From: Spirochaetota bacterium
Lineage (GTDB): Bacteria > Spirochaetota > Spirochaetia > Treponematales > Treponemataceae
Assembly (NCBI GenBank): GCA_016285185.1
Contig: JAEEQG010000031.1
Coordinates: 4,118 to 68,117 of the forward strand
Reading direction: 5' to 3'
Length of the DNA: 64,000 nt
The position numbers and the translations under genes were made by a program. Below, one piece after another: positions 1-64,000 of this stretch; within the stretch, counting starts at the first letter, position 1, and every line of letters begins with the position of its first letter. Below the pieces are notes generated by a model. The model did not search any database and was not told where the DNA came from. It was given only the letters and a program-made list of their open reading frames with translations.

Positions 1-1145
1 TTACTGAAGCACAGCTTCGCGAAATGGAAAGCGTAGCCTGCCCGGGCTGTGGTGCTTGTTCAGGTATGTTTACCGCAAACTCCATGAACTGTCTTACCGA
101 AGTTCTCGGTCTCGGTCTCCCCGGCAACGGAACAATCCCCGCCGTTACAGGCCGCCGTATTGCACTTGCAAAACATGCGGGTATGCAGGTTATGGAAATG
201 TATAAAAAGGGAATCACCGCCAGAAAAATGATGACGGCTGAAAACTTTAGAAACGGTCTTGCTGCTGATATGGCACTGGGCTGTTCTTCCAACACAATGC
301 TGCACCTTCCTGCCATTGCGCACGAAGCCGGAATTGAAATTGACCTGCACGAAGTAAACGAAATTTCCAACAGAACACCTAATCTCTGCCACCTTGCTCC
401 GGCAGGACATACATTCATGTGTGAGCTTGACGATGCTGGCGGTGTTCAGGCTGTTCTTGCCGAACTTGCAAAGAAAAAGCTTATAAATACATCACTCATA
501 ACTGTTACCGGTAAAACAATCGCCGAAAACATTAAGGGCGTTGTAGACCGCAATCCTGAAATTCTGCGTCCGATTGAAAACCCGTTCAGCGACAACGGCG
601 GAATCGCAATTCTTTTCGGCAACCTTGCTCCGAATGGAACAGTTGTAAAGCGTTCTGCCTGTGCAAAGGAACTGATGAAGCACACCGGACCTGCACGCGT
701 CTTTAATGATGAGGCAGAAGCGATGGAAGCCGTTCAAAAGCAGAAAATCAAAAGCGGCGACGTTGTTGTTATCCGCTACGAAGGACCAAAGGGCGGTCCG
801 GGTATGCGCGAGATGCTCGCTGTAACTGCAGCTCTTGCTGGTCAGGGCTTGGACAAGGAAGTTGCGCTCATTACCGATGGACGCTTTTCCGGCGCGACAA
901 GAGGCGCGTCTCTCGGACACTGTTCTCCTGAGGCTGCTGTAGGCGGACCTATTGCCCTTGTTCAGGAAGGCGACAAAATTACGCTCGACATAAACGCATA
1001 CAAAATTACACTTGAAGTTAGCGATGAAGAGCTTGCAAAGCGCCGCGCCGCCTGGAAAGCACCCGAACCAAAGGTAAAAACAGGATATCTGGCACGCTAT
1101 GCAAAACTGGTAAGTTCCGCTGACAAAGGTGCAATCTTACAATAG
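1..1145 (+). CDS. ilvD: dihydroxy-acid dehydratase, C-terminal ~380 aa (5' end outside the window)
   Basis: The frame-3 ORF is open to the window start. It contains [21 protein letters not shown] (IlvD/Edd Fe-S Cys region) and [20 protein letters not shown] near the C terminus. Confidence 0.9.
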
Positions 1146-1154
1146 GAAGAAAAA

Positions 1155-2906
1155 ATGGAACTCACAGGTGCACGAATAGTAATAGAATGCTTAAAAGAAC
1201 AGGGAGTTGATACTGTTTTCGGTTATCCGGGCGGTACAATCCTTAATATATACGACGAATTATACAAAAATAGCGATTCAATCCGCCATATTCTCACTGC
1301 ACACGAACAGGGGGCCGCTCATGCCGCCGACGGTTACAGCCGTTCCAGCGGCAAAGTTGGCGTTGTTCTTGCTACCAGTGGTCCGGGTGCAACAAACCTT
1401 GTTACCGGTATTGCAACGGCTTATATGGATTCTGTGCCGATTGTGGCGATAACCTGCAATGTTGCTTCTTCGCTTCTCGGAAAAGACAGTTTTCAGGAAG
1501 TTGATATTACCGGAATCACCATGTCCATCACAAAGCACAACTACATTGTCCGCCGTGTTGAAGACATAGCGGATGTTATGCGGGAGGCGTTCGCAATCGC
1601 AAAAAGCGGTCGTCCGGGGCCGGTTCTTATCGATATACCGAAGGAACTGACCGCCGCAACAACCGAGTTTGAGCCGATGAACCTTTTCAGCATCGATTCT
1701 ACAGTTCTTGCAAAAGATGTGGTTCAGGGTGAAAAGCGCAGCAAGGCTATGCGTATTACAAAGGTTAATCAGGCGGACGACAAAGAAATAGAAGCCGCCG
1801 CAAAACTTATCTCAGAATCAAAGCGTCCTTTCCTTTATGTGGGTGGCGGCGTTATTAACGCTGATGCGTGCAAACAGGTTAAACTTCTTGCCGAAAAGTG
1901 CCGTATTCCTGTTTCTGTCTCGCTCATGGGAAAATCTGCATTTCCTGCGGAGCATGAACTTGCATGCGGAATGATTGGTATGCACGGAACATTTGCCGCC
2001 AACAAAGCCGCCAATGAGTGTGATTTGCTTATTGCGGTGGGTGCGCGTTTTTCGGATCGTGTTATTTCAGATGCTTCCAAGTTCGCAAAAAACAGCAAAA
2101 TTCTGCATATAGACATTGACCCTGCTGAAATAAATAAGAATATACGTTCGTATCATTTTGTGGTCGGCAATATTCAGGAAATCCTTATGCGGCTTATTCC
2201 TCTTGTAAAAGAGCGCGGTGTAACGGAGTGGAACGAAAAGATAAGTGAGTGGAAAAAGAAGATTCCGCCGATGTACACCAAAAAACTTAAGTTGCATCCA
2301 AAGTTCATCTTTGAAACAATTTATAACACTCTCGGCAAAGATACGATTCTTACGACCGAAGTCGGTCAGCATCAGATGTGGACAGCACAATTTTATCCGT
2401 TCAGCCGTCCGCGAACATTCATAACATCCGGCGGACTCGGTACAATGGGGTTCGGTACAGGAGCCGCAATCGGTTCGCAGGTGGCAAATCCTGACAAGTT
2501 TGTTGTTCACATTGCCGGTGACGGTTCTTTCCGCATGAACTGCAATGAGCTTGCAACCATAAGTTACTATAATCTTCCTATTATAATAATCGTTGTAAAC
2601 AACGGCACATTGGGAATGGTACGCCAGTGGCAGAAGCTCTTTTACGGCGGCAGATTTTCGCAGACAACGCTTGATCGCGGTCCCGACTTTGTAAAACTTG
2701 CTGACGCATACGGAATACGAGGTTACCGCGCCGAAACCGAAAAAGAGTTTGCGGAAGCGTTTGCAAAGGCTGCAGCTGCCGGAGCTGACGGCGTACGTAC
2801 TCCGGTGCTTATAGATACAGTTGTTAATATTGACGAAATGGTTATGCCTATGGTTCCTGCGGGTAAACCGATTGACGAACTGCTTCTTGAAGCCGGCGAA
2901 AAATAG
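1155..2906 (+). CDS. ilvB: acetolactate synthase, large (catalytic) subunit
   Basis: 583 aa. N-terminal GYPGGTILNIYDEL and the TPP-binding region GLGTMGFGTGAAIG...IAGDGSFRMN are present. An SD (aggaag) lies upstream, 9 nt after the ilvD stop. No ilvN-like small subunit follows. Confidence 0.9.
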   Translation: MELTGARIVIECLKEQGVDTVFGYPGGTILNIYDELYKNSDSIRHILTAHEQGAAHAADGYSRSSGKVGVVLATSGPGATNLVTGIATAYMDSVPIVAITCNVASSLLGKDSFQEVDITGITMSITKHNYIVRRVEDIADVMREAFAIAKSGRPGPVLIDIPKELTAATTEFEPMNLFSIDSTVLAKDVVQGEKRSKAMRITKVNQADDKEIEAAAKLISESKRPFLYVGGGVINADACKQVKLLAEKCRIPVSVSLMGKSAFPAEHELACGMIGMHGTFAANKAANECDLLIAVGARFSDRVISDASKFAKNSKILHIDIDPAEINKNIRSYHFVVGNIQEILMRLIPLVKERGVTEWNEKISEWKKKIPPMYTKKLKLHPKFIFETIYNTLGKDTILTTEVGQHQMWTAQFYPFSRPRTFITSGGLGTMGFGTGAAIGSQVANPDKFVVHIAGDGSFRMNCNELATISYYNLPIIIIVVNNGTLGMVRQWQKLFYGGRFSQTTLDRGPDFVKLADAYGIRGYRAETEKEFAEAFAKAAAAGADGVRTPVLIDTVVNIDEMVMPMVPAGKPIDELLLEAGEK

Positions 2907-2960
2907 TTGCCTGTCATATCCTTTAATTTGGACATTTTTAAGAAAATTTCATTTTTTTGC

Positions 2961-2988
2961 TTGACTTATATTACTGAACTGGTAAAAT
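2961..2988 (+). promoter_or_regulatory. sigma-70-type promoter of the che operon (TTGACT-16-TAAAAT); the -10 ends 7 nt before the cheA ATG
   Basis: TTGACT at 2961-2966, TAAAAT at 2983-2988, ATG at 2996. The only purine-rich stretch (agagga, 2989-2994) is too close to the ATG to act as an SD. Confidence 0.45.
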
Positions 2989-2995
2989 AGAGGAT

Positions 2996-5392
2996 ATGAG
3001 CGATTATCTTGATGCTAATAACGAAGAGTTGTTGAAAGACTTTTTTGCTGAAGCAGAACAACAGGTTGAGAACCTCGAGAGTAATATTCTTGTCATTGAA
3101 AATGACCCCACAAATCATGAGGCGATTGATGAGATATTCCGTGCGGCGCATACCCTGAAAGGCGGTTCTGCGACCGTAGAAATGAATGAATTGTCGGGTT
3201 TTACGCATGTTGTAGAAGATTTGCTCGACGAAATCCGTTCTGATAAAGTTTCTGTTACAGAAGAAGTTGTAGATATCCTTCTTTCTTCTATTGATATAAT
3301 CAAAGCTATGCTCGAAGCCCGTTCGAACGGCTCTGTATATGATGATGACGTTGAACCGATAAAGACCAAACTTAGGTCGTTTATACCTTCAAAATCAGGT
3401 GATAAAAAGCAGTCCAAAAAAGGTGGCCTGATGGCTGCGGTTGCAAAGGCCGCTGAACCGCAAAAGGCTCCGGAACCGGCTCCTGCCGCTGTTGCGACTG
3501 AGCTTAGCGAATATGAACTTTTGGAGCTCAAACAGATTTGTCCTGCTGGAACAAAACTGTGGAGTATCACCATCGTTTTTGATGAAACAAACCCGATGAA
3601 TTCTGTCGGTGGAATTCAGGTTTTCGCTGCATTAAAGGAACACGGTAGTATTCTTAAAACTGTTCCTGATTTTGATGCGCTTTATGAAGATGTTTTCCAT
3701 GAGACTGTAGTATATTATCTGGCTACAACAGAAAATGCGGATCAGCTTGAAGATGCTTCATTCCTTACTGATGTAACTATTTCTACTGATGCCAAATGCC
3801 TTGATCAGGCGGAGGCTGCTCCCGCACCTGCGGCAAAACCTGCCGCTCCTGCAGAAACTGCAAGTTCTGCGGCTCCGGTTGCCGAAGCCAAGAAAGATTC
3901 TGCCGGTGAAAAAAGCGAGATTGAAGAAGCTGTTGCTGCAGCTAAAAAAGCTGCTCCACAGGCTGCTGCTAAGAAACCGGCCGCCGCTGCTCATGCAAAT
4001 TCCGGTGGAAGTGTACTCCGTGTTGATTCAAAACGCATTGACTATCTGATGAACCTCGTCAGTGAAACTGTTATTACAAAAGCTGCCTTCAACCAGGCTG
4101 CAATACATGTCGGTGAACTCCAGACTCAGTTGCAGAATATTGAAGGTGAATATAAAGAAAAAATCAGACGCCTTATTGAACAGTTGCCTAAGATGATTGA
4201 TTCCGTTCAGAACGGAACATCGATGAAAGAACTTAAGGCAAAGATAAGCAACGAATACGGTGATTTGACATCTCTGTTTGATTCATTTGATGCGTCTTTC
4301 AAATCTACTGCAAGTAAATTCCGTTCTTCAACACAGAACCTCGGTCGTGTAGCAGGTGAATTGCAGGAAGGTGTAATGAAAATCCGAATGGTTCCTATCA
4401 GTCAGATTTTCTCACGATTCCCGCGTGTTGTCCGCGATTTGTCACGCGATTTGGATAAAAAAATAAACCTTGTTATTGAAGGTGAAGATACAGAACTTGA
4501 CAAGTCCGTAATCGAAGATCTGCTTGATCCGATTATGCACTGTATGCGTAACTCTCTTGATCATGGTATTGAAAAGCCTAGAGACCGTCTTGCTGCAGGC
4601 AAGCCTGAAGAAGGTACCGTTATGCTCAAGGCAAGTAACGAAGGTAACATGATTGTAATTGAGATTATCGATGACGGTGCAGGTATTGATGTTGCCAAAG
4701 TCCGCAACAAGGCTGTTGAACGCGGTCTGATTCATCCTAACAAGATGATAACCGACCATGATGCTTTCCAGCTTATTTTTGAACCGGGATTTTCTACTGC
4801 TGACAAGATTACCAGCGTATCAGGCCGCGGTGTTGGTTTGGATGTTGTTAAAACACAGATTGAAAAACTTAACGGTTCTGTTGTTGTTACTTCTGAAAGA
4901 GGTAAGGGAACCAAATTCTGTATCAGACTGCCGCTTACAGTTGCTATTATTCAGGGACTTCTCGTTAAAGTTGCTTCTGAAGTATATTCTATTCCGATTG
5001 CGTCAGTTATTGAGAGTCACAGGGTTAAGAGTGACGAAATCTCTACAATCGACAACTACGAAGTACTTAACGTTCGTAACGAAGTTATCAGCGTTCTGCG
5101 GCTTGACCGCTTGTTCGGTCTTAAAAACGAACAGGAATCGGAATACAGCTTTATTGTTATAGTCGGCTCAACTGACAAAAAAATCGGTATTATGGTAGAT
5201 TCTCTGATTGGAGAAGAAGACGTTGTTATTAAACCGTTGCATGACCAGTTTACAAATTCTCCTGGAATCGCCGGTGCGTCTATTCTTGGTGATGGTTCTG
5301 TTTCTCTGATTATTGATGTAACCCGCTTGCTTGAGCTTGGCGTAAAACAGGAACTGGTAGCCCGTCAGGAACGTGAGGCTGTTATTGGCTAA
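2996..5392 (+). CDS. cheA: chemotaxis histidine kinase CheA
   Basis: 798 aa. HPt motif FRAAHTLKGGSATVE; kinase boxes HCMRNSLDHGIE, IDDGAGID and GRGVGLDVV; C-terminal CheW-like P5 domain. Two Ala/Pro-rich linkers flank a ~95-aa insert domain in the P2 position. Confidence 0.95.
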   Translation: MSDYLDANNEELLKDFFAEAEQQVENLESNILVIENDPTNHEAIDEIFRAAHTLKGGSATVEMNELSGFTHVVEDLLDEIRSDKVSVTEEVVDILLSSIDIIKAMLEARSNGSVYDDDVEPIKTKLRSFIPSKSGDKKQSKKGGLMAAVAKAAEPQKAPEPAPAAVATELSEYELLELKQICPAGTKLWSITIVFDETNPMNSVGGIQVFAALKEHGSILKTVPDFDALYEDVFHETVVYYLATTENADQLEDASFLTDVTISTDAKCLDQAEAAPAPAAKPAAPAETASSAAPVAEAKKDSAGEKSEIEEAVAAAKKAAPQAAAKKPAAAAHANSGGSVLRVDSKRIDYLMNLVSETVITKAAFNQAAIHVGELQTQLQNIEGEYKEKIRRLIEQLPKMIDSVQNGTSMKELKAKISNEYGDLTSLFDSFDASFKSTASKFRSSTQNLGRVAGELQEGVMKIRMVPISQIFSRFPRVVRDLSRDLDKKINLVIEGEDTELDKSVIEDLLDPIMHCMRNSLDHGIEKPRDRLAAGKPEEGTVMLKASNEGNMIVIEIIDDGAGIDVAKVRNKAVERGLIHPNKMITDHDAFQLIFEPGFSTADKITSVSGRGVGLDVVKTQIEKLNGSVVVTSERGKGTKFCIRLPLTVAIIQGLLVKVASEVYSIPIASVIESHRVKSDEISTIDNYEVLNVRNEVISVLRLDRLFGLKNEQESEYSFIVIVGSTDKKIGIMVDSLIGEEDVVIKPLHDQFTNSPGIAGASILGDGSVSLIIDVTRLLELGVKQELVARQEREAVIG

Positions 5393-5402
5393 GGAGAAAG
5401 AC

Positions 5403-6761
5403 ATGGAACTTGTTGCAGAAACTGAACCTCAACTGAATACAGAAAATATCGCAAATGAAAAGAAAGAACTCGTAGCCAACCTCGACTTTAAAATGGTTTC
5501 TTTTTCTCTCGCAGGAAAAGATTATGCCATAGACATTATGAACGTTAAGGAAATTGCTAAAACAGGACGTTTTACATATGTTCCCAATACTGCTCATTTT
5601 GTACTTGGTGTATACAACCTTCGTGGTGATATTATTCCTATAATTGACCTGCGTTTGTTCTTTAACATTCCGGTTCCCGAAAGAATCAGCAACGAAATTG
5701 AAGACATGATTATCGTTACTATCGAAGATCAGACGTTTGGTGTTGTTGTAGATGCAATCGATAAGGTTGTTGGTATACAAAAGTCTTCTATCCAGCCGCC
5801 GCATCCTTTGTTCGGCGATATTAATATTAAATATATCCGCGGTGTTGTAGAAAACAATGACAGGCTTTATATCCTGCTCGATATTGAAAGAATTTTTGGT
5901 AACAGAAGTGCTGCCGAGGAAAAGAAAGATGATAATGTTTCGCTTTCACTTGTTCAGCAGGCTGTAGGTTATAATCAGGAAAACCGCAAAAGAGCAGCTG
6001 CAAAGGCTTCTGAACAAAAAGAAGTAAAACCTGAATCTCAGGATTATTCATTCGTAGTTTCTTCTTTGCAGTCAATGAAAAAATTCTACACATCGTCTGT
6101 AAATGAAAACTGGGTAAGAACACGTTTTGCGGCAATGGCTAATGGTGGTTCTTTCCAGATTCAGAATATCGAGGAATGTGAAGAATTCCTTTCGGATTTT
6201 TATTCTCCGTGTACCGGAAGACTCTGGTCATCTGAATATGCGGACGTTATAAGAAAGATTATGCCTGAAAATTCAGCTAAGCAGATAAATGTTTGGGATG
6301 TCGGTTGCGGAAAGGGCTATGAGACATATTCCCTTGCATGTGTCCTCAAGGAGTGCTATCCTGAGTCACGCATTCGTATTTATGCGCATGATGTTGATTT
6401 GATCAGCATATCAAATGCGCCTATGCTTACTGTACCGGAAGAAGCACTTCCTGCATGGATGAAAAAATACACTGTAAAGGCTGTAAACGGCAATTATGGA
6501 TTTGCTCAGGAAATAAAAGATATGATTCTTTTTGAATACCATGATTGCAATAACAACGGAAATATGCCTGCATGTGATGTTATTTTTGCCAGAGATATGG
6601 TATCATTCCTTGCAGAAAATGTTCAGGACAACCTTTTTGAACAGTTCTATGATGAATTGAAGGGTAACGGTATTCTGGTTCTCGGTGAGAATGAGAATTG
6701 CGGAAAACACAGCAGCTGGCAGGAAAAGACAGTTGGTTCTGTAGTTATATATACGAAATAA
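5403..6761 (+). CDS. CheW domain fused to a CheR-like methyltransferase-fold domain
   Basis: The N-terminal half is CheW-like (FSLAGKDYAIDIMNVKEI...GVYNLRGDIIPIIDLR). The C-terminal half is CheR-like (INVWDVGCGKGYETYSLACVL...DVIFARDM). I chose the ATG at 5403 because of the SD aaggag; the track ORF starts at 5373. Confidence 0.85.
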   Translation: MELVAETEPQLNTENIANEKKELVANLDFKMVSFSLAGKDYAIDIMNVKEIAKTGRFTYVPNTAHFVLGVYNLRGDIIPIIDLRLFFNIPVPERISNEIEDMIIVTIEDQTFGVVVDAIDKVVGIQKSSIQPPHPLFGDINIKYIRGVVENNDRLYILLDIERIFGNRSAAEEKKDDNVSLSLVQQAVGYNQENRKRAAAKASEQKEVKPESQDYSFVVSSLQSMKKFYTSSVNENWVRTRFAAMANGGSFQIQNIEECEEFLSDFYSPCTGRLWSSEYADVIRKIMPENSAKQINVWDVGCGKGYETYSLACVLKECYPESRIRIYAHDVDLISISNAPMLTVPEEALPAWMKKYTVKAVNGNYGFAQEIKDMILFEYHDCNNNGNMPACDVIFARDMVSFLAENVQDNLFEQFYDELKGNGILVLGENENCGKHSSWQEKTVGSVVIYTK

Positions 6762-6784
6762 CTCATAATAAAAGGAGAATTTCT

Positions 6785-7249
6785 ATGAGAGTTGAGTATA
6801 TCAATCCGTTTGTTGAAGCGGCACATAATATTTTGACAGAAGTATTAGCTGAAGATGTCAAACGGGGTGATTTGTATCTGAAGTCTACGTCTATGCCTGT
6901 TATGGGAGTTGCTGCTTTTGTAGGTTTGGCTGGTGATGTAGAAGGACGTGTGCTGTTTGATATGTCAATGGATACTGCCATGAAGATTGCTTCCAAAATG
7001 AATATGGAAGAATTGCCTGAGTTTGACGAGCTTGCAAAGGCAACAATTACAGAGATGGCAAACCTTATTACAGGTCAGGCAGTTACAAAGCTGCATGATC
7101 TTGGTTTTAAATTCGATCTCACTCCACCTGCGTTGTTTACAGGTGAAAAAATGGAGATTTCAGATCATGAAGTAGAAGCTTTGATTGTTCCAATGCTTAC
7201 ACAGCAGGGAAAAATTGAAGTTAATGTTGCTATTCGTGAAAGAACATAA
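6785..7249 (+). CDS. cheX: CheY-P phosphatase CheX (CheC/CheX family)
   Basis: 154 aa starting MRVEYINPFVEAAHNILTEVL. An SD (aaaaggag) lies upstream of the ATG at 6785. The cheA-cheW-cheX-cheY order is typical of spirochetes. Confidence 0.8.
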   Translation: MRVEYINPFVEAAHNILTEVLAEDVKRGDLYLKSTSMPVMGVAAFVGLAGDVEGRVLFDMSMDTAMKIASKMNMEELPEFDELAKATITEMANLITGQAVTKLHDLGFKFDLTPPALFTGEKMEISDHEVEALIVPMLTQQGKIEVNVAIRERT

Positions 7250-7284
7250 TTGCAAATAAATCATAAGATTGGAGTTGGTAAAAT

Positions 7285-7719
7285 ATGAAAACCTCACAGG
7301 ATTTTCCTTCATTAAACGCTAAAGTTCCTGATGGTCAGAAAGCAGGAGGCGGTTCAGTTCGTGTTCTGGTAGTAGATGATTCAATGTTTGTTGCAAAGCA
7401 AATCGGACAGATTCTTTCTAGTGAAGGATACGAAGTTGTAGCAACAGCAGCTGATGGTAAAGAAGGTGTTGAAAAATACAAGGAATTGTATCCTCATGTT
7501 GATTTGGTAACAATGGATATCACAATGCCGAGAATGGACGGTATTACAGCACTGGAACAGATTATAGCTTTTGATAAGAATGCAAAAGTTGTAATGATTT
7601 CTGCACTTGGAAAAGAAGAGCTTGTAAAGAAATCACTCCTTTTGGGTGCAAAGAACTACATTGTTAAACCTTTGGACAGAATGAAGGTTCTTGAAAGAAT
7701 CGGTTCTGCCTTAAAATAA
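7285..7719 (+). CDS. cheY: chemotaxis response regulator CheY
   Basis: Receiver domain with VLVVDDS, VTMDITMPRMDG and IVKP motifs, last gene of the che operon. It has a ~24-aa N-terminal extension. Confidence 0.9.
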   Translation: MKTSQDFPSLNAKVPDGQKAGGGSVRVLVVDDSMFVAKQIGQILSSEGYEVVATAADGKEGVEKYKELYPHVDLVTMDITMPRMDGITALEQIIAFDKNAKVVMISALGKEELVKKSLLLGAKNYIVKPLDRMKVLERIGSALK

Positions 7720-7724
7720 TGAAT

Positions 7725-7760
7725 AGAAAGCAGCGTTCTGCGCGCTTTCTGATTTTTTTA
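7725..7760 (+). terminator. rho-independent terminator after cheY
   Basis: Stem agaaagc (7725-7731) pairs with gctttct (7744-7750), followed by gattttttta. Confidence 0.6.
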
Positions 7761-7820
7761 TTGTTACAACCTGTTTCCTCAATATTGCTTGTGGTAAAAT
7801 TGGGGTACAGGTGTACAGTT

Positions 7821-7863
7821 AAAACCTCTAAAAGCTGTTAAAGTTTTAGAGGTTTTTTTGTTC
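7821..7863 (+). terminator. second, stronger terminator-like hairpin immediately upstream of the aminopeptidase gene
   Basis: Perfect 13-bp stem aaaacctctaaaa (7821-7833) / ttttagaggtttt (7844-7856) with a 10-nt loop, then a T-run. The ATG at 7888 lies only ~30 nt downstream. Confidence 0.55.
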
Positions 7864-7887
7864 TTTTTTGGAAAACAAAGGAAAAAA

Positions 7888-9006
7888 ATGTCTAATATAT
7901 ATCAAAGAAGACGTGCTAATCTTTCTACATGGATGGCTCAGAACAGTATCGCCATGGTTATTATAGAAGATTCTGAAAATGCTCGTAATGCTGCCCTGCG
8001 TTATTTTTCCGGTCATGCTCATGATGCTGTTCTGGGAATTTGTATTGACGGCAGCGCTGTCCTTAGTCCATGGGATGATATTCTGGCAAAAAAATGCGCA
8101 AAAGTAAACAAAATTATTCCCTTTAATAAATTTAACCGCAATCCCATACAGGCAGCGGCCGGAATTGCTGACTATCTTGGAATTCCCGAGGGCAGCAAGG
8201 TAGAAATTCCTGATACAGTTTCATATCCTGATTTTTTGAAATATGTGGATACTCTTGAAAAATATGATGTTTTGTGCCGCGACAACGGTGTTTCTGCTCA
8301 TATCGCCGCATTGCGTTCTGTTAAAGACAGTGCGGAGATTGAATGTATAAAAAAAGCAGCAGAAATTACGGATTCGCTGATTGATAAAATAGAAGACGGT
8401 GTAAAATCCGGTTCAATAAAAACAGAATCGGATGCGGCACTTTTGATAGAAAAAGAAGCCCGCATCGCAGGTTGTGAAGGAACCGGTTTCAGTACTCTTG
8501 CTGCAGGACCGGAACGCAGCTTTGGTATTCATTGCTTTCCAGAATACACAGCAGGTTTGTTCGCAACAAAAGGGCTTTCTATTTTGGACTTTGGTCTGGT
8601 GTACGAAGGTTATACAAGCGATGTAACAATGACTTTTGCAGTCGGTGATTTGTCGGAGGAACAGGAAAAAATTATTTCGCTTGTACAGAATGCGTATAAT
8701 CAGGCACTTGAATTGTACAAGCCGGGAGTTGCGGCAAAGTCTGCATTTGACAAGGCGCAGGAAGTATTTGCAAAAGAAAAATACAAAATGCCGCATGCAC
8801 TGGGTCATGGAATCGGGCTTGAAACCCACGAAGCTCCGTTTGTACGTGGTGTGAACAATGATTACATTTTTACGCCTGGTATGGTAGTAACGCTTGAACC
8901 GGGTTTATACAACGCAAAGGAAGGCGGCTGCCGGCTTGAAAACGATGTGCTTATCACGGCAGAAGGCAATCAGGTTTTGACTCATTCAAGGATAGTCAGA
9001 CTTTAG
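7888..9006 (+). CDS. M24-family Xaa-Pro aminopeptidase/dipeptidase
   Basis: Metal-ligand region HALGHGIGLETHEAP and LEPG..., with a creatinase-like N-terminal domain. I prefer the ATG at 7888 with SD aaagga over the TTG at 7858. Confidence 0.8.
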   Translation: MSNIYQRRRANLSTWMAQNSIAMVIIEDSENARNAALRYFSGHAHDAVLGICIDGSAVLSPWDDILAKKCAKVNKIIPFNKFNRNPIQAAAGIADYLGIPEGSKVEIPDTVSYPDFLKYVDTLEKYDVLCRDNGVSAHIAALRSVKDSAEIECIKKAAEITDSLIDKIEDGVKSGSIKTESDAALLIEKEARIAGCEGTGFSTLAAGPERSFGIHCFPEYTAGLFATKGLSILDFGLVYEGYTSDVTMTFAVGDLSEEQEKIISLVQNAYNQALELYKPGVAAKSAFDKAQEVFAKEKYKMPHALGHGIGLETHEAPFVRGVNNDYIFTPGMVVTLEPGLYNAKEGGCRLENDVLITAEGNQVLTHSRIVRL

Positions 9007-9014
9007 TGTGTTTT

Positions 9015-9698
9015 TCAATACAGCGAAGAAGTGATTTCTGTTTCCCTGTATGAAAAGCCGGTAAAAAGAGAACCTTCTATCGAATAATGCTGTGTCATTG
9101 GAGCATTTGTTCTGCTAACCGTTACTACTGCAAATGTCGGTGGAAAACCGCCGCGCGGACGGGAGCAGCTTCCCGGATTAAGTATCAAAATCTGGTTCTT
9201 TTCACGTTTGTAAGGGCGGTGTGTATGCCCGAAAAAAACAAGGTCAGCGTTGTTGGCGGTTGCTGTCTTGAATAGATTGTCTGTGCTGAAATCAACGCTA
9301 TGTCTGTGCCCGTGCGTAAAAAGAACTTTATGCGAAGCCACGGTTAAAAACTGTGTTTCAGCGATTTGAATCGGAATATTGTCGTTGTTGCTGTAAATTG
9401 TGTATGTGTCATAATCGCCGTTGCCACGGACTAGTCCTATTACAGGCGGTAAAGCTGCAAAAAGATTTTTATCGACAGAGGCTGTTTTTATTGTGTTCAA
9501 AATATCCCAAATACCGTCACCTGTAAAAATAAGAGCCTGACAATCGGGGCCAAATCCGCGGATTATGGATTCTGTAACTTTGTTGTTTCCGTGTGAGTCT
9601 GAGATAACAAGCAGCTTTGCCTTTTCTGCACCGGCTAGTTCCACAATGTCTTTGTCGGAACCTATCAGCTGTGAATAATGCTGGATAAGGGCATTCAT
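9015..9698 (-). CDS. metallophosphoesterase (YfcE/MJ0936-like phosphodiesterase)
   Basis: Calcineurin-like motifs LLVISDSHGN, FTGDG, RGNGD, FTHGH and GHTH. I prefer the ATG at 9698 over the TTG at 9749, which would overlap the upstream gene. Confidence 0.75.
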   Translation of the reverse strand: MNALIQHYSQLIGSDKDIVELAGAEKAKLLVISDSHGNNKVTESIIRGFGPDCQALIFTGDGIWDILNTIKTASVDKNLFAALPPVIGLVRGNGDYDTYTIYSNNDNIPIQIAETQFLTVASHKVLFTHGHRHSVDFSTDNLFKTATANNADLVFFGHTHRPYKREKNQILILNPGSCSRPRGGFPPTFAVVTVSRTNAPMTQHYSIEGSLFTGFSYRETEITSSLY

Positions 9699-9708
9699 GT
9701 CTTTATCC

Positions 9709-10449
9709 CTATTGTACGGTACCGATTCTTGCAGGAACGTATGATTCAATGAAAAAGTGATTCAAAGAGCGGATTCCTGTATCTATGTCGGTATAATAAG
9801 AAACTTTCCAGTTTGAACCGAGCAATTGTTCCACCTGGGCCTTCAGCTCATTTTCTTTTTTGAATTTTACATCGGAAGAAATACAATTTAAAATAGCAGC
9901 CTGTATATCAAAAATTTCCTGAGCAGGTATTGTCTTGTGAACATCGGACTGCTCGACTATAAGAGAAGAAACATATTCAATCCCAAGAGCATTGTCTTCT
10001 TCAAAATCAGATGTTACAACAATAGAAAAAACAGGTTTGTCCCAGCCTTTGTCCTGCATGGTTGCAATAGGGCGGTGTATGTCTTCGGGAGCACCGAGCA
10101 GTATAAGTCCACATATATCGGGGTCTTCAAGAAAATCAGCGAGTTTACTTATGCGTATACGTTTACCTACCATAAAATCATCAGGGTATATTATCGGTTT
10201 TATTATTTTGTTGTCATCTTTTATATCAAATACTTTTTTTAGATATTCCTTTGAATCTTCAACAAATTCCGGTGAATTATAGCCGTAACCATATAAAACA
10301 GCTACTTTTTTTAACAGCGGTGTATCTTGATTTGAGGTTGCTTTTACAGAAGTTGTGGTTGTTTTTTTTTGTATTTCTTTTTGTGTACAGGATAAGAATA
10401 AAGATACAAAAAGCATTGAAAATACAAGTACAGTTGTTTTCGTTGTCAT
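9709..10449 (-). CDS. hypothetical lipoprotein
   Basis: The signal peptide ends in the lipobox LFLSC (MTTKTTVLVFSMLFVSLFLSCTQ). I recognise no family. Confidence 0.55.
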   Translation of the reverse strand: MTTKTTVLVFSMLFVSLFLSCTQKEIQKKTTTTSVKATSNQDTPLLKKVAVLYGYGYNSPEFVEDSKEYLKKVFDIKDDNKIIKPIIYPDDFMVGKRIRISKLADFLEDPDICGLILLGAPEDIHRPIATMQDKGWDKPVFSIVVTSDFEEDNALGIEYVSSLIVEQSDVHKTIPAQEIFDIQAAILNCISSDVKFKKENELKAQVEQLLGSNWKVSYYTDIDTGIRSLNHFFIESYVPARIGTVQ

Positions 10450-10513
10450 ATATAGTATATTAACCTTTTCTTGAATTATTGAAAAGTATTTGCTTTTATT
10501 ATAATGTGTGGAT

Positions 10514-12166
10514 ATGGAAATAATGTCAATTGTATTACAGCTTATAGGTAGTCTTGGATTCCTTCTTCATGGTATGAAAATGATGAGTGATGGTATTCAA
10601 AAGAGTACCGGCAAAAGCTTACATAAAACATTGGCATGGATGACAAGTAACCGTTTTCTGGCTGTTCTTACGGGTATGCTTGTAACGATGATTATTCAGT
10701 CTTCAGGTGCGACGACTGTTATGGTTGTAACATTTGTTAATGCAGGACTGATGACACTGGCTCAGTCTGTAGGTGTTATTTTTGGTGCTAACATCGGGAC
10801 AACGATTACAGCCTGGATTGTTTCCATATTCGGTTTTAATTTTAAGATAGCTGTTTTTGCTATTCCGATGTTCGGAATCGGATATTTCCTTTCCATTTTA
10901 AAAAACGGTCGATATAAAAACTGGGCAGAGGCTATTATGGGTTTTGCCCTGCTTTTCTTTGGATTGAGCGGGTTATCGGAAATCTTTACGCCGGAAAATC
11001 TCGGTTGGCTTTTTGCTTTCCGTTCTACCGGTGTAGGTGCAATTCTTGGCGGATTCCTGATAGGAATTATTATAACAGCCCTGCTTCATTCTTCTTCCGC
11101 ATTCTCAGCAATCGTAATTACAATGGCATATAATGGTCTTGTAAACTGGGAACTTGCTGCGGCGATGACTTTGGGAAGTAATATAGGTTCCACGATAGAC
11201 GCTGTTCTTGCTTCGATGGGAACAAGCGCTGATGCAAGGCGTTCTGCATTAATTCACGTTATGTTCAACGTTTTTGGCACCATACTCGCAATGATTTTCT
11301 TTGAGCCGTTCCTTAAGCTTGTAATTCTGCTGACACCGGGTGGAGCAAATTCCAATATAGCCATCCGTATTTCAATGCTTCATACCGTGTTCAAAACCTT
11401 GTCCACCGTCATTCTGCTTCCTATGCAGAATATGCTTGTAGCGCTTTCACAAAAGATTATCAAAGAAGACCAAGACAGGATTTCGGATAATTACCGGCTG
11501 GAGTTTGTTATTTCCGGTATACGTGAAAGTTCAGAAGCGTACATAATCCGTGCAGAAAAAGAAATATCGGATATGGTTTACATTGTTTCACGAATGTTTG
11601 AACGCTTGAAGAAGGGTTTTGAAAACAGGAACAGTACTTTTATTGTAGAGAATTTTGACAGGCTTTCTAAAAAAGAAGAATATGCAGATCAAATGAAGGA
11701 ACAGCTTTCGGATTATCTTATTAAGTGTTCCGAACATTTGCCACTGACTGATGAAGTTAAATACAATATTACAAATATGATTACTATTGTTGATGAGCTT
11801 GAAAGCATGACAGACGATTGTTTTAAAACCGCTGTTCTGATTAAGCGCAGTATCGATAAGGAAATGGTTTTCCCGAACGAAGATATGAAAGAACTTATTC
11901 CTTACAGTGACTTGGTTCATACTTTCCTTATGTTCATAAAAGACAATATCAACAAACGCCTTTCAGACGAACAGCTTGATCAGGCGCTGGACTTTGAAAA
12001 CCAGATTGACGCTGTACGTAAGACTCTTAAAAAGAAAGCTAAAAAACGTCTTGAAGAAGGTGCAAATGTCAAGACAGAGCTTTTGTATATCGACATTGTC
12101 CGTACAATCGAGAAAATCGGCGATCATGCGTTCAGTATTGCAAAAGCCCTTGCTCAGACCCGATAG
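10514..12166 (+). CDS. Na/Pi cotransporter family protein with C-terminal PhoU-like repeats
   Basis: Duplicated GANIGTT / GSNIGST motifs in a polytopic N-terminal half, and IEKIGDHAFSIAK at the C terminus. The start is uncertain (GTG 10508, ATG 10514, ATG 10523). Confidence 0.75.
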   Translation: MEIMSIVLQLIGSLGFLLHGMKMMSDGIQKSTGKSLHKTLAWMTSNRFLAVLTGMLVTMIIQSSGATTVMVVTFVNAGLMTLAQSVGVIFGANIGTTITAWIVSIFGFNFKIAVFAIPMFGIGYFLSILKNGRYKNWAEAIMGFALLFFGLSGLSEIFTPENLGWLFAFRSTGVGAILGGFLIGIIITALLHSSSAFSAIVITMAYNGLVNWELAAAMTLGSNIGSTIDAVLASMGTSADARRSALIHVMFNVFGTILAMIFFEPFLKLVILLTPGGANSNIAIRISMLHTVFKTLSTVILLPMQNMLVALSQKIIKEDQDRISDNYRLEFVISGIRESSEAYIIRAEKEISDMVYIVSRMFERLKKGFENRNSTFIVENFDRLSKKEEYADQMKEQLSDYLIKCSEHLPLTDEVKYNITNMITIVDELESMTDDCFKTAVLIKRSIDKEMVFPNEDMKELIPYSDLVHTFLMFIKDNINKRLSDEQLDQALDFENQIDAVRKTLKKKAKKRLEEGANVKTELLYIDIVRTIEKIGDHAFSIAKALAQTR

Positions 12167-12797
12167 TAGTATAGTTGCCGTGTCCCGGAAATACAATGGT
12201 TTCTGCCGGGAACGAAAGCAGTTTTTTGAGGCTTTCAAAAAGCAGATTTTCGTTACCGCCTCCAAAGTCTGTTCTGCCCCAGGAAGATTTGAACAGTGTG
12301 TCACCTGAAAAAAGAATTCCGGAGACTTTGTTGTAAAGGCAGATTGAACCTTCGCTGTGTCCCGGTGTGTGAACTACGGTAAAACCGCCTTTAAAATTTT
12401 CTGAATCATCAAACAAAACATCGTTTTGCTTAAGATGCACATCCGCTTCGGGTACATGCTTGGCACATTGTTCTATGTACGATTCAAGTCCTGAACCCGC
12501 AAACATACGGCATTGGTTTTTCAGTGCGTTTTCTCCGATTAAAAAAGCGTCGTCGCTGTGAATCATAATTTTTATGTCTTGAAAGCTTTTTTTTAAACCG
12601 CTGAGTGCGGCGATATGGTCAAAGTGTCCGTGTGTGAGTACAACCGCAACCGGCATAAGGCTTTTTTCATTAATAAAGGCTATGAGTTCGTCTTCGTTAC
12701 CGCCTGCATCGACAATAAAAACCTTTCCACCGCCTAGTTCAATGATGTATGAGTTTACTTCCAGAAGACCTGTTATAAAAGCATGGACAAACTTCAT
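12132..12797 (-). CDS. MBL-fold metallo-hydrolase (GloB-like)
   Basis: THGHFDH motif and HTPGHSEGS. The ATG at 12797 overlaps the upstream stop as ATGA. The 3' end overlaps the convergent Na/Pi gene by 35 bp. Confidence 0.8.
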   Translation of the reverse strand: MKFVHAFITGLLEVNSYIIELGGGKVFIVDAGGNEDELIAFINEKSLMPVAVVLTHGHFDHIAALSGLKKSFQDIKIMIHSDDAFLIGENALKNQCRMFAGSGLESYIEQCAKHVPEADVHLKQNDVLFDDSENFKGGFTVVHTPGHSEGSICLYNKVSGILFSGDTLFKSSWGRTDFGGGNENLLFESLKKLLSFPAETIVFPGHGNYTTIGSEQGLLQY

Positions 12798-13972
12798 TGT
12801 TTTACCCTGATAAGTTTCCAAATGTCGGAATCTTCCTGCCCTAGTCTCCAAAAACCGACGGATGTAATTCCAAGTTCATTGTAAATTTCGAGACGTTTGC
12901 TTAAAGAAAGTGCATTATCAAGATAAAATATGTATGTGACGTTTTTTGAAAGCTTAAAAGTAGGGATCCCGTTTTCCAAAGTTACCGGAGTGATTTTTGT
13001 GTCTTCGGAAAGCTTGCCCTTTGAGTTTTCGCCGCGGTAAAGTCTGTCAATGGAACTGAATCTGTATGCGCCCGCTGTATCGTCGTTTGACCACGCTCTG
13101 CCGTAAAATGGAAGTCCCATAATGAGTTTTTCAGGTGGAATTGTTTCGGCGGCGTATGTTGCAACGTTTCTGCACCATTCAAGCGAGGCGACCGGTCCGG
13201 GTGCACTGGTTGACCAGTGTTCATCGTATGCCATAACGAGAATGCGGTCTGCAATTTTGCTCAATTCTTCGTAATCGTATGCATCAACTTTCAGTTTTTT
13301 TGTTCGGGCTGGTATTGCAATACTCAATGTTTTGTCCTTGCCCAGTCCTTTTTTTAGTTCGCGCAGAAAGCTCCAGTAATGTTCTTTGTCTTCCTTGCTG
13401 ACAAGCTCAAAATCTATCTGAAGTCCGTCAAAAGGTTTTGCTGCTTCAAGCATTGATTTTATGAGCTTTTTGCGTACGTTGTATTCCGGGTCAAGACAAA
13501 AGTGTGTAAGTGCTTTCCCGCTGTCTATTACTACAAGATGAACTCTTGCATCTGTCTTTGGCAGTTTTTTAAGATCAGGTACACCGACAAGTTCCCCGAA
13601 TGTACTTAAACCCGCATTAAAATAGCCTATATCCGTAACAGGAAGTTCTGAATTGTAGTACTGTTCCTGCCCATATATCAAATAACCCCATATTTCATTG
13701 TATTCCTGTACCGGTATTGTTTGCAGGTGCTCCTCTGTAACCGAAACAGCTGTTTTTACTGTTGAATCAGTTACCGGATACTGATATTTTTCGAGTCGGT
13801 CGTCTGTGTTTTCAAAATAGTTTTGATCTGAATCGGTTTCAGTTTCTAATGCTTTATCGGTGTTTTCTTTTTGAGCTTTTGCCTGTATAGGCCTGACGGA
13901 ACAAAACGCATATATGATAACAAAACACAATATTAAAATTTTGTGAGAAAGAGAGGAAGAAAAATTATTCAT
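12794..13972 (-). CDS. secreted glycoside hydrolase family 18 (chitinase/YaaH-like)
   Basis: N-terminal signal peptide and the GH18 catalytic motif FDGLQIDFE. Confidence 0.75.
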   Translation of the reverse strand: MNNFSSSLSHKILILCFVIIYAFCSVRPIQAKAQKENTDKALETETDSDQNYFENTDDRLEKYQYPVTDSTVKTAVSVTEEHLQTIPVQEYNEIWGYLIYGQEQYYNSELPVTDIGYFNAGLSTFGELVGVPDLKKLPKTDARVHLVVIDSGKALTHFCLDPEYNVRKKLIKSMLEAAKPFDGLQIDFELVSKEDKEHYWSFLRELKKGLGKDKTLSIAIPARTKKLKVDAYDYEELSKIADRILVMAYDEHWSTSAPGPVASLEWCRNVATYAAETIPPEKLIMGLPFYGRAWSNDDTAGAYRFSSIDRLYRGENSKGKLSEDTKITPVTLENGIPTFKLSKNVTYIFYLDNALSLSKRLEIYNELGITSVGFWRLGQEDSDIWKLIRVKQ

Positions 13973-14004
13973 AATGCAATTATCGGACGATTTTCAGGCT
14001 GTTT

Positions 14005-14613
14005 TTATTCCTTTTCAATTACATTTTTAATTGCTGCAAGAAAATCGGAATATTCTGTAAATGCCTTGAACTGAGAATATTCTTTGGCTATGTGTTCCGG
14101 TGGACGGAATAAAAATCCTGCCTGAGAATTTTTAATCATTTCAAGGTCGTTGAAAGAATCACCTGCTGCTATGGTTTTGAATCCTATTGATTGCAAAGCT
14201 TTTACTGCGTGGTATTTGCCGTTCTGTTGGCGCAGATTGTAACCGATGATTCTGTTGTTTGCATCGACTGTTAAATCATTGCAGAAAATAGTAGGGTAGC
14301 CGAGCTTTTTCATAAGCGGTGCGGCAAATTCCTTGAATGTATCTGAAAGTATGATAACCTGAGAGAAAGAACGAAGCTCATCTAAAAATTCTTTTGCTCC
14401 CGGAAGGGGGTCTATTTTGGAAATTGTGTTTTGAATCTCTTTAAGACCGAGTCCGTGTTCCTCAAGAATAGCGATTCGCTTTTTCATTAGAACATCATAA
14501 TCGGGTATATCTCTTGTAGTAAGACGCAGCTCCTCGATCCCAGTTTCTTCTGAAAAAGCAATCCAAATTTCAGGGACGAGAACACCTTCCAAATCAAGAC
14601 AGGTAATATACAT
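14005..14613 (-). CDS. thrH: phosphoserine phosphatase / homoserine phosphotransferase ThrH (HAD family)
   Basis: MYITCLDLEGVLVPEIWIAFSE...TRDIPDYDVLMKKRI...VIILSDTF...AAGDSFND closely parallels Pseudomonas ThrH as I recall it. An SD (aagagg) is present. Confidence 0.8.
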   Translation of the reverse strand: MYITCLDLEGVLVPEIWIAFSEETGIEELRLTTRDIPDYDVLMKKRIAILEEHGLGLKEIQNTISKIDPLPGAKEFLDELRSFSQVIILSDTFKEFAAPLMKKLGYPTIFCNDLTVDANNRIIGYNLRQQNGKYHAVKALQSIGFKTIAAGDSFNDLEMIKNSQAGFLFRPPEHIAKEYSQFKAFTEYSDFLAAIKNVIEKE

Positions 14614-14678
14614 AAAAGCCTCTTTTTTATTTAGTTTCCAAAGTATAGCATGTCAGGGGCAAAAGCTCAACTTCCTTG

Positions 14679-14707
14679 TTGACGGTCTGTATGCTTTCTT
14701 GTATTCT
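14679..14707 (+). promoter_or_regulatory. sigma-70-type promoter TTGACG-17-TATTCT; the -10 ends 7 nt before the ATG at 14715
   Basis: TTGACG at 14679-14684 and TATTCT at 14702-14707, with no SD before 14715. Confidence 0.45.
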
Positions 14708-14714
14708 TTTGAGT

Positions 14715-15938
14715 ATGAAAATCTGGTTAAAGTATTTATTGGGCTGTGCAATTGGTATTGCTATGGCATTTGTACTGCAGGGTGATAACAATCAGGCAAT
14801 TGAAATAATCAATTATATTTCGGATTTGGCAGTAAATATAGGAAAATACAGTTTGGTTCCGTTACTTTTCTTTACCATGACAGTTTCGGTTTTTGAACTC
14901 AGGGAAGAAAAATCTCTTTTACGGATAGCAATAAAAACAATTATTATCACTGTTATTACTACCATTGGATTAATGATTCTGGGGCTTGTTGCTGTAATCT
15001 TTTTCCCGCCGGCAAGAATTCCTGTTTCAGTTGGTGAGGTTTCCCAGAATTATACATTAAGTATTACAGAAAACATTATGAAGATTTTTCCGGCTTCTAA
15101 TTTTGAGTCATTTCTTGATGGATCTTTTCTGTTGCCTCTTTACGTACTTGCGGGGTTTGCTGGTGCAGGTTGTGCTGCCGAACGCAATTCAAAACCAATG
15201 CTTAATTTGTTTGATTCTATTTCGCGTGTGTCTTATGCAGTAATGAGTTTTTTTATAGAGATTCTGGCAATAGGTTTTATTGCACTCAGTGCTTCTTGGA
15301 CATTCATGTTCTTCAAGATCCTTAAGTCATCTTCAATGCTTTATCTGGCTGGTATGGTGTCGTGTATCGCCTTTATTGTAATTATTCTTATTTATCCTTT
15401 GATTCTCAGATTTTCTTTTAAGGAAAGACATCCTTACAAATTGTTGTATGCGGCAACTGCCTCAATACTTACGGCATTTTTCTCCGGAAATTACAATCTT
15501 ACATTGGGCGTTATGCTGCGACATGCAAAAGAAAGTCTTGGTGTAAAACGCAGGATTGGTTCTGTGACACTCCCTGTTTTTTCAACATTTGCGCGCGGTG
15601 GAAGTGCCATGATTCTGGTCATCTCTTTTGTTGTAATATTAAAATCGTATATTGACTATGGTGTTTTGGAGAATATTCCCTGGATTTTGATAACATCGTT
15701 TGTTATTTCGTTTTTTCTTGGTTCTCTGCCTGCAGAAGGAATCCCTGTAGCTCTTTCGGTAATGTGTTCACTTTATGGTCGCGGTTTTGAAAACGGTTAT
15801 CTGATTCTTAAACCTGTAATGTTCTTCCTGTGTTCCATTGCTGCTGTAATTGATGCTGCAACAGCCTTTTTCGGTACATATTGCATAGCATTAAAGGAAC
15901 ACAAGATAGAACACCAGAATTTACATTTCTATATTTGA
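14715..15938 (+). CDS. polytopic membrane transporter, divergent dicarboxylate/amino acid:cation symporter (DAACS)-like
   Basis: About 10 hydrophobic segments. AEGIPVALSVM and IDAATAFFG resemble the DAACS C-terminal hairpin motifs. The start at 14715 is chosen from promoter geometry; the track ORF starts at TTG 14676. Confidence 0.5.
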   Translation: MKIWLKYLLGCAIGIAMAFVLQGDNNQAIEIINYISDLAVNIGKYSLVPLLFFTMTVSVFELREEKSLLRIAIKTIIITVITTIGLMILGLVAVIFFPPARIPVSVGEVSQNYTLSITENIMKIFPASNFESFLDGSFLLPLYVLAGFAGAGCAAERNSKPMLNLFDSISRVSYAVMSFFIEILAIGFIALSASWTFMFFKILKSSSMLYLAGMVSCIAFIVIILIYPLILRFSFKERHPYKLLYAATASILTAFFSGNYNLTLGVMLRHAKESLGVKRRIGSVTLPVFSTFARGGSAMILVISFVVILKSYIDYGVLENIPWILITSFVISFFLGSLPAEGIPVALSVMCSLYGRGFENGYLILKPVMFFLCSIAAVIDAATAFFGTYCIALKEHKIEHQNLHFYI

Positions 15939-18900
15939 TCCTACGGATTGAAGAGGACGGCTCGGAACGTGGATTATATCTCGTGGTTTTGAGCCGTTTG
16001 CAGGTCCTACGATTCCACGTTCTTCCATTTCTTCTACAAGTCTGGCAGCCCTGTTGTAGCCGATTTTGAGTCTTCGCTGAATGTATGAGGCAGAGGCTTT
16101 ACCTGCTTGAGTAACGATTTCAAGAGCTTTTTCGTAAAGAGGGTCTTCACCGTCTGTAAACAGGGTGGGTTCGCTTTCTTCCTCTTCTTCATCAAAGAAA
16201 ATTTCTTCATCAATGTATTCGGGTTCACCGAATTGTTTTACACACTGAACAACGTTTTCAACTTCGTCTTCAGAAACAAATGTTCCTTGAATACGGACAG
16301 GAAAAGGATCCACGGCTGAAGAATATAGCATGTCGCCCTTGCCGAGTAATTTTTCTGCGCCAACCTGATCGATGATAATGCGGCTGTCCATTTTTGAAGC
16401 GACCATAAATGCGATACGGGCTGGAATATTGGCTTTGATAAGGCCTGTAATAACATCGATAGAAGGACGCTGTGTAGCAAGTACGATATGGATTCCTACA
16501 GCACGACTCATTGCAGCAAGGCGGGCAACGGTGGATTCAAGTTCTTTGCCTGTTGTTGCCATTAAGTCAGCGAATTCATCGATTACTACAACTATGTAAG
16601 GTAGTTTTTCATTGCAGAAATTGCGTTCGACTATTCTTTTGTTGTAGCTCTTTATATCACGGACACCCATGTGGTCGAGCAATGCATAACGGCGTTCCAT
16701 TTCGCAAAGGCAGTACTGAAGTGCCTGAAAAGCTTTTTTAGGTTCTGTTATAACCGGTGTGAGCAGGTGAGGAATATCGTTGTAAAGTTTTAGTTCAACG
16801 ATTTTCGGATCAATGAGAATCAGCTTTACCTGTTCCGGTGAGCGTTTATATAAGATTGAAAGAATCATTGTGTTAACGCATACAGATTTTCCTGAACCGG
16901 TTGAACCAGCAATCAAAAGGTGAGGTGTTGCTGCAAGGTCTATTATCTGTGCACCGCCTGTAATATCCTTACCTAGGATTACTGGGATTTGCATTTTATT
17001 GAAATTTTCGGAATTGCTTTCGATTATTTCCTTGAAGCTTACAATAGCACGTTGCTTATTAGGGACTTCAATACCAACTGCATGTTTTCCGGGAATCGGT
17101 GCAACGATACGTACGCTCGATGCAGCAAGACGCAGTGCTATATTGTCCTGCAATGCCACAATTTTGTTGAGTTTTACACCGGGTGCAGGCAGAATTTCAA
17201 ACATTGTGACGACTGGACCTTTGCGGATTCCTGTAACATCTGCTTCAATCTTGAATTCCGAGAGGGTTTCCTTTAAAAGCGCTGCCGCATGCTGTGTTTC
17301 TGCATCGATGATCCAGTATTGTCCGTCGGGATATGAGTGCAGAATGTTCTCGGTAGGAATCTGGTATTTTGAGGAAACAGGAATTTGGTTATCGTAAATA
17401 TTATCTTCAGTATTGATACTTGCCTGGAAATCTTCTGTGTCTGAGTTTTCCTCTGTATAAGCGCTATCCTCAGCTTCAACGTTCTCTATGCTTTCTTTTG
17501 TCTGTGGTAGTTTTACGGTGATTTCCTGCTCAGCAGCTTTGGCAATTTCTGTTTCGGTATTTGCTGTGTTTTCGATGACTTCAACATTAGTTACAGATTC
17601 AGTCTCCGGTATAATCCGGGGCGTCTGTCCTTCTGCTTCGTCATCAACGGAAAAAGGAACTTCATCATCGTATTCTTTTGTATCTTCGTAACTTTCGGTT
17701 TCATCCTCTTCTGTTGATTCAAAAAAAGATTCGTCTATTTCCAGTGTATCCGGAATTTCAGGATCATCGGTAAAATCTGTTTCAGAATCGGTAAGCTTGT
17801 TTTCTGATTCATATCCTTTGTTTTTTATAATTGAAATTTCATTATCAGGAGATTTTATTGCTTCAAATTCATTTACGCTGATTACATCCTGTTGCTTTAG
17901 TACAGGTGTAGCCGGAAAGTCCGGAATATGAATCTCTCCATTTTCTGTATCGGATTCTGTCAAGTTTTCTTCTGGTTGTTCTTCTTCGGAGTCGTAAGAA
18001 TCAAATTCTGGTTCATTTGTTATGTTTTCTTCCTCTGTTATTCCGGAACATTCTTCATTGGGTTCATCAAATGGATTTGAAAGAAATGCAGCTTCGTCTT
18101 CGTTTACAAGATCAGTGGGCAGGGGTATTTCATCAGTATGAGATACTTCTTCATGTGCAGCTTCTTCTTCGCTGAGGTTTTTTATTACAAAATAGTTATT
18201 TGTTTCCGTGTTTTCTTCCGGTACATTTTCAATATTGTTAGATACGGGTTCTTCCTCTGTTTTTTCCTTTATTTCAGAAATTTTCATGTCAGGAACAATC
18301 ATCTGATGAAAATCCACAAAAATTGGCTCATTTTGCTGTACATTCTGTGGAGTTTCTGTTTTTACTTCGCCTTTTATGTTTTTGCGGATATAATCACCTA
18401 CAGAACTGTAGTTTTTCCAGTTTGCTGTTTTTTTTGCGATTTGCTCGCCGTATGGTACATATTTAGGCGGCTGAAAGCCTGTGTTTGATGATTCTTCGTT
18501 TGTTTCAGAGTATTCCGGTGTTTCAGATTCTTTTACAGAAAAATCACTTTCCGGTATTTCCTCAGTTTTGCGTGGAGTAAAGGGCGTAATGATTTCTTCT
18601 TCGTCTTCTTTTTTTGCTTGAACGGCCATTTTAGCTGCATAGGCAAGAATAAAGTCTGCCAGCATACCAATCAATATGTATTCAATGGCAACAAGCAGTC
18701 CGCAGATTATAAGAGCGGCACCTGATTTTATCCCGGCAAAAACTGTTCCATCAGTTTTGTAGATGAATTTTGCAACCTTTTCCGCTAGGCAGATAGTAGC
18801 GAATGGTACTATTGAGCAGAAAAAATAAACCGCAGTTTTTACAGAAGCTTTTCCACATAAAAGAATGATGCCTGCGAGAGCTGCAAAAACAGGGATTAGA

Positions 18901-19067
18901 ATTGAACTGAAGCCATATACATTGTAAAGAATAACACCTGTATTGAAAACGGGGCTTTGGTTTTCCGCAGGTACAAAAAACTGCAACAATACTGCCGCAA
19001 GCAGGAATATTGCTGCTATCTCAAAAATGATGCCAAAAAATATGCCCGTTTTATTTGATTTACTCAT
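15921..19067 (-). CDS. ftsK: DNA translocase FtsK/SpoIIIE
   Basis: 1048 aa. N-terminal TM segments, a ~400-aa acidic linker, the motor domain (LLIAGSTGSGKS, VVVIDEFADL), and a C-terminal gamma winged helix (ASASYIQRRLKIGYNRAARLVEEME). Confidence 0.95.
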   Translation of the reverse strand: MSKSNKTGIFFGIIFEIAAIFLLAAVLLQFFVPAENQSPVFNTGVILYNVYGFSSILIPVFAALAGIILLCGKASVKTAVYFFCSIVPFATICLAEKVAKFIYKTDGTVFAGIKSGAALIICGLLVAIEYILIGMLADFILAYAAKMAVQAKKEDEEEIITPFTPRKTEEIPESDFSVKESETPEYSETNEESSNTGFQPPKYVPYGEQIAKKTANWKNYSSVGDYIRKNIKGEVKTETPQNVQQNEPIFVDFHQMIVPDMKISEIKEKTEEEPVSNNIENVPEENTETNNYFVIKNLSEEEAAHEEVSHTDEIPLPTDLVNEDEAAFLSNPFDEPNEECSGITEEENITNEPEFDSYDSEEEQPEENLTESDTENGEIHIPDFPATPVLKQQDVISVNEFEAIKSPDNEISIIKNKGYESENKLTDSETDFTDDPEIPDTLEIDESFFESTEEDETESYEDTKEYDDEVPFSVDDEAEGQTPRIIPETESVTNVEVIENTANTETEIAKAAEQEITVKLPQTKESIENVEAEDSAYTEENSDTEDFQASINTEDNIYDNQIPVSSKYQIPTENILHSYPDGQYWIIDAETQHAAALLKETLSEFKIEADVTGIRKGPVVTMFEILPAPGVKLNKIVALQDNIALRLAASSVRIVAPIPGKHAVGIEVPNKQRAIVSFKEIIESNSENFNKMQIPVILGKDITGGAQIIDLAATPHLLIAGSTGSGKSVCVNTMILSILYKRSPEQVKLILIDPKIVELKLYNDIPHLLTPVITEPKKAFQALQYCLCEMERRYALLDHMGVRDIKSYNKRIVERNFCNEKLPYIVVVIDEFADLMATTGKELESTVARLAAMSRAVGIHIVLATQRPSIDVITGLIKANIPARIAFMVASKMDSRIIIDQVGAEKLLGKGDMLYSSAVDPFPVRIQGTFVSEDEVENVVQCVKQFGEPEYIDEEIFFDEEEEESEPTLFTDGEDPLYEKALEIVTQAGKASASYIQRRLKIGYNRAARLVEEMEERGIVGPANGSKPRDIIHVPSRPLQSVGSNIEM

Positions 19068-19138
19068 TATATAACTCCGAAAAAATGTGAAAGTTCACTT
19101 TTCATTTATCGGAATTAAAAAAACGGATATTAGTGTTT

Positions 19139-19849
19139 TTAGTCGTTCATTTGGATTTTGAGAAGTTTCCCGATGTTTTTCAAATCATCTGTAAGTGAGA
19201 TTGTATCAATATCATAAGGAACTTTTACTGTAAAAGTAATGTGGAACCTGTCGGCATCAATTTCTTCGGAAAAGTCGGTGTTTGTAATAATAATTCCTCT
19301 GCTTAGCAGTTCATCTTTAAGTTTGATGAGATTGATTCTGCTGTTTTTAAAAACTAGTTCCAGGTGTTTTACTTGTTCAGCCGGAAAGTAGTGCTTTTCG
19401 AATTTCCCAAGCACAAACATAATAATGATGCATAGTAATAATGCCACAAATGCCAATGTAATGAGGCCTGCTCCGGTTGCCATACCGATAGCGGCTGCTG
19501 ACCATATTGTAGCGGCAGTGTTAAGACCTCTTATGTTCAAACCTTGTCTGATAATGGCACCTGCACCAAGAAAGCCGATGCCTGAGACAATCTGTGCGGC
19601 AATGCGTGCGGGGTCTCCTCTGTCAGGTGTGTATGCGAGGGGTATATAAATGGAAAGTATCATCAAAAGGCACGAAGAACTGCATATAAGTACATGGGTT
19701 CTCAAAACTGCATTTTGCAGGTGTAGTTTCCGCTCGAGACCGAGGAAAAAGCCTGCAACGGCACTGAACGCAATACGGAATATCATTGTTGCAGAGGTTA
19801 ACTCAGGAGCGGTTGTCAAATACTTAAAAAACGTAAAAAAATTATTCAT
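19139..19849 (-). CDS. mgtC: MgtC/SapB family membrane protein
   Basis: GFFLGLERKLH, LRTHVLI and GIGFLGAGAII motifs. It starts 5 bp downstream of the preceding gene. Confidence 0.8.
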   Translation of the reverse strand: MNNFFTFFKYLTTAPELTSATMIFRIAFSAVAGFFLGLERKLHLQNAVLRTHVLICSSSCLLMILSIYIPLAYTPDRGDPARIAAQIVSGIGFLGAGAIIRQGLNIRGLNTAATIWSAAAIGMATGAGLITLAFVALLLCIIIMFVLGKFEKHYFPAEQVKHLELVFKNSRINLIKLKDELLSRGIIITNTDFSEEIDADRFHITFTVKVPYDIDTISLTDDLKNIGKLLKIQMND

Positions 19850-19854
19850 CTGTA

Positions 19855-20541
19855 TCAGTTTTTAAGGAAAGAAAAAACTCCGCCGGGTTTTGTACCTACT
19901 TTAAGCCAGCCTGATGTTCTTCTTACCTGGATTTCTGAAAGAAACGGAAAAAGCCATGTTGCAATTTCGTTGTCATTGTTTACATCTGCACGTACAAGGG
20001 TTGTAAAAACTTGCTTGCTGGCTTCGAAACGAGCTGCAAAGTTTTCTGCAAGCGCAATGAATGCATCTTGTGCAACTGCAAGTGGTATGCTTGCTGGATG
20101 CAGATCTGTTGCGGATTTTTGCGGGTTTGCGCCGGTTCCTGTATATTTTAGTATAAATACTAGTCTGCCAAAACCTTGTTTTTCATACTTTGCGGCGGCT
20201 TCCGAGGCAAGATAGCAGTATCCTAGTATCAGGTCATCAATGGTTCGCGAAAAACCTTCTATATCATTGGACACATATTGTGCAGCAAAAAAAGGTCCGT
20301 CAAATATAAGCAATAATTCGTCCAGCTTTTTATATTTGTTGTCAGCTTTCATCATTACGGTACGGGCGGAAATAGGGGAAGAACGATTCCATGCTATTGA
20401 GTCCGCTTTTAAACCTGATGTGTCTGTCTGAACTCCGGGTGTTGTAGTAATTATAACATCTCTTTCGTTTTCAAGTGCAAGATTTGAATATGTGTTGCCT
20501 GCAGGAAAGTCTTTACCTGCAATGATAGTTGTTTTTCTCAT
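19855..20541 (-). CDS. hypothetical protein, possibly a degenerate Rossmann/SDR-like fold
   Basis: 228 aa. The N terminus KTTIIAGKDFPAGN...VIITT resembles an SDR beta-alpha-beta but lacks the Gly motif. It is co-oriented with mgtC. Confidence 0.35.
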   Translation of the reverse strand: MRKTTIIAGKDFPAGNTYSNLALENERDVIITTTPGVQTDTSGLKADSIAWNRSSPISARTVMMKADNKYKKLDELLLIFDGPFFAAQYVSNDIEGFSRTIDDLILGYCYLASEAAAKYEKQGFGRLVFILKYTGTGANPQKSATDLHPASIPLAVAQDAFIALAENFAARFEASKQVFTTLVRADVNNDNEIATWLFPFLSEIQVRRTSGWLKVGTKPGGVFSFLKN

Positions 20542-20613
20542 AGTTATAAGTATAGAACATCATTCAGAACCACTCAAGTGGAAAATTCACAAAATATTGT
20601 ATTGGGAAATAAT

Positions 20614-22524
20614 TCAATTTGCAAACTCTGCCAGATATTCCCATCTTTGTGTTTTTTCCTGTATGAGACCTAGAACTGTTTCGTATCTTTTTTGTTTTTC
20701 ACCAATCGTTGCACTGCTTGATGCAGTTTCCGGACTTGAAAAAAAGGTTTCCAGTTCTGCTTTTTCTTCTTCCAGTGCAGAAATAACGTCCATAAGTCCG
20801 TCAAATTCCTGCTTTTCTTTAAATGTAAGTCGTTTTTTTTCTTCTTTTTGCGGTGTGGAACTTTTTTTATCCCTATCAGTCTCCGTCTTTTTTTCTTTTG
20901 CAGAATCTGTTGATTCTTTTTCAGTCAAATATGCGCGATAATCGGCATAACCACCTGCAAAGTAAGAAATGTTTCCGTTACCGTCAAAAACAAAAAGAAA
21001 ATCCGTAACGGAATCCAAAAAGGCCCGGTCGTGTGAAACTGTAAGAATACAGCCGTCAAAGTCTTTTAAAAAATCTTCCAGTATGCTGATTGTCTGAATA
21101 TCAAAATCGTTTGTAGGTTCATCGAACAACAGGAAATTCGGTGCTGCCGCAAGAATCTGGATAAGTTGTAGCCTGCGTAATTCTCCGCCTGATAAATATG
21201 AAAGCTTTTGATTGAACATTTCTTGCGGAAACAGGAATTTTTCCAAAAACTGTTCAATGGAACACATTGTTCCGTCCTTTAGTTTTACGTGCCGTGCGAT
21301 GTTCCGCATATATTCAAGAACGGTAAGTTCCCTGTCTACAAACTTTGCAGTCTGGTCAAAGTAGCCGAATACGGTGTTTACTCCGCAGTCCGCTTCGCCT
21401 GACGAAACCGGGGTTCTGCCTGCAATCATATCGAGGAACGTTGACTTGCCGCTGCCGTTGGGACCGATGATGCCGATTCGCTCTCCTTTGGTAAATTCAT
21501 AGGAAAACGGGTTTATTACGTTTTTGCCGTTTTCCCAGCTTTTGCAAACATTTTTTAGGTTAAGAACTTTACCTCCCAGCCTGTGGCTTACGGCTGAAAA
21601 TTCTTCCATCTGTGTCTGCTTTGCGTGACGCTCATCAAGCATTGCCTGAATCCGTGCTTTTCTGTGCGAATCTTTTAGTGCGCGCGCTTTAGGTCCGCGT
21701 TTGAGCCATTCAAGTTCCACCGTAAGAATTGCTTCGCGTCTTGCGTCGTGGCGGGCCTCTTCTTCGGCACGTTCTTTTTTACGCCTTAAATATGTAGAAA
21801 AGTTTCCTTCATATTTATTGATTTTACAGCGGTCAATGTCCAGCATCACGTTACATACCGAATCAAGAAACCAGCGGTCATGCGTTACAAGAATGAATGT
21901 GCCGGAGTACGATAAAAGCTTTTTTTCCAGCCATTCTATTGTTTCAATATCAAGGTGGTTTGTCGGCTCATCAAGCAGAAGCAGTTTGGGGTGCGATGTA
22001 AAAACCCTTGCCAGCGCAGCTTTTTTTACCATTCCGCCTGACAGTGTACTCATAAGATTATCCAAACATTCATACATTCCGAGTTCCGAAAGAAGTGACT
22101 CGTATGTGTGTTCCAGCGCGAATCCGTTTTGTTCTTCCATCTGTTGGGTTAGTTTTGTGAGTTTTTGTTGAAGAGCTTTGTTCTCGGTTTTTGATGATGA
22201 AACCTCGTGCAGACATGCCTCATATTCCGCAACAAGCTTTAAAAGCGGAGCTCTTCCCGCGTACAAAAAGCTTTTTATGGTGGTGTCCGCATCAAAAGCG
22301 GGACGCTGTTCAAGGATGTCTACTGTTAACTCACGGCTGAGGGCTATAGAACCACTGTCTGTTGGTTCCTCGTTCAGCAGCAGGCGTAAAAACGTGGATT
22401 TTCCGCAGCCGTTAGGACCTACAAAACCGATCCGTTCGCCCTCGTCAATGCCAAAGCTTACGCCGGTAAAGAGCGGAGTTTCTTTTACATTTTTGGAAAC
22501 ATCTTTTATTGAAACAATATTCAT
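20614..22524 (-). CDS. ABC-F family ATPase (Uup/EttA-like, two NBDs plus a C-terminal coiled-coil)
   Basis: Two Walker A sites (GPNGCGKST, GPNGSGKST), two signatures (LSGGM, LSGGE), no TM domain, and a charged linker and tail. Confidence 0.9.
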   Translation of the reverse strand: MNIVSIKDVSKNVKETPLFTGVSFGIDEGERIGFVGPNGCGKSTFLRLLLNEEPTDSGSIALSRELTVDILEQRPAFDADTTIKSFLYAGRAPLLKLVAEYEACLHEVSSSKTENKALQQKLTKLTQQMEEQNGFALEHTYESLLSELGMYECLDNLMSTLSGGMVKKAALARVFTSHPKLLLLDEPTNHLDIETIEWLEKKLLSYSGTFILVTHDRWFLDSVCNVMLDIDRCKINKYEGNFSTYLRRKKERAEEEARHDARREAILTVELEWLKRGPKARALKDSHRKARIQAMLDERHAKQTQMEEFSAVSHRLGGKVLNLKNVCKSWENGKNVINPFSYEFTKGERIGIIGPNGSGKSTFLDMIAGRTPVSSGEADCGVNTVFGYFDQTAKFVDRELTVLEYMRNIARHVKLKDGTMCSIEQFLEKFLFPQEMFNQKLSYLSGGELRRLQLIQILAAAPNFLLFDEPTNDFDIQTISILEDFLKDFDGCILTVSHDRAFLDSVTDFLFVFDGNGNISYFAGGYADYRAYLTEKESTDSAKEKKTETDRDKKSSTPQKEEKKRLTFKEKQEFDGLMDVISALEEEKAELETFFSSPETASSSATIGEKQKRYETVLGLIQEKTQRWEYLAEFAN

Positions 22525-22530
22525 AAGCTT

Positions 22531-22581
22531 ATGATAGAATACTTAATGATATTGCACAATCCTGCAAAATATGGATATATT
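22531..22581. promoter_or_regulatory. back-to-back divergent promoters for the ABC-F gene (-) and glnA (+) with overlapping -35 elements
   Basis: Plus strand: TTGCAC 22552-22557, 18 nt, TATATT 22576-22581, 5 nt, ATG 22587. Minus strand: TTGTGC (22559..22554), 17 nt, TATCAT (22536..22531), 6 nt, ATG 22524. Confidence 0.4.
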
Positions 22582-22586
22582 GTTTT

Positions 22587-23918
22587 ATGCAAACCTACAC
22601 AAAAGAAGACATTCTTAAATATGTAAAAGAAAATGAAATCCGTTTTATACGACTTCAGTTTACAGACATCCTTGGTTCCCTTAAAAATGTAGCAATTACC
22701 TCAAGCCAGCTTGAAAAAGCGTTGGATAATCAGTGCATGTTCGATGGTTCTTCCATAGAAGGATTTGTCCGAATTGAAGAATCGGATATGAAACTTCACC
22801 CCTATTTGGACAGTTTTGTTCAGTTCCCGTGGCGAAAAGCTCCTGATTCTGTTGCCAGGCTTATTTGTGATGTTTACAAGCCGGACGGAACGCCTTTTAA
22901 CGGTTCTCCAAGGCAAGTCCTGAAGAATGTTCTGGAAGAAGCAGCCGGAATGGGCTATTGCTTCAACGTGGGACCGGAATGTGAATTCTTTTTGTTCAGA
23001 AACGATGAAAAAGGCAAACCTACGCTCAAAACCTTTGATGATGCAGGTTATTTTGATATGGGGCCGGTGGATCCGGGTGAAGATGTTCGCCGCGACATTG
23101 TGCGTACTTTGGAAAAAATGGGTTTTGAGATAGAAGCCTCACACCACGAGTGTGCGCGCGGACAACATGAAATTGACTTTAAGTACGGTGATGCGCTTAC
23201 AACCGCCGACAGGGTAATAACATTCAAACTGGTTGTAAAGACAATCGCCAACAAATACGGTTTGCACGCAACTTTTATGCCCAAACCCATATTCGGTATT
23301 GCGGGCAGCGGTATGCACCTCAATCTTTCAATGTCAAAGGACGGTAAAAACGTTTTCTGCGACGAGAAGGACAGTCTTGGCTTGAGCAAAGAAGCATACA
23401 GCTTTATTGCCGGAGTTATGGAACACATAAGAGGAATTACCGCAATTACAAATCCTCTTGTAAATTCATACAAGCGCCTTGTGCCGGAATTTGAGGCACC
23501 TGTTTACATTGCCTGGTCTGCACAAAACCGCAGTCCGCTTATACGCGTGCCTGCCGCACGTGGCAAAGGAACTCGCATAGAGCTGCGTTCCGCTGACCCA
23601 AGTGCCAATCCGTACCTTGCACTGGCTGTAACGATTGCCGCCGGCCTTGACGGAGTAAAGCGCAACCTTACGCCGCCACCTGCCGTTGACGGTAACATCT
23701 ACGCAATGACACCCGCACAGCGTAAGCGGCTAAAAATCGGTTCTCTGCCGGAATCACTGGAAGAAGCGCTTATTGAGCTTAAAAAGGACAAACTCGTCTG
23801 TGCTACACTCGGTCAGCATGTGCTTGAAAAATACATAGAAGCCAAGGAAATCGAATGGCACGAGTACAAAACGCGTGTCAGCCAGTGGGAAATTGACCGA
23901 TATCTTTCAAAATACTAA
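22587..23918 (+). CDS. glnA: glutamine synthetase type I
   Basis: 443 aa. [35 protein letters not shown] and [17 protein letters not shown] are all present. Confidence 0.95.
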
Positions 23919-26225
23919 GACTTCTGCAATTTTAGGTGCAATGACGTTGTAGCCGTTAGCATTCAAATGCAATCCGTCGTCAGTATAAGAACTATTTAAA
24001 AGTCCTTTATCGTCTGCCAAAAGTTCTGTAAAATCAAGAACCAAATCCGGTGCATATTTTTTTGGAAAAGCTTTTATTGCATCATTTATGATTTTAATAC
24101 GGGGTAGATAATTCTTTTCTTCGTTATCTGGGCTCCGTGGATACAGTGCTTGTAGTACGATTTTTGTTTTTGGCAGTTTTTGCCTTAACAGAATAACAAT
24201 ATCCTTAATAATGCCGATTATTTGTCCGTTGGAACAGAATGGCAGATTGTTTGTACCTGTAAGCAGTACTAGTGTTTTAGGCAAAAGCCCGTCTAATTCC
24301 CCTTCTTGAATACGCCACAGTAGCTGGTCAGAAGTTTCTCCTCCGATACCGAAGTTTTCAGGACTGAATTTTGAGAAATATTTATTCCAAATATAAAGAT
24401 TGTCTTCCCATCGACGTGTCAGAGAATCACCTAAAAAAACGGTTTTGGCAGCATCTTTGCCCCTGAGTATAAGGCGGTTCCGTTTGTCCGTAAGTGTCGC
24501 ATGGCGTGCAAGATGCTCGCCTGAGGTAAGTGGTCGTACAATAAGTGGAAATGCATTAAAAAACTGCTTTTCATTGGAAACATAATCAAAGAATTTTACC
24601 CTTGCAACTGAATCGGAATTTGAGCCTGTCGCAAAAACACCTGCAACTGTGCCAACAAAACTACCTGAGTATTCGGTTGAAAGGCAGCTGGAATCAATGT
24701 TTGTTTTGACAGGTTCTGCAAGAAGAGCATTTCGGTTACCAAGATTATCCGTTTTTGTAATGTAGAATGAGAGAACCTGGGAAACAGACTGTATTGTAAG
24801 TATAATAAAAACTTCTGCAGGAAAGTCTTTTTCATCAATTTTTTCGTTGAAACATACAGATTCCTTGCCGCCGATTATCGTTACAATCTGTAGAATCCTT
24901 TCTTTCCCGTTTGAAGTTATTTCATAACGATAATGATAATCTTCGTTCTGAAAAAGTACGATGCCTGCTTTTTCTGTTTTTGTTTTAGGGCTGAATTGTA
25001 TAGACGCAGACAGAGTCCAGCTGTGATCCATCAGTCTGCGTCCTGCAAAAGAGACATCCTCCGTTGATGAAAGCGGCGCACCTTTGCATGAGAGAACAAG
25101 TGTACCATCACTTTTGTCGAATGAAATCAGTTTTTGGTTACGTATTGTGAGCCAGTGTAAGGGCAGCTTTTGGTTTTCAAAAGTTTGCCTTGCGGGTAAA
25201 TCTCTTATAGTATGGTTTTGCTTGTTATTAATTTTTTGGGGGATATATAGTATGGAATATTGTTTCGCAAGTATTCCGGTTTCGCGCGATACAACAGGCC
25301 ATTCGTCCTCCCATGTAACTGGAGCAAAGAATGTTTCTCTTCCTAGTGGACAAGTTCTTCTATGTGGAGCTTTTTCGGTCAGTGGATTGAGGCAGGTTCG
25401 TGATCCGAGACAAACCAGATACCAGTTCCCGTCAGGATCATCAAACATGTCGGCATGTCCAACATTAATAATATCTGCAGTTTTGCCCAAATGCCGGTGT
25501 GTGAGAATCGGGTTTGCTTTTTTGCCGACCCAACCTTCTGTAATTGTCTTGGAACGTGCAATCATAACCGAGTGTTCCATTGCAGTTCCGCCTTCGGCAA
25601 TCATGAGGTAATACCAGTTCCCTATCTTATAGATATGTGGTCCTTCCGGCCATACACTGAATTTTAGTGCGCCCTGCCAGATGGCCAGGGGAGAACCTTT
25701 CATTGTTATTTTACCGTGTTTAATATCGGAAAAATCCAGTTCCTGCAGCCAGATTTCGCAGTTACCATCGTATTGAGAACGGTCGGGCGGAACACATCTG
25801 TTTCCGACATACCAAACTTTGTCATCATCAAAGAATAAAGACGGGTCTATTCCTTCCGCCTGCGGCAGCCATATTGGGTCTGACCAGTCTTTTGAGGGAT
25901 CTTTTGTGGTAATCACAAAGTTTCCGCCGTTATCTATCATTGTGCAGACTATGTAAAAGGTCCCTTTGTGATAGCGTATTGTAGGAGCAAAAAGACCTCG
26001 TGTTATGCTGTTGTTCGTAAAATCCAACTGGTTTTCGCGGTTTATGGCATTAGCGATTTGTGTCCAGTTTACCAAATCTTTGCTGTGGAATACCGGTAAG
26101 CCAGGAAAATAGGCAAAGGATGAATTTACTAGATAAAAGTCATCACCAACCCTGCAAATTGACGGATCAGGATAAAATCCCGGCAGAATCGGGTTTTTTA
26201 CAACCGGTAATAATGGATTGATCAT
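23907..26225 (-). CDS. GH43 beta-xylosidase/alpha-L-arabinofuranosidase fused to a C-terminal SGNH/GDSL esterase domain
   Basis: N terminus [27 protein letters not shown] (GH43), a central beta-sandwich, and a C terminus with FLGDSLT, LLTGTNN and DDGLHLN (SGNH blocks). The ATG at 26225 follows an SD (aggag). It overlaps the glnA 3' end by 12 bp. Confidence 0.8.
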
Positions 26226-26291
26226 AAACACTCCTGTTTTTCTTTACTTTTTGTAATAAAAGTAGCGCACAGATGTTATTAATCTGTCAAG

Positions 26292-28310
26292 TTATTTATC
26301 TACAAAGCTCAAAAAATACGATACGCATACATTCTGCCATTCGTGGGCATCTTTTACCTGTATATTGAGTTTGTTCAAAACCGATTCATAAGAGTCTGAA
26401 TCAACTTCGTTTTTTATGGATATCCATTTATCACGCAATTCTTCAGCTTGTTCAACTCCTTTTTTATATAAAAAAACAAGTTCTTCTTTGAGCGTTCTTC
26501 CTGAAGAAAGGACGTAATTCCATGGCACATGATGGAACCACAGCAGGTATTTTTCGGGGCAAGTTTTAAGGTTCCCGAATAGTTTTTTATTGTGTTCCGA
26601 ATATTGTGATATTGCATTTGAGCCTGTTTCTGTGCGGTCAAAACCAAGACCGACACTATCCGCTCTGTGATAGTACCGCGGTTTCCAGTCTTCTCTCTCA
26701 CCTTCGTCACACGCTGGATCCGGTCCGTAATGATGGTTGTATTTCATTATATGATGCAGACCTAAGGGAGTCATATAGTTGATACAGGCTTCCCAGGAAT
26801 TTGTAAGAATAAACATTATTGCATTTATGAGTTTTACGTTGTGACCCCATGTGCAGACTGCCCATTCCCGCGCAATATCGTTTGTATCTGCTTCATAATC
26901 CCAGGCTAGCATTCCGTATGCAAAAAGATTTGCTGGATGAAATAGTGAACCGCACCAATCATCATTATCACCAGTGTTGGAGACAGCCGCAAATCCACTG
27001 CCGTCTTTTTCTGCAAGTATTTTACCGACCGTAGTGCCCTTACCGCTTGCAAAGGTGTCAAAAGTCAGTATTTCTTTCCACATTGGGGCAAGATAAACAA
27101 GGTGATTGCCCTGTCCTAAATATTCCTGAGTAATTTGAAATTCCATAAACAGGTTTGTATTGGGCATAGCTCCAAAAAGAGGATGAACCGGTTCCCTCGG
27201 TTGAAAATCTATTGCTCCGTTTTTAATTTGTAAAATTGCATTAGGCAAAAATTTCCCATCTAAAGGCTGAAAATCACTATAGGCTTTTTTTGCTCGATCT
27301 GTTTCGCCCTGTCCGTATACAAAAGCACGCCATATTATGCGTCCGCCGTATTTTTGCAATATACGGGCAAACATGTTTGCACCTTCAGCATGGTTTTTGC
27401 CATAAGCAAAAGGTCCGGGCTGTCCCTCTGAATCGGCTTTCATCAAAAAACCGCCAAAGTCGGGAATGAGTTCGTAAATTTCTTTTATTTTATCAGTCCA
27501 CCACTGTATTACGTTGTTGTCAGCAGGATCTGCTGAGGAAAGTTTCCCTAACAGTATGGGGCTTGCAAAATTGACGGACAGATAAATGGTTATTCCATAC
27601 CTGCGCAAAACATCCGCTATTGCAGCTGTTTTTGTTAAGTATTCGCAGGAAAGGATTTCGGGCTGTGTATTTACGTTGTTCAATACAGAGGCGTTTATGC
27701 CTACAGAAGCGCATATTCTTGCGTAGGCTTTGTAACGGGAACTGATTTTTTGTGGAAGTTCGTCCCATTTCCAGAGTGATTTACCTGCATATCCGCGTTC
27801 TATGGATCCGTCAAGATTGTCCCAGTGATTAAGCATTCTGAAAGATGTTTTTGGTTCTGAAAAAATGTTTAGTGAGGATATTTCTTTTTGTTGTTGCAAA
27901 AGTCTTATGAATTTAAAAGTTCCATAAAGAATGCCTTTTGATGATATGGCTGTTATGACCGTGATTTGCTTTTGACCGTTTTTTGCAGTTTTTATTACAT
28001 AGCCATCATTTTTTGGTATTTTATGAATTTGAATTAGTTTTCTGACAGAATCCGGAATCAGATTGTATGTACCGATTACAAGTCCTTCTGTTTTGTCATA
28101 AATGGTATTAGCATATGTAATCTTAATCTGTTTGTTCGAAAAAGTACCTAAAGCCAATTTTAGTTCTTCTTCAGCTGATGTAAGAATGTGGTCCTGTTTT
28201 TTATTGCTTGTAAGAATCAGTACTTTTGTAAGGATTTGTCTGTATTTGTCTGAAAAAGCTTTGTTTTGCCTTTTATAATTTAACCATACGTTGTAGCCGA
28301 GCCCGCTCAT
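26292..28310 (-). CDS. aguA: GH67 alpha-glucuronidase
   Basis: About 672 aa. RMLNHWDNLDGSIERGYAGKSLW and a TIM-barrel middle domain are typical of GH67. I prefer the ATG at 28310 over the TTG at 28316. Confidence 0.8.
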   Translation of the reverse strand: MSGLGYNVWLNYKRQNKAFSDKYRQILTKVLILTSNKKQDHILTSAEEELKLALGTFSNKQIKITYANTIYDKTEGLVIGTYNLIPDSVRKLIQIHKIPKNDGYVIKTAKNGQKQITVITAISSKGILYGTFKFIRLLQQQKEISSLNIFSEPKTSFRMLNHWDNLDGSIERGYAGKSLWKWDELPQKISSRYKAYARICASVGINASVLNNVNTQPEILSCEYLTKTAAIADVLRRYGITIYLSVNFASPILLGKLSSADPADNNVIQWWTDKIKEIYELIPDFGGFLMKADSEGQPGPFAYGKNHAEGANMFARILQKYGGRIIWRAFVYGQGETDRAKKAYSDFQPLDGKFLPNAILQIKNGAIDFQPREPVHPLFGAMPNTNLFMEFQITQEYLGQGNHLVYLAPMWKEILTFDTFASGKGTTVGKILAEKDGSGFAAVSNTGDNDDWCGSLFHPANLFAYGMLAWDYEADTNDIAREWAVCTWGHNVKLINAIMFILTNSWEACINYMTPLGLHHIMKYNHHYGPDPACDEGEREDWKPRYYHRADSVGLGFDRTETGSNAISQYSEHNKKLFGNLKTCPEKYLLWFHHVPWNYVLSSGRTLKEELVFLYKKGVEQAEELRDKWISIKNEVDSDSYESVLNKLNIQVKDAHEWQNVCVSYFLSFVDK

Positions 28311-28357
28311 ATACAAATTATATCATACATTTTGTTTCGTAGGAAAATCGTTTTTTA

Positions 28358-28386
28358 TCGACATTCTTTTTCATTTCTTGTAAAAT
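28358..28386 (+). promoter_or_regulatory. sigma-70-type promoter TCGACA-17-TAAAAT; the -10 ends 6 nt before the ctp ATG
   Basis: TCGACA at 28358-28363, TAAAAT at 28381-28386, ATG at 28393, no SD. Confidence 0.45.
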
Positions 28387-28392
28387 AACTTT

Positions 28393-29934
28393 ATGAATTT
28401 ATTTAGGAAAAACGGCGTTAAATCTTTTTGGCCGGTTGTTTTTACTATTTGTGCAGTTTTTGCATTTCTGGCTGTTTTTTCTCCTGCTGTATGGGCACAG
28501 GGATATAAAGAAGAAACAGAAAAAACTTCTGACAATACAGAAGCTGTTGTAAACAAAAAAGTACGTTCAGAGCAGTATTCTGAAATGCTGCGTTCAGTGT
28601 TCTCTTTTGTAGAACAAAATTATGTTGATGAACTTGACGCAGTAAAGCTTTATGAAGGTGCAATGCGCGGTCTTATGGAATCTATTGGTGATCCTCATAC
28701 GGTTTATCTTGATAGTTCCGAAATGCGCGGAATAAATGACACAACACACGGCAATTTTGGTGGTGTAGGACTCTCGATTTCAAAGCCGGTGGTATCTACT
28801 CCTGAAAAGCCTGCCTATGTTGAAGTTGCATCCCCTATAGAAGATACACCTGGTTGGCGTGCCGGAATTCAGGCAGGTGACCTCCTTGTTTCAATTGATG
28901 GAACTGCAACTCCTGACATTACAATGGAAGAAGTTTTAGGGCTTTTGCGCGGTGAAGTAGGCAAACCTGTTTCGGTAACCGTAAGACGCGGAAAAAATAT
29001 CGAGTTTACTGTTTCAATGATAAGAGAAGTTATTGAAGTTCCGACCGTAAAATACGGAATGATTGGTTCTGATACGGGTTACATAAGGATTATTGAGTTT
29101 ACACCCCAGACACCGGAAAGGGTTCAACAGGCTCTCGATTCTTTTACTGAAGCCGGTTACAAATACCTGCTTATTGATTTGCGAAATAATCCCGGCGGCT
29201 TGATTAACAGCGCGGCGCAGGTTGCGGACAAATTTATCAGCGAAGGTGTAATTGTTTCAACACGCGGCAGATACAAGGAAGACACCGTTGTATTCAGCGC
29301 TAAAAAGTCAAAGACTACTATTCCTGCGGATATTCCGATCGTTGTTTTGATAAATAAAGGTTCAGCAAGCGCTTCTGAAATTTTGTCGGGTGCGCTGAAA
29401 GACCATCATCTTGCATATCTTGTAGGTGAAAAGACATACGGGAAAGGTTCCGTCCAGCAGGTTGTTCCCCTCAATCTTAACAATGACGGCTTAAAGCTTA
29501 CCACCGCGCGCTATTATACGCCCAGTGATTCTAACATTGATAAGGTTGGTATTCCACCGGACAGGGAAGTTCTGTTTCCTCCGATGTCAGAAGAAGAAGA
29601 AAAAGCTTATCAGAAGCTTGTTGAAAGCTCTGTTGTTGAAAATTACGTTGCGGAACATCCTGGCATGACAAAACAGCAGATAGCCGCTTATGCGCAGGAA
29701 TTGCAGAAAACTTATGCGCTTGAACTGCGCGTTCTACGGAAGATAATCTCTAATGAAGTATACAGAATCGGTACACAACCGATTTGTGATCTGGATTATG
29801 ATTTGCAGCTCGTTGAGGCATTGTCAATTTTACGCAACGAGGATTTTAAGAAGCTGATGAAAAAAACAAAGACAATCAGTGAATTACAGGCGGAGGCGAA
29901 AGCTGCCGAGCAAGAAGGAGAAGCAAAGAAATAA
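28393..29934 (+). CDS. ctpA: S41 carboxyl-terminal processing protease
   Basis: Signal peptide, a PDZ region (GIQAGDLLVSIDG), and the S41 catalytic region (NPGG, GSASASEILSGALKD). Confidence 0.85.
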   Translation: MNLFRKNGVKSFWPVVFTICAVFAFLAVFSPAVWAQGYKEETEKTSDNTEAVVNKKVRSEQYSEMLRSVFSFVEQNYVDELDAVKLYEGAMRGLMESIGDPHTVYLDSSEMRGINDTTHGNFGGVGLSISKPVVSTPEKPAYVEVASPIEDTPGWRAGIQAGDLLVSIDGTATPDITMEEVLGLLRGEVGKPVSVTVRRGKNIEFTVSMIREVIEVPTVKYGMIGSDTGYIRIIEFTPQTPERVQQALDSFTEAGYKYLLIDLRNNPGGLINSAAQVADKFISEGVIVSTRGRYKEDTVVFSAKKSKTTIPADIPIVVLINKGSASASEILSGALKDHHLAYLVGEKTYGKGSVQQVVPLNLNNDGLKLTTARYYTPSDSNIDKVGIPPDREVLFPPMSEEEEKAYQKLVESSVVENYVAEHPGMTKQQIAAYAQELQKTYALELRVLRKIISNEVYRIGTQPICDLDYDLQLVEALSILRNEDFKKLMKKTKTISELQAEAKAAEQEGEAKK

Positions 29935-30782
29935 TGCGCCAGTTCATATTGGACAGGGAGCTGAATGAATTCGGTCAAGTTACTTTGTCAGGAAAAGATT
30001 ACAGGTATTTGGCGCAGGTCTTGCGTGTTCAGCCTGGATCGTTGATTCCTGTCCGGATGAATAACGGTGTTTTGGCGGATTTTGTTGTGGAATCTGTTGC
30101 AAAAAATACACTTGTGTTAAAAAAAACGGATTCTAATACGGTAAAAGCAGTTTGCAACGAAAGTAGCAGTGGTGTAGCAGGAGGGGTGAGGGCGCAAACT
30201 CTCGAAAAGAAAATCCCTTTTTGCCGGATTTGGTTATTACAATGTATGCCGAAAGCTTCAAAGCTTGATACAATTATACGACAAGCTGTGGAAACCGGCG
30301 TTGAAAGGATTTTTCCTGTTGTAAGTGACCGTTCTGTGTATGAAAAGGCAAAAACGGTTGAAAAAAAAGACCGCTGGAATCGTATTGTGAAAGAAGCCAG
30401 ACAACAGTCAGCATCACCACAGGAAACATTTTTGGAATCTCCTTCAGAAATGACGATTGTGCTGGAAAAAATGAAGGTTTTACTGGATAAAGAAAAAATG
30501 ATGCAAAATGATTTTTCATCAGTTTCGCTTGTTCTTACGGAATCACGTTTGGAAGATCGTTCTTTGCATGGTAGTCTCAGGGGAAAACCGGATGTAATAA
30601 TACTTGCAGTAGGATCGGAAGGGGGAATAAGTCCTTCTGAAATGCAGGCATTACGAAGTAGCGGTTTTTTGCCGATCCATTTTGAGACTAATGTCCTTAG
30701 AACAGAAACCGCCGCTGTTTATGGAATTTCAGCGGTACAAACAATTATGACGGAGTTTGAAACATGGCAATTCAGAGAATAA
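29934..30782 (+). CDS. rsmE: 16S rRNA (uracil1498-N3)-methyltransferase
   Basis: MRQFILD start, PUA-like N terminus, and the SPOUT C terminus VGSEGGISPSEM. The ATG overlaps the ctp stop. Confidence 0.75.
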   Translation: MRQFILDRELNEFGQVTLSGKDYRYLAQVLRVQPGSLIPVRMNNGVLADFVVESVAKNTLVLKKTDSNTVKAVCNESSSGVAGGVRAQTLEKKIPFCRIWLLQCMPKASKLDTIIRQAVETGVERIFPVVSDRSVYEKAKTVEKKDRWNRIVKEARQQSASPQETFLESPSEMTIVLEKMKVLLDKEKMMQNDFSSVSLVLTESRLEDRSLHGSLRGKPDVIILAVGSEGGISPSEMQALRSSGFLPIHFETNVLRTETAAVYGISAVQTIMTEFETWQFRE

Positions 30783-31516
30783 GTTTGCTTACAGTTCCGG
30801 TAGACGTTATAAATCCTGATGACTTGGAAAAGGAGATTTTAGCGTTATCCGAAAAACCCGGAGCAAAACAGATTGTTTTTCTGTCGTTAAAAGATTTGCT
30901 TTTTGCACGCATTAATTCTGATTTTATGATTTGTTTGCAGAATGCGGATCTTGTTTTACCTGTTTCAAAATCGATTATTTCAGGAGCTTCATTTTTGAAA
31001 CTGCCTGTACCATTCCGCTATAATCCATTTGATGCAATTATTTCTATTCTTTCTGTTTTGGATAAGCATTATAAAACTTTGTATTTGTTGGGGAACCATA
31101 AAAAAAGCCTTATGCAGGCAGAACAAAACATTCATTCAACTTTTTCAGGACTTAGAATCGTCGGTCGTCATTCCGGCTATAACACCAAAACGGTTGAAAA
31201 AGACGTGGTTTCTGCTATTTACAAAGCATCACCGGCTTTAGTTCTGCTTAGCAACGGTATAAAAGGCGGTTCCAGATGGGTTTATTCAAGACGGAACAGC
31301 TTTTCTTCCAGTATGTTTTTATACCGCAAGGATATTTTGGATGTTTTTTCACACAGAAAAAAGAATGTTTCCGAAAAGCTTTTTGCAAAAGGTTTGGAAT
31401 TTTTCCCGGAAATTGTGAAAAATCCGTTGAAAATATTTTTTATTTTTCCATATATATGGTATAAAATATTATTGTTATTTTATAAAATAACTTCAAAACA
31501 GTCTAAATTCTATTGA
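30764..31516 (+). CDS. WecG/TagA/CpsF family glycosyltransferase
   Basis: The N terminus ISLLTVPVDVINPDDLEKEI and the overall size fit the family. It overlaps rsmE by 19 bp. Confidence 0.6.
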   Translation: MAIQRISLLTVPVDVINPDDLEKEILALSEKPGAKQIVFLSLKDLLFARINSDFMICLQNADLVLPVSKSIISGASFLKLPVPFRYNPFDAIISILSVLDKHYKTLYLLGNHKKSLMQAEQNIHSTFSGLRIVGRHSGYNTKTVEKDVVSAIYKASPALVLLSNGIKGGSRWVYSRRNSFSSSMFLYRKDILDVFSHRKKNVSEKLFAKGLEFFPEIVKNPLKIFFIFPYIWYKILLLFYKITSKQSKFY

Positions 31517-31582
31517 TTCTGCCTGACATCTGTACTGCCCGTAATAGCCTGTTATATGTAATATTTTTTTCAAGGGCTAACT

Positions 31583-32701
31583 ATGGTCGAATATATTGTA
31601 TTGTTTTCTGCAGATGCTTCTCTTATACAAATTTTTGGTGACACTATTTGTGGATTACAGGTTGAATCTTTTTCTAATATTCTTCAATCAACAAGCTTTT
31701 TTGAAACTCATGCTGTACGACTTTTGCTGATTGATTTTGTCAATCTAAATGCCGGTTATAATTCTTTTCTTTTGCAAATTAAGGACCGGTTCAATATTCC
31801 GGCAGCCATACTGTCAAAAGAATTTTTCCCTGATTTCCCTGTACAAGCAATAAAAGCAGGTTTTGATGATTATATTCTGTATCCTGTGAAGCAATGCATA
31901 CTTGAAAGCCGTCTTGAAAAGTTGCTGAAAAGGGATACTCAATCTGTTGCCGCGATTGCGCCTTTTGATGCTTTTATCGGCAAAACACCTGTAATATGTC
32001 AGCTTAAGCAGAAACTCGTTGAATATGCAAAAACTGATTTGCCGATTTTGCTCGAAGGAGAATCCGGAACAGGAAAATCATTTCTTGCTGAACTTATTCA
32101 CAAACATTCCTTGAGAAAAGAAAGAAATTTCAGAACGCTTAACCTTTCGTGTTTTGACACTCCTGTCTTTTTTAGTGAACTTGTCGGTTCAGTAAAAGGT
32201 GCATTTACTGATGCTGTTGACAGAAAAGGCTTTATTGAGGAAACAGAGGGCGGAACACTGCTGTTTGATGAAATCGGTGAAACCCCTCTCAAATCTCAGA
32301 CCCAGCTTTTACATTTAACGGAGTCACGTGAAATGTTCAGAGTTGGTTCTACGAAACCTATAAAATTTAATGTTCGTTTTCTATTTGCCACAAATTCCGA
32401 TTTAACCGAACGGATAGCGAGCGGGTTGTTCAGAAGAGATTTGTTTCATCGTATTAGTGTTTTACGGATTAAAATTCCACCTTTGCGCGAAAGGAAAGAT
32501 GATATTCCACTGTTTATAGATCACTTTTTGAAGAATACAGGAAAAATCCTTTCACCTGAGGGCTTTTTCAAATTATTGGATTACCCATGGCCTGGCAATG
32601 TGAGGGAACTTATTAACTGTCTGAAAAGGGCGGTTGTCCTTTCTTCCTGTGAGAATGTCATCAAAACTAATGACATAGAATTTGATCAAATTCCTTTCTG
32701 A
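31583..32701 (+). CDS. sigma-54-dependent AAA+ activator (bEBP) with a degenerate receiver domain and no C-terminal HTH
   Basis: Walker A GESGTGKS, Walker B LLFDEIGE, the sigma-54 contact loop GAFTDA, and RRDLFHRI. The protein ends ~20 aa after PWPGNVRELINCLKRAVVLS, so no Fis-type HTH is present. Confidence 0.8.
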   Translation: MVEYIVLFSADASLIQIFGDTICGLQVESFSNILQSTSFFETHAVRLLLIDFVNLNAGYNSFLLQIKDRFNIPAAILSKEFFPDFPVQAIKAGFDDYILYPVKQCILESRLEKLLKRDTQSVAAIAPFDAFIGKTPVICQLKQKLVEYAKTDLPILLEGESGTGKSFLAELIHKHSLRKERNFRTLNLSCFDTPVFFSELVGSVKGAFTDAVDRKGFIEETEGGTLLFDEIGETPLKSQTQLLHLTESREMFRVGSTKPIKFNVRFLFATNSDLTERIASGLFRRDLFHRISVLRIKIPPLRERKDDIPLFIDHFLKNTGKILSPEGFFKLLDYPWPGNVRELINCLKRAVVLSSCENVIKTNDIEFDQIPF

Positions 32702-32751
32702 TTTTCTGAAGCTTGGTTTGTAGCTGATACAGCCAGCCAATTACAGACATC

Positions 32752-32780
32752 TTTACGATTTTTTAACATCATAGTATAAT
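32752..32780 (+). promoter_or_regulatory. sigma-70-type promoter TTTACG-17-TATAAT upstream of livH
   Basis: TTTACG at 32752-32757 and TATAAT at 32775-32780. An SD (ggggga) precedes the GTG at 32811. Confidence 0.5.
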
Positions 32781-32810
32781 GCATAGAAATTTTTTGTTTT
32801 TGGGGGAATT

Positions 32811-33719
32811 GTGAGTTCTGGCAGTATTTTTTTAGAGCAGTTGACCAACGGAATATCGCTTGGAAGCATTTATGCGTTGATTGCTTTAGGATATACCATG
32901 GTATATGGTATTGTAATGCTTATTAACTTTGCTCACGGCGATATTCTTATGGTAGGAGCCTATGCAGGATACTTTATCCTTACGGCACTGGCTGCTTCGG
33001 GTATGCCTTATCTGGCTTTGGCGCTTGCTTTTGCCGGATCAATGATTTTGTGTGGTTTTCTTGGTATTATAATTGAAAAGTTTGCATATAGACCATTAAG
33101 AAATGCGCCCAGGTTGAATTCGCTGATTACGGCTATAGCGGTGTCTCTGATTTTACAGAACGGTATGCGTGTTCTACCGTTCGTAGGACCGAATCCCCGT
33201 CCTTTCCCAGGTGTAATAGAAGGTAAGTTGTCATTAGGAACTTTCTCAATATCATATATACAGCTTATAGTTATTTGCATTTCAGCTCTGCTTATGATTC
33301 TCCTCACAATCCTTATAAACTATACCAAAACCGGAAAAGCAATGCGTGCTGTTTCGTTTGATATGCAAGCTGCAAGTCTTATGGGAATTTCAGTAAACAG
33401 GACAATTTCATTTACTTTTGCACTGGGCTCTGTTCTTGCAGCTGCTGGTGGAATACTTTATGCAAGTGCATATCCACAGATAGATCCTGTTATGGGTTCA
33501 ATGCCTGGATTAAAAGCCTTTGTTGCAGCTGTCCTTGGTGGAATCGGTTCTGTCCCTGGTGCAATGCTCGGTGGTTTTATTCTTGGTATTGCAGAAACAC
33601 TGACCAAGGGATACATCAATTCCCAGTATGCGGATGCAATTTCTTTTTCAATATTAATAATAATTCTGCTTATAAAACCTTCCGGTTTGCTTGGCAAAAA
33701 CATTAGGGTTAAGGTATAA
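32811..33719 (+). CDS. livH: branched-chain amino acid ABC transporter permease
   Basis: 302 aa starting LEQLTNGISLGSIYALIALGYTMVYG, a typical LivH N terminus. Confidence 0.9.
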   Translation: MSSGSIFLEQLTNGISLGSIYALIALGYTMVYGIVMLINFAHGDILMVGAYAGYFILTALAASGMPYLALALAFAGSMILCGFLGIIIEKFAYRPLRNAPRLNSLITAIAVSLILQNGMRVLPFVGPNPRPFPGVIEGKLSLGTFSISYIQLIVICISALLMILLTILINYTKTGKAMRAVSFDMQAASLMGISVNRTISFTFALGSVLAAAGGILYASAYPQIDPVMGSMPGLKAFVAAVLGGIGSVPGAMLGGFILGIAETLTKGYINSQYADAISFSILIIILLIKPSGLLGKNIRVKV

Positions 33720-33721
33720 AT

Positions 33722-34708
33722 ATGAAAAAAGATTCCAGAAACTTTATTTTGTTGGGAATAATTGTTGTTTTTATTGTATTTGTTCCCGCACTATTAATAA
33801 AATTCAGCATAATCGATGCATATACTGCACAAATTTTGACGCTCGGCGGGATAAACGCAATCCTTGCCATAAGTGTAAACATAGTTTGTGGTTTAACAGG
33901 ACAACTTTCTTTAGGACAAGCCGGTTTTATGGCAATTGGTTCTTATTCCTGTATTTTTTTTACATCATCTCTTGGTTGTCCTCTTGCTCTGAGCATCTGT
34001 ATTGCAGGTTTAATAACCGCATTTTTCGGATTTTTGATTGGTTTCCCGACTTTGAAACTCACCGGTGACTATCTTGCCATTGTAACACTGGGATTTGGTG
34101 AAATAATCCGAGTAGTTTTTGTAAATCTAAAGTCAATTACAGGTGGCGCAAACGGTATGCGTTTTACTACAAAGCTTACAGTTTTCCCTGATTTGGCGTT
34201 TTTGACCATTATTGGAACTCTTGTTGCGATTATTATTCTTCTTCAGAATTTTATGCGTTCAACTTATGGACGGGCAATTATGGCAGTAAGAGAAGATGAA
34301 ATAGCTGCTAATTCAAATGGTGTCGGCGTTTTCAAGTATAAGATGACCGGTTTTGTAATTGCCTCTTTTGTTGCCGGCATCGGTGGTGCTTTGTATGCTC
34401 CCTTTATTGCGTTTGTAAAGCCGGATTTGGCTTCTTTCAACCGCAGTATTGATTATCTTATTTTTGTCGTTCTGGGTGGAATGGGCTCTATAACGGGATC
34501 TGTATCTGCAGCCTTTATTCTTACATATCTGCAGGAATTTTTGAGATTCCTGAGTGATTACAGGCTTTTGATTTATCCGCTTATTCTCATACTTGTTATG
34601 CTGTTCAGACCGCAGGGACTGCTTGGAACTAAGGAAATCTCTTTTGTGGGCTTGTGGGAAAAAATTACACAAAAATCAGTAAAAAAGGAGAAAGCTGATG
34701 CAAACTGA
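33722..34708 (+). CDS. livM: branched-chain amino acid ABC transporter permease
   Basis: 328 aa with LSLGQAGFMAIGSY and DYLAIVTLGFGEI motifs. Confidence 0.9.
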   Translation: MKKDSRNFILLGIIVVFIVFVPALLIKFSIIDAYTAQILTLGGINAILAISVNIVCGLTGQLSLGQAGFMAIGSYSCIFFTSSLGCPLALSICIAGLITAFFGFLIGFPTLKLTGDYLAIVTLGFGEIIRVVFVNLKSITGGANGMRFTTKLTVFPDLAFLTIIGTLVAIIILLQNFMRSTYGRAIMAVREDEIAANSNGVGVFKYKMTGFVIASFVAGIGGALYAPFIAFVKPDLASFNRSIDYLIFVVLGGMGSITGSVSAAFILTYLQEFLRFLSDYRLLIYPLILILVMLFRPQGLLGTKEISFVGLWEKITQKSVKKEKADAN

Positions 34709-35504
34709 AAGTAACCTGCTACTGAGGGCCAGTGACATTTCAATAATATTTGGAGGTTTGCGGGCTGTTTCCAATTTTTCCTGCGAGTTATACAAAGGAG
34801 AGCTTGTCGGTTTGATAGGACCGAATGGTGCAGGAAAAACTACTGTTTTTAATATGTTATCCGGTATATATACACCAACGGAAGGTGATATTACTTTTTG
34901 GGACAAAAAAGGTGCTGTCCATATGGTCGGTAAAATGCAACCGTATCAGCTCAATAAAATTGGTATTTCAAGAACATTCCAGAATATCAGGCTTTTTAAC
35001 AATCTTTCTGTGGAAGACAACGTTCGTATCGCGCTTCATTCTCAAAGGAAAGTAAATCCTTTAGACGTACTTTTGCGAACTCCTCGTTTCCGTAAAGATG
35101 AGCAATTTATGACGGAAAAAACAGAACAGCTTTTGGCAATATTCAACATAGCAGATAAGAAAAAAGAGCTTGCAAAGAATCTGCCGTACGGTGAACAGCG
35201 TAAGCTTGAAATTGTACGTGCTTTGGCTTCAAATCCGACTTTACTTCTTCTGGATGAACCTGCTGCCGGCATGAATCCACAGGAAACTGATGAACTTATG
35301 AAACTTATTTCATTTATAAGAAAGGAATTTAATCTGACCATTCTTCTTATTGAGCATGATATGCACTTGGTAATGGGAATCTGTGAACGTCTTATTGTTC
35401 TTGATTATGGAAGAATTATTGCGGCGGGTTTACCAGCTGAAATTCAAAAGGACCCTGCTGTTATAAAAGCTTATTTGGGTGAGGAGGCTGTAATTGATGC
35501 TTAA
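34698..35504 (+). CDS. livG: branched-chain amino acid ABC transporter ATP-binding protein
   Basis: FGGLRAV, GPNGAGKTT and LLLDEPAAGMNP, plus a LivG-type insertion. Confidence 0.9.
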   Translation: MQTESNLLLRASDISIIFGGLRAVSNFSCELYKGELVGLIGPNGAGKTTVFNMLSGIYTPTEGDITFWDKKGAVHMVGKMQPYQLNKIGISRTFQNIRLFNNLSVEDNVRIALHSQRKVNPLDVLLRTPRFRKDEQFMTEKTEQLLAIFNIADKKKELAKNLPYGEQRKLEIVRALASNPTLLLLDEPAAGMNPQETDELMKLISFIRKEFNLTILLIEHDMHLVMGICERLIVLDYGRIIAAGLPAEIQKDPAVIKAYLGEEAVIDA

Positions 35505-36201
35505 GGTTGAAAATCTTGTGGTACACTATGGCGCAATAAAAGCCTTGCGCGGGATCTCTTTTGAAGTTAATGAGGGAGAAATTATTTCTTTAATAGGTTC
35601 AAACGGTGCAGGAAAGACCACGACTCTTCATGCTCTTTCAAATATAATAAAGAAAACAGACGGAAAGGTTGTATTTGAGGACGAAGATATTACATCTCTT
35701 CAGCCTGATACAATCGTAAAAAAAGGTTTAATTCAAGTCCCTGAAGGTAGACGTATTTTTGCAAATCTTACTGTAAAGGAAAATCTGGAGATGGGAGCTT
35801 TTACACGTACTGACAAAAAGGGAATAAAAGACGATATCGATCTTGTTTTTGAAAATTTTCCGCGTTTAAAAGAGCGCATCAGACAGGTTGCCGGAACTCT
35901 TTCTGGTGGTGAACAGCAGATGCTTGCAATCGGGCGTGCACTGATGTCAAAGCCGCGTCTTCTCCTTTTGGATGAGCCGTCTATGGGACTTGCCCCTATT
36001 CTGGTTGATGAAATTTTTTCAATTATCAAAAAGATCAATGAAAGCGGTACAACAATCCTGTTGGTAGAGCAGAATGCGTTCAAGGCTCTTGCTGTTGCTG
36101 ACAGGGCATATGTTCTGGAAACAGGGGTAATATCAAAGACAGGAAACGCAAAAGATTTGCTTGAGGATGATTCCGTAAAGAAAGCATATTTGGGCGGATA
36201 A
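35494..36201 (+). CDS. livF: branched-chain amino acid ABC transporter ATP-binding protein
   Basis: GSNGAGKTT, LSGGEQQMLAIGRAL and LLLDEPSMGLAP. Confidence 0.9.
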   Translation: MMLKVENLVVHYGAIKALRGISFEVNEGEIISLIGSNGAGKTTTLHALSNIIKKTDGKVVFEDEDITSLQPDTIVKKGLIQVPEGRRIFANLTVKENLEMGAFTRTDKKGIKDDIDLVFENFPRLKERIRQVAGTLSGGEQQMLAIGRALMSKPRLLLLDEPSMGLAPILVDEIFSIIKKINESGTTILLVEQNAFKALAVADRAYVLETGVISKTGNAKDLLEDDSVKKAYLGG

Positions 36202-36258
36202 AAAAATTAGTTGTTTTCTTCGTTTTTAGTGTTATAATTAATTACAACGGAGGTATGT

Positions 36259-36897
36259 ATGATTATTGCCGGAATTATGACCAAAAACCCTGTTTTTGTT
36301 ACTCCTGATTTATCAGTTAATGATGCAAAGGCTTTGATGACAAGGGAAAAAATACAAAAACTCCCTGTTCTTAATAAAAACAATGAGCTTGTCGGAATTG
36401 TAACGCAGAAAGAACTTCTGAATGCAGGACCCAGTGCTGCGACAACCCTTGATATGTATGAAATCAGCTATTTGCTTTCAAAGCTTAAGGTTGTAAATAT
36501 AATGAACAAGAATGTTATTTCTGTTCAAGAAACTGAAACCATTGAAGAAGCTGCAAGAATAATGGCTGATAATAACATAGGGTGTCTGCCGGTAATGAAG
36601 GGCAAACTTCTTGTCGGCATAATAACCGAGAGTGATTTGTTCAGAACTTTTGTAGATCTTTTCGGGGCAAGACATCTTGGAATCCGTGTTACATTCAGCC
36701 TTGATGAAAAACCTGGACAGCTCGCTGTACTGACAAAAGCTATCGCTGATAAAAACGGAAATATTATTTCACTTGTTACTTCTGAAGGAGATGATGTTTC
36801 CAAACGGCGTGTAACATGCCGAATTGCGGATCTTGATATGGATTCTGTAAAAGCGATATATAAAGAATTGGATATTAAAATAGAAGATATTCGTTAG
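36259..36897 (+). CDS. CBS-pair plus ACT domain protein (AcuB-like)
   Basis: Two CBS motifs (IMTKNPVFV..., VMKGKLLVGIITESDL) and a C-terminal ACT-like segment. It has its own -10 (tgttataat) and an SD (ggagg). Confidence 0.75.
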   Translation: MIIAGIMTKNPVFVTPDLSVNDAKALMTREKIQKLPVLNKNNELVGIVTQKELLNAGPSAATTLDMYEISYLLSKLKVVNIMNKNVISVQETETIEEAARIMADNNIGCLPVMKGKLLVGIITESDLFRTFVDLFGARHLGIRVTFSLDEKPGQLAVLTKAIADKNGNIISLVTSEGDDVSKRRVTCRIADLDMDSVKAIYKELDIKIEDIR

Positions 36898-36959
36898 AAT
36901 TCTTGAAAAGAAATCGGCATCAGAATGTGTTGTAGTTTTTGCAAGACGTCTGGTGCCGT

Positions 36960-38459
36960 TTATTTTTGTATGGTTCTTTCAAAACGGACAGGTGCTTCTC
37001 CTGTGAGTGAAAAACCTTTTATGCTTATATTAACTGGATAGAGCAAAAGCGTTTCTTTTGTACTGTCATCTGTATCCGTCATTTCAAGTTCAGGTTTGTA
37101 ATGTCCTTTTAGCATTGATTCGCCTTTGAGAGTTCGGAATTCCAAAAGAGTTTCATTGTTTATCATTGTCTCTGTTATTATCCCTGAACTGTTTCTTTCA
37201 TCATTTGTTATAAAAAATTGCGACTTCTTTATGGTCACCGACATATTGTCTGGTGTTGTCCAGATTTGGCTCTCGCTTTCAATTTTATTCAGCAACCGGG
37301 AATCAGTCTGTTGTTTGTATGAACTTGCTTTTAAAGAAATTTTTCTGTAAGTGCCATCCCACAAAGTTTCTTCCTTTATATACATTTTTACGTCATCATT
37401 TACACGCAGCTTTATTTCATCAAGGCCGTTCAATGTAATGTTGAACTGACGAATAAGATTGTTTATGGACTTACTCATTGAAGTTATATGAATACCGTTT
37501 TTTGTCAGAGAACTTGCAGTCCAGCCGTAAAGTTCCTGGGTGGTGTCGAAAGAAAGGATTATTTCTTTGTCTTCTGTATTAAAAAATATGTAACGCAGGT
37601 TGTTCCCCGATGAAGGTGTTTTGTACCACAGTCCGGACAGAAAATTTTCAAAAGTTTCTGCAGTTCCGTCAAGAATTCGGTTTAATTCATTAGCTGCAAT
37701 TTTTTTACCGCTTACCCTTGTTTCCGAGACAACCACATATTTTTTGTCGGCGAAAGACCAATTCCACATGGTCTGAATCTGATCCAATGATTCTGTACTG
37801 CGGCTTGTATCCGAACTGTAGACCCATATCGGGTAGCTTTCTCCCTGTGTTTTGAACATTGAGTACGCGTCACTCCGATCTGACTGTTGGATAAAAATAT
37901 TGCCGTCTGTTTTAAGGTCTGCTATCAAATCATAGTTGAATTTAAAACGCAAAAACGATGAAGGTTTGTATGCTTTGAGAATTGATTCTCCGTTGTTATT
38001 CATTCCTGTAAACACAAGAACATTGGAATGGTCGCCGATTAAGTCTGTAACTGAAAAGGAAAAGGTATTTGCCTGTGTTACTCCTGTTTCTATTTCTGAA
38101 ACCCGCTGGTATTCGGCTTTGTCGGAGTTGTATATGCCTGTGATAAGAATGACGGATGCGACACCGGAGCGTTTTACGCTGATAATCTGATCATCCAGTG
38201 TATCACCGTTAATATCCGTTGCAATAATATTGAGAAGAATTTCGTTCGGTTGCAGAGTAATGAGAGTTGTTGTTATATCTGCATTTTTTTCGGAAACTGC
38301 GACAGTTTCTTCTTCCTGCTGTTCAATATTGGTAACCGGTCTTACTGTAACGGATTTTACAATTTCTTTTTCCACCGGTTTTTTTGTACGCATTATTAAT
38401 GAAAAAACAAGTAGAAAAACTATAACAGCAGCAAATACTGAAATGACAAACTTTCTCAT
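36960..38459 (-). CDS. hypothetical membrane-anchored protein
   Basis: N-terminal TM anchor MRKFVISVFAAVIVFLLVF, and one FG-GAP/VCBS-like motif (TDINGDTLDDQI). The start at ATG 38459 is chosen from promoter geometry; the track ORF starts at GTG 38486. Confidence 0.5.
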   Translation of the reverse strand: MRKFVISVFAAVIVFLLVFSLIMRTKKPVEKEIVKSVTVRPVTNIEQQEEETVAVSEKNADITTTLITLQPNEILLNIIATDINGDTLDDQIISVKRSGVASVILITGIYNSDKAEYQRVSEIETGVTQANTFSFSVTDLIGDHSNVLVFTGMNNNGESILKAYKPSSFLRFKFNYDLIADLKTDGNIFIQQSDRSDAYSMFKTQGESYPIWVYSSDTSRSTESLDQIQTMWNWSFADKKYVVVSETRVSGKKIAANELNRILDGTAETFENFLSGLWYKTPSSGNNLRYIFFNTEDKEIILSFDTTQELYGWTASSLTKNGIHITSMSKSINNLIRQFNITLNGLDEIKLRVNDDVKMYIKEETLWDGTYRKISLKASSYKQQTDSRLLNKIESESQIWTTPDNMSVTIKKSQFFITNDERNSSGIITETMINNETLLEFRTLKGESMLKGHYKPELEMTDTDDSTKETLLLYPVNISIKGFSLTGEAPVRFERTIQK

Positions 38460-38466
38460 CGCTTTT

Positions 38467-38495
38467 ACTATATCAGTTTTTTGCACCTGTGTCGA
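38467..38495 (-). promoter_or_regulatory. sigma-70-type promoter TCGACA-17-TATAGT; the -10 ends 7 nt before the ATG at 38459
   Basis: Minus strand: TCGACA (38495..38490) and TATAGT (38472..38467), with no SD. Confidence 0.4.
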
Positions 38496-38545
38496 GATTT
38501 TGGGCTTACTCCTCTGTATCCGGATTGTTTACCCGTCTTGGTATA

Positions 38546-38575
38546 TTGACACTCAATCTCTCATTCCCATAAAAT
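38546..38575 (+). promoter_or_regulatory. sigma-70-type promoter TTGACA-18-TAAAAT; the -10 ends 7 nt before the alaS ATG at 38583
   Basis: TTGACA at 38546-38551 and TAAAAT at 38570-38575, with no SD. Confidence 0.45.
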
Positions 38576-38582
38576 GTGTTCT

Positions 38583-40367
38583 ATGACAGCAAATGAATTA
38601 CGTTCAAAGTATATTGAATTTTTCAAAAGTAAAGATCATGTGGAAATTTCCGGACGGTCTCTTATACCGGAAAATGATCCTTCCGTGCTTTTTACAACGG
38701 CAGGAATGCATCCTTTGGTTCCTTTTTTGCTGGGTGAGCCGCATCCTGCAGGAAAAAGACTGACTGATTACCAAAAGTGTATCAGAACCGGTGATATTGA
38801 CGAAGTCGGTGATCCGAGTCATCTTACCTGTTTTGAAATGCTTGGAAACTGGTCTCTTGGTGATTATTTCAAGAAAGAATCGATTGCATACAGCTATGAA
38901 TTCTTGACAAGCAAAAAATGGCTTGCACTGGATCCTGCTAAAATTTCGGTAACGGTTTTTGCAGGTGATGAAAACGCCCCCCGTGATGAGGAATCTGCCG
39001 GTTATTGGAAAGCAAACGGAATGCCGGAAGATAAAATTGCCTATTTACCTGCAAGTGACAACTGGTGGGCAGCCGGTCCAACAGGTCCGTGCGGTCCTGA
39101 TACAGAAATATTTTACTGGGTAGGCGAAGGCTTGCCTCCTGTTGGTTCAAATAAAGGTACTGATAAAGATAACTGGCTTGAAATTTGGAACAATGTTTTT
39201 ATGGAATACAATCGTGTTGACGAAAAAACATTGGTAAAACTTCCAAAACAAAATGTGGATACCGGAATGGGGCTCGAAAGAACCAACTGTATCCTTCAGG
39301 GAAAGACAAGTGTTTATTTAACAGAAGTTTTTCAGCCTATAATTAAAACGATTGAAAAACTTGCAGGTTATACATACGGTTCTGATGCAGAAAAGGATAA
39401 AAGTGTCCGTATTATTGCCGATCATGCAAGAGCATCTGTGTTCATTATAGGAGATCCAAAAGGTGTTTCGCCGTCAAATGTCGGTGCGGGCTATGTTTTG
39501 CGCCGTTTGATCCGTCGTGCTGTACGTCATGGAAGAAAACTCGGTATCGAAAATACGTTCCTCGCGGATCTTTCTGTTTCGGTTATTGAAAATTTCAAAA
39601 ACGCATATCCTGAACTTGAGCAGAATGCGGAAAAGATAAAGCAGGAACTTACAGCCGAAGAAAATAAGTTTGGTCAGACTCTTCGCAAAGGTGAAGCAGA
39701 ATTCGAAAAACTTCTGCCTAATTTGGCAAAGAATCCTAAAAAAGAAATTCCTGGACGTGTTGCTTTCCGACTGTATGACACATTCGGCTTTCCTATTGAA
39801 ATTACAGAAGAGCTTGCCGCCGAAAATGGTTTTACAGTTGACAAGGTCGGTTTTAAGGAAGCCGAGAAAAAACATCAGGAACTTTCAAGAACAGCCGAAG
39901 CGGGAAAGGCAAAAGGCGGTCTTGCAGAACAGTCGGAAATGACAATAAAGTATCATACTGCAACCCACTTGTTACAGGCTGCTTTGAAACGTGTTCTTGG
40001 AGATCATGTCGCACAGAAAGGTTCAAATATTACAAATGAAAGGATGCGTTTTGACTTTTCTCATCCGGCTCCGATGACCCCGGAAGAGATAAAGAAGGTT
40101 GAAAATCTTGTCAATGAGCAAATTTCGCGTAACCTTCCTGTAACAATGGAGATTATGAATTTGGAAGATGCTAAGAAAAGTGGAGCTACAGCTCTTTTCG
40201 GCGAAAAATACGAGAATAATGTAAAAGTTTACACTATTGGTGATTTTTCAAAGGAAGTATGTGGCGGACCGCATGTAACAAATACAGGGGTTCTTGGCAA
40301 ATTTGTAATTAAGAAGGAACAGTCTTCGTCTGCGGGTGTCCGTCGTATTAAGGCTGTGTTGGAATAA
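38583..40367 (+). CDS. alaS: alanine--tRNA ligase, short form (catalytic, tRNA-recognition and editing domains; no C-Ala domain)
   Basis: MTANELRSKYIEFFKSKDH, FTTAGM, and the editing-domain motifs HTATHLL and CGGPHV. It ends ~45 aa after the editing Zn site (594 aa). Confidence 0.9.
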   Translation: MTANELRSKYIEFFKSKDHVEISGRSLIPENDPSVLFTTAGMHPLVPFLLGEPHPAGKRLTDYQKCIRTGDIDEVGDPSHLTCFEMLGNWSLGDYFKKESIAYSYEFLTSKKWLALDPAKISVTVFAGDENAPRDEESAGYWKANGMPEDKIAYLPASDNWWAAGPTGPCGPDTEIFYWVGEGLPPVGSNKGTDKDNWLEIWNNVFMEYNRVDEKTLVKLPKQNVDTGMGLERTNCILQGKTSVYLTEVFQPIIKTIEKLAGYTYGSDAEKDKSVRIIADHARASVFIIGDPKGVSPSNVGAGYVLRRLIRRAVRHGRKLGIENTFLADLSVSVIENFKNAYPELEQNAEKIKQELTAEENKFGQTLRKGEAEFEKLLPNLAKNPKKEIPGRVAFRLYDTFGFPIEITEELAAENGFTVDKVGFKEAEKKHQELSRTAEAGKAKGGLAEQSEMTIKYHTATHLLQAALKRVLGDHVAQKGSNITNERMRFDFSHPAPMTPEEIKKVENLVNEQISRNLPVTMEIMNLEDAKKSGATALFGEKYENNVKVYTIGDFSKEVCGGPHVTNTGVLGKFVIKKEQSSSAGVRRIKAVLE

Positions 40368-40368
40368 A

Positions 40369-40397
40369 AGTTGCAGAATTTTTGTAACTTTTTTTGG
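40369..40397 (+). terminator. rho-independent terminator after alaS (AT-rich stem)
   Basis: aagttgca (40369-40376) pairs with tgtaactt (40384-40391) including one G-U, followed by tttttt. Confidence 0.45.
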
Positions 40398-40469
40398 ACG
40401 GTATTGTTTAATTGATACTGGTTATTATTTTCATGTTAAACTGAGTTTGGTTTAATTAAAGAGGTTAAA

Positions 40470-41543
40470 ATGAAAAAAATTTTTGTAACAACGATTATTT
40501 TGTTTGTCTGTGCATTTTCTCTTTTTGCTCAGAATAATCTTCAACCTTTAGCAACTGTAAAAATCAATAAATCAGAAACTATAACTCTGGGACAGTTAAA
40601 AAGCAGGGTTGATTTGTATCAGCGACAGACAGGAACAACTTTGACATTTGAACAAAAAAAAGAAATTCTCAATGCGATGATTGATGAAAAACTGGTTGTT
40701 CAATCTGCTGCAAAAGCTGGAATTACTCTGACAGATGCTCAGGTAAATGAATACTATTTGAATTCTTTGGCTCAGATGGTAGGCAGACAGGTAACTGAGA
40801 ACGAATTTGCAGAAATGATAAAGGCTGAAATGGGAAAGACTTATGAAGTCTTTATGAAAGAACAGACAGGAATGACTGTTGCCGAATATAAAAAATACCT
40901 TAAGGAACAGATGGTTGCAAATCAGTACATCCTCAGTCTTAAGGAAAAAGAAGTTAATGCAGTAACAGTTTCTGACGATGAAGTTCGGAATTTTTATGAA
41001 ATTAACAGAACATCTTTTGTTCAGAGCGATACTCTGAAAATGCTTCTTGTTATCGCAAAAAAATCAGGTGATCCATCTGCTGCAAAAACACGTGCAACTA
41101 CACTTAACAGTGATTTGAAGGCAAAGAAAACAACTTCTGAAAAAATTAAGCAGGGTTCTGGATCAGGCTATGATGCAGGTGATTTTTATGTAGCAAAAAA
41201 TGCTACAGCTGCTGCACAGCTTGGTATGAATTATAACGATTTGCTTGAAATGTTCAAAAAGGACAAGGGTTTTATTTCTGAAGTAACAGAAACAGACACA
41301 GACTTTCAGTTTTGGCAGATTCTTGAAAAGCACAATGCGAAAATGCTTGGCTTGAGTGATGTTGTACAGCCGGGAACTTCTGTAACCGTATATGAATACA
41401 TCAAAGAGAATCTCAAAAACCAAAAGCAGTCACAGATTCTTGCTGCAGGTGTAAGCGATTTGACAAAATCATTAAGAGCTGATTCAAAGAACTTTAAGAT
41501 TGAAAAGAAAGATGATGCTCTGCAAAAGCTTTTAACCTGGTAA
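40470..41543 (+). CDS. SurA N-terminal-domain-like periplasmic chaperone
   Basis: Signal peptide, then ATVKINKSETITLGQLKSRV...ILNAMIDEKLVVQSAAKAGITLTDAQVNEY, which resembles the SurA_N architecture. I see no clear parvulin signature. Confidence 0.5.
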   Translation: MKKIFVTTIILFVCAFSLFAQNNLQPLATVKINKSETITLGQLKSRVDLYQRQTGTTLTFEQKKEILNAMIDEKLVVQSAAKAGITLTDAQVNEYYLNSLAQMVGRQVTENEFAEMIKAEMGKTYEVFMKEQTGMTVAEYKKYLKEQMVANQYILSLKEKEVNAVTVSDDEVRNFYEINRTSFVQSDTLKMLLVIAKKSGDPSAAKTRATTLNSDLKAKKTTSEKIKQGSGSGYDAGDFYVAKNATAAAQLGMNYNDLLEMFKKDKGFISEVTETDTDFQFWQILEKHNAKMLGLSDVVQPGTSVTVYEYIKENLKNQKQSQILAAGVSDLTKSLRADSKNFKIEKKDDALQKLLTW

Positions 41544-41571
41544 TATTTTTGGACAGTAGCATAATTGCAAC

Positions 41572-41600
41572 TTGTAAAAACCGTACTGGTTCTGTATAAT
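41572..41600 (+). promoter_or_regulatory. candidate nusB promoter TTGTAA-17-TATAAT embedded in the preceding terminator
   Basis: TTGTAA at 41572-41577 and TATAAT at 41595-41600 (in the hairpin loop). An SD (aggag) is followed by GTG at 41630. Confidence 0.4.
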
Positions 41601-41618
41601 CAGTACGGATTTTTTTTG
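41581..41618 (+). terminator. rho-independent terminator
   Basis: Perfect 8-bp stem ccgtactg (41581-41588) / cagtacgg (41601-41608) followed by atttttttt. Confidence 0.7.
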
Positions 41619-41629
41619 TAGGAGTTGTT

Positions 41630-42055
41630 GTGGCAAGACGCAAAAGTAGAATAATTGCTTTTCAGGCATTGTATTCATGGGATGTAAATGCCGTTCCACT
41701 GGAAGAACTTTTGGAATTTTCCTGGGTTGACAGTGCTGTGCTTGACAGAATGGGAGCTGATAATCTGCTTTTTACAAAGCTGTTGATTTCCGGAACTATT
41801 GAAAACATTGAAGAAATTGATTCCGTCATAAAAAAGCATTTAACCGCAAAGTGGAGTTTTGAACGTATAAGCAAAGTAGATTTGGCTGTTTTACGGCTTA
41901 GTGTATATCCTCTGTTGTATCAAAAGGATATGCCTGCATCCATAATAATAGATGAGGCTATTGATATTTCAAAGGAATTCGGTTCTGACGATTCATTCAA
42001 ATTTATAAATGGAGTTTTAGACAGCGTAAAAAACGCTTACAGATCTGAATCATGA
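41630..42055 (+). CDS. nusB: transcription antitermination factor NusB
   Basis: ARRKSRIIAFQALYSW and EFGSDDSFKFINGVLD are typical of NusB. Confidence 0.85.
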   Translation: MARRKSRIIAFQALYSWDVNAVPLEELLEFSWVDSAVLDRMGADNLLFTKLLISGTIENIEEIDSVIKKHLTAKWSFERISKVDLAVLRLSVYPLLYQKDMPASIIIDEAIDISKEFGSDDSFKFINGVLDSVKNAYRSES

Positions 42056-43734
42056 TGAAAAAGCTTCTTTTAGTCGTTTTTGTGGTCTTTATTGTATCAA
42101 TATTTTATTCCTGTAAACAGGAATCAGTTGCATATTCATTTGCCGGAAGCATGGATCAGATAGACACATATATTGTAGCCGGTCAGATGAAACAAGCAGC
42201 CGCTATGCTTAAAAAACTTTCAAAGAATGCATCATCTGTCGAAGAATGGCTTGCTTTGTATAAAAGATACATGAAAATCGGCAGAAAGGACGAAGCGGAA
42301 AAACTCATAAAAAAAGCTTATTACAACCACAGTGATTTATTAGAATTACGGGCAGTATATGCACATTGTTTGATTCAAAAGAATAAGCTCTCAGAAGCTG
42401 AAAAAATTGCTTTGCCCTTGGAAGGTACTTTATACGGTTCAATTCTTACAGAGATAAAATTCCGAATTGCCGGTCTGGAACAGGATTATTTCAAGCCGGA
42501 GTTTGTAACAACATTTATAGATGCTGCAAAAGTAACGCATAATGGAACTTTCCTGCGAAATGCAGCGGTAATTGAAGCTCACGAAGGCCATATACAGGAA
42601 GCATACAAGTTACATCCCGAGACAGTCCCATTTAATGACCGCAAATTTTGGGCAGCAGTTGCCTATGATGCCGGTGATTTTACACAATCTTACATAGATT
42701 TGTCAGCATTGGAGGATTCTGCCGAGATAATGCTGTTAAGAGCAGATGCAGCTCTTTTTTTAGATGAACAGAAAGCCGCCTATACCTTGTGGTCTAATGC
42801 CCTTATTCATGATGAAAAATTCTCACCTGTTCCGCTTTACAATTTGTGTCTATATGCAAAAAAGAACGAAATGAACAGACTATGGGGCGAAAATGCAATA
42901 AAGCTTGTTACATTTTTCCCTGAATATGTGCCGGGACTGGTAGCTTACGGTGATTATGCGTATTTTTCGAATCATCCAGAGCAGGATGACCGCCTTACAG
43001 AAGCATTAAGGCGTACTGGATTAAAAACCTTGAAAATGGAAAAAGATTCCGACATGGAAATTGTGCCCGTTGCGGATGCTGTTTCCAGAATGAGTTCACA
43101 GCTTGAAAAAACCGATAATCCCTTACTGCTTGTTGAACGTGCAAAGCTTGAGTGGGAAAATTCAAACAGAAATAACGATGAAAAGCTGGTAGATATATGG
43201 CTTCTTATGGAAAAATATCCTGAAAACCAGGCTTTAAAAGAATATGCAATATGGCTTTTGTGTATGCAAAACCGTTTTTCAGAGGCGGAAGGAATTTTTC
43301 TGGTCAATCTTAATGAGAAATACGGTTCGGTAGATTATGTTGAACTGAAGGATAAAATGACTCCTCGTGAATGTGAATATGCGGCATTTTTCAAAACGCT
43401 TTCCGCCTCAGAACTCAAGGAATCATATGAAACGGCTTCTGTTTTGTACAACCACATGTTTGCTGCCGGAAATATAACTGTTCCATCTCTTATGAACAGT
43501 GCAGCGATTTACTACGCAAATACGGATATGCTCAAAGCAGAGGAACTTTTGCTCAAAGCTTCAAAACTTACTGCAGACACGAATACTAAAGCCGAAATTC
43601 AGTTTAGGCTAGCTAATATATATGTTGCAAAAAAGGCCGAAAAAGATGCTTTAATGTGTCTCACCTATGCACTTTCATTAAATCCAGGACACGCTAAAGC
43701 AAGGCTTTTGTTTAAACAGCTTGATGCACAGTAA
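42052..43734 (+). CDS. TPR-repeat lipoprotein
   Basis: The signal peptide ends in SIFYSC (lipobox-like). The rest is helical-repeat sequence. The start overlaps the nusB stop (ATGA). Confidence 0.55.
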   Translation: MMKKLLLVVFVVFIVSIFYSCKQESVAYSFAGSMDQIDTYIVAGQMKQAAAMLKKLSKNASSVEEWLALYKRYMKIGRKDEAEKLIKKAYYNHSDLLELRAVYAHCLIQKNKLSEAEKIALPLEGTLYGSILTEIKFRIAGLEQDYFKPEFVTTFIDAAKVTHNGTFLRNAAVIEAHEGHIQEAYKLHPETVPFNDRKFWAAVAYDAGDFTQSYIDLSALEDSAEIMLLRADAALFLDEQKAAYTLWSNALIHDEKFSPVPLYNLCLYAKKNEMNRLWGENAIKLVTFFPEYVPGLVAYGDYAYFSNHPEQDDRLTEALRRTGLKTLKMEKDSDMEIVPVADAVSRMSSQLEKTDNPLLLVERAKLEWENSNRNNDEKLVDIWLLMEKYPENQALKEYAIWLLCMQNRFSEAEGIFLVNLNEKYGSVDYVELKDKMTPRECEYAAFFKTLSASELKESYETASVLYNHMFAAGNITVPSLMNSAAIYYANTDMLKAEELLLKASKLTADTNTKAEIQFRLANIYVAKKAEKDALMCLTYALSLNPGHAKARLLFKQLDAQ

Positions 43735-43815
43735 TTTTATAGGATTCTATAATTCTGCTTTTTTTATTTGCGATTTTCAACAAACAGGAGTAAAATATAC
43801 TTTTAGGAGTCTTTT

Positions 43816-44892
43816 GTGAATGTTTCATTAAAAGAAAATTTGCGGAAATTTTTCTTTTGCGATGTAAGCGTTATTCTTCTGTTTAGTTTTATTCTTCATG
43901 TAGTATCTGTTTTTTATTTCCGCTATTATAATGACGACTTGTTTGTCTGGTACAGCATTATTTCTGCATGTCTACACCTGATTCACATTTTTTTCTACAG
44001 AAAAATACCGCATTATATTTCATTTGTCATTCTTGTTGTTCAAATTGATTTCTATGCGATCTTTTTTACTTTTCATGCAAGGCATCCTGCCGGTACGGAT
44101 TTGTTTACGCTGGGACTTTTAGCGGCAACATTTTTGCTTGCATACGATATGGAAAAACCCAGACATTTTTATACGTATACCGTAATTCCTACTGTTGTCG
44201 CGAATGGTTTTATGGCGTATTATTATTTCCATGATATGGCAGAAACTCTGCCGTTCCCGTTTTCTTTTTACCGCATACACAACGTTGTAGCATGTGTTTC
44301 AATTACTGTTCTGCTCATATACCTTTGTTCTTCCGTCGAACGCAAGTTGATATTAACTGCCAAAAAGGCTGCTGCCCGGCAGGAAGCTCTGCAGTATGCG
44401 GCAAACCATGATTCGCTGACAACTCTGATCAACAGAAGACGTATCTGGGAACACTTGGCGCAGGCCCATCAGAACAAACAGAAATATGGAAGTGAATACT
44501 CAATTTGTATATGCGATATTGATGATTTTAAAGGTATAAACGATACTTATGGCCACAGCTGTGGAGATGAGGCCCTGCATGCTACGGCACTACTAATGCA
44601 TGATAGTATCCCTTCAAATGTAAAAGTCGGACGTTGGGGCGGAGAGGAATTTCTTTTTCTGTTCCCGTCAAATTCAGAACAGGTGGTTAAAGACATAGAG
44701 TCATTGAGAATTTTGATTTCGGAAAACGTATTGTCCTATAAGGATCGTAAGTTTACAATATCCATGACCTTTGGTATCAGTTCTTCCAAAAACTTTAAAA
44801 ACACCGACGATGTTCTTGTTGATGCTGACAACTGTCTTAACAGGGGCAAACAAAACGGAAAGAACTGTGTTGTTGTTTCCGATAACTTTTAA
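43816..44892 (+). CDS. membrane-bound diguanylate cyclase (GGDEF domain)
   Basis: About 5 N-terminal TM segments, DSLTTLINRR, DIDDFKGINDTYGH and RWGGEEFLFLF. It uses a GTG start with an SD (aggag). Confidence 0.85.
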   Translation: MNVSLKENLRKFFFCDVSVILLFSFILHVVSVFYFRYYNDDLFVWYSIISACLHLIHIFFYRKIPHYISFVILVVQIDFYAIFFTFHARHPAGTDLFTLGLLAATFLLAYDMEKPRHFYTYTVIPTVVANGFMAYYYFHDMAETLPFPFSFYRIHNVVACVSITVLLIYLCSSVERKLILTAKKAAARQEALQYAANHDSLTTLINRRRIWEHLAQAHQNKQKYGSEYSICICDIDDFKGINDTYGHSCGDEALHATALLMHDSIPSNVKVGRWGGEEFLFLFPSNSEQVVKDIESLRILISENVLSYKDRKFTISMTFGISSSKNFKNTDDVLVDADNCLNRGKQNGKNCVVVSDNF

Positions 44893-44967
44893 TCAAATCT
44901 ACGTTTCTTGACAAATATACGGAAAAAGTGCATAAATACAAAAATTGCTGGAATACAAAGGTTTATT

Positions 44968-46602
44968 ATGGCTCAAAAAGACACAAACAGTATTACGATA
45001 CTTGATTCTACACTTCGTGACGGTGCACAGGGTGAAGGTATAAGTTTTTCTGTTCAGGATAAAATCCATATTGTCGAAGCTCTGGATGAGCTTGGTGTCA
45101 GTTTGATAGAAGCCGGAAATCCTGGTTCAAATCCAAAGGATTTGGAATTTTTTCAATATGCACAGAAAATGAGCCTTGAACATGCCAAGATTGCTGCTTT
45201 TGGGGCTACTCGGAGAAAAGGTATAACTCCGCAGGAAGATATGCAGGTTCAGAGCTTGCTTGCGGCAAATACAGAAAATGTTGTTATATTCGGAAAAGCA
45301 TGGGATTTCCAGGTTACTGAGATTTTAAAAGCAACTCTGGAAGAGAACCTTGCAATGATTGGTGAAACAACAGCGTTTTTGACAAGCGAAGGCAGGACTG
45401 TTCATTTTGATTCCGAGCATTTTTTTGACGCATGGTTTTCCAACAAAACTTATACATTGAAAACACTTGAAGTCGCTGTTGAAAACGGAGCTTCTTCGCT
45501 CGTTCTATGTGATACCAAAGGTGGAACAATGCCGCTTATGGTTTTGCAGGCAGTAAAAGAAGTTAAGGAATATTTTGATTCCTGGTGCGAAAAAAATCAC
45601 AAAAATCCTGTTCAGATAGGAATCCATACTCACAATGATACCGGCTTGGCAGTAGCAAATTCGTTGATGGCCGTAGAGGGCGGTGCAACACAGGTTCAGG
45701 GGACATTATTGGGATTTGGAGAGCGTACAGGAAACGCAAATCTTTCTACAATTATGGCAGATTTGGAATTGAAACTCGGTATTAAATGTCTGCCTGATGG
45801 CAAAATAAGACAGCTTACTTCCGTTGTTCGCAGAATTGCTGAAATTGCCAACGTTAATTTGGAAAATGGAATGCCTTATGTCGGTTTGAACGCTTTTGCA
45901 CATAAAGCCGGAATGCACATTGACGCAGTAACCAAAAATCCGTTGGCTTATGAGCATGTTGAGCCCGAAAGTGTCGGTAATGACAGAGTATTCCTTATGA
46001 GCGAAGTTGCCGGCAGGTCAATGATTATAGAAAAAATCCGAAAGTTTGATTCTTCTCTAAATAAAAATTCACCTATAGTTGCTGATATTGTAAAACAAGT
46101 AAAGCAGCTGGAACATGATGGATATCAGTTTGAAGGTGCCGACGGCAGTTTTGAGTTACTTGTACGCAAAATGATAGGCAAGTACCAGCCGTTTTTCAAA
46201 CTGCACTATTACAAAACTATCGGTGAAAAACCATGCGTAGAAAGTACTCTATGTTCATTTGCACAGCTTAAAATTGAAGTTGAAAATCAGATAGAAATAA
46301 CTGCAGGAGAAGGTGACGGACCTGTACATGCACTCGATGTTGCACTTAGAAAGGCTCTTGAACGATTTTATCCGAATGTGCGTGAAATCCGTCTTACGGA
46401 CTATAAGGTTCGTGTCCTTGATTCAAAGAGTGCAACAGCGGCAAAGGTTAGAGTATTAATTGAAAGTTCAGATGGCAATGACAGTTGGATAACAGTCGGA
46501 GTTTCCGCCGATATAATGGAAGCATCCTGGTTTGCATTGGTTGATTCATTCGAGTATAAGTTGATAAAAGACGTAGAAAAGCGTTTTAAAAAATATTTGT
46601 AA
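44968..46602 (+). CDS. cimA: (R)-citramalate synthase (LeuA/HCS family with LeuA-dimer regulatory domain)
   Basis: ILDSTLRDGAQGEGISFS, HTHNDTGLAVANS, and a C-terminal LeuA_dimer-like domain. I prefer the ATG at 44968 over the TTG at 44908. A promoter TTGACA (44907-44912) lies upstream. Confidence 0.7.
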   Translation: MAQKDTNSITILDSTLRDGAQGEGISFSVQDKIHIVEALDELGVSLIEAGNPGSNPKDLEFFQYAQKMSLEHAKIAAFGATRRKGITPQEDMQVQSLLAANTENVVIFGKAWDFQVTEILKATLEENLAMIGETTAFLTSEGRTVHFDSEHFFDAWFSNKTYTLKTLEVAVENGASSLVLCDTKGGTMPLMVLQAVKEVKEYFDSWCEKNHKNPVQIGIHTHNDTGLAVANSLMAVEGGATQVQGTLLGFGERTGNANLSTIMADLELKLGIKCLPDGKIRQLTSVVRRIAEIANVNLENGMPYVGLNAFAHKAGMHIDAVTKNPLAYEHVEPESVGNDRVFLMSEVAGRSMIIEKIRKFDSSLNKNSPIVADIVKQVKQLEHDGYQFEGADGSFELLVRKMIGKYQPFFKLHYYKTIGEKPCVESTLCSFAQLKIEVENQIEITAGEGDGPVHALDVALRKALERFYPNVREIRLTDYKVRVLDSKSATAAKVRVLIESSDGNDSWITVGVSADIMEASWFALVDSFEYKLIKDVEKRFKKYL

Positions 46603-46622
46603 AAAAAACGGAGAGGTGTGGT

Positions 46623-46985
46623 ATGGTTATTCAGGAAGCTGGTGAAATGTATCTTGAAACAATTTATGTACTTTCAAAAGAGCTGCCTAAGGTTCGTGCT
46701 GTTGACATAACAAAAAAAATGGGCTTTTCAAAACCTACGATAAGCATTCAGATGAAAAAATTCCGTGAAAATGGTTATGTCACAGTAAATGAAGACGGTG
46801 GAATTGTGCTTACAAAGCAGGGACTTGAGATTGCGGAGCGCATTTACGAACGCCATGTTGTTATTTCACAGATTTTGATAAAACTCGGTGTTGATGAACC
46901 TACAGCATATCAGGATGCATGTAGGATTGAGCACTATATAAGCGATACAACCTTTCAGTGCATGAAACGCCATTTTAAGGACTGA
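46623..46985 (+). CDS. DtxR/MntR-family metal-dependent transcriptional regulator (short, 120 aa)
   Basis: AGEMYLETIYVL...VRAVDITKKMGFSKPTISIQMKKFRENGYV is the HTH; HVVISQILIKLGV...ACRIEHYIS is the dimerisation/metal region. Confidence 0.75.
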   Translation: MVIQEAGEMYLETIYVLSKELPKVRAVDITKKMGFSKPTISIQMKKFRENGYVTVNEDGGIVLTKQGLEIAERIYERHVVISQILIKLGVDEPTAYQDACRIEHYISDTTFQCMKRHFKD

Positions 46986-46998
46986 TACAACTGTATCT

Positions 46999-47026
46999 TT
47001 TACATAATACTTATTTTTGATATAAT
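46999..47026 (+). promoter_or_regulatory. sigma-70-type promoter TTTACA-16-TATAAT; the -10 ends 6 nt before the prfA ATG
   Basis: TTTACA at 46999-47004, TATAAT at 47021-47026, ATG at 47033, no SD. Confidence 0.45.
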
Positions 47027-47032
47027 TCTCTT

Positions 47033-48103
47033 ATGATTAAGAAACTTGAACAGTTACAGATACGATATAATGAATTAGCCGAAGAAATTCAAGATCCGGA
47101 TTTGCTCAAAGATCCTAAAAAATATAAGGATTTGATGAGGGAACATTCTCATCTGACTTCCGTTATGGAAGCATACGAAGAATATAAAACAATATTGAAA
47201 GGAATAGAAGATTCCAAAGCCATGATTACGCACGAAACGGATCATGAACTCAAGGAAATGGCAAGGGAAGAATTGGCTTCACTTGAAGAGCAGCTGCCGC
47301 CTCTTGAAGAAAAAATAAAGATGTTGCTTATTCCGCCGGATCCTCTTGAAGAAAAAAACATAATAATGGAAATCCGTGGTGGTACCGGCGGTGACGAATC
47401 TTCTCTTTTTGCCGCAGATTTGTTCCGTATGTATACACGCTATGCCGATATGAAAGGCTGGAAATACGAAGTCATGGATGCCAATGAGACAGAGGTCGGC
47501 GGCTATAAGGAAATCTCGCTTTCAATAAGCGGCAAGTATGTATACGGCAGTCTTCGCTACGAAAGCGGTGTTCACCGTGTTCAGCGTGTTCCCGAAACCG
47601 AAAGTCAGGGACGAGTTCACACAAGTGCTGTAACTGTTGCGGTTCTTCCTGAGGCGGAAGAAACCGAAATTGAAATACGCCCTGAAGATTTGCGTGTTGA
47701 TGTTATGCGTGCCGGTGGACACGGCGGTCAGTGCGTTAATACGACCGATTCTGCCGTACGTTTGACACACCTGCCTACAGGACTTGTTGTAATCCAGCAG
47801 GATGAAAAAAGCCAGCTGCGCAACAAGGAAAAAGCAATGCGTGTTTTGCGCGCCCGCCTTTTTGATTTGGAAGAATCAAAAAAGAACGCAGCCCGTGCCG
47901 CTGAACGCAAGAGTATGGTAGGTTCCGGTGATCGTAGTGAAAGAATCCGTACCTACAACTTTCCTCAGAACAGACTTACAGATCACCGCATAAATCTTAC
48001 ATTATACAAGCTTGATCAGATAATGCAGGGATACCTTGATGAACTTATAGACGCACTCTGCATTTATGCAAAAGAAGAGCAGCTGAAAAGCAGCGGTAAT
48101 TGA
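47033..48103 (+). CDS. prfA: peptide chain release factor 1
   Basis: PET tripeptide motif ([10 protein letters not shown]) and the GGQ motif ([17 protein letters not shown]). Confidence 0.95.
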
Positions 48104-48119
48104 TTACAATTTATTGTAC

Positions 48120-49028
48120 ATGAATGAAGGTATTAATAATTCCGGTACAGTTGGCTTTTGGCGCAACTGGGGAACAAAACGCCTCTCCGAATCTGCAACA
48201 GCTTCTCCCTCTTTGGATTCAATGCTTCTTTTAGCCTTTGCGCTTGAAACATCCAAAAACAACCTTTTTGTCCATGATTCTGATGTAGTTCCTGAGTTAA
48301 AGGCTAATACCTTTAAAGAATTTATAGAACGCCGCCTGAAGGGTGAACCGGTTGCATACATTACGGAGCAAAAAGCATTCTGGAAACATGATTTTTATGT
48401 AAACCATTCCGTTCTTATTCCTAAACCCGATACCGAAATACTTGTTGAAAAAGCTGTTCAGATTCTCAAACAAAAAAAAGAAAAAAAAGAACTTTGTATT
48501 GCAGATGTATGTACCGGTAGCGGTTGTATTGCTGTTTCTGTTTATTCTGAGCTTATACATTTTCTGCCGGCAGAAGAATATGATATACAATTTTTTGCTA
48601 CAGATATTTCTGATAAAGCATTATCTGTTGCAAAGAAAAATGCTGATTCAATTTTAGGCAGCGGATATAAAATTAACTTTCTTAAGGGTGATTTGCTTGA
48701 GCCCATTTTACGGACAGGGCTGCAGTTTGATTTGATTATGTCAAATCCTCCTTATGTACCGTCAAAAATAGTAAGTGAGCTGCTCCAGGACGGACGGAAT
48801 GAACCGGAACTTGCACTTGATGGTGGAGAAGACGGCTTGAAACTAATCAGACAAATGATTCCTCAGGTCTGGAATGCTCTTGCAAAAAACGGTATACTGC
48901 TTGTTGAAACCGGTGAATACAATGCGGATGAAACACGAAATCTGTTAAAAAAACGAGGTTTTGTAAATATCCTGACATACACCGATCTTGGAGGACAGCA
49001 GCGGCTTACAATTGCTGAAAAAGTATGA
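48120..49028 (+). CDS. prmC: release-factor glutamine N5-methyltransferase
   Basis: DVCTGSGCIA (SAM site), NPPY, and a position directly after prfA. I prefer the ATG at 48120 over the TTG at 48114. Confidence 0.85.
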   Translation: MNEGINNSGTVGFWRNWGTKRLSESATASPSLDSMLLLAFALETSKNNLFVHDSDVVPELKANTFKEFIERRLKGEPVAYITEQKAFWKHDFYVNHSVLIPKPDTEILVEKAVQILKQKKEKKELCIADVCTGSGCIAVSVYSELIHFLPAEEYDIQFFATDISDKALSVAKKNADSILGSGYKINFLKGDLLEPILRTGLQFDLIMSNPPYVPSKIVSELLQDGRNEPELALDGGEDGLKLIRQMIPQVWNALAKNGILLVETGEYNADETRNLLKKRGFVNILTYTDLGGQQRLTIAEKV

Positions 49029-50785
49029 ACAACACTCCCCGAATTCTTGCAGCTATAGAATTCTCAAAAACGCATCCTTCTTTGACAAGCGAAGATGACT
49101 ATGCAGGACACAGGGAACGTGTTGCCGAAATACTTTCTCAGCTGAATATGGATGAAGACACAATAATTGCCGGACTTTTGCATGACGGTGGTTATGATGC
49201 AGCTCAAAAGGAGCAGATTTCTTCATTATTCGGCAGTTCGGTATTAAATCTCTTGGATGAAACGGCAAAAATAAGTCGTCTTACCATGAAGTGCGACAGT
49301 CGTCAGAGAACGGAATCTGTTCGTAAGATGATTTTTGCTCTTATAGATGACATTCGTGTAATAATGATAAAACTGGCTGACAAGCTGGACAGAATGCGTA
49401 ATCTGAAGGGTGTAGATCCTGAAAAGCAGAAAAAAACTGTTCAGGAAGCCATAGGAATATGGGCTCCTATTGCCAATAGACTAGGTATTTCTTCCATAAA
49501 AGATGAACTTGAAGATTTAAGTTTAAAATATTCCAATCCAGAGGTTTTCGCCCAAATAAAAAGCATTGTTGCGCAAAAAAAAGACGAGCGTTCCGTATAT
49601 CTTCAGAAAGCTGTTGATGAAATTACAACAAATGCTGCTCAAGCCGGTATTAATGTCAGTGTGTATGCGAGAGCCAAGCATTTTTATTCAATTTACCAAA
49701 AAATGCGAAAGCGCAATAAAGGTCCTGATGAAATTTACGATCTTCTTGCCATGAGAATTTTGTGCCGCAATACTGTTGAGTGTTATACAATCATAGGAAT
49801 TGTTCATACATTGTGGAAACCCGTTGACGGACGCTTTAAGGATTATATCGCAAAACCCAAGCCCAACGGTTATCAGTCGCTGCATACGACAGTCATGTGT
49901 GCCGGACGACCGCTTGAGATTCAGATTCGTACTTATGCCATGCACGAAACCGCAGAAAACGGAGTCGCAAGTCATTGGCTCTACAAAAAGGGTACAAACC
50001 GAGATTCTGTGACCGAAAAAAATCTGCCTGTAGTCAATCAGATGAAGGAACTGGGTAAAGATCTTGTTTCCGGTACTGAAAATGAACAGGCTCGTAATGA
50101 GTTTTTCAAAAAAATAAAAGAAGAGCTTTTAGGAACATCCGTATTTGTCTTTACACCGAAAGGCGACGTAATAGAACTCCCTGCAGGGGCGTGTGCCATT
50201 GATTTTGCTTATGCTGTTCATTCTTCTGTAGGACAAAAGATTTCCGCGGCAAAAGCTGATGGTGTTATAATTCCTCTTTCAATGCCGCTCAAAAACACGC
50301 AGGTCATCGAGATTATTACAAGTCAGTCAGCACGTCCGACTGTTAATCAGCTTGAACAGGTAAAAACTTCAAAAGCACGCGCAAAAATCCGTTCGTGGCT
50401 TGCCGAAAATGGTTCTGCTTTTGTAAAATCCAACAAACCTGAAACAACTGAAGATACTCGCCTGAACTCTTCCGGTGTACATCGAGGACAAACAAAAGAG
50501 CAGTATTTACGCTCACTTAATAACGGTGAATTACCGGAAAGTGCCCCTCATATTATACCGCGAATCCGTATCGGCGATACATCCAATTTTATGGTTTCTT
50601 TCGCCCGTTGCTGCAACCCCTTATACGGTGACTCCGTAGTAGGTTATGTATCAAGAGGTCGTGGTATTATTGTACATAAAGAAAACTGCCCCAATGTATG
50701 GCGCATAGAGAACATTGAGCAGCGTATGGTGCATGTGGAATGGATGGAAAAAGACGATTCTGCCGCTCCTAAAACCAAGAACTGA
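49025..50785 (+). CDS. RelA/SpoT-homologue (p)ppGpp synthetase, short form
   Basis: Synthetase motifs (YDLLAMRILC, DYIAKPKPNGYQSLHTTV, EIQIRTYAMHETAENGVASHWLYK), a TGS domain, and a Cys-rich ZFD (FARCCNPLYGD...HKENCPN). It ends at 586 aa with no ACT/RRM domain. Confidence 0.85.
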   Translation: MNNTPRILAAIEFSKTHPSLTSEDDYAGHRERVAEILSQLNMDEDTIIAGLLHDGGYDAAQKEQISSLFGSSVLNLLDETAKISRLTMKCDSRQRTESVRKMIFALIDDIRVIMIKLADKLDRMRNLKGVDPEKQKKTVQEAIGIWAPIANRLGISSIKDELEDLSLKYSNPEVFAQIKSIVAQKKDERSVYLQKAVDEITTNAAQAGINVSVYARAKHFYSIYQKMRKRNKGPDEIYDLLAMRILCRNTVECYTIIGIVHTLWKPVDGRFKDYIAKPKPNGYQSLHTTVMCAGRPLEIQIRTYAMHETAENGVASHWLYKKGTNRDSVTEKNLPVVNQMKELGKDLVSGTENEQARNEFFKKIKEELLGTSVFVFTPKGDVIELPAGACAIDFAYAVHSSVGQKISAAKADGVIIPLSMPLKNTQVIEIITSQSARPTVNQLEQVKTSKARAKIRSWLAENGSAFVKSNKPETTEDTRLNSSGVHRGQTKEQYLRSLNNGELPESAPHIIPRIRIGDTSNFMVSFARCCNPLYGDSVVGYVSRGRGIIVHKENCPNVWRIENIEQRMVHVEWMEKDDSAAPKTKN

Positions 50786-50900
50786 TTATTATTTTTTTAA
50801 GTATGTGTTAAGTAAAATTCCCTATTTTTTTATTACTTGTCGTGATGCACACTAATTTAAGTTACATTATGAATGTAATAGACAAAATGGAGGATTAAAA

Positions 50901-52592
50901 ATGAAAAAAACATTACTTGTTCTCGTAATGCTTGTTCTCGCTTTTGGTATGGTTTTTGCTAAGGGTGGAAAGGAAGCGATGGATATTTCCGTATTCACGA
51001 TTCAGCAGAGACAACAGCCACCGGCAGACAACAAGGCTTACAAATGGATTGAAGAAAAATTCGGTGTAACATTCACATGGGATATTCTGGTTGGTGACAA
51101 AGATCAGAAAATCGGTGTTCTTATCGCTTCCGGCGACCTTCCTGATATGGTAGAAGTTGACTCAGAAAAATTCCAGGGTGCAGGATGCCTTATCGATCTT
51201 AAGCCTTTATTGGAAAAATACTGTCCAAATCTTAAGAAGCACTATTCTTCTGTATGGAAAAAGATGGTTTATCAGGATTCTGAAAAAGATGCAAACGGTA
51301 AGATTATTGCAGAACACATCTATTCTCTGCCTAACTATGGTGTATATGACGGTATTCCATCTGATACATATTACAACCAGAACGGTTGGTGGATTCAGAA
51401 AGCCGTTCTTAAAGAATTCGGTTATCCAAAAATCACAACTGTTGATGAATATTTTGATTTGCTCGAAAAATATGCAAAAAAACATCCTACAATCGATGGT
51501 ATGCCTACAATTCCATTCTCAATCATCACAGCTGACTGGGAAGCATTTGACCTTTGGAATCCGCCGAACTTCCTCGCAGGTTATCCAAACGATGGTAACG
51601 GACACGTTACACAGGATCCCAAAAACAAGAATAAATACATCTACACCGACAACTTTGCTGATGAAAATGCAAAGAGATGGTTTAAACTTGCCAACGGTTA
51701 CTTCCAGAGAGGCTTGATTGATCCTGCTTCTTTCACAGACAACCGTGACCAGTACTATGCAAAGATTGCACAGGGTCGTGTTCTTGGTATGTTTATTCAG
51801 GGATGGCAGTTCATGGGTGAACCGGAACAGGCTCTCTGGACAGCAGGAAAAGATGAAAGAACATATGCTCCACTGCCACTTACATTTGACAAGTCAATTA
51901 AACCTTGGTACCGCGATCAGGCGCTTCCTAATCTTCAGAGGGGTTATGGTATTACTGTAAACTGTGGTGAAAAGAAAGCAATCCAGATTCTTAAATTCTT
52001 GGATGAAATAATTAAAGAAGAAAACCAGAAAATACTTTACTGGGGATTTGAAGGCGAAGATTGGCAGAAAGATGCACAGGGTCGTCCTTCAAGAACAGAA
52101 GCACAGCGCCTGCAGCAGAAAGATCCTAATTGGATCTTGCACAACAGAGCTCTTCTGTTTACATGGGAAGCACCTAAGATGGAAGGAACAATGCCAAGTG
52201 GTTACACAAACAGCATGGATGATCTTCCATGGGAATATGAACTTGCAGCAAAAGAAATTGATAAAGAAGTTTGGAAAGCTTATGGTGTTGGTTCTTATGC
52301 AGAATTGGTAGACAAAAACCCACCAAAGAATGCTGGTTGGTATCCAATGTGGCAGTGCAACCCGTCACCTGAAAATGATGGTCTTGAACATGACGCCGCA
52401 GTTGCTATGACTGGTTTTGAAACACTCCAGAGAAAATATCTTCCTATGATGATCATGGGCAAACCGGCTGATTTCGATAAAACTTGGGATGAGTATGTTA
52501 AGCAGATGAAACCGCTTACAGATGTTTACAACAAGTTTATGCAGAAAGAGCTCGATGCTCGTGTAGAAGCATTTGGTGGTTTTCAGAAATAA
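50901..52592 (+). CDS. large extracellular solute-binding protein of a carbohydrate ABC transporter (LplA-like)
   Basis: 563 aa. The signal peptide MKKTLLVLVMLVLAFGMVFAKGG has no Cys. It is followed by two LplB/LplC-type permease genes. An SD (ggagga) is present. Confidence 0.75.
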   Translation: MKKTLLVLVMLVLAFGMVFAKGGKEAMDISVFTIQQRQQPPADNKAYKWIEEKFGVTFTWDILVGDKDQKIGVLIASGDLPDMVEVDSEKFQGAGCLIDLKPLLEKYCPNLKKHYSSVWKKMVYQDSEKDANGKIIAEHIYSLPNYGVYDGIPSDTYYNQNGWWIQKAVLKEFGYPKITTVDEYFDLLEKYAKKHPTIDGMPTIPFSIITADWEAFDLWNPPNFLAGYPNDGNGHVTQDPKNKNKYIYTDNFADENAKRWFKLANGYFQRGLIDPASFTDNRDQYYAKIAQGRVLGMFIQGWQFMGEPEQALWTAGKDERTYAPLPLTFDKSIKPWYRDQALPNLQRGYGITVNCGEKKAIQILKFLDEIIKEENQKILYWGFEGEDWQKDAQGRPSRTEAQRLQQKDPNWILHNRALLFTWEAPKMEGTMPSGYTNSMDDLPWEYELAAKEIDKEVWKAYGVGSYAELVDKNPPKNAGWYPMWQCNPSPENDGLEHDAAVAMTGFETLQRKYLPMMIMGKPADFDKTWDEYVKQMKPLTDVYNKFMQKELDARVEAFGGFQK

Positions 52593-52670
52593 GTATTGAC
52601 TTTCACGTCATGCTTACTTAAAGGAGGAATGAGGCTTTTATCCAAAAGCTGCATTCCTCTGTCTGAAAAA

Positions 52671-52700
52671 AGTCCACGGATTTTTCTGTGGACTTTTTTA
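52671..52700 (+). terminator. intra-operon terminator/attenuating hairpin between the SBP and permease genes
   Basis: agtccac (52671-52677) pairs with gtggact (52688-52694), followed by ttttt. A longer imperfect hairpin precedes it at 52624-52659 (gaggaatg...cattcctc). Confidence 0.55.
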
Positions 52701-52723
52701 ATCTCTCTTTTTAGGTGTTTTTT

Positions 52724-53683
52724 ATGAAAAATAAAAAATCTGATGCTGTTGCAGTTACTCAGTTAAATCAGAAAAAAACATTCTGGCAGATGGTTATAAA
52801 ACAGAAGGCTTTGGTCTTTATGTCGCTGCCTTTTGTTCTATATACGATTTTATTCCGGTACATTCCTCTCTGGGGATGGACTATGGCTTTTCAGAACTAT
52901 AAGCCTGCAAAAAGTTTTTTCAAGCAGACATGGGTAGGATTTAAATGGTTTGGAGAGCTTTTTCACTCACCTGAGTTTTTCCTATCATTACGAAATACTG
53001 TAGGTATGAGCCTTATAAGTACGGCTCTGGGCTACATTACAGCGATTACAATTGCCATTCTTTTGAATGAAGTAAGACATATAAGTATAAAACGTTTTGT
53101 TCAGACGGTATCTTATTTACCGCACTTCCTTTCATGGGTTATCGTTACCAGTTTGGTAGCTAATGTCCTTTCTGTAGAAGACGGTATATTGAATAACGTT
53201 CTGCTATTTTTCGGTTTTGTTGATGAGCCGGTAAAATGGCTCTCCGAACAAAAGTATTTCTGGCACATCATAGGATGGACCTATGTTTGGAAGGAAGTCG
53301 GTTGGAACACAATTGTTTATCTTGGTGCAATGACAGCCATAGATCCGTGTTTGTATGAGGCTGCCGAAATTGATGGTTGCGGTCGTATGCGCAAAATCTG
53401 GCATATTACTCTTCCTGGAATCAAGCCTACTATTATCATCATGATGATTATGTCTGCCGGTCATATCCTTGATGCTAACTTTGAAATGCCTTTCTTCCTG
53501 CAGAACGGTATGATTCAGGATGTTTCTACAACAATTGATATTTATGTTCTTAAATACGGATTCAAGCTGTTTAACTTTGCTCTTGCTACAGCAGCAGGTA
53601 TTTTCAAGAATGTGGTAAATATTCTTCTTTTGCTCTTGGCAAACTGGTTTGCTAAGAATGCCGGTGAGGAAAGGTTGATATGA
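52724..53683 (+). CDS. carbohydrate ABC transporter permease (LplB-like)
   Basis: Six TM segments and the EAA-loop region YEAAEIDGCGRMRKIWHITLPGIKP. I prefer the ATG at 52724 over the GTG at 52715. Confidence 0.85.
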   Translation: MKNKKSDAVAVTQLNQKKTFWQMVIKQKALVFMSLPFVLYTILFRYIPLWGWTMAFQNYKPAKSFFKQTWVGFKWFGELFHSPEFFLSLRNTVGMSLISTALGYITAITIAILLNEVRHISIKRFVQTVSYLPHFLSWVIVTSLVANVLSVEDGILNNVLLFFGFVDEPVKWLSEQKYFWHIIGWTYVWKEVGWNTIVYLGAMTAIDPCLYEAAEIDGCGRMRKIWHITLPGIKPTIIIMMIMSAGHILDANFEMPFFLQNGMIQDVSTTIDIYVLKYGFKLFNFALATAAGIFKNVVNILLLLLANWFAKNAGEERLI

Positions 53684-54621
53684 TGACAAAACAAACAAAT
53701 TATGCAGCTGCTAAAAGGCGTACTCAATTTTTTGATGCGCTCTTTTATATCATTAATTTTATTGTTCTGGCTTTTTTGGTTATAGTTACTGTATATCCAT
53801 TCTGGAATACAATCGCAATATCATTCAATGACGGGCTTGATGCACTAAGGGGTGGAATAACACTTTGGCCGAGAGTTTTTACCTGGCAGAATTATAAAGC
53901 CTTGTTCACTACAGGACAGATTTTTGATGCATTCAAAATCTCTGTGACAAGAACAATTCTTCAGACAATTCTGAGTGTTTTTTGTACTTGTATGCTTGCT
54001 TATGCGCTCAGTCGTAAAGAATTTGTACTCAAAAAACCGTTTACGGTTGTCCTTGTCGTTTCGATGTACATCAGTGCAGGTCTTATTCCTAACTACATGC
54101 TTATTAAAAAGCTTGGTCTTATAAACAAGTATTCGGTTTATATCATTCCTTGTATTATTGATGTTTTTAACTTTATTCTTGTCAGAACATATATAAACGG
54201 GCTCCCTGACAGCTTTGTAGAATCGGCGCGTATCGACGGTGCCAATGAGTTCAAAATATTCATGAGTATAATTTTCCCGTTGATTGTTCCGTCTGTTGCA
54301 ATGATTGCACTGTTTGTTGCGGTAAATGCATGGAACAGCTGGTTTGATACCTATCTGTATACTTCAGCAAAACCAAAACTACATTCTTTGCAGTACGTTT
54401 TGATGTCGTTCCTGCAGGCAAGTCAGAATCAGAGTAACTCTGCTGCTGATGCAAACTCTATGGCTGTTGCAGCGGCTTCTGGTTCTTCAGCTGCTATGGT
54501 AACACCTGTTACTATTCGTGCTTCAATTACAATCATAGCTACAGTACCTATTCTGGTTGTTTACCCGATGCTCCAAAAATACTTTGTTGTAGGTATGACA
54601 ATCGGTGGTGTAAAGGAATAA
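53680..54621 (+). CDS. carbohydrate ABC transporter permease (LplC-like)
   Basis: EAA-loop region ESARIDGANEFKIFMSIIFPLIVP. It overlaps the previous gene by 4 bp. Confidence 0.85.
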   Translation: MMTKQTNYAAAKRRTQFFDALFYIINFIVLAFLVIVTVYPFWNTIAISFNDGLDALRGGITLWPRVFTWQNYKALFTTGQIFDAFKISVTRTILQTILSVFCTCMLAYALSRKEFVLKKPFTVVLVVSMYISAGLIPNYMLIKKLGLINKYSVYIIPCIIDVFNFILVRTYINGLPDSFVESARIDGANEFKIFMSIIFPLIVPSVAMIALFVAVNAWNSWFDTYLYTSAKPKLHSLQYVLMSFLQASQNQSNSAADANSMAVAAASGSSAAMVTPVTIRASITIIATVPILVVYPMLQKYFVVGMTIGGVKE

Positions 54622-54663
54622 ACCGCAGGCTATACGGTTTTATAACAGGCGACCTGACAGTAA

Positions 54664-54693
54664 AGGGCGGATTTTTATAATCCGCCTTTTTTA
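54664..54693 (+). terminator. rho-independent terminator after the ABC transporter operon
   Basis: ggcgga (54666-54671) pairs with tccgcc (54681-54686), followed by tttttt. Confidence 0.65.
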
Positions 54694-54750
54694 ATGTATG
54701 CATTTTTTGCTGGCATGCGTGTTAAGAAGGGTATAGAACTGGTATAGCAC

Positions 54751-55518
54751 TTATTTTGATTGCAACTGACCGCTTATTTCGTAGAGAAGAACGCCGGTTG
54801 CAACCGAAACGTTGAGACTGTCCAGTTTCCCGCACGTTGGAATAGAAACTATGGCATCGCAGTTTTTGCGCAAAAGCTGCGCAATGCCGCTGCCCTCGCT
54901 GCCCATAACAAGTACGGTTTTAGGCGCAAATTCCGTTTGCCGTGCGGACTGCCCGTCGGCATCTGCGCCGTAAACCCAAAAGCCGCGCTGTTTTAGGAAT
55001 TCTACACTTCTGTTCAGGTTCTGCACAACCGCAACCGGAACCCAAGCCGCCGCACCTGCGCTTGACCGCATTATAACATCGCTTTCGCTTACACCGCGGT
55101 GTTCGGGAATAACAACAAGGTCCGCGCCGAACTGGTCACAGCTGCGAATGATTGCGCCGGTATTATGCGGGTCTGTAATGGAATCAAGAATTACGACCAA
55201 AGCTTTGTCTTTGTGAGAAAGTTCTTCGGCAAAGGTATCGAACTGAACAAAGTTCTGCTTTTTTTCAGCTTCACCGGAAATTGTAAGAACAATTCCTCGG
55301 TGATTACGTGCAGTTTCTGAGAGGTTTGCAGTAAGCTTGTCCAACTCACGGTCAGTTGTCTGCGATGCGTGTATACCGCGTTTTTTTGCGTCTTCAAGTA
55401 TTTTTTTTATTCGTGGTCCGGGTTTGCTGTACAACAGCTGGGGTTTTGCCCCCTCTGCTGTCCCCGCACCCGTACGCAATAATTCTTCTATTGCGTGAAA
55501 TCCGGTTACTACTCTCAT
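54751..55518 (-). CDS. rlmB: TrmH-family 23S rRNA (guanosine-2'-O)-methyltransferase
   Basis: The N terminus [11 protein letters not shown] is the substrate-binding domain. SPOUT motifs are [27 protein letters not shown] and SLNVSVATG. The ATG at 55518 overlaps the upstream stop (ATGA). Confidence 0.75.
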
Positions 55519-56012
55519 CTTCCGCAGCACTGTTTGTATTTTTTGCCGGAACCGCACGGACACGGCTCATTCCTTCCGATTTTTCTGCCTTCGCGTACAA
55601 CAGTTGTTGTTGTTAAATAGCCGCTGGAGTAAACCCATTCGCCGTTTATTTTCTTAAAGTTTGCAGTTTCGTGGTGAACGTCACGGATTCCTTTTTTTGT
55701 GGTATAGGTCGCAGTAAATTCAACAACACCTTCCGTATCGTTTTCTTTACCTTTTTCGGTACGCAAAATCTTGAGCCCCTGCCAGGTTGATTCTTCGCTC
55801 CATTTGCGTGTTTCTTCAACATCTATTCTGTTTTCTTTGTCAGAAGTTTCACATGAATTGATGATATGGTCAATTTCGTGCTTTACATAAGCTGTGTAGC
55901 GGCTGCGCATAAGGGCTTCCGCTGTTTTTGCCGGGGCTGTTCCCTTTATAATCGGTTTGCAGCATTCGTCATAGGCTTTGCCGGAACCACACGGACATAA
56001 TTCGTTGCTCAT
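55515..56012 (-). CDS. ychJ: YchJ-family protein with SEC-C motifs at both termini
   Basis: [13 protein letters not shown] at the N terminus and [14 protein letters not shown] at the C terminus. An SD (ggagga) is present. Confidence 0.8.
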
Positions 56013-56048
56013 AAATCCTCCGAAAATACTTATTAAAATTATAACAGA

Positions 56049-56627
56049 TTAAGAAAGCTCTTGCAAATTTGAATTGCATGCACACAAAAGCTCATCAACG
56101 GAAGCAACTTTCCATTTTTCGCAGGCGAGCTTTATGATAAGTCCGCAAGTGCGGGAATCTTCGAGCGCATCATGGGCAAGGTAGTCTATTCCGAATGTAC
56201 TGCCTAAAAAGGTAAGCGCGTGACTTTTCAGCTCCGGCCATGTTCTGCGCGAAATACGCAAAGAATCAAAGTACCTTATCTTTGGCAGCTCCATATTAAA
56301 ACGGTCGCAGCATCCCTTTATAACGCCCATATCAAAAGAAGCGTTGTGCGCTACCAGCGGAAAATCAGGGGTTTTGTCCAAAAAAGGTTGAACCAAATTC
56401 TGCCACACTTCGGGAAAACACGGCTGATCTACAACGTCTTCATAACTTATATGATGAATGTCGCGTGTCCATTCCGGTACAAAATACATAACAGCGGGTT
56501 TTATAAGATGACAGACGCTGTCTGTTTCTACTCCGTTTTCAAATCTTATAAGCCCTATGGAACAGGCACTGCACGAAAGTTTGTTTGCTGTTTCAAAGTC
56601 AATGGCAATGTAATTAAGTTCGTTCAT
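56049..56627 (-). CDS. DEDDh 3'-5' exonuclease (DnaQ/epsilon-like, stand-alone)
   Basis: Exo I IAIDFETAN, Exo II AHNASFDMGV, and Exo III HDALEDSRTC. I chose the ATG at 56627. The 120-aa upstream extension of the track ORF overlaps the opposite-strand gene and shows no similarity. Confidence 0.8.
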   Translation of the reverse strand: MNELNYIAIDFETANKLSCSACSIGLIRFENGVETDSVCHLIKPAVMYFVPEWTRDIHHISYEDVVDQPCFPEVWQNLVQPFLDKTPDFPLVAHNASFDMGVIKGCCDRFNMELPKIRYFDSLRISRRTWPELKSHALTFLGSTFGIDYLAHDALEDSRTCGLIIKLACEKWKVASVDELLCACNSNLQELS

Positions 56628-56735
56628 AATTTTTGTACTTACGGATATATTACCTGTAGAACGTGAAAAAGTACAGACCGAAAAGCTTTGCTGTTGAAAA
56701 TGACTGCCGGATTGTGTAGAATTCTGCAAGCAACT

Positions 56736-57263
56736 ATGAAAAATGAAAGTCCGAGTATTGTTGTACACGAAATAAAACCTGTTTGGAACAGCAAAAGCAC
56801 AGTTCTGATTCTCGGAACAATGCCGTCTCCCAAAAGCCGTGAAGCCGGTTTTTTCTATATGCATCCTCAGAACCGCTTTTGGAAGGTTCTGCCTCAAGTA
56901 TTCGGTGAAACACTTGTTTATGCCAACAATGCACCCCAAAAAGATAAAGCTGTTGAGGAACGTATTGATTTTTTGTACCGGCATCAAATTGCGCTTTGGG
57001 ATGTGCTTAAAAGCTGCGAAATTACAGGTGCGGCGGATTCAAGCATAAAAAACGCAGTACCGAACGACTTTACACAGATTTTCTCGGAATCACAAATCAA
57101 AAGGGTTTTCTGTACCGGTAATACCGCATTTTTGCTCTGGAACAAATATTGTGCAGCCAAATACCAGAGTTTCGGCATAACTTGCGAATGTCTTCCGAGT
57201 ACGAGCCCTGCAAATGCACGTTGGAATTTTGAAAAACTTGTTGCCGCATACCGCCGGATTTAA
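56736..57263 (+). CDS. UDG-superfamily DNA glycosylase, family 6 type (DNA-deoxyinosine/hypoxanthine glycosylase-like)
   Basis: VLILGTMPSPKSREAGFFYMHPQNRFWKVL, ALWDVLKSC and LPSTSPANA are present. The start is uncertain (ATG 56700 or 56736). An extended -10 (tgtTAGAAT) lies at 56714-56722. Confidence 0.7.
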   Translation: MKNESPSIVVHEIKPVWNSKSTVLILGTMPSPKSREAGFFYMHPQNRFWKVLPQVFGETLVYANNAPQKDKAVEERIDFLYRHQIALWDVLKSCEITGAADSSIKNAVPNDFTQIFSESQIKRVFCTGNTAFLLWNKYCAAKYQSFGITCECLPSTSPANARWNFEKLVAAYRRI

Positions 57264-57305
57264 TTGATGTATGATAAAAAAGCGCAAAATAGAGGAGATA
57301 AAATT

Positions 57306-57837
57306 ATGAGTTCAATTCAAATACAACAAAAAGGAATTACTGATATCCCGGCGGATGCGATTGTAAATGCGGCAAATACCGGTCTTTGGGCAGGAGGCGG
57401 TGTCTGCGGAGTTATATTCCGAAAAGCGGGTATGACAGAACTTACGGCAGCATGTAATGCAATCGGACACTGTGATGAGGGGAGTGCTGTTATTACACCG
57501 GGCTTCGGCTGTCCCTGCAAACACATTATTCATGCCGTAGGGCCTCGTTATTTGGATGGAAAGCATGGCGAACCGGATGCTCTTTACGGTGCATACAAAA
57601 AATCATTGGAATTGTGCCGCGAAAATGACATTCATTCGGTAGTATTCCCGCTTATTTCAGCAGGTATTTTTGGTTATCCTCTTTATGAGGCCTGGACTCA
57701 GGCAATGTATGCCTGCAAGAACTTTATTGAAAAAAAATCAGGATTATAATTTGGATATTATCTTTGCCATCCCTGAGACTGAAAAGGTAAAGGCTGGAAA
57801 GGAAATTAAAAATGCAGTTTTAGCAGATGGTAAATAG
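57306..57837 (+). pseudogene. macro-domain protein (ADP-ribose binding/hydrolase) interrupted by a +1 frameshift in an A8 tract
   Basis: ITDIPADAIVNAANTGLWAGGGVCGVIF and FPLISAGIFGYP are macro-domain motifs. The ORF stops at 57749. Removing one A from the run at 57730-57737 gives ...NFIEKNQDYNLDIIFAIPETEKVKAGKEIKNAVLADGK, ending at 57837, which restores the expected last beta-strand and helix. Confidence 0.6.
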
Positions 57838-57948
57838 CTTATTTACCATGGGTAAATAGTCGATTTACCTACTGCGCATCGTCGATTTACCGAGGGTAAA
57901 TAGTCGATTTACCCACGGTTCGTCGACGATTTACCCTCGGTAAATAAA
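57829..57948. repeat. phased 22-bp repeat array (5 units) built from ATTTACC / GGTAAAT half-sites
   Basis: (C/T)(G/T)ATTTACC starts at 57839, 57861, 57883, 57905 and 57927, exactly 22 bp apart. The 17-bp palindrome ATTTACC-N3-GGTAAAT occurs at 57841, 57885 and 57929 (44-bp spacing). The identical 20-mer gggtaaatagtcgatttacc occurs at 57850-57869 and 57894-57913. Confidence 0.9.
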
Positions 57949-57981
57949 TTGTTATGAAAACAGTTTTTAGGAAAAACAAAA

Positions 57982-58788
57982 TTGGCCACTACTACTAATC
58001 TTCTTATAGGCACAAGCGGTTTTGACTACCCCGAATGGAAGGGTGTGTTTTATCCTGCTGATTTAAAGCGTAAAGACTTTTTGCAGTATTATGCCACGCA
58101 GTTTAATGCGCTTGAGCTTAACGGCACATTTTATAATATGCCCACCGGTGAGAGGCTCCTTTCGTTTTACGAAAGGAGTGAGGGCAACTTACAGTTCAGC
58201 GTAAAGGCTAACCGCCTGCTCACACATGAAATTGCCCAAAACTGGCAGAGTACAGCACAGGCTTTTGAAGATGCGCTCAAGCCGCTTCAAGACAAAGGCT
58301 GCCTTAGCGCGGTGCTGTTTCAGTTTCCGCAGAGCTTTCATTATACAGAAGAAAACCGCTTGTATCTTGCTAATCTCATCAAAGTTTTTGACGGCTTTCC
58401 TGTTGTGATAGAGTTCCGCCACGCAGAATGGATAAAGGAATCCGTATTTGAAGGGCTTGAAAAGCGCAATGCCGGAATAGTTTTTTGCGATATGCCGCAG
58501 CTCAAGTACCTGCCCGACGGAAGCAGGCTCAAAACACCGTTTATCGGTAAGAATGCGTATATACGTCTTCACGGTCGCAACGAAAACGCCTGGTATTCGG
58601 TCAATGATTCTCCGAACGGCTCTGCACGATACAATTACGAATACAGCGACAGTGAGCTTGAAAGCTTTGTGCCTGTTATAAATCAGGCTTTGGTGGAAGA
58701 AAAAAAGGTTCACGTATTCTTTAACAACCACCCCAACGGCAACGGCGCAAAGAACGCAAAAAAGCTGAAACAGATGATGCAGGCGTAA
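57982..58788 (+). CDS. DUF72 (YecE/UPF0759) family protein
   Basis: LIGTSGFDYPEWKGVFYP, YYATQFNALELNGTFY, IEFRH and FFNNH resemble DUF72 signatures. It uses a TTG start preceded by aggaaaaa. Confidence 0.75.
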   Translation: MATTTNLLIGTSGFDYPEWKGVFYPADLKRKDFLQYYATQFNALELNGTFYNMPTGERLLSFYERSEGNLQFSVKANRLLTHEIAQNWQSTAQAFEDALKPLQDKGCLSAVLFQFPQSFHYTEENRLYLANLIKVFDGFPVVIEFRHAEWIKESVFEGLEKRNAGIVFCDMPQLKYLPDGSRLKTPFIGKNAYIRLHGRNENAWYSVNDSPNGSARYNYEYSDSELESFVPVINQALVEEKKVHVFFNNHPNGNGAKNAKKLKQMMQA

Positions 58789-58797
58789 TATCCGGTT

Positions 58798-59418
58798 TTA
58801 GCCCTGCAACTTGTGAACAACGTAGCGGACTTTACCCACTATCCTAAAGTCGTCGCTTTCGCCGCTTTCGGTCATGGGCGCATACATCTTGTTGTCTGAA
58901 ATAATGCGGACAAAGTCCTTGTCGCGCTGGAGACGTTTTACAAACGCCGCCCCCTTGTAGTTTATGGCATAAATGCCGTCAGCGCCGTCATAGCCGAAAG
59001 TGTCGTAAAGAATAATGTCATTGTCAAAAAGAGTCGGCTCCATCGAGTCTCCGCGCACATAAGAGGCGCGTATATTGTTGCGGTACTTTTTAAGATTGGC
59101 AGGAAGCGCAACATAATCCATAATTTCCGCGGTATCAGGCAGTTCCTGACCCTTACCGGCAGAAAAAGCCTGTTCATAAACCGGAATGTTTATAATATCT
59201 TTAGAAGGTACATCGGGGTACAGCTTGAACTGTTCCATAGTAAGACCGAGAGATTCAACTATTTTAAGCCCCTCATCAAAGCCCGGCAGCCTTCCGAGCG
59301 AAATCTTGTTGCGAAGTGAACCGAGTACAAGACCTGTCTGTTCACAAAGCCATTCCTGGTTCTTGTCCTGTTCAGAGAGCAAAAGCTTTACTTTTTTCCA
59401 AAATAGTTCCGCATCCAT
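58798..59418 (-). CDS. XRE-HTH / S24-peptidase repressor (phage CI / HdiR / LexA-like, autocleavable)
   Basis: N-terminal HTH (QEWLCEQTGLVLGSLRNKISLGR), a candidate Ala-Gly cleavage site (FSAGKG), the Ser motif GDSMEPT, and the Lys motif FVKRL. I chose the ATG at 59418. Confidence 0.8.
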   Translation of the reverse strand: MDAELFWKKVKLLLSEQDKNQEWLCEQTGLVLGSLRNKISLGRLPGFDEGLKIVESLGLTMEQFKLYPDVPSKDIINIPVYEQAFSAGKGQELPDTAEIMDYVALPANLKKYRNNIRASYVRGDSMEPTLFDNDIILYDTFGYDGADGIYAINYKGAAFVKRLQRDKDFVRIISDNKMYAPMTESGESDDFRIVGKVRYVVHKLQG

Positions 59419-59425
59419 GCTGATT

Positions 59426-59506
59426 ATTATACAATGATTTTTTAATAAAATAAATAACTGTTTGGTTATTATTTTTGTTGACAAATAATCGCCGCGGAAT
59501 TATTAT
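59426..59506. promoter_or_regulatory. divergent promoter/operator region between the S24 repressor gene and umuD-umuC
   Basis: Plus strand: TTGACA 59478-59483, 17 nt, TATTAT 59501-59506, 9 nt, ATG 59516. Minus strand: extended -10 tgtTATAAT (59431..59426), 7 nt, ATG 59418. Palindromes are AATAAC-N6-GTTATT (59453-59470) and AATAAT-N9-ATTATT (59484-59504). Confidence 0.5.
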
Positions 59507-59515
59507 CAAATTACA

Positions 59516-59821
59516 ATGATAAGCGGATTCCCCAGCCCCGCGCAGGGCTATGAAAGCAGTACGATAGATTTGAACACAATCCTCATAAAGCACCCTGCCG
59601 CAACCGTTTTTATGCAGATAGAAAGTTCACGCTACCGCAATATGGGCATTTATGACGGTGACCTGCTTGTAATTGACAGGGCGCTGCCGTTTAATCCAAA
59701 AGCTCTTGTGGTTTATGAATCGGAAGGACATTTTGCACTGGGGCGCGCGTGTAACATAGGGGATGAGATGCTTATTACTGGCACAATAACTTACATAATA
59801 CACACGGTAAAAAGAACATGA
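59516..59821 (+). CDS. umuD: UmuD-like Pol V accessory subunit, natively UmuD-prime-length, with catalytic Ser/Lys replaced
   Basis: It starts MIS-GFPSPAQGY..., where E. coli UmuD reads ...C24/G25FPSPAADY. IDLNTILIKHPAATVF and GIYDGDLLVID are conserved. It overlaps umuC by ATGA. Confidence 0.75.
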   Translation: MISGFPSPAQGYESSTIDLNTILIKHPAATVFMQIESSRYRNMGIYDGDLLVIDRALPFNPKALVVYESEGHFALGRACNIGDEMLITGTITYIIHTVKRT

Positions 59822-61074
59822 TTCTGCACGCCGACGGAAACTCTTTTTATGCCTCGTGCGAGCAGATTTACCGTCCCGACCTGCGCTCAAAACCGGTGGC
59901 GGTTCTCTCCAACAATGACGGCATAATAATCGCTCTGAACAAGGAAGCAAAAGCCTGCGGAATAAAGCGCGGAGACCCTTACTTTAAGGTGCGTGCCTTG
60001 TGTGCTTTGCACGGTATTACAATCTTTTCCAGCAATTACACCCTTTATGCGGACATCAGCCGGAGAATTACTTCCATATATGCCGAATACGCGCCCGAAA
60101 TTGAAGTGTATTCCATTGACGAATCTTTTTTGTTCTTTGATGACTGCAACTGGTCTATAAAAGACTATGAAGAAATCGGGCACGACCTTAAGCGCAGAAT
60201 TATGAAGGAAGTAGGAATTCCCATCTGCGTGGGAGCCGCACCCACAAAAACTCTCGCCAAGCTGTACAACAAGCGGGCAAAAGAACACGGCGGTGTTTTT
60301 GTATATGATTCTGCCGGTGTGGATGCGCTTTTGCAAACCACACCCTGCGGAGATATTTGGGGAATAGGTCCTGCCCGCGCAAAGACCCTTGCACAGCGTG
60401 GTGTTAAAAACGCACTTATGCTAAAGCACATGCCGCTTTGCGATGCTAAAAAGCTTTTGACTGTTCAGGGCATGGGTACTGTTCAGGAACTGAACGGAAT
60501 CCGTGTGATGGATAAAAACACAAGGCAAAAAAAGGATGTGATTACTTCAAGCAAGCAGTTTTCCATAAAAGTATATGATATGGAAACAATCGAGTGTGCC
60601 ATGGTTGAATACACCGAGATTGCTGTTGAGAGGATGCGCAAACAGGGGTCTGAGTGTCAGGCTGTGCAGGTTATTATCTCAACGTGCAACTATTACAGCG
60701 ATGACGCAAGCTTGCAGTATTCAAACGCGGCTGTTGTGCGCCTTCCGCGTTTTACCTCATACACGCCGGACATAGTAGCCGCCGCACGGCTTGCCCTGCC
60801 GCGGATTTTCCGCGAAGGGTACGGCTACAAGGTAGTTATGATAACGCTTTTGGAGCTGATGCCCGCGCAGTATCAGGGCTGGCTTTGGGTTGATCCTGTG
60901 GAAGACGTAAAAAAGCGCAATCTGATGGAAGCCGTTGATGCCATAACAGCTGCGTGCGGCCGCCATTCACTCACACTTGCCAAATCGTTCACCAAGGACG
61001 GCTGGCAGATGAAGCGCGAATTCCTGAGCCCCTGCGTTACCACAGACATAGACCGTGTTCCGGCCGTGCTGTGA
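59818..61074 (+). CDS. umuC: Y-family DNA polymerase V catalytic subunit
   Basis: ILHADGNSFYASCEQIYRPDLRSKPVAVLSNNDGIIIALNKEAKACGIKRGDPYF parallels the E. coli UmuC N terminus. SIDESFL is the catalytic DE. 418 aa. Confidence 0.9.
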   Translation: MILHADGNSFYASCEQIYRPDLRSKPVAVLSNNDGIIIALNKEAKACGIKRGDPYFKVRALCALHGITIFSSNYTLYADISRRITSIYAEYAPEIEVYSIDESFLFFDDCNWSIKDYEEIGHDLKRRIMKEVGIPICVGAAPTKTLAKLYNKRAKEHGGVFVYDSAGVDALLQTTPCGDIWGIGPARAKTLAQRGVKNALMLKHMPLCDAKKLLTVQGMGTVQELNGIRVMDKNTRQKKDVITSSKQFSIKVYDMETIECAMVEYTEIAVERMRKQGSECQAVQVIISTCNYYSDDASLQYSNAAVVRLPRFTSYTPDIVAAARLALPRIFREGYGYKVVMITLLELMPAQYQGWLWVDPVEDVKKRNLMEAVDAITAACGRHSLTLAKSFTKDGWQMKREFLSPCVTTDIDRVPAVL

Positions 61075-61100
61075 CGGAGAGATGGAAAGGAAATGAACTT

Positions 61101-61697
61101 TCAAATCTGTTTTTTAAAGACGTATGTCCAGTATTCTTCGTGCTCGTCGCTGAACGGCTCGTACAAGTCCTTGCGAACAAGTGAATAACCGTGTGTTTCG
61201 TACCAGTGCCAGTTACAGTCGCAGTCGGTCCAAAGGTAAAGGTTTTTCCAGCCCTGTGTGCGGAGCTGTTCACAGACCGCGTTTAAGAGTGCTGAACCGC
61301 AACCACGCTTTCGGCTCACAAAAAGCGAAAGTTTTATATCATCGTTGTTCATGATGCTGAATGTACGCTTGTCCAATATTTCAATGTACGTTCTGCTCAT
61401 ATCGGAAGCAATTTTTAAATTGTCGGGAAAGCGCTCAGAGTTCTTTGCAAACCATTCGGCGGCGCGGTTCACATCACCTTTGCGCGCAAAGAATGCGGCG
61501 GAAAGTATAGTTCCGCTGTCATCCACAAGCTGATAATTGTATTCGTTTTCAAAAATGTTGTTCCGCATGATGTATTCCACATTAAACCGCTTGAAATCGG
61601 CATCGCCGACCGGCGGACTCCAAAGTGGAACAAGTACGTCAAGAACAAGCGGAATATTCTTCATATCGAAAGGTTGAATCTTTGTCGTATCGGGCAT
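61101..61697 (-). CDS. GNAT-family N-acetyltransferase
   Basis: The C-terminal half FVSRKRGCGSALLNAVCEQLRTQGWKNLYLWT fits the acetyl-CoA binding motif A (R/Q-x-x-G-x-G/A). Confidence 0.65.
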   Translation of the reverse strand: MPDTTKIQPFDMKNIPLVLDVLVPLWSPPVGDADFKRFNVEYIMRNNIFENEYNYQLVDDSGTILSAAFFARKGDVNRAAEWFAKNSERFPDNLKIASDMSRTYIEILDKRTFSIMNNDDIKLSLFVSRKRGCGSALLNAVCEQLRTQGWKNLYLWTDCDCNWHWYETHGYSLVRKDLYEPFSDEHEEYWTYVFKKQI

Positions 61698-61837
61698 AGT
61701 GCTGTTATTATACTTTATCGCTTATGAAAAGACAATTAACCGCTATTGATAATAAATGTCGTTCGAATCCTTACAGAAAAATCTATCACCATTACGAATT
61801 TGTGCTATAATATCCATATGTTACAAAAGGAGTTTTT

Positions 61838-62236
61838 ATGAACGAAATTTATGAATTTATCAAAAAATGCGGAACATACTATCTTGCAACCGTAGAAGAC
61901 GGACAGCCGCGCAACAGACCGTTCGGTACAGTCAATGTTTTTGAAGGCAAACTCTATATTCAGACAGGAAAATCAAAGCCTGTTTCAAAGCAGATTCAAA
62001 AGAACCCAAAGGTAGAAATCTGCTGCTTTGACGGAAGCACCGGAAGCTGGCTGCGTCTTGCCGGTGAACTTGTGCGCGATGACCGCCGCGAGGCAAAGGC
62101 CGATATGCTGGCTCATTACCCCGACTTGCAGAAAATGTATTCGGCAGATGATGACAACACCGAAGTTCTTTACTTTAAGAATGCGACGGCCACAATTTCG
62201 AGCTTTATGGCTCCACCGCGCACTGTGACTTTCTAA
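61838..62236 (+). CDS. pyridoxamine 5'-phosphate oxidase-family (split-barrel flavin-binding) protein
   Basis: 132 aa. YYLATVEDGQPRNRPFG and VEICCF resemble the PNPOx-like fold. An SD (aaggag) and an extended -10 (tgcTATAAT, 61803-61811) are present. Confidence 0.6.
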   Translation: MNEIYEFIKKCGTYYLATVEDGQPRNRPFGTVNVFEGKLYIQTGKSKPVSKQIQKNPKVEICCFDGSTGSWLRLAGELVRDDRREAKADMLAHYPDLQKMYSADDDNTEVLYFKNATATISSFMAPPRTVTF

Positions 62237-64000
62237 GCAGCCTGAGGCTGTTCAGTACGGCAAGGATTGTTACTCCAACATCGCCGAATACAGCAAGCCA
62301 CATGTTGCTTATGCCGAGTGCACTTAAAAGCAGAATCAGACCTTTTATGCCGAGCGCGCCGTACAAGTTTTCGTAAACAATGCGGAGCGTGCGGCGGCTG
62401 ATTTTGATGCCGTCCACAATCTTGCTTGGTTTGTCTTCCATTATAATGATATCAGCTGCTTCAATCGCGGCATCGCTCCCCATGGAGCCCATCGCAATTC
62501 CTGCGTCGGCGCGTGCAAGAACAGGCGCGTCGTTTATTCCGTCTCCGGTAAAAATCAGTGTACCGCGCTTCTTTCCGTTCGGCGCTTTAAGTTCCGCCAA
62601 AAGTTCTTCTACCTTTGTAAGCTTATCGGCGCTCAAAAGCTGTGCGTAAGCTTTTTTGAGCCCAAGCTTTGCGGCTACTGTTTGTGCGGCGCGTTCGTTG
62701 TCACCCGTCAGCATAACGGCATTTTCAATGCCAAGCTTTTTAAGCCCTGCAACTGTTGCGGCGGAATCTTCCTTAATCTCGTCGCTTATTACAATATGAC
62801 CGCTGTACTTGCCTTCGCTCGCAACGTGAATAACCGTGCCGTCCTGATGTTCGGCACATTCTTTGTATGCTATTCCGAACTGTTCCATGAGCTTTGTGTT
62901 ACCTGCAAGAACCTGCTTGCCGTTTACAAGTGCCCTTATGCCTTTGCCCGTGATTTCTTCAACATTTTCAAGCTTTACCTGCTCGCAGCACTTATCGTGG
63001 TGCGCCGCCTTGAGAGAGGCCGAGATAGGGTGTGTTGAGAACATTTCGGTGTGGGTTGCAAGTGCAAGCAGCTCGTCCTCAGTAATTGCCGGGTCCGTTG
63101 CGTGGATATGTGATACAACAAAGTTGCCTTTTGTGAGAGTTCCGGTTTTGTCAAATACGGCTGTTTTCGTTTTACCGAGTGCTTCAAGATAAACGCTGCC
63201 CTTGATGAGAATACCCTGCCGTGCCGCCGCCGTGATACCGCCGCAGAACGTAAGCGGAATTGAAATAACAAGTGCGCACGGGCAGCTTACTACGAGGAAC
63301 ATAAGTGCGCGGTAAACCCAGGTTGACCAGTTTGACTGCCAGCCCCAGTTGCCGCTTGTTATTCCGATAAAAACGCTTGGAACGAGTGCCAGTGCTATTG
63401 CAGCGTACACTACAATCGGTGTGTATACGCGCGCAAACCGTGTTACAAACTGCTCCGACTTTGTTTTGTTCTCGGTGGCGTTTTCTACCAGTTCGAGGAT
63501 GCGGGCAAGCGCGGAATCTCCGGCATGCCGAGTTGTGCGGATTTCGAGAACGCCCTGCTTGTTGATTGAACCGGAAAGAACTTCGTCACCAAGACCGACG
63601 TGTCGCGGAATGCTTTCGCCGGTGAGCGCGGAAGTGTCTATAAAGCTTTCGCCGTCCACAACAACGCCGTCAATCGGAATGCGGTCACCGGGTTTTACGA
63701 TGATTACGGAGTCTTTTTCAACTTCGTCAGGATGCACGTCGCGTGTTCCGCCGGTGATTTTAAGCGTAGCGTGGTCGGGGCGCAGCTTGGCGATTTCTTC
63801 TATTGAGTCGCGGGATTTGTCCACGGCGTAGTCTTCGAACTTTTCGCCAATCTGGTACAAAATCATAATTGCAACGGCTTCTTCATATTTGCCTAGAAGA
63901 ATTGCTCCTATGGAAGAAACAGACATGAGAAAAGCCTCGTCCATCAGTTCGCCGTGAATCAGGTTTGAAAAAGCCCTTATGATTATGTCTTTGCCGGTGA
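62205..64000 (-). CDS. heavy-metal (Zn/Cd/Pb-type) P1B-type ATPase, C-terminal ~598 aa (5' end outside the window)
   Basis: The frame stays open to the window end (…TGKDIIIRAFSNLIHGELMDEAFLM…). It contains TGES, the CPC motif (VVSCPCALV), DKTGTLT, STHPIS and GDGINDAP. It overlaps the convergent PNPOx-like gene by 32 bp. Confidence 0.9.
   Translation of the reverse strand, partial: TGKDIIIRAFSNLIHGELMDEAFLMSVSSIGAILLGKYEEAVAIMILYQIGEKFEDYAVDKSRDSIEEIAKLRPDHATLKITGGTRDVHPDEVEKDSVIIVKPGDRIPIDGVVVDGESFIDTSALTGESIPRHVGLGDEVLSGSINKQGVLEIRTTRHAGDSALARILELVENATENKTKSEQFVTRFARVYTPIVVYAAIALALVPSVFIGITSGNWGWQSNWSTWVYRALMFLVVSCPCALVISIPLTFCGGITAAARQGILIKGSVYLEALGKTKTAVFDKTGTLTKGNFVVSHIHATDPAITEDELLALATHTEMFSTHPISASLKAAHHDKCCEQVKLENVEEITGKGIRALVNGKQVLAGNTKLMEQFGIAYKECAEHQDGTVIHVASEGKYSGHIVISDEIKEDSAATVAGLKKLGIENAVMLTGDNERAAQTVAAKLGLKKAYAQLLSADKLTKVEELLAELKAPNGKKRGTLIFTGDGINDAPVLARADAGIAMGSMGSDAAIEAADIIIMEDKPSKIVDGIKISRRTLRIVYENLYGALGIKGLILLLSALGISNMWLAVFGDVGVTILAVLNSLRLLRKSQCAVEP

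What the first reader, a model, noticed from the sequence alone, without database searches (positions are those of the whole stretch)
56049..61074. Clustered DNA-damage processing and tolerance genes under a CI/HdiR-like repressor in a spirochete
Within 5 kb lie seven genes. They are a stand-alone DEDDh exonuclease (-), a family-6 UDG/hypoxanthine-DNA glycosylase (+), a macro-domain (ADP-ribose removing) gene (+, frameshifted), a DUF72 protein (+), an XRE-HTH/S24 autocleavable repressor (-), and umuD-prime/umuC (+). The repressor is divergent from umuDC and keeps the Ala-Gly site, GDSMEPT and VKRL. It could therefore be the RecA*-sensitive switch that the UmuD homologue has lost. From memory, this divergent repressor-umuC layout resembles the HdiR-type SOS mutagenesis cassette reported in streptococci rather than a classical LexA regulon. 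I am not aware of it being described for Treponema. The co-location of a macro domain, a base-excision glycosylase and the uncharacterised DUF72 suggests a shared role in repairing modified DNA bases, possibly including ADP-ribosylated ones. That functional link is pure inference.
Basis: inference. Interest (0 to 1): 0.62.

Follow-up and report, generated by a model that had tools for sequence, protein, structure and literature searches.

The report
Repressor-gated error-prone polymerase cassette in Treponema
A rumen Treponema carries a small, apparently portable gene cassette in which a phage-type self-cleaving repressor probably keeps an error-prone DNA polymerase silent until DNA is damaged; only one of the four neighbouring "repair" genes (DUF72) looks linked to it, and the other three sit there by recent accident.

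Summary
All seven genes are present as described. They are not one unit.

**Core cassette.** The conserved unit is a lambda-CI-like repressor (58798-59418, minus strand). It is transcribed divergently from a UmuD' homologue that is already truncated and catalytically dead, and from UmuC. Between the two promoters lies an 18-bp dyad, unique in each locus. Its arms change by compensatory swaps, and its four types track the repressor's recognition helix.

**Distribution.** UmuD' lies divergent from the repressor in 38 of 53 Treponema loci, with different flanking genes. Four of 10 genomes of the genus carry the cassette.

**LexA.** The genome also has a canonical LexA and RecA. The cassette is therefore an add-on, not a LexA substitute.

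**Neighbours.** In a sister strain (96-97% nucleotide identity) synteny breaks at 57263 and 57978. The exonuclease-UDG6 block there has other neighbours, and the macro gene and repeat array are absent at both breakpoints. No repressor operator lies near these genes.

**DUF72.** This gene does recur beside error-prone polymerase cassettes across spirochaetes, of both the UmuD'C and the ImuB-DnaE2 type.

**Verdict.** This is a new variant of a known kind (HdiR-umuC, FddR-dinB, SetR-rumAB). RecA-stimulated cleavage and DNA binding are inferred, not shown.

The parts
58798..59418 (-). rep: 206-aa CI-like repressor with a five-helix XRE-type HTH domain, an Ala87-Gly88 cleavage site, and an S24 domain with Ser125 and Lys161
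   Evidence: The S24 domain scores PF00717 68.8 bits. The cleavage site and the catalytic dyad are invariant in 31 homologues. The AlphaFold model has pLDDT 82 and shows five N-terminal helices followed by an S24 beta-domain. The best Foldseek matches are a lambda-186 hybrid repressor, LexA, 186 CI and lambda CI. A profile of the family hits the XRE HTH structures 3bs3 and 3omt. tblastn finds 27-30% identity to phage cI/C2 repressors over 96% of the length.
59453..59470 (.). O1: 18-bp dyad AATAACTGTTTGGTTATT, the candidate repressor operator between the two -35 regions
   Evidence: The dyad sits in a fixed register, 13 or 16 nt from its centre to TTGACA, in 33 loci. There are 20 distinct versions. 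Arm positions 2, 4 and 5 are Watson-Crick symmetric in 19-20 of 20 versions, with A.T to C.G swaps. The four operator types co-vary with repressor helix 3. It is the only exact copy in the window. The two other exact copies in the genome lie inside long ORFs. In the 9 of 13 related loci whose dyad arms are perfectly symmetric, the exact dyad is unique within the locus.
59426..59431 (-). Predicted -10 (TATAAT on the minus strand) of the rep promoter. It ends 7 nt from the rep ATG, so the mRNA would be leaderless or nearly so.
   Evidence: Read from the sequence. The element ATTATAC is conserved at this position in related loci. A bovine rumen metatranscriptome contig matches 59169-59410 with no mismatch; this is weak evidence.
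59478..59506 (+). Predicted umuD'C promoter: TTGACA (59478-59483), a 17-nt spacer and TATTAT (59501-59506). The ATG is at 59516. The spacer holds the palindrome AATAAT-N9-ATTATT, a possible second operator.
   Evidence: Read from the sequence. TTGACA and a TATCAT-like -10 are conserved in all related loci. A second operator is not consistently supported across loci.
59516..59821 (+). umuD': 101-aa UmuD homologue that is born truncated at the cleavage site and lacks the Ser-Lys dyad
   Evidence: It scores NF007621 71.9 bits. In the HMMER alignment to E. coli UmuD, S60 aligns with R39 and K97 with G76. All cassette homologues begin M-x-[ST]-G-F-P-S-P-A, with an in-frame stop shortly upstream, and have Gly/Ser (Arg in one divergent subgroup) at the Lys97 position.
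59818..61074 (+). umuC: 418-aa Y-family polymerase whose start overlaps umuD' by 4 nt
   Evidence: Domains found are PF00817 at 138.5 bits, IMS_C and DUF4113. It scores NF002955 (UmuC subfamily) 302 bits. Asp6 and the SIDE motif are visible in the sequence.
57982..58788 (+). DUF72 gene, convergent with rep. It is a probable accessory of the cassette, with its own unidentified promoter.
   Evidence: It scores PF01904 197.9 bits. It is retained next to rep in the sister strain. DUF72 is adjacent to umuC in 6 of 8 UmuC-positive relatives (counting the window's own genome), and lies in the same operon in two other genera. It is also the first gene of DUF72-ImuB-DnaE2 operons elsewhere in the phylum.
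57264..57981 (+). Strain-specific filler, not part of the cassette. It comprises the frameshifted macro-domain gene (57306-57749, tail to 57837) and a 22-nt-period palindromic repeat array (57829-57981).
   Evidence: Synteny with the sister strain breaks at 57263 and at 57978. The repeat array was mapped, and similar arrays occur at several other places in the genome. Independent contigs end inside the array.
56049..57263 (.). Unrelated neighbours: a DEDDh exonuclease (56049-56627, minus strand) and a UDG family 6 glycosylase (56736-57263, plus strand). They belong to the TrmH-YchJ block.
   Evidence: The block is syntenic with the sister strain only as far as 57263. These genes are never found near the cassette elsewhere.

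Best explanation
The functional unit is a self-contained, horizontally shuffled cassette for DNA-damage-inducible mutagenesis. It consists of rep, then umuD'-umuC transcribed divergently from it. In this lineage a DUF72 gene sits beside it.

Proposed mechanism:
1. Rep is a lambda-CI-type dimeric repressor. It would bind the 18-bp dyad O1, which lies between two divergent, near-leaderless promoters. O1 touches the rep -35 region and lies 7 bp upstream of the umuD'C -35.
2. Bound Rep would keep the strong umuD'C promoter shut and autoregulate rep.
3. After DNA damage, RecA filaments would stimulate Rep to cut itself at Ala87-Gly88, using Ser125 and Lys161. The DNA-binding domain would be released and the operon de-repressed.
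4. UmuD' is made already in its shortened form and cannot self-cleave. The second RecA checkpoint that E. coli applies to Pol V is therefore missing, and Rep cleavage is the only gate.
5. DUF72 is related in fold to UV-damage endonuclease. It is most likely a lesion-processing accessory that tends to travel with error-prone polymerase cassettes.

The exonuclease, UDG6 and macro genes are bystanders.

Shown here: gene identities, conserved catalytic and cleavage residues, conservation of the cassette, operator dyad symmetry and its covariation with the recognition helix, and lack of synteny for the neighbours.

Inferred: Rep binding to O1, RecA-stimulated cleavage, induction by damage, Pol V activity, and the role of DUF72.
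For: Conservation of the cassette:
- The divergent Rep/UmuD' pairing occurs in 38 of 53 Treponema loci. UmuC follows in 31 of them, and the flanking genes differ from locus to locus.
- Rep and UmuC co-occur perfectly in the genus. Four of 10 genomes have both and none has only one, whereas LexA is in all 10.

Repressor:
- The cleavage site and catalytic dyad are invariant.
- The fold is CI-like.
- An orthologue in another genus hits Pfam HTH_3.

Operator:
- O1 keeps its dyad symmetry through compensatory changes.
- Its four types track recognition-helix variants.
- It has no other intergenic copy in the genome. In the 9 of 13 related loci whose dyad arms are perfectly symmetric, the exact dyad is unique within the locus.

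UmuD' and host factors:
- UmuD' is truncated and lacks the dyad in every cassette.
- RecA is present.
- The lexA-type autoregulatory palindrome TATAC-N4-GTATA is conserved in the genus but is absent from the cassette.

DUF72:
- It is adjacent to umuC in 6 of 8 UmuC-positive relatives (counting the window's own genome), including UmuD'-UmuC-DUF72 operons.
- Seven of 65 DUF72-positive spirochaete genomes have DUF72 directly upstream of a Y-family polymerase gene, where about 0.1 would be expected by chance.
- The literature reports DUF72 enriched near PolB2 translesion operons and notes its UVDE-like fold (PMC11791011).

Precedents:
- HdiR-umuC (PMC8565304).
- FddR-dinB, described there as a mobile divergent unit (PMC13148647).
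- SetR on rumAB, with an operator overlapping the -35 (PMC8460599).
Against: - No experiment supports binding, cleavage or induction.
- O1 is centred about -51 from the predicted umuD'C start. That is upstream of the -35 rather than over the core promoter, so repression geometry is uncertain. O1 could instead mainly serve rep autoregulation, since it is centred about -42 from the rep start, like lambda OR2 at PRM.
- A second operator in the promoter spacer is seen in some lineages only.
- Covariation between operator and recognition helix is confounded by their co-inheritance.
- The N-terminal domain of the window's own protein gets no Pfam HTH hit.
- The LexA box used for exclusion is itself only inferred from lexA upstream regions. 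It was not found upstream of recA.
- DUF72 lies next to only about a fifth of the Treponema cassettes. In the window it has no O1 site upstream.
- UmuC scores below NCBIfam's UmuC cut-off (302 against 431 bits).
Confidence: 0.72

Rival explanations
1. Rep is the immunity repressor of a prophage, a satellite or an integrative element. On this reading umuD'C is cargo or a remnant, and the cassette reports on induction of the element rather than serving the cell.
For: - Rep's closest characterised relatives are phage cI/C2 repressors.
- In five loci a D5-type primase-helicase and unknown genes lie just beyond umuC.
- Variant loci pair the same repressor family with an unknown 478-486-aa gene and a TopB-like topoisomerase.
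- The cassette is patchily distributed, and some genome bins hold two or three copies.
Against: - The window and most other loci show no integrase, capsid or conjugation genes next to the cassette.
- No tRNA or tmRNA integration site is found, apart from tRNA genes within 2-8 kb in two loci.
- Where the dyad arms are perfectly symmetric (9 of 13 loci scanned), the operator is found only in the rep/umuD' intergenic region.
- Rep is directly paired with umuD' in 38 of 53 loci. This points to a dedicated regulator rather than a regulator of a whole element.
Confidence: 0.15
2. All seven genes form one damage-processing island under Rep control. It includes repair of modified or ADP-ribosylated bases by the macro, UDG6 and DUF72 proteins.
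For: All seven products can be connected to nucleic-acid damage chemistry. They lie within 5 kb of one another in this contig.
Against: - The exonuclease, UDG6 and macro genes are absent from all 53 related cassette loci.
- UDG6 has other neighbours in 23 relatives.
- In the sister strain synteny breaks at 57263 and 57978, and the blocks lie on different contigs.
- The macro gene is frameshifted.
- No O1-like site lies in 56628-56735 or 57829-57981, even allowing 2 mismatches.
- The join at the repeat array has no independent support.
Confidence: 0.04
3. umuD'C is controlled by the canonical LexA, as in E. coli. Rep would then be an unrelated or redundant neighbour, for example one that only autoregulates.
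For: The genome has LexA and RecA. O1 lies nearer the rep promoter than the core of the umuD'C promoter. R391 shows that LexA and a CI-like repressor can act on the same Pol V operon (PMC8460599).
Against: - No match to the lexA-type palindrome within 1 mismatch lies in the cassette.
- The divergent pairing is strictly conserved, and Rep and UmuC co-occur perfectly in the genus.
- A cassette of this type also occurs in a relative that lacks LexA (G012).
Confidence: 0.08

Closest known systems
HdiR-umuC SOS mutagenesis cassette of Streptococcaceae (Savijoki 2003; Varhimo 2007; summarised in PMC8565304)
   Same: A phage-type (COG2932-like) S24 repressor with an HTH domain, an Ala-Gly site and a Ser-Lys dyad regulates itself and an adjacent Y-family polymerase. 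The regulon is minimal.
   Different: The streptococci lack LexA, whereas this Treponema has a canonical LexA as well. The Treponema cassette carries a true UmuD-fold partner that is pre-truncated and catalytically dead. Orthology to HdiR was not tested, and the repressor family seems confined to Treponema and its relatives.
FddR and its fddR-dinB paralogue modules in Francisella (PMC13148647)
   Same: A lambdoid-type S24 repressor is transcribed divergently from an error-prone polymerase gene, with a palindromic operator between them. The same module is found in different genomic environments and is interpreted as a self-contained, transferable regulatory unit.
   Different: The polymerase there is DinB, with no UmuD partner. 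The host lacks LexA. FddR binding was shown by EMSA; here binding is only inferred.
SetR (lambda cI-like) repression of rumAB (Pol V-R391) on the SXT/R391 integrative conjugative elements (PMC8460599)
   Same: A CI-like, RecA-cleavable repressor acts on a Pol V operon in a LexA-positive host. Its single operator sits at the edge of the -35 element.
   Different: SetR controls a whole conjugative element and works together with CroS and LexA. RumA still needs RecA-dependent cleavage. The Treponema cassette shows no Cro-like partner gene and no detectable LexA box.
UmuDAb of Acinetobacter (PMC7273328, PMC11332147)
   Same: An S24 protein other than LexA represses error-prone polymerase operons and is cleaved after DNA damage.
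   Different: UmuDAb is a UmuD that acquired DNA binding. Here the repressor and the UmuD-like protein are separate, and the UmuD-like protein has lost all cleavage capacity.
Phage P1 HumD / E. coli UmuD' (NCBIfam NF051876, NF007621; PDB 1umu)
   Same: It is a UmuD-fold protein encoded directly in the shortened, active-like form.
   Different: The scores fall below both family cut-offs (56.9 against 120 bits, and 71.9 against 110 bits). The Ser and Lys positions are replaced. Such short, dyad-less homologues are common in metagenomes, so this feature is not unique to Treponema.
ImuA-less lexA-(DUF72)-inactive PolY-DnaE2 cassettes (Timinskas & Venclovas 2019, PMC6511836) and DUF72 near PolB2 operons (PMC11791011)
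   Same: DUF72 is found beside damage-inducible translesion polymerase genes that are controlled by an S24 repressor.
   Different: In the window the polymerase is of the Pol V (UmuD'C) type, the repressor is CI-like rather than LexA, and DUF72 is a convergent neighbour rather than the first gene of the operon.

Membership tests
Lambda CI / HdiR-type autocleaving repressors (XRE HTH + peptidase S24, COG2932-like) | C-terminal S24 domain with a Ser-Lys catalytic dyad | tested here: met
   PF00717 scores 68.8 bits against a cut-off of 23.3. Ser125 and Lys161 are invariant in 31 homologues.
Lambda CI / HdiR-type autocleaving repressors (XRE HTH + peptidase S24, COG2932-like) | Ala-Gly cleavage site in the linker before the S24 core | tested here: met
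   S86-A87-G88 is invariant in 31 homologues.
Lambda CI / HdiR-type autocleaving repressors (XRE HTH + peptidase S24, COG2932-like) | N-terminal five-helix XRE/CI-type HTH domain rather than the winged helix of LexA | tested here: met
   The model shows five helices in residues 3-66 with pLDDT about 90. The family profile hits the XRE HTH structures 3bs3 (E = 2.9e-5) and 3omt. The best full-length fold matches include lambda and 186 CI. An orthologue in G012 hits HTH_3. Caveat: the window's own protein gets no Pfam HTH hit.
Lambda CI / HdiR-type autocleaving repressors (XRE HTH + peptidase S24, COG2932-like) | Binds a palindromic operator in its own control region | tested here: inconclusive
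   The evidence is computational only. An 18-bp dyad keeps its symmetry through compensatory changes, has no other intergenic copy in the genome, and co-varies with helix 3. No binding assay was possible.
Lambda CI / HdiR-type autocleaving repressors (XRE HTH + peptidase S24, COG2932-like) | RecA-filament-stimulated self-cleavage | not testable with these tools
   RecA is encoded in the genome. Cleavage itself needs biochemistry.
HdiR orthologous group (clusters with Streptococcus phage repressors) | Phylogenetic placement with HdiR | not tested
   No HdiR sequence was compared. Close homologues come only from Treponema and its relatives.
Canonical LexA (TIGR00498) | Score over the family cut-off, with a winged-helix LexA DNA-binding domain | tested here: not met
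   Rep scores 19.7 bits against a cut-off of 110.95. A different gene on C125 scores 194.2 bits and is the genome's LexA.
UmuD (Pol V accessory subunit, NF007621) | UmuD-type S24 fold, with the gene coupled to umuC | tested here: met
   HMMER matches E. coli UmuD and UmuD' structures at E = 2e-13. The stop of umuD' and the start of umuC overlap by 4 nt. The NCBIfam score is 71.9 bits, below the cut-off of 110.
UmuD (Pol V accessory subunit, NF007621) | N-terminal arm with a Cys/Ala-Gly site, and a Ser60-Lys97 dyad for RecA-dependent activation | tested here: not met
   The protein starts two residues before the position equivalent to the cleavage site. Ser60 aligns with Arg39 and Lys97 with Gly76. 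The same holds in all cassette homologues.
UmuC (NF002955 subfamily; Y-family polymerase) | IMS catalytic core, little-finger domain and C-terminal DUF4113, with catalytic acidic residues | tested here: met
   PF00817 scores 138.5 bits, PF11799 44 bits and PF13438 53.6 bits. Asp6 and S-I-D-E are visible in the sequence. The NCBIfam score of 302 bits is below the cut-off of 431, so subfamily membership is likely but not formally met.
UDG family 6 (hypoxanthine-DNA glycosylase, TIGR04274) | Score over the equivalog cut-off | tested here: met
   117 bits against a cut-off of 80.
Macro domain (PF01661) | Intact macro-domain open reading frame | tested here: not met
   The domain scores 119.7 bits, but the frame breaks at the A8 run 57730-57737. 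About the last 30 residues lie in the +1 frame. The same A8 run appears in an independently built contig, probably from the same sample.
DUF72 (PF01904) | Full-length match to the family model | tested here: met
   197.9 bits, covering model positions 1-217 of 217.

The most novel reading that the evidence does not exclude
DUF72 may be an unrecognised lesion-processing nuclease that acts as a partner of error-prone polymerases of several unrelated kinds: Pol V-like UmuD'C, ImuB-DnaE2 and PolB2. In Treponema it would form a portable four-gene 'cut-and-bypass' module together with a CI-like, RecA-cleavable repressor and a pre-activated UmuD'. The repressor/operator pairs of this module have diversified into at least four specificities. 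As with heteroimmune phages, this would let several cassettes coexist in one genome and fire independently of the LexA regulon.
Probability: 0.3. Interest if true: 0.7.

Novelty: new variant of a known kind. Interest (0 to 1): 0.45.

Why it matters
Error-prone polymerases drive stress-induced mutation, and how tightly they are gated decides how mutable a bacterium is. The cassette matters for four reasons:

1. It shows the 'phage repressor plus translesion polymerase' module, known from LexA-less streptococci, Acinetobacter and Francisella, in a spirochaete that still has LexA. Such modules can therefore be add-ons and need not be replacements for a lost SOS system.
2. It removes one of the two RecA checkpoints on Pol V, because UmuD' is born activated. 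That makes it a simple natural system for asking how much each checkpoint matters.
3. Its operator and recognition-helix variants form a ready-made set for studying how repressor specificity evolves.
4. It adds Pol V-type cassettes to the contexts that tie the large uncharacterised DUF72 family to DNA-damage tolerance. That link is directly testable in a cultivable rumen species, Treponema bryantii.

Equally useful is the negative result. The attractive seven-gene 'repair island' is a recent juxtaposition and should not be used for function prediction by guilt by association.

Tried and rejected
- **LexA box in the cassette.** I derived TATAC-N4-GTATA from lexA upstream regions of the genus. 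The cassette has no match within 1 mismatch. The motif was not found upstream of recA either, so the LexA regulon remains undefined and this exclusion is soft.
- **A wider Rep regulon.** Genome-wide, O1 has only two other exact copies, and both lie inside long ORFs. There are none near the exonuclease/UDG6 genes or DUF72.
- **A second operator in the umuD'C promoter spacer.** Half-site-like matches appear in some lineages (types A, B and D) but are not consistent. I did not claim it.
- **Independent check of the macro frameshift.** Only one run covers the gene. It matches at 100% identity and about 5x depth and is probably the source sample. It also has A8. A real mutation therefore cannot be told from a systematic error.
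- **Independent check of the contig join at the repeat array.** No Logan contig bridges about 57950-58010.
- **Mobile-element hallmarks.** There are no tRNA or tmRNA genes in 14 of 16 loci (two have tRNA genes 1.7-7.4 kb from the repressor) and no Rfam family. No composition anomaly is apparent.
- **Expression evidence.** One 242-nt rumen metatranscriptome contig lies over rep, and none over umuD'C. This is too thin to use.
- **Literature on DUF72.** A search for DUF72 together with imuB, dnaE2 or umuC found only the PolB2 neighbourhood remark.

Full report
**Where the window comes from.** The window is part of a 2.77-Mb, 173-contig assembly. Its closest public relative is Treponema sp. UBA1240, at 96% nucleotide identity over the cassette. 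The repressor is 75-78% identical to those of Treponema bryantii strains. Runs that hold the sequence are ruminant gut metagenomes. The organism is therefore an uncultured rumen Treponema.

ORF listing and Pfam/NCBIfam scans confirm each gene:
- a stand-alone DEDDh exonuclease at 56049-56627 (minus strand), whose real start is MNELNY;
- a family-6 UDG, a hypoxanthine-DNA glycosylase, with TIGR04274 at 117 bits against a cut-off of 80;
- a macro-domain gene whose frame shifts by +1 at the A8 run 57730-57737;
- a DUF72 gene;
- an S24 repressor on the minus strand;
- a 101-aa UmuD homologue;
- UmuC, whose start overlaps the end of umuD' by 4 nt.

**The repressor.** It is best read as 206 aa (58798-59418). 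In alignments of 16 and 31 homologues, Ala87-Gly88, Ser125 in GDSMEPT, and Lys161 in VKRL are invariant. An AlphaFold model (pLDDT 82) shows five N-terminal helices followed by an S24 beta-domain. Its best full-length matches in the PDB include the lambda and 186 CI repressors and LexA. The family profile hits XRE-type HTH structures. tblastn finds phage cI/C2 repressors at 27-30% identity over 96% of the length. The window's own N-terminal domain gets no Pfam HTH hit, but an orthologue in another genus hits HTH_3.

**The UmuD homologue is pre-activated and dead.** A HMMER alignment to E. coli UmuD (8gmt) places its Ser3-Gly4 on Cys24-Gly25, Arg39 on the catalytic Ser60, and Gly76 on Lys97. 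Every homologue in the related cassettes starts M-x-[ST]-GFPSPA, has an in-frame stop just upstream, and carries Gly/Ser (Arg in one divergent subgroup) at the Lys97 position. Short UmuD'-like proteins without the dyad are frequent among the 3108 relatives found in a 1.8-billion-protein library. This feature alone is therefore not unusual.

**The genome also has a canonical LexA.** Only three S24 genes exist in the assembly. The third, on contig C125, is a textbook LexA: TIGR00498 at 194 bits, with VAAG, GNSM and KR motifs. RecA is present too. LexA occurs in 37 of 41 relatives and in all 10 genomes of the genus. The repressor and UmuC each occur in only 4 of those 10, and always together. The cassette is thus an accessory add-on to a LexA-positive cell. 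This differs from the HdiR, UmuDAb, FddR and Bacteroidetes cases, which were all described in lineages without LexA (PMC8565304, PMC13148647).

**What is conserved is a three-gene cassette.** A scan of one genome per species returned 53 Treponema-group loci with a relative of the repressor.
- In 38 of them a UmuD' gene lies divergently upstream. In 31, UmuC follows. The rest are cut off by contig ends or carry another gene.
- Clustering all ORFs of these loci shows that the flanking genes differ from locus to locus.
- Five loci have a D5-type primase-helicase beyond umuC. Eight carry an unknown 478-486-aa gene as the gene under the repressor's divergent promoter (four with UmuD' retained, four directly), and seven of these also hold a TopB-like topoisomerase.
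- Several genome bins hold two or three cassettes.
- None of the 53 loci contains the exonuclease, UDG6, macro, GNAT or YchJ genes of the window.

**The control region.** The 97-bp intergenic region holds TTGACA-17-TATTAT ending 9 nt before the umuD' ATG. On the other strand a TATAAT ends 7 nt before the rep ATG. Both mRNAs would therefore be leaderless or nearly so, as for lambda cI from PRM.

Between the two -35 regions lies the 18-bp dyad AATAACTGTTTGGTTATT (59453-59470).
- Aligning 33 loci on their TTGACA shows the dyad in a fixed register, 13 or 16 nt from its centre to the -35, in 20 distinct versions.
- Arm positions 2, 4 and 5 are Watson-Crick symmetric in 19-20 of 20 versions, even though they switch between A.T and C.G or G.C.
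- The versions fall into four core types: TAAC, TCAC, TACY and GTAAY. Each type goes with its own variant of the predicted recognition helix, for example LRNKISLGR against LRNWIYYKR.
- The exact dyad occurs once in the window. In the 9 of 13 related loci whose dyad arms are perfectly symmetric it is unique within the locus; in the other four the arm-based pattern recovers the site only at two mismatches. In the 2.77-Mb genome it occurs only twice more, both times inside long ORFs.

This is what an operator co-evolving with its repressor looks like, although co-inheritance of linked sequences inflates the signal. Where two cassettes share a genome bin they are usually of different types, A plus C. 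That would allow independent control.

The geometry leaves a question. O1 is centred about -42 from the rep start and about -51 from the umuD'C start. How the strong umuD'C promoter is shut is therefore not settled. The spacer palindrome AATAAT-N9-ATTATT in the window may help, but comparable elements are not consistent across loci.

**No sign of LexA control of the cassette.** Upstream of lexA, the genus conserves the palindrome TATAC-N4-GTATA, which overlaps the -10. No match within one mismatch lies in the cassette. The motif is only inferred and is not seen upstream of recA, so this exclusion is provisional.

**The neighbours are bystanders, with one exception.** Against the sister strain (G009, apparently the UBA1240 genome), nucleotide synteny of 96-97% runs from umuC to the start of DUF72 and stops at 57978. 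From the other side it runs through TrmH, YchJ, the exonuclease and UDG6, and stops at 57263.
- In that strain the two blocks lie on different contigs. DUF72 is preceded by a 954-aa restriction/methylase-like gene, and UDG6 is followed by unrelated genes.
- Contigs from other samples show the same alternative junction upstream of DUF72.
- The 714 bp between the breakpoints is absent at both breakpoints in the sister strain. It holds the frameshifted macro gene and a 22-nt-period palindromic repeat array. Similar arrays occur at several other places in the genome.
- No independently assembled contig bridges the array, so even the join itself is unverified.
- In 23 other relatives UDG6 has no exonuclease, macro or DUF72 neighbour.

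**DUF72 is the exception.** It stays next to rep in the sister strain. It is adjacent to umuC in 6 of the 8 relatives (counting the window's own genome) that have a UmuC orthologue, in three arrangements:
- convergent with rep;
- convergent with umuC;
- the last gene of a UmuD'-UmuC-DUF72 operon, seen in two other genera. In one of these, which lacks LexA, an HTH_3/S24 repressor lies divergently upstream.

Elsewhere in the order and phylum:
- DUF72 is the first gene of DUF72-(ImuB-like Y-family)-DnaE2 operons. Two of these in one genome sit divergent from a Rep-like S24 gene, with a perfect 19-bp palindrome between them.
- In four genomes lexA lies directly upstream of DUF72 on the same strand, with a Y-family polymerase gene after it.

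In a sample of 65 DUF72-positive spirochaete genomes, 7 have DUF72 directly upstream of a Y-family gene. Roughly 0.1 would be expected by chance, although the seven represent only a few families. A 2025 study noted DUF72 enrichment near PolB2 translesion operons and its structural relation to UV-damage endonuclease (PMC11791011). Earlier notes of this scan report lexA-DUF72-imuB-dnaE2 operons in other phyla; I treat those as leads only.

Within the T. bryantii group, however, only about a fifth of the cassettes have DUF72 nearby. In the window DUF72 has no O1 site upstream.

**Comparison with known systems.** The working logic matches three precedents:
- HdiR-umuC in streptococci;
- the fddR-dinB modules of Francisella, explicitly described as self-contained divergent units found in different genomic environments;
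- SetR acting at the -35 edge of rumAB on R391 in a LexA-positive host (PMC8565304, PMC13148647, PMC8460599).

What differs here is the lineage (Spirochaetota), the coexistence with LexA, the pairing with a genetically pre-truncated and dyad-less UmuD', the diversified operator specificities, and the DUF72 association. I found no paper describing such a cassette in Treponema. The library does not cover all journals.

**Verdict.** It is wrong about the macro, UDG6 and exonuclease genes, and wrong that the cassette stands in for a LexA regulon. This is a new variant of a known kind and of moderate interest. Binding, cleavage and induction are untested inferences.

Noticed in passing
window 57829-57981: There is a 22-nt-period array of GGTAAAT/ATTTACC palindromic units. 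Similar arrays occur at several other places in the genome (contigs C29, C99, C107, C159 and C161). Independent assemblies break inside the array, and synteny with the sister strain ends at its edge. It may be a small repetitive element that promotes rearrangement.
   Followed up: partly
L030:4950-5950; also L005, L006, L010, L016, L026, L028, L034: A DNA element of about 600-800 nt that does not look protein-coding lies 1-3 kb from the cassette in 8 loci. It is 71-88% identical between different Treponema species, which is more conserved than the neighbouring proteins. It matches no Rfam family and no tRNA or tmRNA, and it is absent from the window's genome. It could be an unknown large RNA or the end of a mobile element.
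   Followed up: partly
L140:1-4443 and L141:1-4199 (genome G039): One genome holds two copies of a cassette in which a Rep-like S24 repressor is divergent from a DUF72-ImuB-like-DnaE2 operon. A perfect 19-bp palindrome, GGTGATTAAAATAATCACC, lies in the intergenic region.
   Followed up: partly
L149-L152 (genomes G073, G117, G044, G096); L146-L148 (G243, G214, G158): In four spirochaete genomes lexA lies directly upstream of DUF72, and a Y-family polymerase gene follows. Three further genomes have DUF72-ImuB-like-DnaE2 operons. DUF72 thus takes the position usually held by imuA.
   Followed up: partly
L012:5729-7189, L040, L042, L043, L051: In variant cassettes the same repressor family is divergent from an unknown 478-486-aa protein with no Pfam match. 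In L011-L014 UmuD' is retained between them. A TopB-like topoisomerase lies nearby in most of these loci.
   Followed up: no
L016, L017, L026, L028, L029 (upstream of umuC): A D5-type primase-helicase and two unknown conserved genes lie just beyond umuC. This suggests that some cassettes sit at the edge of an integrated mobile element.
   Followed up: no
L009:4325-6848: A 2.5-kb insert separates rep from umuD'. It is flanked by two copies of the control region, each with operator and promoter, and by a duplicated 5' fragment of rep. It looks like a recent insertion or duplication inside the cassette.
   Followed up: no
proteins P0134, P0138-P0140, P0143-P0145: These proteins of about 250-270 aa contain two tandem UmuD'-like domains. 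In the two that I inspected, the first domain lacks the Ser-Lys dyad and the second keeps GDSM and Lys. They may be covalently fused UmuD' pseudo-dimers.
   Followed up: no
genome contig C125:9992-10005 (L001:1232-1245): The lexA gene has the palindrome TATACTAATGTATA overlapping its -10 and ending 3 nt before the ATG. It is conserved in the genus. It is a candidate Treponema LexA box, and it implies a near-leaderless lexA mRNA.
   Followed up: partly
window 59169-59410: A bovine rumen metatranscriptome contig of 242 nt matches the 5' part of rep with no mismatch and stops 8 nt short of the ATG. No RNA contig covers umuD'C. This fits a repressor that is expressed and a polymerase operon that is silent, but the depth is far too low to conclude anything.
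   Followed up: partly
genome bins RGIG7950 (L022, L030, L056), RGIG7571 (L005, L032), RGIG8175 (L006, L031): Bins with two or three cassettes usually combine different operator types (A with C). This could mean orthogonal control, or it could reflect strains mixed within one bin.
   Followed up: no

Follow-up and report, generated by a model that had tools for sequence, protein, structure and literature searches.

In E. coli, cleavage of UmuD is the textbook late checkpoint that delays mutagenic Pol V. The control there follows a two-step logic, with LexA cleavage first and the slower UmuD cleavage second. The rumen Treponema locus studied here carries, directly ahead of a umuC-type gene, a UmuD homologue of only 101 amino acids, and raises the question of how a damage signal could reach a Pol V whose small subunit seems to be made without a precursor. 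We analysed this gene, its partner and its promoter within a stretch of 64 kb (the window, that is, the whole stretch of DNA under study), and compared them with related loci. We consider it likely that a ready-made UmuD′ is supplied to a Pol V-like polymerase, and that damage is read by a repressor at the level of transcription.

The gene starts at the UmuD′ N terminus

The umuD′-type gene (59516..59821, forward strand) encodes a protein of 101 aa, starting MISGFPSPAQGYESS. In phmmer searches against PDB chains it matched E. coli UmuD (8gmt_B, E = 2e-13) and UmuD′ (1umu, E = 5e-13), with a gap-free alignment in which residue n of the query corresponds to UmuD residue n+21. Gly4 is aligned with Gly25 of E. 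coli UmuD, the first residue of UmuD′. The N-terminal arm reads M-I-S-GFPSPAQGY and begins three residues ahead of the E. coli cleavage-site Gly. The removable segment that precedes the Ala/Cys-Gly scissile bond is absent, only M-I-S standing before the Gly.

An in-frame TAA (59486..59488, forward strand) lies 30 nt, or 10 codons, 5′ of the ATG, and excludes a precursor arm at the N terminus. The nine codons in between (TCG CCG CGG AAT TAT TAT CAA ATT ACA) include no ATG, GTG or TTG. The first-pass annotation had placed the start at the UmuD′ N terminus, with no precursor arm. Profile, pairwise and structural comparisons, the upstream stop codon and the recurrence of the form in ~78 species all bear this out.

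An error in the assembly, a start called at the wrong place or the use of a non-canonical start could have masked a longer, armed precursor, and gene callers do give versions of 114–141 aa for some homologues. The N-terminal extensions of these versions, however, lack conservation and are AT-rich, arising where translation is carried through the promoter (“ILIDK”, for one, is the translated TTGACA box), and some other long versions are due to C-terminal read-through. The near-consensus promoter falls within the would-be extension. In the related loci examined, from ~78 species including isolate genomes, the N terminus was always M-x-x-GFPSPAQGYE, with in-frame stops closely upstream. A hidden precursor is, in our judgement, extremely improbable.

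The catalytic dyad and a β-hairpin are missing

In the alignment, both the Ser nucleophile and the Lys general base are absent from the Treponema UmuD′. The Ser60 position is occupied by Arg39 (59630..59632) and the Lys97 position by Gly76 (59741..59743), while UmuD Lys98 corresponds to Arg77. Two profile alignments agree with the pairwise one: residues 3–77 fall on positions 2–76 of the NCBIfam UmuD profile without gaps, and residues 4–74 on positions 9–78 of the Pfam S24 profile. The replacements Ser60→Arg and Lys97→Gly, proposed in the first reading of the locus, are thereby recovered by phmmer, NCBIfam UmuD and Pfam S24 alike. The S24 profile alignment had been set beforehand as the check, and it places neither a Ser nor a Lys at the catalytic positions.

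Judged by its sequence, the protein is a UmuD′ form that has neither the N-terminal segment nor the Ser-Lys dyad, so RecA*-stimulated self-cleavage is neither needed nor possible. Ser37 and Ser38 were considered as a displaced nucleophile and rejected, because both positions are variable, many members having Thr, Asn, Asp, Lys or Glu there, and because the substrate segment is missing.

The stretch from the Lys97 position to the last β-strand is shorter by ~17 residues, which make up the β-hairpin (two strands) of the S24 fold. The AlphaFold2 model (pLDDT 84, pTM 0.72) has the S24 β-fold minus these two strands, and its top Foldseek match was UmuD′ 1ay9 (TM 0.70, E = 3e-6). Without the hairpin, dimerisation or stoichiometry could be altered. 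The published Pol V model has its contact points in the UmuD′ arm and in the C terminus of UmuC, the latter being touched by Ser60 and Lys97 too (PMC11791011). Docking of UmuC might change in the Treponema protein, in which these two contacts are lost. Among the family loci, no pattern of covariation was found between position 39 and the last UmuC residues.

The best-scoring family was NCBIfam UmuD (NF007621, “autoproteolytic subunit”; E = 4e-20), although the score of 71.9 bits falls short of the cut-off of 110. NCBIfam HumD (NF051876) gave 56.9 bits, under its cut-off of 120. Peptidase S24 (PF00717) gave 18.6 bits (E = 0.0016), under the gathering score of 23.3; a PF00717 match is precomputed for many of the homologues.

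The coupled umuC gene

The downstream gene (59818..61074, forward strand) encodes a umuC-type Y-family polymerase of 418 aa, and its start overlaps the umuD′ TGA stop as ATGA. It has the Pfam domains IMS, IMS_C and DUF4113 and is 35% identical to E. coli UmuC. Its score against NCBIfam UmuC (NF002955) was 302 bits, with a cut-off of 431, UmuC being still by far the best family. The catalytic Asp6 and Asp101-Glu102 and the steric-gate Tyr11 are retained, and conservation extends to the RecA-NT-like motif and to the tail at the C terminus. The ATGA coupling to a normal-looking umuC, also part of the first-pass annotation, holds beyond this genome, the overlap being kept in 41 of 57 loci. Across the family the short umuD′ nearly always precedes a umuC of 418 aa, with umuC lying downstream in ~70 of 80 loci. 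One distant member (L008) is followed by an HD-domain gene, and in a few related loci (L016, L017, L023, L026, L068 and L082) umuC is interrupted or internally deleted.

Uncleaved UmuD has “polymerase manager” roles, and the short protein might likewise regulate or inhibit UmuC, or some other polymerase, rather than serve as an activating Pol V subunit. The missing β-hairpin and the HD-domain gene in place of umuC at L008 would fit such a role. Against it speak the arm motif GFPSPAQGYE, which is the best-conserved part of the protein, and the tight coupling to a UmuC with intact catalytic residues and a conserved C-terminal tail. Further, phage P1 humD, with the same ready-made N terminus, complements UmuD′ according to the P1 record, and in E. 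coli the UmuD′ arm is required for mutagenesis (PMC11791011). We regard a purely regulatory role as quite unlikely.

As an activating subunit, the 101-aa protein would be the small accessory partner of a Pol V-like translesion polymerase, translated directly as UmuD′. UmuD′ and UmuC would be co-translated via the ATGA overlap and may then assemble into a complex resembling Pol V. RecA probably still activates the polymerase, acting through the RecA-NT-like motif that UmuC conserves.

Distribution and conservation of the short form

The same truncated form was found in ~78 Treponema species representatives, the cultured T. bryantii among them, by a survey of the kind proposed at first pass. The family comprises 125 genomic loci, nearly all from Treponema or Spirochaetaceae, and more than 105 clusters at 90% identity. 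Cultured carriers are T. bryantii NK4A124 and XBD1002, and Treponema sp. C6A8 and JC4. Position 39 is Arg in about two-thirds of the family, and otherwise His, Asn, Ser, Lys or Ala; at position 76 most members have Gly.

Among 34 diverse members the length was 100–105 aa throughout, 16 alignment columns were invariant and a further 24 nearly so, and GFPSPAQGYE was the most conserved stretch. Within the GFPSPA motif, Pro6, Ser7 and Pro8 are invariant in the family and Gly4, Phe5 and Ala9 nearly so; in the C-terminal strand, Gly89, His96 and Val98 are invariant. The dN/dS values ranged from 0.03 to 0.2, and one pair had no amino-acid change at a pS of 0.25. The short umuD′ is under strong purifying selection. 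This selection, the spread over ~78 species and the presence of umuC downstream in most loci indicate that the short form is not an artefact.

The joint loss of the catalytic residues, the N-terminal arm and the β-hairpin could be taken as the mark of a pseudogene, a functionless remnant of a full-length umuD in decay, and the damaged umuC copies at the six loci named above could be read in the same way. Yet a remnant is difficult to reconcile with the constant length, the invariant and nearly invariant columns and the low dN/dS, including the pair without any amino-acid change, or with the ATGA coupling and the confident folded model. We find it very improbable.

Short forms without the dyad recur in other lineages, and the trait is limited neither to this genome nor to spirochetes. 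In known phages and plasmids no close relatives were found, all matches being below 60% identity, which lends no support to an origin from a mobile element. Our literature search found no report of a naturally truncated UmuD, in Treponema or otherwise chromosomal.

A divergent S24 repressor and its candidate operator

Divergent from umuD′C lies a gene for a cI/LexA-like repressor (58798..59418, reverse strand; 206 aa from the ATG at 59418). At its N terminus the protein has a helix-turn-helix region, and its S24 domain is complete, Ala87-Gly88, Ser125 and Lys161 all being present. Its score against Pfam S24 was 68.8 bits (gathering score 23.3, E = 4e-19), and residues 8–203 matched the PHROG phrog_4 (transcriptional repressor / CI-like repressor). 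The GDSM and VKRL motifs align with UmuD Ser60 and Lys97. In 42 repressor orthologues PVYEQAFSAG.GQ, VRGDSMEPT and FVKRLQR were each at least 90% conserved. No Pfam HTH domain was matched in the repressor; a weak match to the helix-turn-helix protein 3bs3 was found. A possible −10 box of the repressor gene, read by eye only (TATAAT, 59426..59431, reverse strand), lies 7 nt before its ATG, and was missed by the promoter scan because of a weak −35.

Between the divergent promoters we identified a candidate operator, the 18-bp palindrome AATAAC-TGTTTG-GTTATT (59453..59470), with no second copy in the 64-kb window. It is separated by 7 bp from the −35 box of umuD′C, whose promoter is predicted as a sigma-70-type TTGACA-17-TATTAT with 11 of 12 consensus matches (59478..59506, forward strand). 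The −10 box stops 9 nt before the umuD′ ATG and a Shine-Dalgarno sequence is absent, so the predicted umuD′C mRNA would be leaderless or nearly so. In most loci with the repressor, the distance from −35 to ATG is 35–39 nt.

The operator arms covary. Across 26 loci, 21 cells were changed on both sides, a value that none of 500 shuffles reached, and slid controls gave 0. The arms and the helix-turn-helix region of the repressor change in step, in at least five classes, the region differing class by class with the operator among the 42 orthologues. AATAAC, AATACT, AATCAC and TGTAAT are among the operator classes. The repressor gene was divergent, at a fixed distance, in 42 of 42 loci.

About half of the related loci have no local repressor, and have other palindromes there (ACTATA-N6-TATAGT and GGGAC-N8-GTCCC), so the repressor model does not span the whole family. 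These loci, and the placement of the repressor in phage cI-like families, would also fit a different arrangement, in which umuD′C is constitutive or controlled by a genome-wide LexA or another trans factor, and the divergent gene is an unrelated phage-type regulator. Such a gene would not be expected always to face umuD′C at one distance in 42 loci, with an operator abutting the −35, nor to have a helix-turn-helix region that shifts together with the operator arms. The operator is moreover single-copy in the window, where tblastn with E. coli LexA as query found no LexA homologue; the GGGAC-N8-GTCCC palindrome was not found there either. Control by another factor, or none, is in our view rather unlikely.

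A proposed single transcriptional step

Under repressor control, the cI/LexA-like protein would occupy the 18-bp palindrome next to the −35 and keep umuD′C off. Upon DNA damage, RecA* would stimulate the repressor to cut itself at Ala87-Gly88, by means of Ser125 and Lys161, and its cleavage would derepress the nearly leaderless umuD′C mRNA. This damage-triggered derepression is suggested by the conserved motifs and by the covariation of operator and helix-turn-helix region. With a repressor whose cleavage residues are intact, a candidate operator at the −35 and arms that covary with the helix-turn-helix region, RecA* sensing appears shifted from UmuD cleavage to transcription. The two steps of E. 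coli would be collapsed into one transcriptional step.

The first-pass annotation had reasoned that the post-translational RecA* checkpoint would be absent and that control would then rest on transcription and/or proteolysis. On the second point, control by transcription is supported by the divergent gene for a putatively self-cleaving repressor and by the covarying candidate operator at the promoter. The first stands only in part: UmuD self-cleavage is indeed missing, but the RecA* input has probably been relocated to the repressor and not lost. Uncleaved UmuD in E. coli also serves in the UmuD2C replication checkpoint and in targeting UmuD′ to ClpXP. By analogy with E. coli, both the UmuD2C checkpoint and the UmuD-directed removal of UmuD′ by ClpXP would be absent in the Treponema system.

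Comparison with known systems

E. coli UmuD and UmuD′ (1umu, 1ay9, 8gmt) share the fold of the Treponema protein at ~32% identity, and their gene is also found directly before umuC. The likeness is clearest in the GFPSPA arm and the C-terminal β-strand (ITYIIHTVK in Treponema, VVIHVVKAM in E. coli). The Treponema protein differs from UmuD by the lack of the 24-residue N-terminal segment, by Ser60→Arg and Lys97→Gly, and by the deletion of ~17 residues (two β-strands). From UmuD′ it differs by two to three extra residues (M-I-S/T) ahead of the Gly.

A ready-made UmuD′ has precedent in phage P1 HumD and N15 gp26, which are likewise encoded directly as UmuD′ and start M-GFPSPA. Alignment with both showed that the Treponema protein, like the HumD family, is encoded in the processed form. 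The P1 GenBank record states that humD “functionally complements E. coli UmuD′” and has a LexA site annotated upstream, indicating that its control is transcriptional. In N15 gp26 the Ser is also lost (Thr there). Unlike the Treponema protein, gp26 retains the Lys and HumD both Ser and Lys, and the two keep the β-hairpin and a C-terminal extension. Both are solitary phage genes that use the host UmuC, whereas the Treponema umuD′ is coupled to its own umuC.

Regarding the repressor, the streptococcal HdiR cassettes are one point of comparison, and to our knowledge they have not been reported with a UmuD homologue. The description of the HdiR targets gives further ground for this (PMC8565304). 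S24 repressors other than LexA govern error-prone polymerases in other clades (PMC8565304, PMC8460599). In HdiR–umuC (Streptococcaceae), SetR–rumAB (ICE R391) and the non-canonical LexA of Bacteroidetes, as predicted for Treponema, an operon for an error-prone polymerase is controlled via a palindromic operator by an S24 repressor of phage type that has Ala-Gly, Ser and Lys and is often encoded divergently, and paralogy accompanies operator divergence (PMC8565304, PMC8460599). The Treponema operon differs from them in that its UmuD′ is ready-made and catalytically dead; RumA, for its part, still undergoes processing to RumA′ (PMC8460599).

The first domain of a tandem two-domain UmuD from Bacteroides ovatus (WP_050486416.1) aligned with the Treponema protein over the whole length, at 37% identity. 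The same β-hairpin, Ser and Lys are missing, and a Y-family polymerase gene is next, with a 1-nt (ATGA-type) overlap. The B. ovatus protein differs in retaining a 26-residue N-terminal arm before A-GFPSPA and in being fused to another S24 domain, whose Ser and Lys are intact and through which cleavage remains possible. One possibility is that the minimal UmuD′ derived from this dead first domain, or gave rise to it. A horizontal origin from Bacteroides was considered and found unsupported: at 36% identity, Treponema and Bacteroides UmuC resemble each other no more than each of them resembles E. coli UmuC.

Implications

A clade with the activated form hard-wired means that the UmuD-cleavage layer is dispensable in nature, and suggests that the damage signal can be read wholly at the promoter, by a dedicated repressor predicted to be RecA*-cleavable. 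A natural minimal UmuD′ of ~100 aa, with neither dyad nor hairpin, helps to define the parts that Pol V needs. The Treponema family is also a test for the published model, which has the UmuC C terminus docked by Ser60 and Lys97.

Genes of the family carry the annotation “hypothetical protein” or “S24 family peptidase”, and their scores lie under the curated cut-offs. With such vague annotation and sub-cut-off profile scores, the number of Pol V systems in spirochetes is underestimated, as it probably is in other phyla. We raise, as somewhat less likely than not, the possibility that UmuD′-only proteins form a broad, polyphyletic class in which the dyad decays after arm loss, that the Treponema umuD′C cassettes are mobile, and that the minimal UmuD′ is akin to the Bacteroides tandem UmuD. 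The class would be largely unannotated, and the β-hairpin would sometimes be lost along with the dyad. Gut and rumen Treponema would then carry a self-contained three-gene mutagenesis cassette, made of repressor, operator and umuD′C, which would move between sites. These cassettes would have several immunity-like specificities of operator and helix-turn-helix, and a single genome could then hold several Pol V copies, each switched on its own.

A UmuD homologue encoded in the UmuD′ form

The umuD′-type gene (59516-59821, +) encodes a protein of 101 aa (MISGFPSPAQGYESSTIDLN...). An in-frame TAA lies upstream of its ATG (59486-59488, +), and none of the nine codons in between is ATG, GTG or TTG. 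In a phmmer search against PDB sequences, the protein aligned without gaps to E. coli UmuD (8gmt_B, E=2e-13) and UmuD′ (1umu, E=5e-13), its residue n corresponding to UmuD residue n+21. Gly4 corresponds to Gly25, with which UmuD′ begins in E. coli. Arg39 stands at the position of Ser60, Gly76 at Lys97 and Arg77 at Lys98. Two profiles, NCBIfam UmuD (residues 3-77 on profile 2-76) and Pfam Peptidase_S24 (residues 4-74 on profile 9-78), gave the same placement.

The first-pass annotation had proposed a start at the UmuD′ N terminus, closed off by the upstream TAA, the loss of both Ser60 and Lys97, for which it named a profile alignment as the check, and ATGA coupling to umuC. Each of these observations was confirmed, and its interpretation was essentially right. 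It overlooked a gap of ~17 UmuD residues, located after the Lys97 strand and before the final one, and the S24 nature of the divergent upstream gene. An AlphaFold2 model built from 34 family members was confident (pLDDT 84, pTM 0.72) and had five strands, versus seven in UmuD′; together with the alignment, it identified the missing part as the β-hairpin of the S24 fold (E. coli residues ~100-122). The sequence shows a subunit that is produced in the UmuD′ form and is incapable of self-cleavage.

Family spread and loss of the catalytic dyad

Searching 5.8 billion proteins with a word index gave >105 related clusters at 90% identity, all with the N terminus M-x-(T/S)-GFPSPAQGYE. Those bearing a source name were from Treponema, Treponemataceae or Spirochaetaceae, with ruminant and gut metagenomes predominating. 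A survey for the truncated form in Treponema and other spirochetes had been suggested at first pass; when each species was scanned through a single genome, 125 umuD′ loci were found, of which 80 were retained. Treponema sp. UBA1240 matched the window at 99%, and the gene was present in the cultured isolates T. bryantii NK4A124 and XBD1002, Treponema sp. C6A8 (two copies) and JC4.

In the loci examined, an upstream stop closes the frame shortly before the Met; where the frame is open longer, the added sequence is AT-rich promoter DNA without conservation. Pairwise dN/dS was 0.03-0.2, and the arm and the last strand were the best-conserved parts. The product is a real conserved protein, and an artefact is excluded. 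Longer versions in the databases were start miscalls across the promoter (“ILIDK” is the translated TTGACA box) or C-terminal read-through.

Of the 57 loci with both umuD′ and umuC intact, about two-thirds have Arg at the Ser60 position; the others have His, Asn, Ser, Lys or Ala there. Most carry Gly at the Lys97 position, followed by Arg or Lys. Ser37 and Ser38, adjacent to the nucleophile position, are also unconserved. The predicted dyad loss extends across the whole family. Variation at the nucleophile position, in a protein that is otherwise tightly constrained, is expected if selection on catalysis is relaxed. The most divergent member (L008:4001-4366 and L009:381-746, 121 aa, start MTPDSPSPALGF) has an HD-domain gene (441-456 aa) after it in place of umuC.

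The umuC partner

The umuC gene (59818-61074, +; 418 aa) overlaps the umuD′ stop codon by ATGA. It follows umuD′ in ~70 of 80 loci; among the 57 intact loci, 41 have the 4-nt overlap and UmuC size is almost constant (418-419 aa). The window UmuC is 35% identical to that of E. coli and retains Asp6, Tyr11 and Asp101-Glu102. In the alignment, its motif LMEAVDAITAACGR falls on the RecA-NT region of E. coli UmuC, and a tail W-x-MKRE-x-LSP-x-x-TT...P-x-V-x is conserved. In a published AlphaFold model, Pol V has one of its UmuD′ arms inserted between palm and little finger, beside the active site, the final UmuC residues contribute a strand to the UmuD′ sheet, and the UmuC C-terminal carboxylate touches UmuD′ S36, T71 and K73, i.e., UmuD Ser60, Thr95 and Lys97 (PMC11791011). 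These pocket residues are replaced in the Treponema UmuD′.

Several species keep an intact umuD′ gene and repressor next to a disrupted umuC. In L016, L017, L023 and L026, umuC residues 1-51 are joined to 365-417 by an internal deletion; L068, L082, L029 and L059 have an internal deletion or a 2-3 kb interruption.

Divergent repressor gene, predicted promoter and candidate operator

The divergent gene (58798-59418, −) encodes 206 aa from an ATG at 59418, with a complete S24 domain (68.8 bits, Pfam) and matches to phage cI-like repressor families. PVYEQAFSAG-x-GQ (Ala87-Gly88), VRGDSMEPT (Ser125) and FVKRLQR (Lys161) are ≥90% conserved among 42 repressor orthologues. GDSM aligns to UmuD Ser60 and VKRL to Lys97, and the hairpin is kept.

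A predicted umuD′C promoter between the two genes, TTGACA-17-TATTAT (59478-59506, +; 11/12 matches), has its −10 box ending 9 nt before the ATG. No Shine-Dalgarno sequence precedes umuD′ in the window, and the −35-to-ATG spacing is 35-39 nt in most loci bearing the repressor. Judged from this consensus match, a umuD′C mRNA would carry little or no leader. Direct repeats, ATTATTAT(A/C)(C/A)AAT and TACAATGAT, lie at 59423-59438 and 59499-59520. The first copy overlaps a minus-strand TATAAT and is itself 5 nt away from the repressor start codon, and the second spans the umuD′ −10 box and start codon; the repressor gene and umuD′ both appear leaderless.

The candidate operator, AATAAC-TGTTTG-GTTATT (59453-59470), lies 7 bp upstream of the −35 box and has no second copy elsewhere in the window. 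Complementarity at the five inner arm positions is kept in 26 distinct loci despite two-sided changes, giving the classes AATAAC/GTTATT, AATACT/AGTATT, AATCAC/GTGATT and TGTAAT/ATTACA. There were 21 both-side-changed cells, a count reached in 0 of 500 shuffles; the slid controls had no such cell. The presumed recognition region of the repressor shifts with palindrome class (VLGSLRNKISLGR, ILSTLRNKIHLDR, VIGTLRNWIYYKR, NYGSLRNRIHLGR, DLQSMRNRIYKNR). Since both change in step, they carry the signature of a cognate pair of repressor and putative operator.

About half of the family loci are without a local repressor and have other palindromes instead, ACTATA-N6-TATAGT and GGGAC-N8-GTCCC, both absent from the window; some have a normal Shine-Dalgarno leader. 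Such palindromes were seen within the series L019-L083, for example at L046, L049, L051, L055, L074, L076, L081, L052, L053, L072 and L073, and also at L007. A trans-acting regulator probably serves these loci, and the two palindromes are candidate sites for such a regulator, possibly a LexA-like one, in Treponema.

Possible mobility and genomic neighbourhood

Left flanks of the umuD′ loci fell into 55 clusters among 73 and right flanks into 42 among 54, gene neighbours changing in nearly every species. Several genomes had two or three copies. Two loci, L015 and L018, encode identical UmuD′ proteins (pS 0.25, pN 0) and differ in repressor and operator class (AATACT vs TGTAAT), which suggests recombination between regulatory and polymerase modules. 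Together, these results suggest a modular, mobile or recombining cassette. No close relative was found in known phages and plasmids.

A DUF72 gene (57982-58788, +) directly adjoins the cassette, with RNase_T-type exonuclease (56049-56630, −), UDG-superfamily (56688-57263, +) and Macro-domain (57306-57749, +) genes farther upstream. These may form a small DNA-damage neighbourhood, since DUF72 is reported as enriched beside polB2 mutasome operons (PMC11791011). The ORF at 56049-56987 (−; 312 aa from a TTG start) is over-extended: its RNase_T match is confined to the C-terminal ~193 aa, and it overlaps the start of the opposite-strand UDG-like ORF.

Arm and dyad in the wider UmuD family

When 1.84 billion cluster representatives were searched with a profile, 5218 matched (E ≤ 0.001), and the best 150 were classified. 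Among these 150, 39 complete single-domain proteins had ≤12 residues ahead of the Gly25 position. Both Ser and Lys were kept in just 3 of them, versus 43 of the 66 with an arm of ≥18 residues, a strong association (Fisher p = 3e-9, for a list ranked by likeness to the Treponema profile and with imperfect metagenomic start calls). One short form is WP_108309701.1 (98 aa), from the complete genome of Thermodesulfobium acidiphilum. On these counts, predicted arm loss and dyad loss coincide repeatedly.

Twenty of the best 150 representatives (including the two-stretch matches P0129-P0168) were tandem UmuD/S24 two-domain proteins of 246-285 aa, encoded upstream of a Y-family polymerase. In WP_050486416.1 from a Bacteroides ovatus plasmid (NZ_CP041396.1, L090:1723-2511), domain 1 has an N-arm and A-GFPSPA and is without Ser, Lys and β-hairpin; domain 2 has no arm and keeps Ser (GNSM) and Lys (TLKRV). 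The protein resembles a “substrate + protease” pair of UmuD units joined covalently, and no description of a tandem two-domain UmuD was found in the literature examined.

Distant relatives (37-43% identity) look like intermediate states. L087 and L088, from Planctomycetota MAGs, retain the RGDS(L/H) Ser and possibly an N-arm (…SA-GFPSPAQGYE), but Arg or Cys stands near their Lys position and their C-terminal half is shortened. In other Spirochaetota, L086 and L089 have no arm; their nucleophile position holds Ser or His, and Arg replaces Lys.

Relation to known systems and proposed mechanism

Encoding as UmuD′ has a precedent in phages: P1 HumD and N15 gp26 start with M-GFPSPA. HumD retains Ser and Lys, and gp26 has Thr in place of Ser. 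According to the P1 record, humD complements E. coli UmuD′ and has an annotated LexA site upstream. In contrast to both, the Treponema form is located in bacterial genome contigs, is coupled to its own umuC, lacks both dyad residues and the hairpin, and has 2-3 additional conserved N-terminal residues. Non-LexA S24 repressors of error-prone polymerases are also known (HdiR, UmuDAb, SetR and Bacteroidetes regulators; PMC8565304, PMC8460599). Our literature search found no paper on Treponema UmuD or on a naturally truncated chromosomal UmuD. The interest is moderate, since each of the two principles has already been established on its own, by P1 HumD and by the HdiR/SetR systems. The Treponema form is conserved in a gut/rumen Treponema clade and has parallels in other phyla.

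The Treponema UmuD′ is minimal and catalytically dead, is encoded in an already activated form, and is accompanied by a repressor of its own that probably senses damage. We propose that the 101-aa UmuD′ and co-translated UmuC would form a Pol V-like enzyme, while the neighbouring repressor would keep the operon off until activated RecA (RecA*) sets off its cleavage. The polymerase would still be activated by RecA, via the RecA-NT-like motif of UmuC. The damage switch would then have a single, purely transcriptional step. In E. coli, the UmuD2C checkpoint and the UmuD-mediated delivery of UmuD′ to ClpXP need uncleaved UmuD; by analogy, both functions would be missing here.
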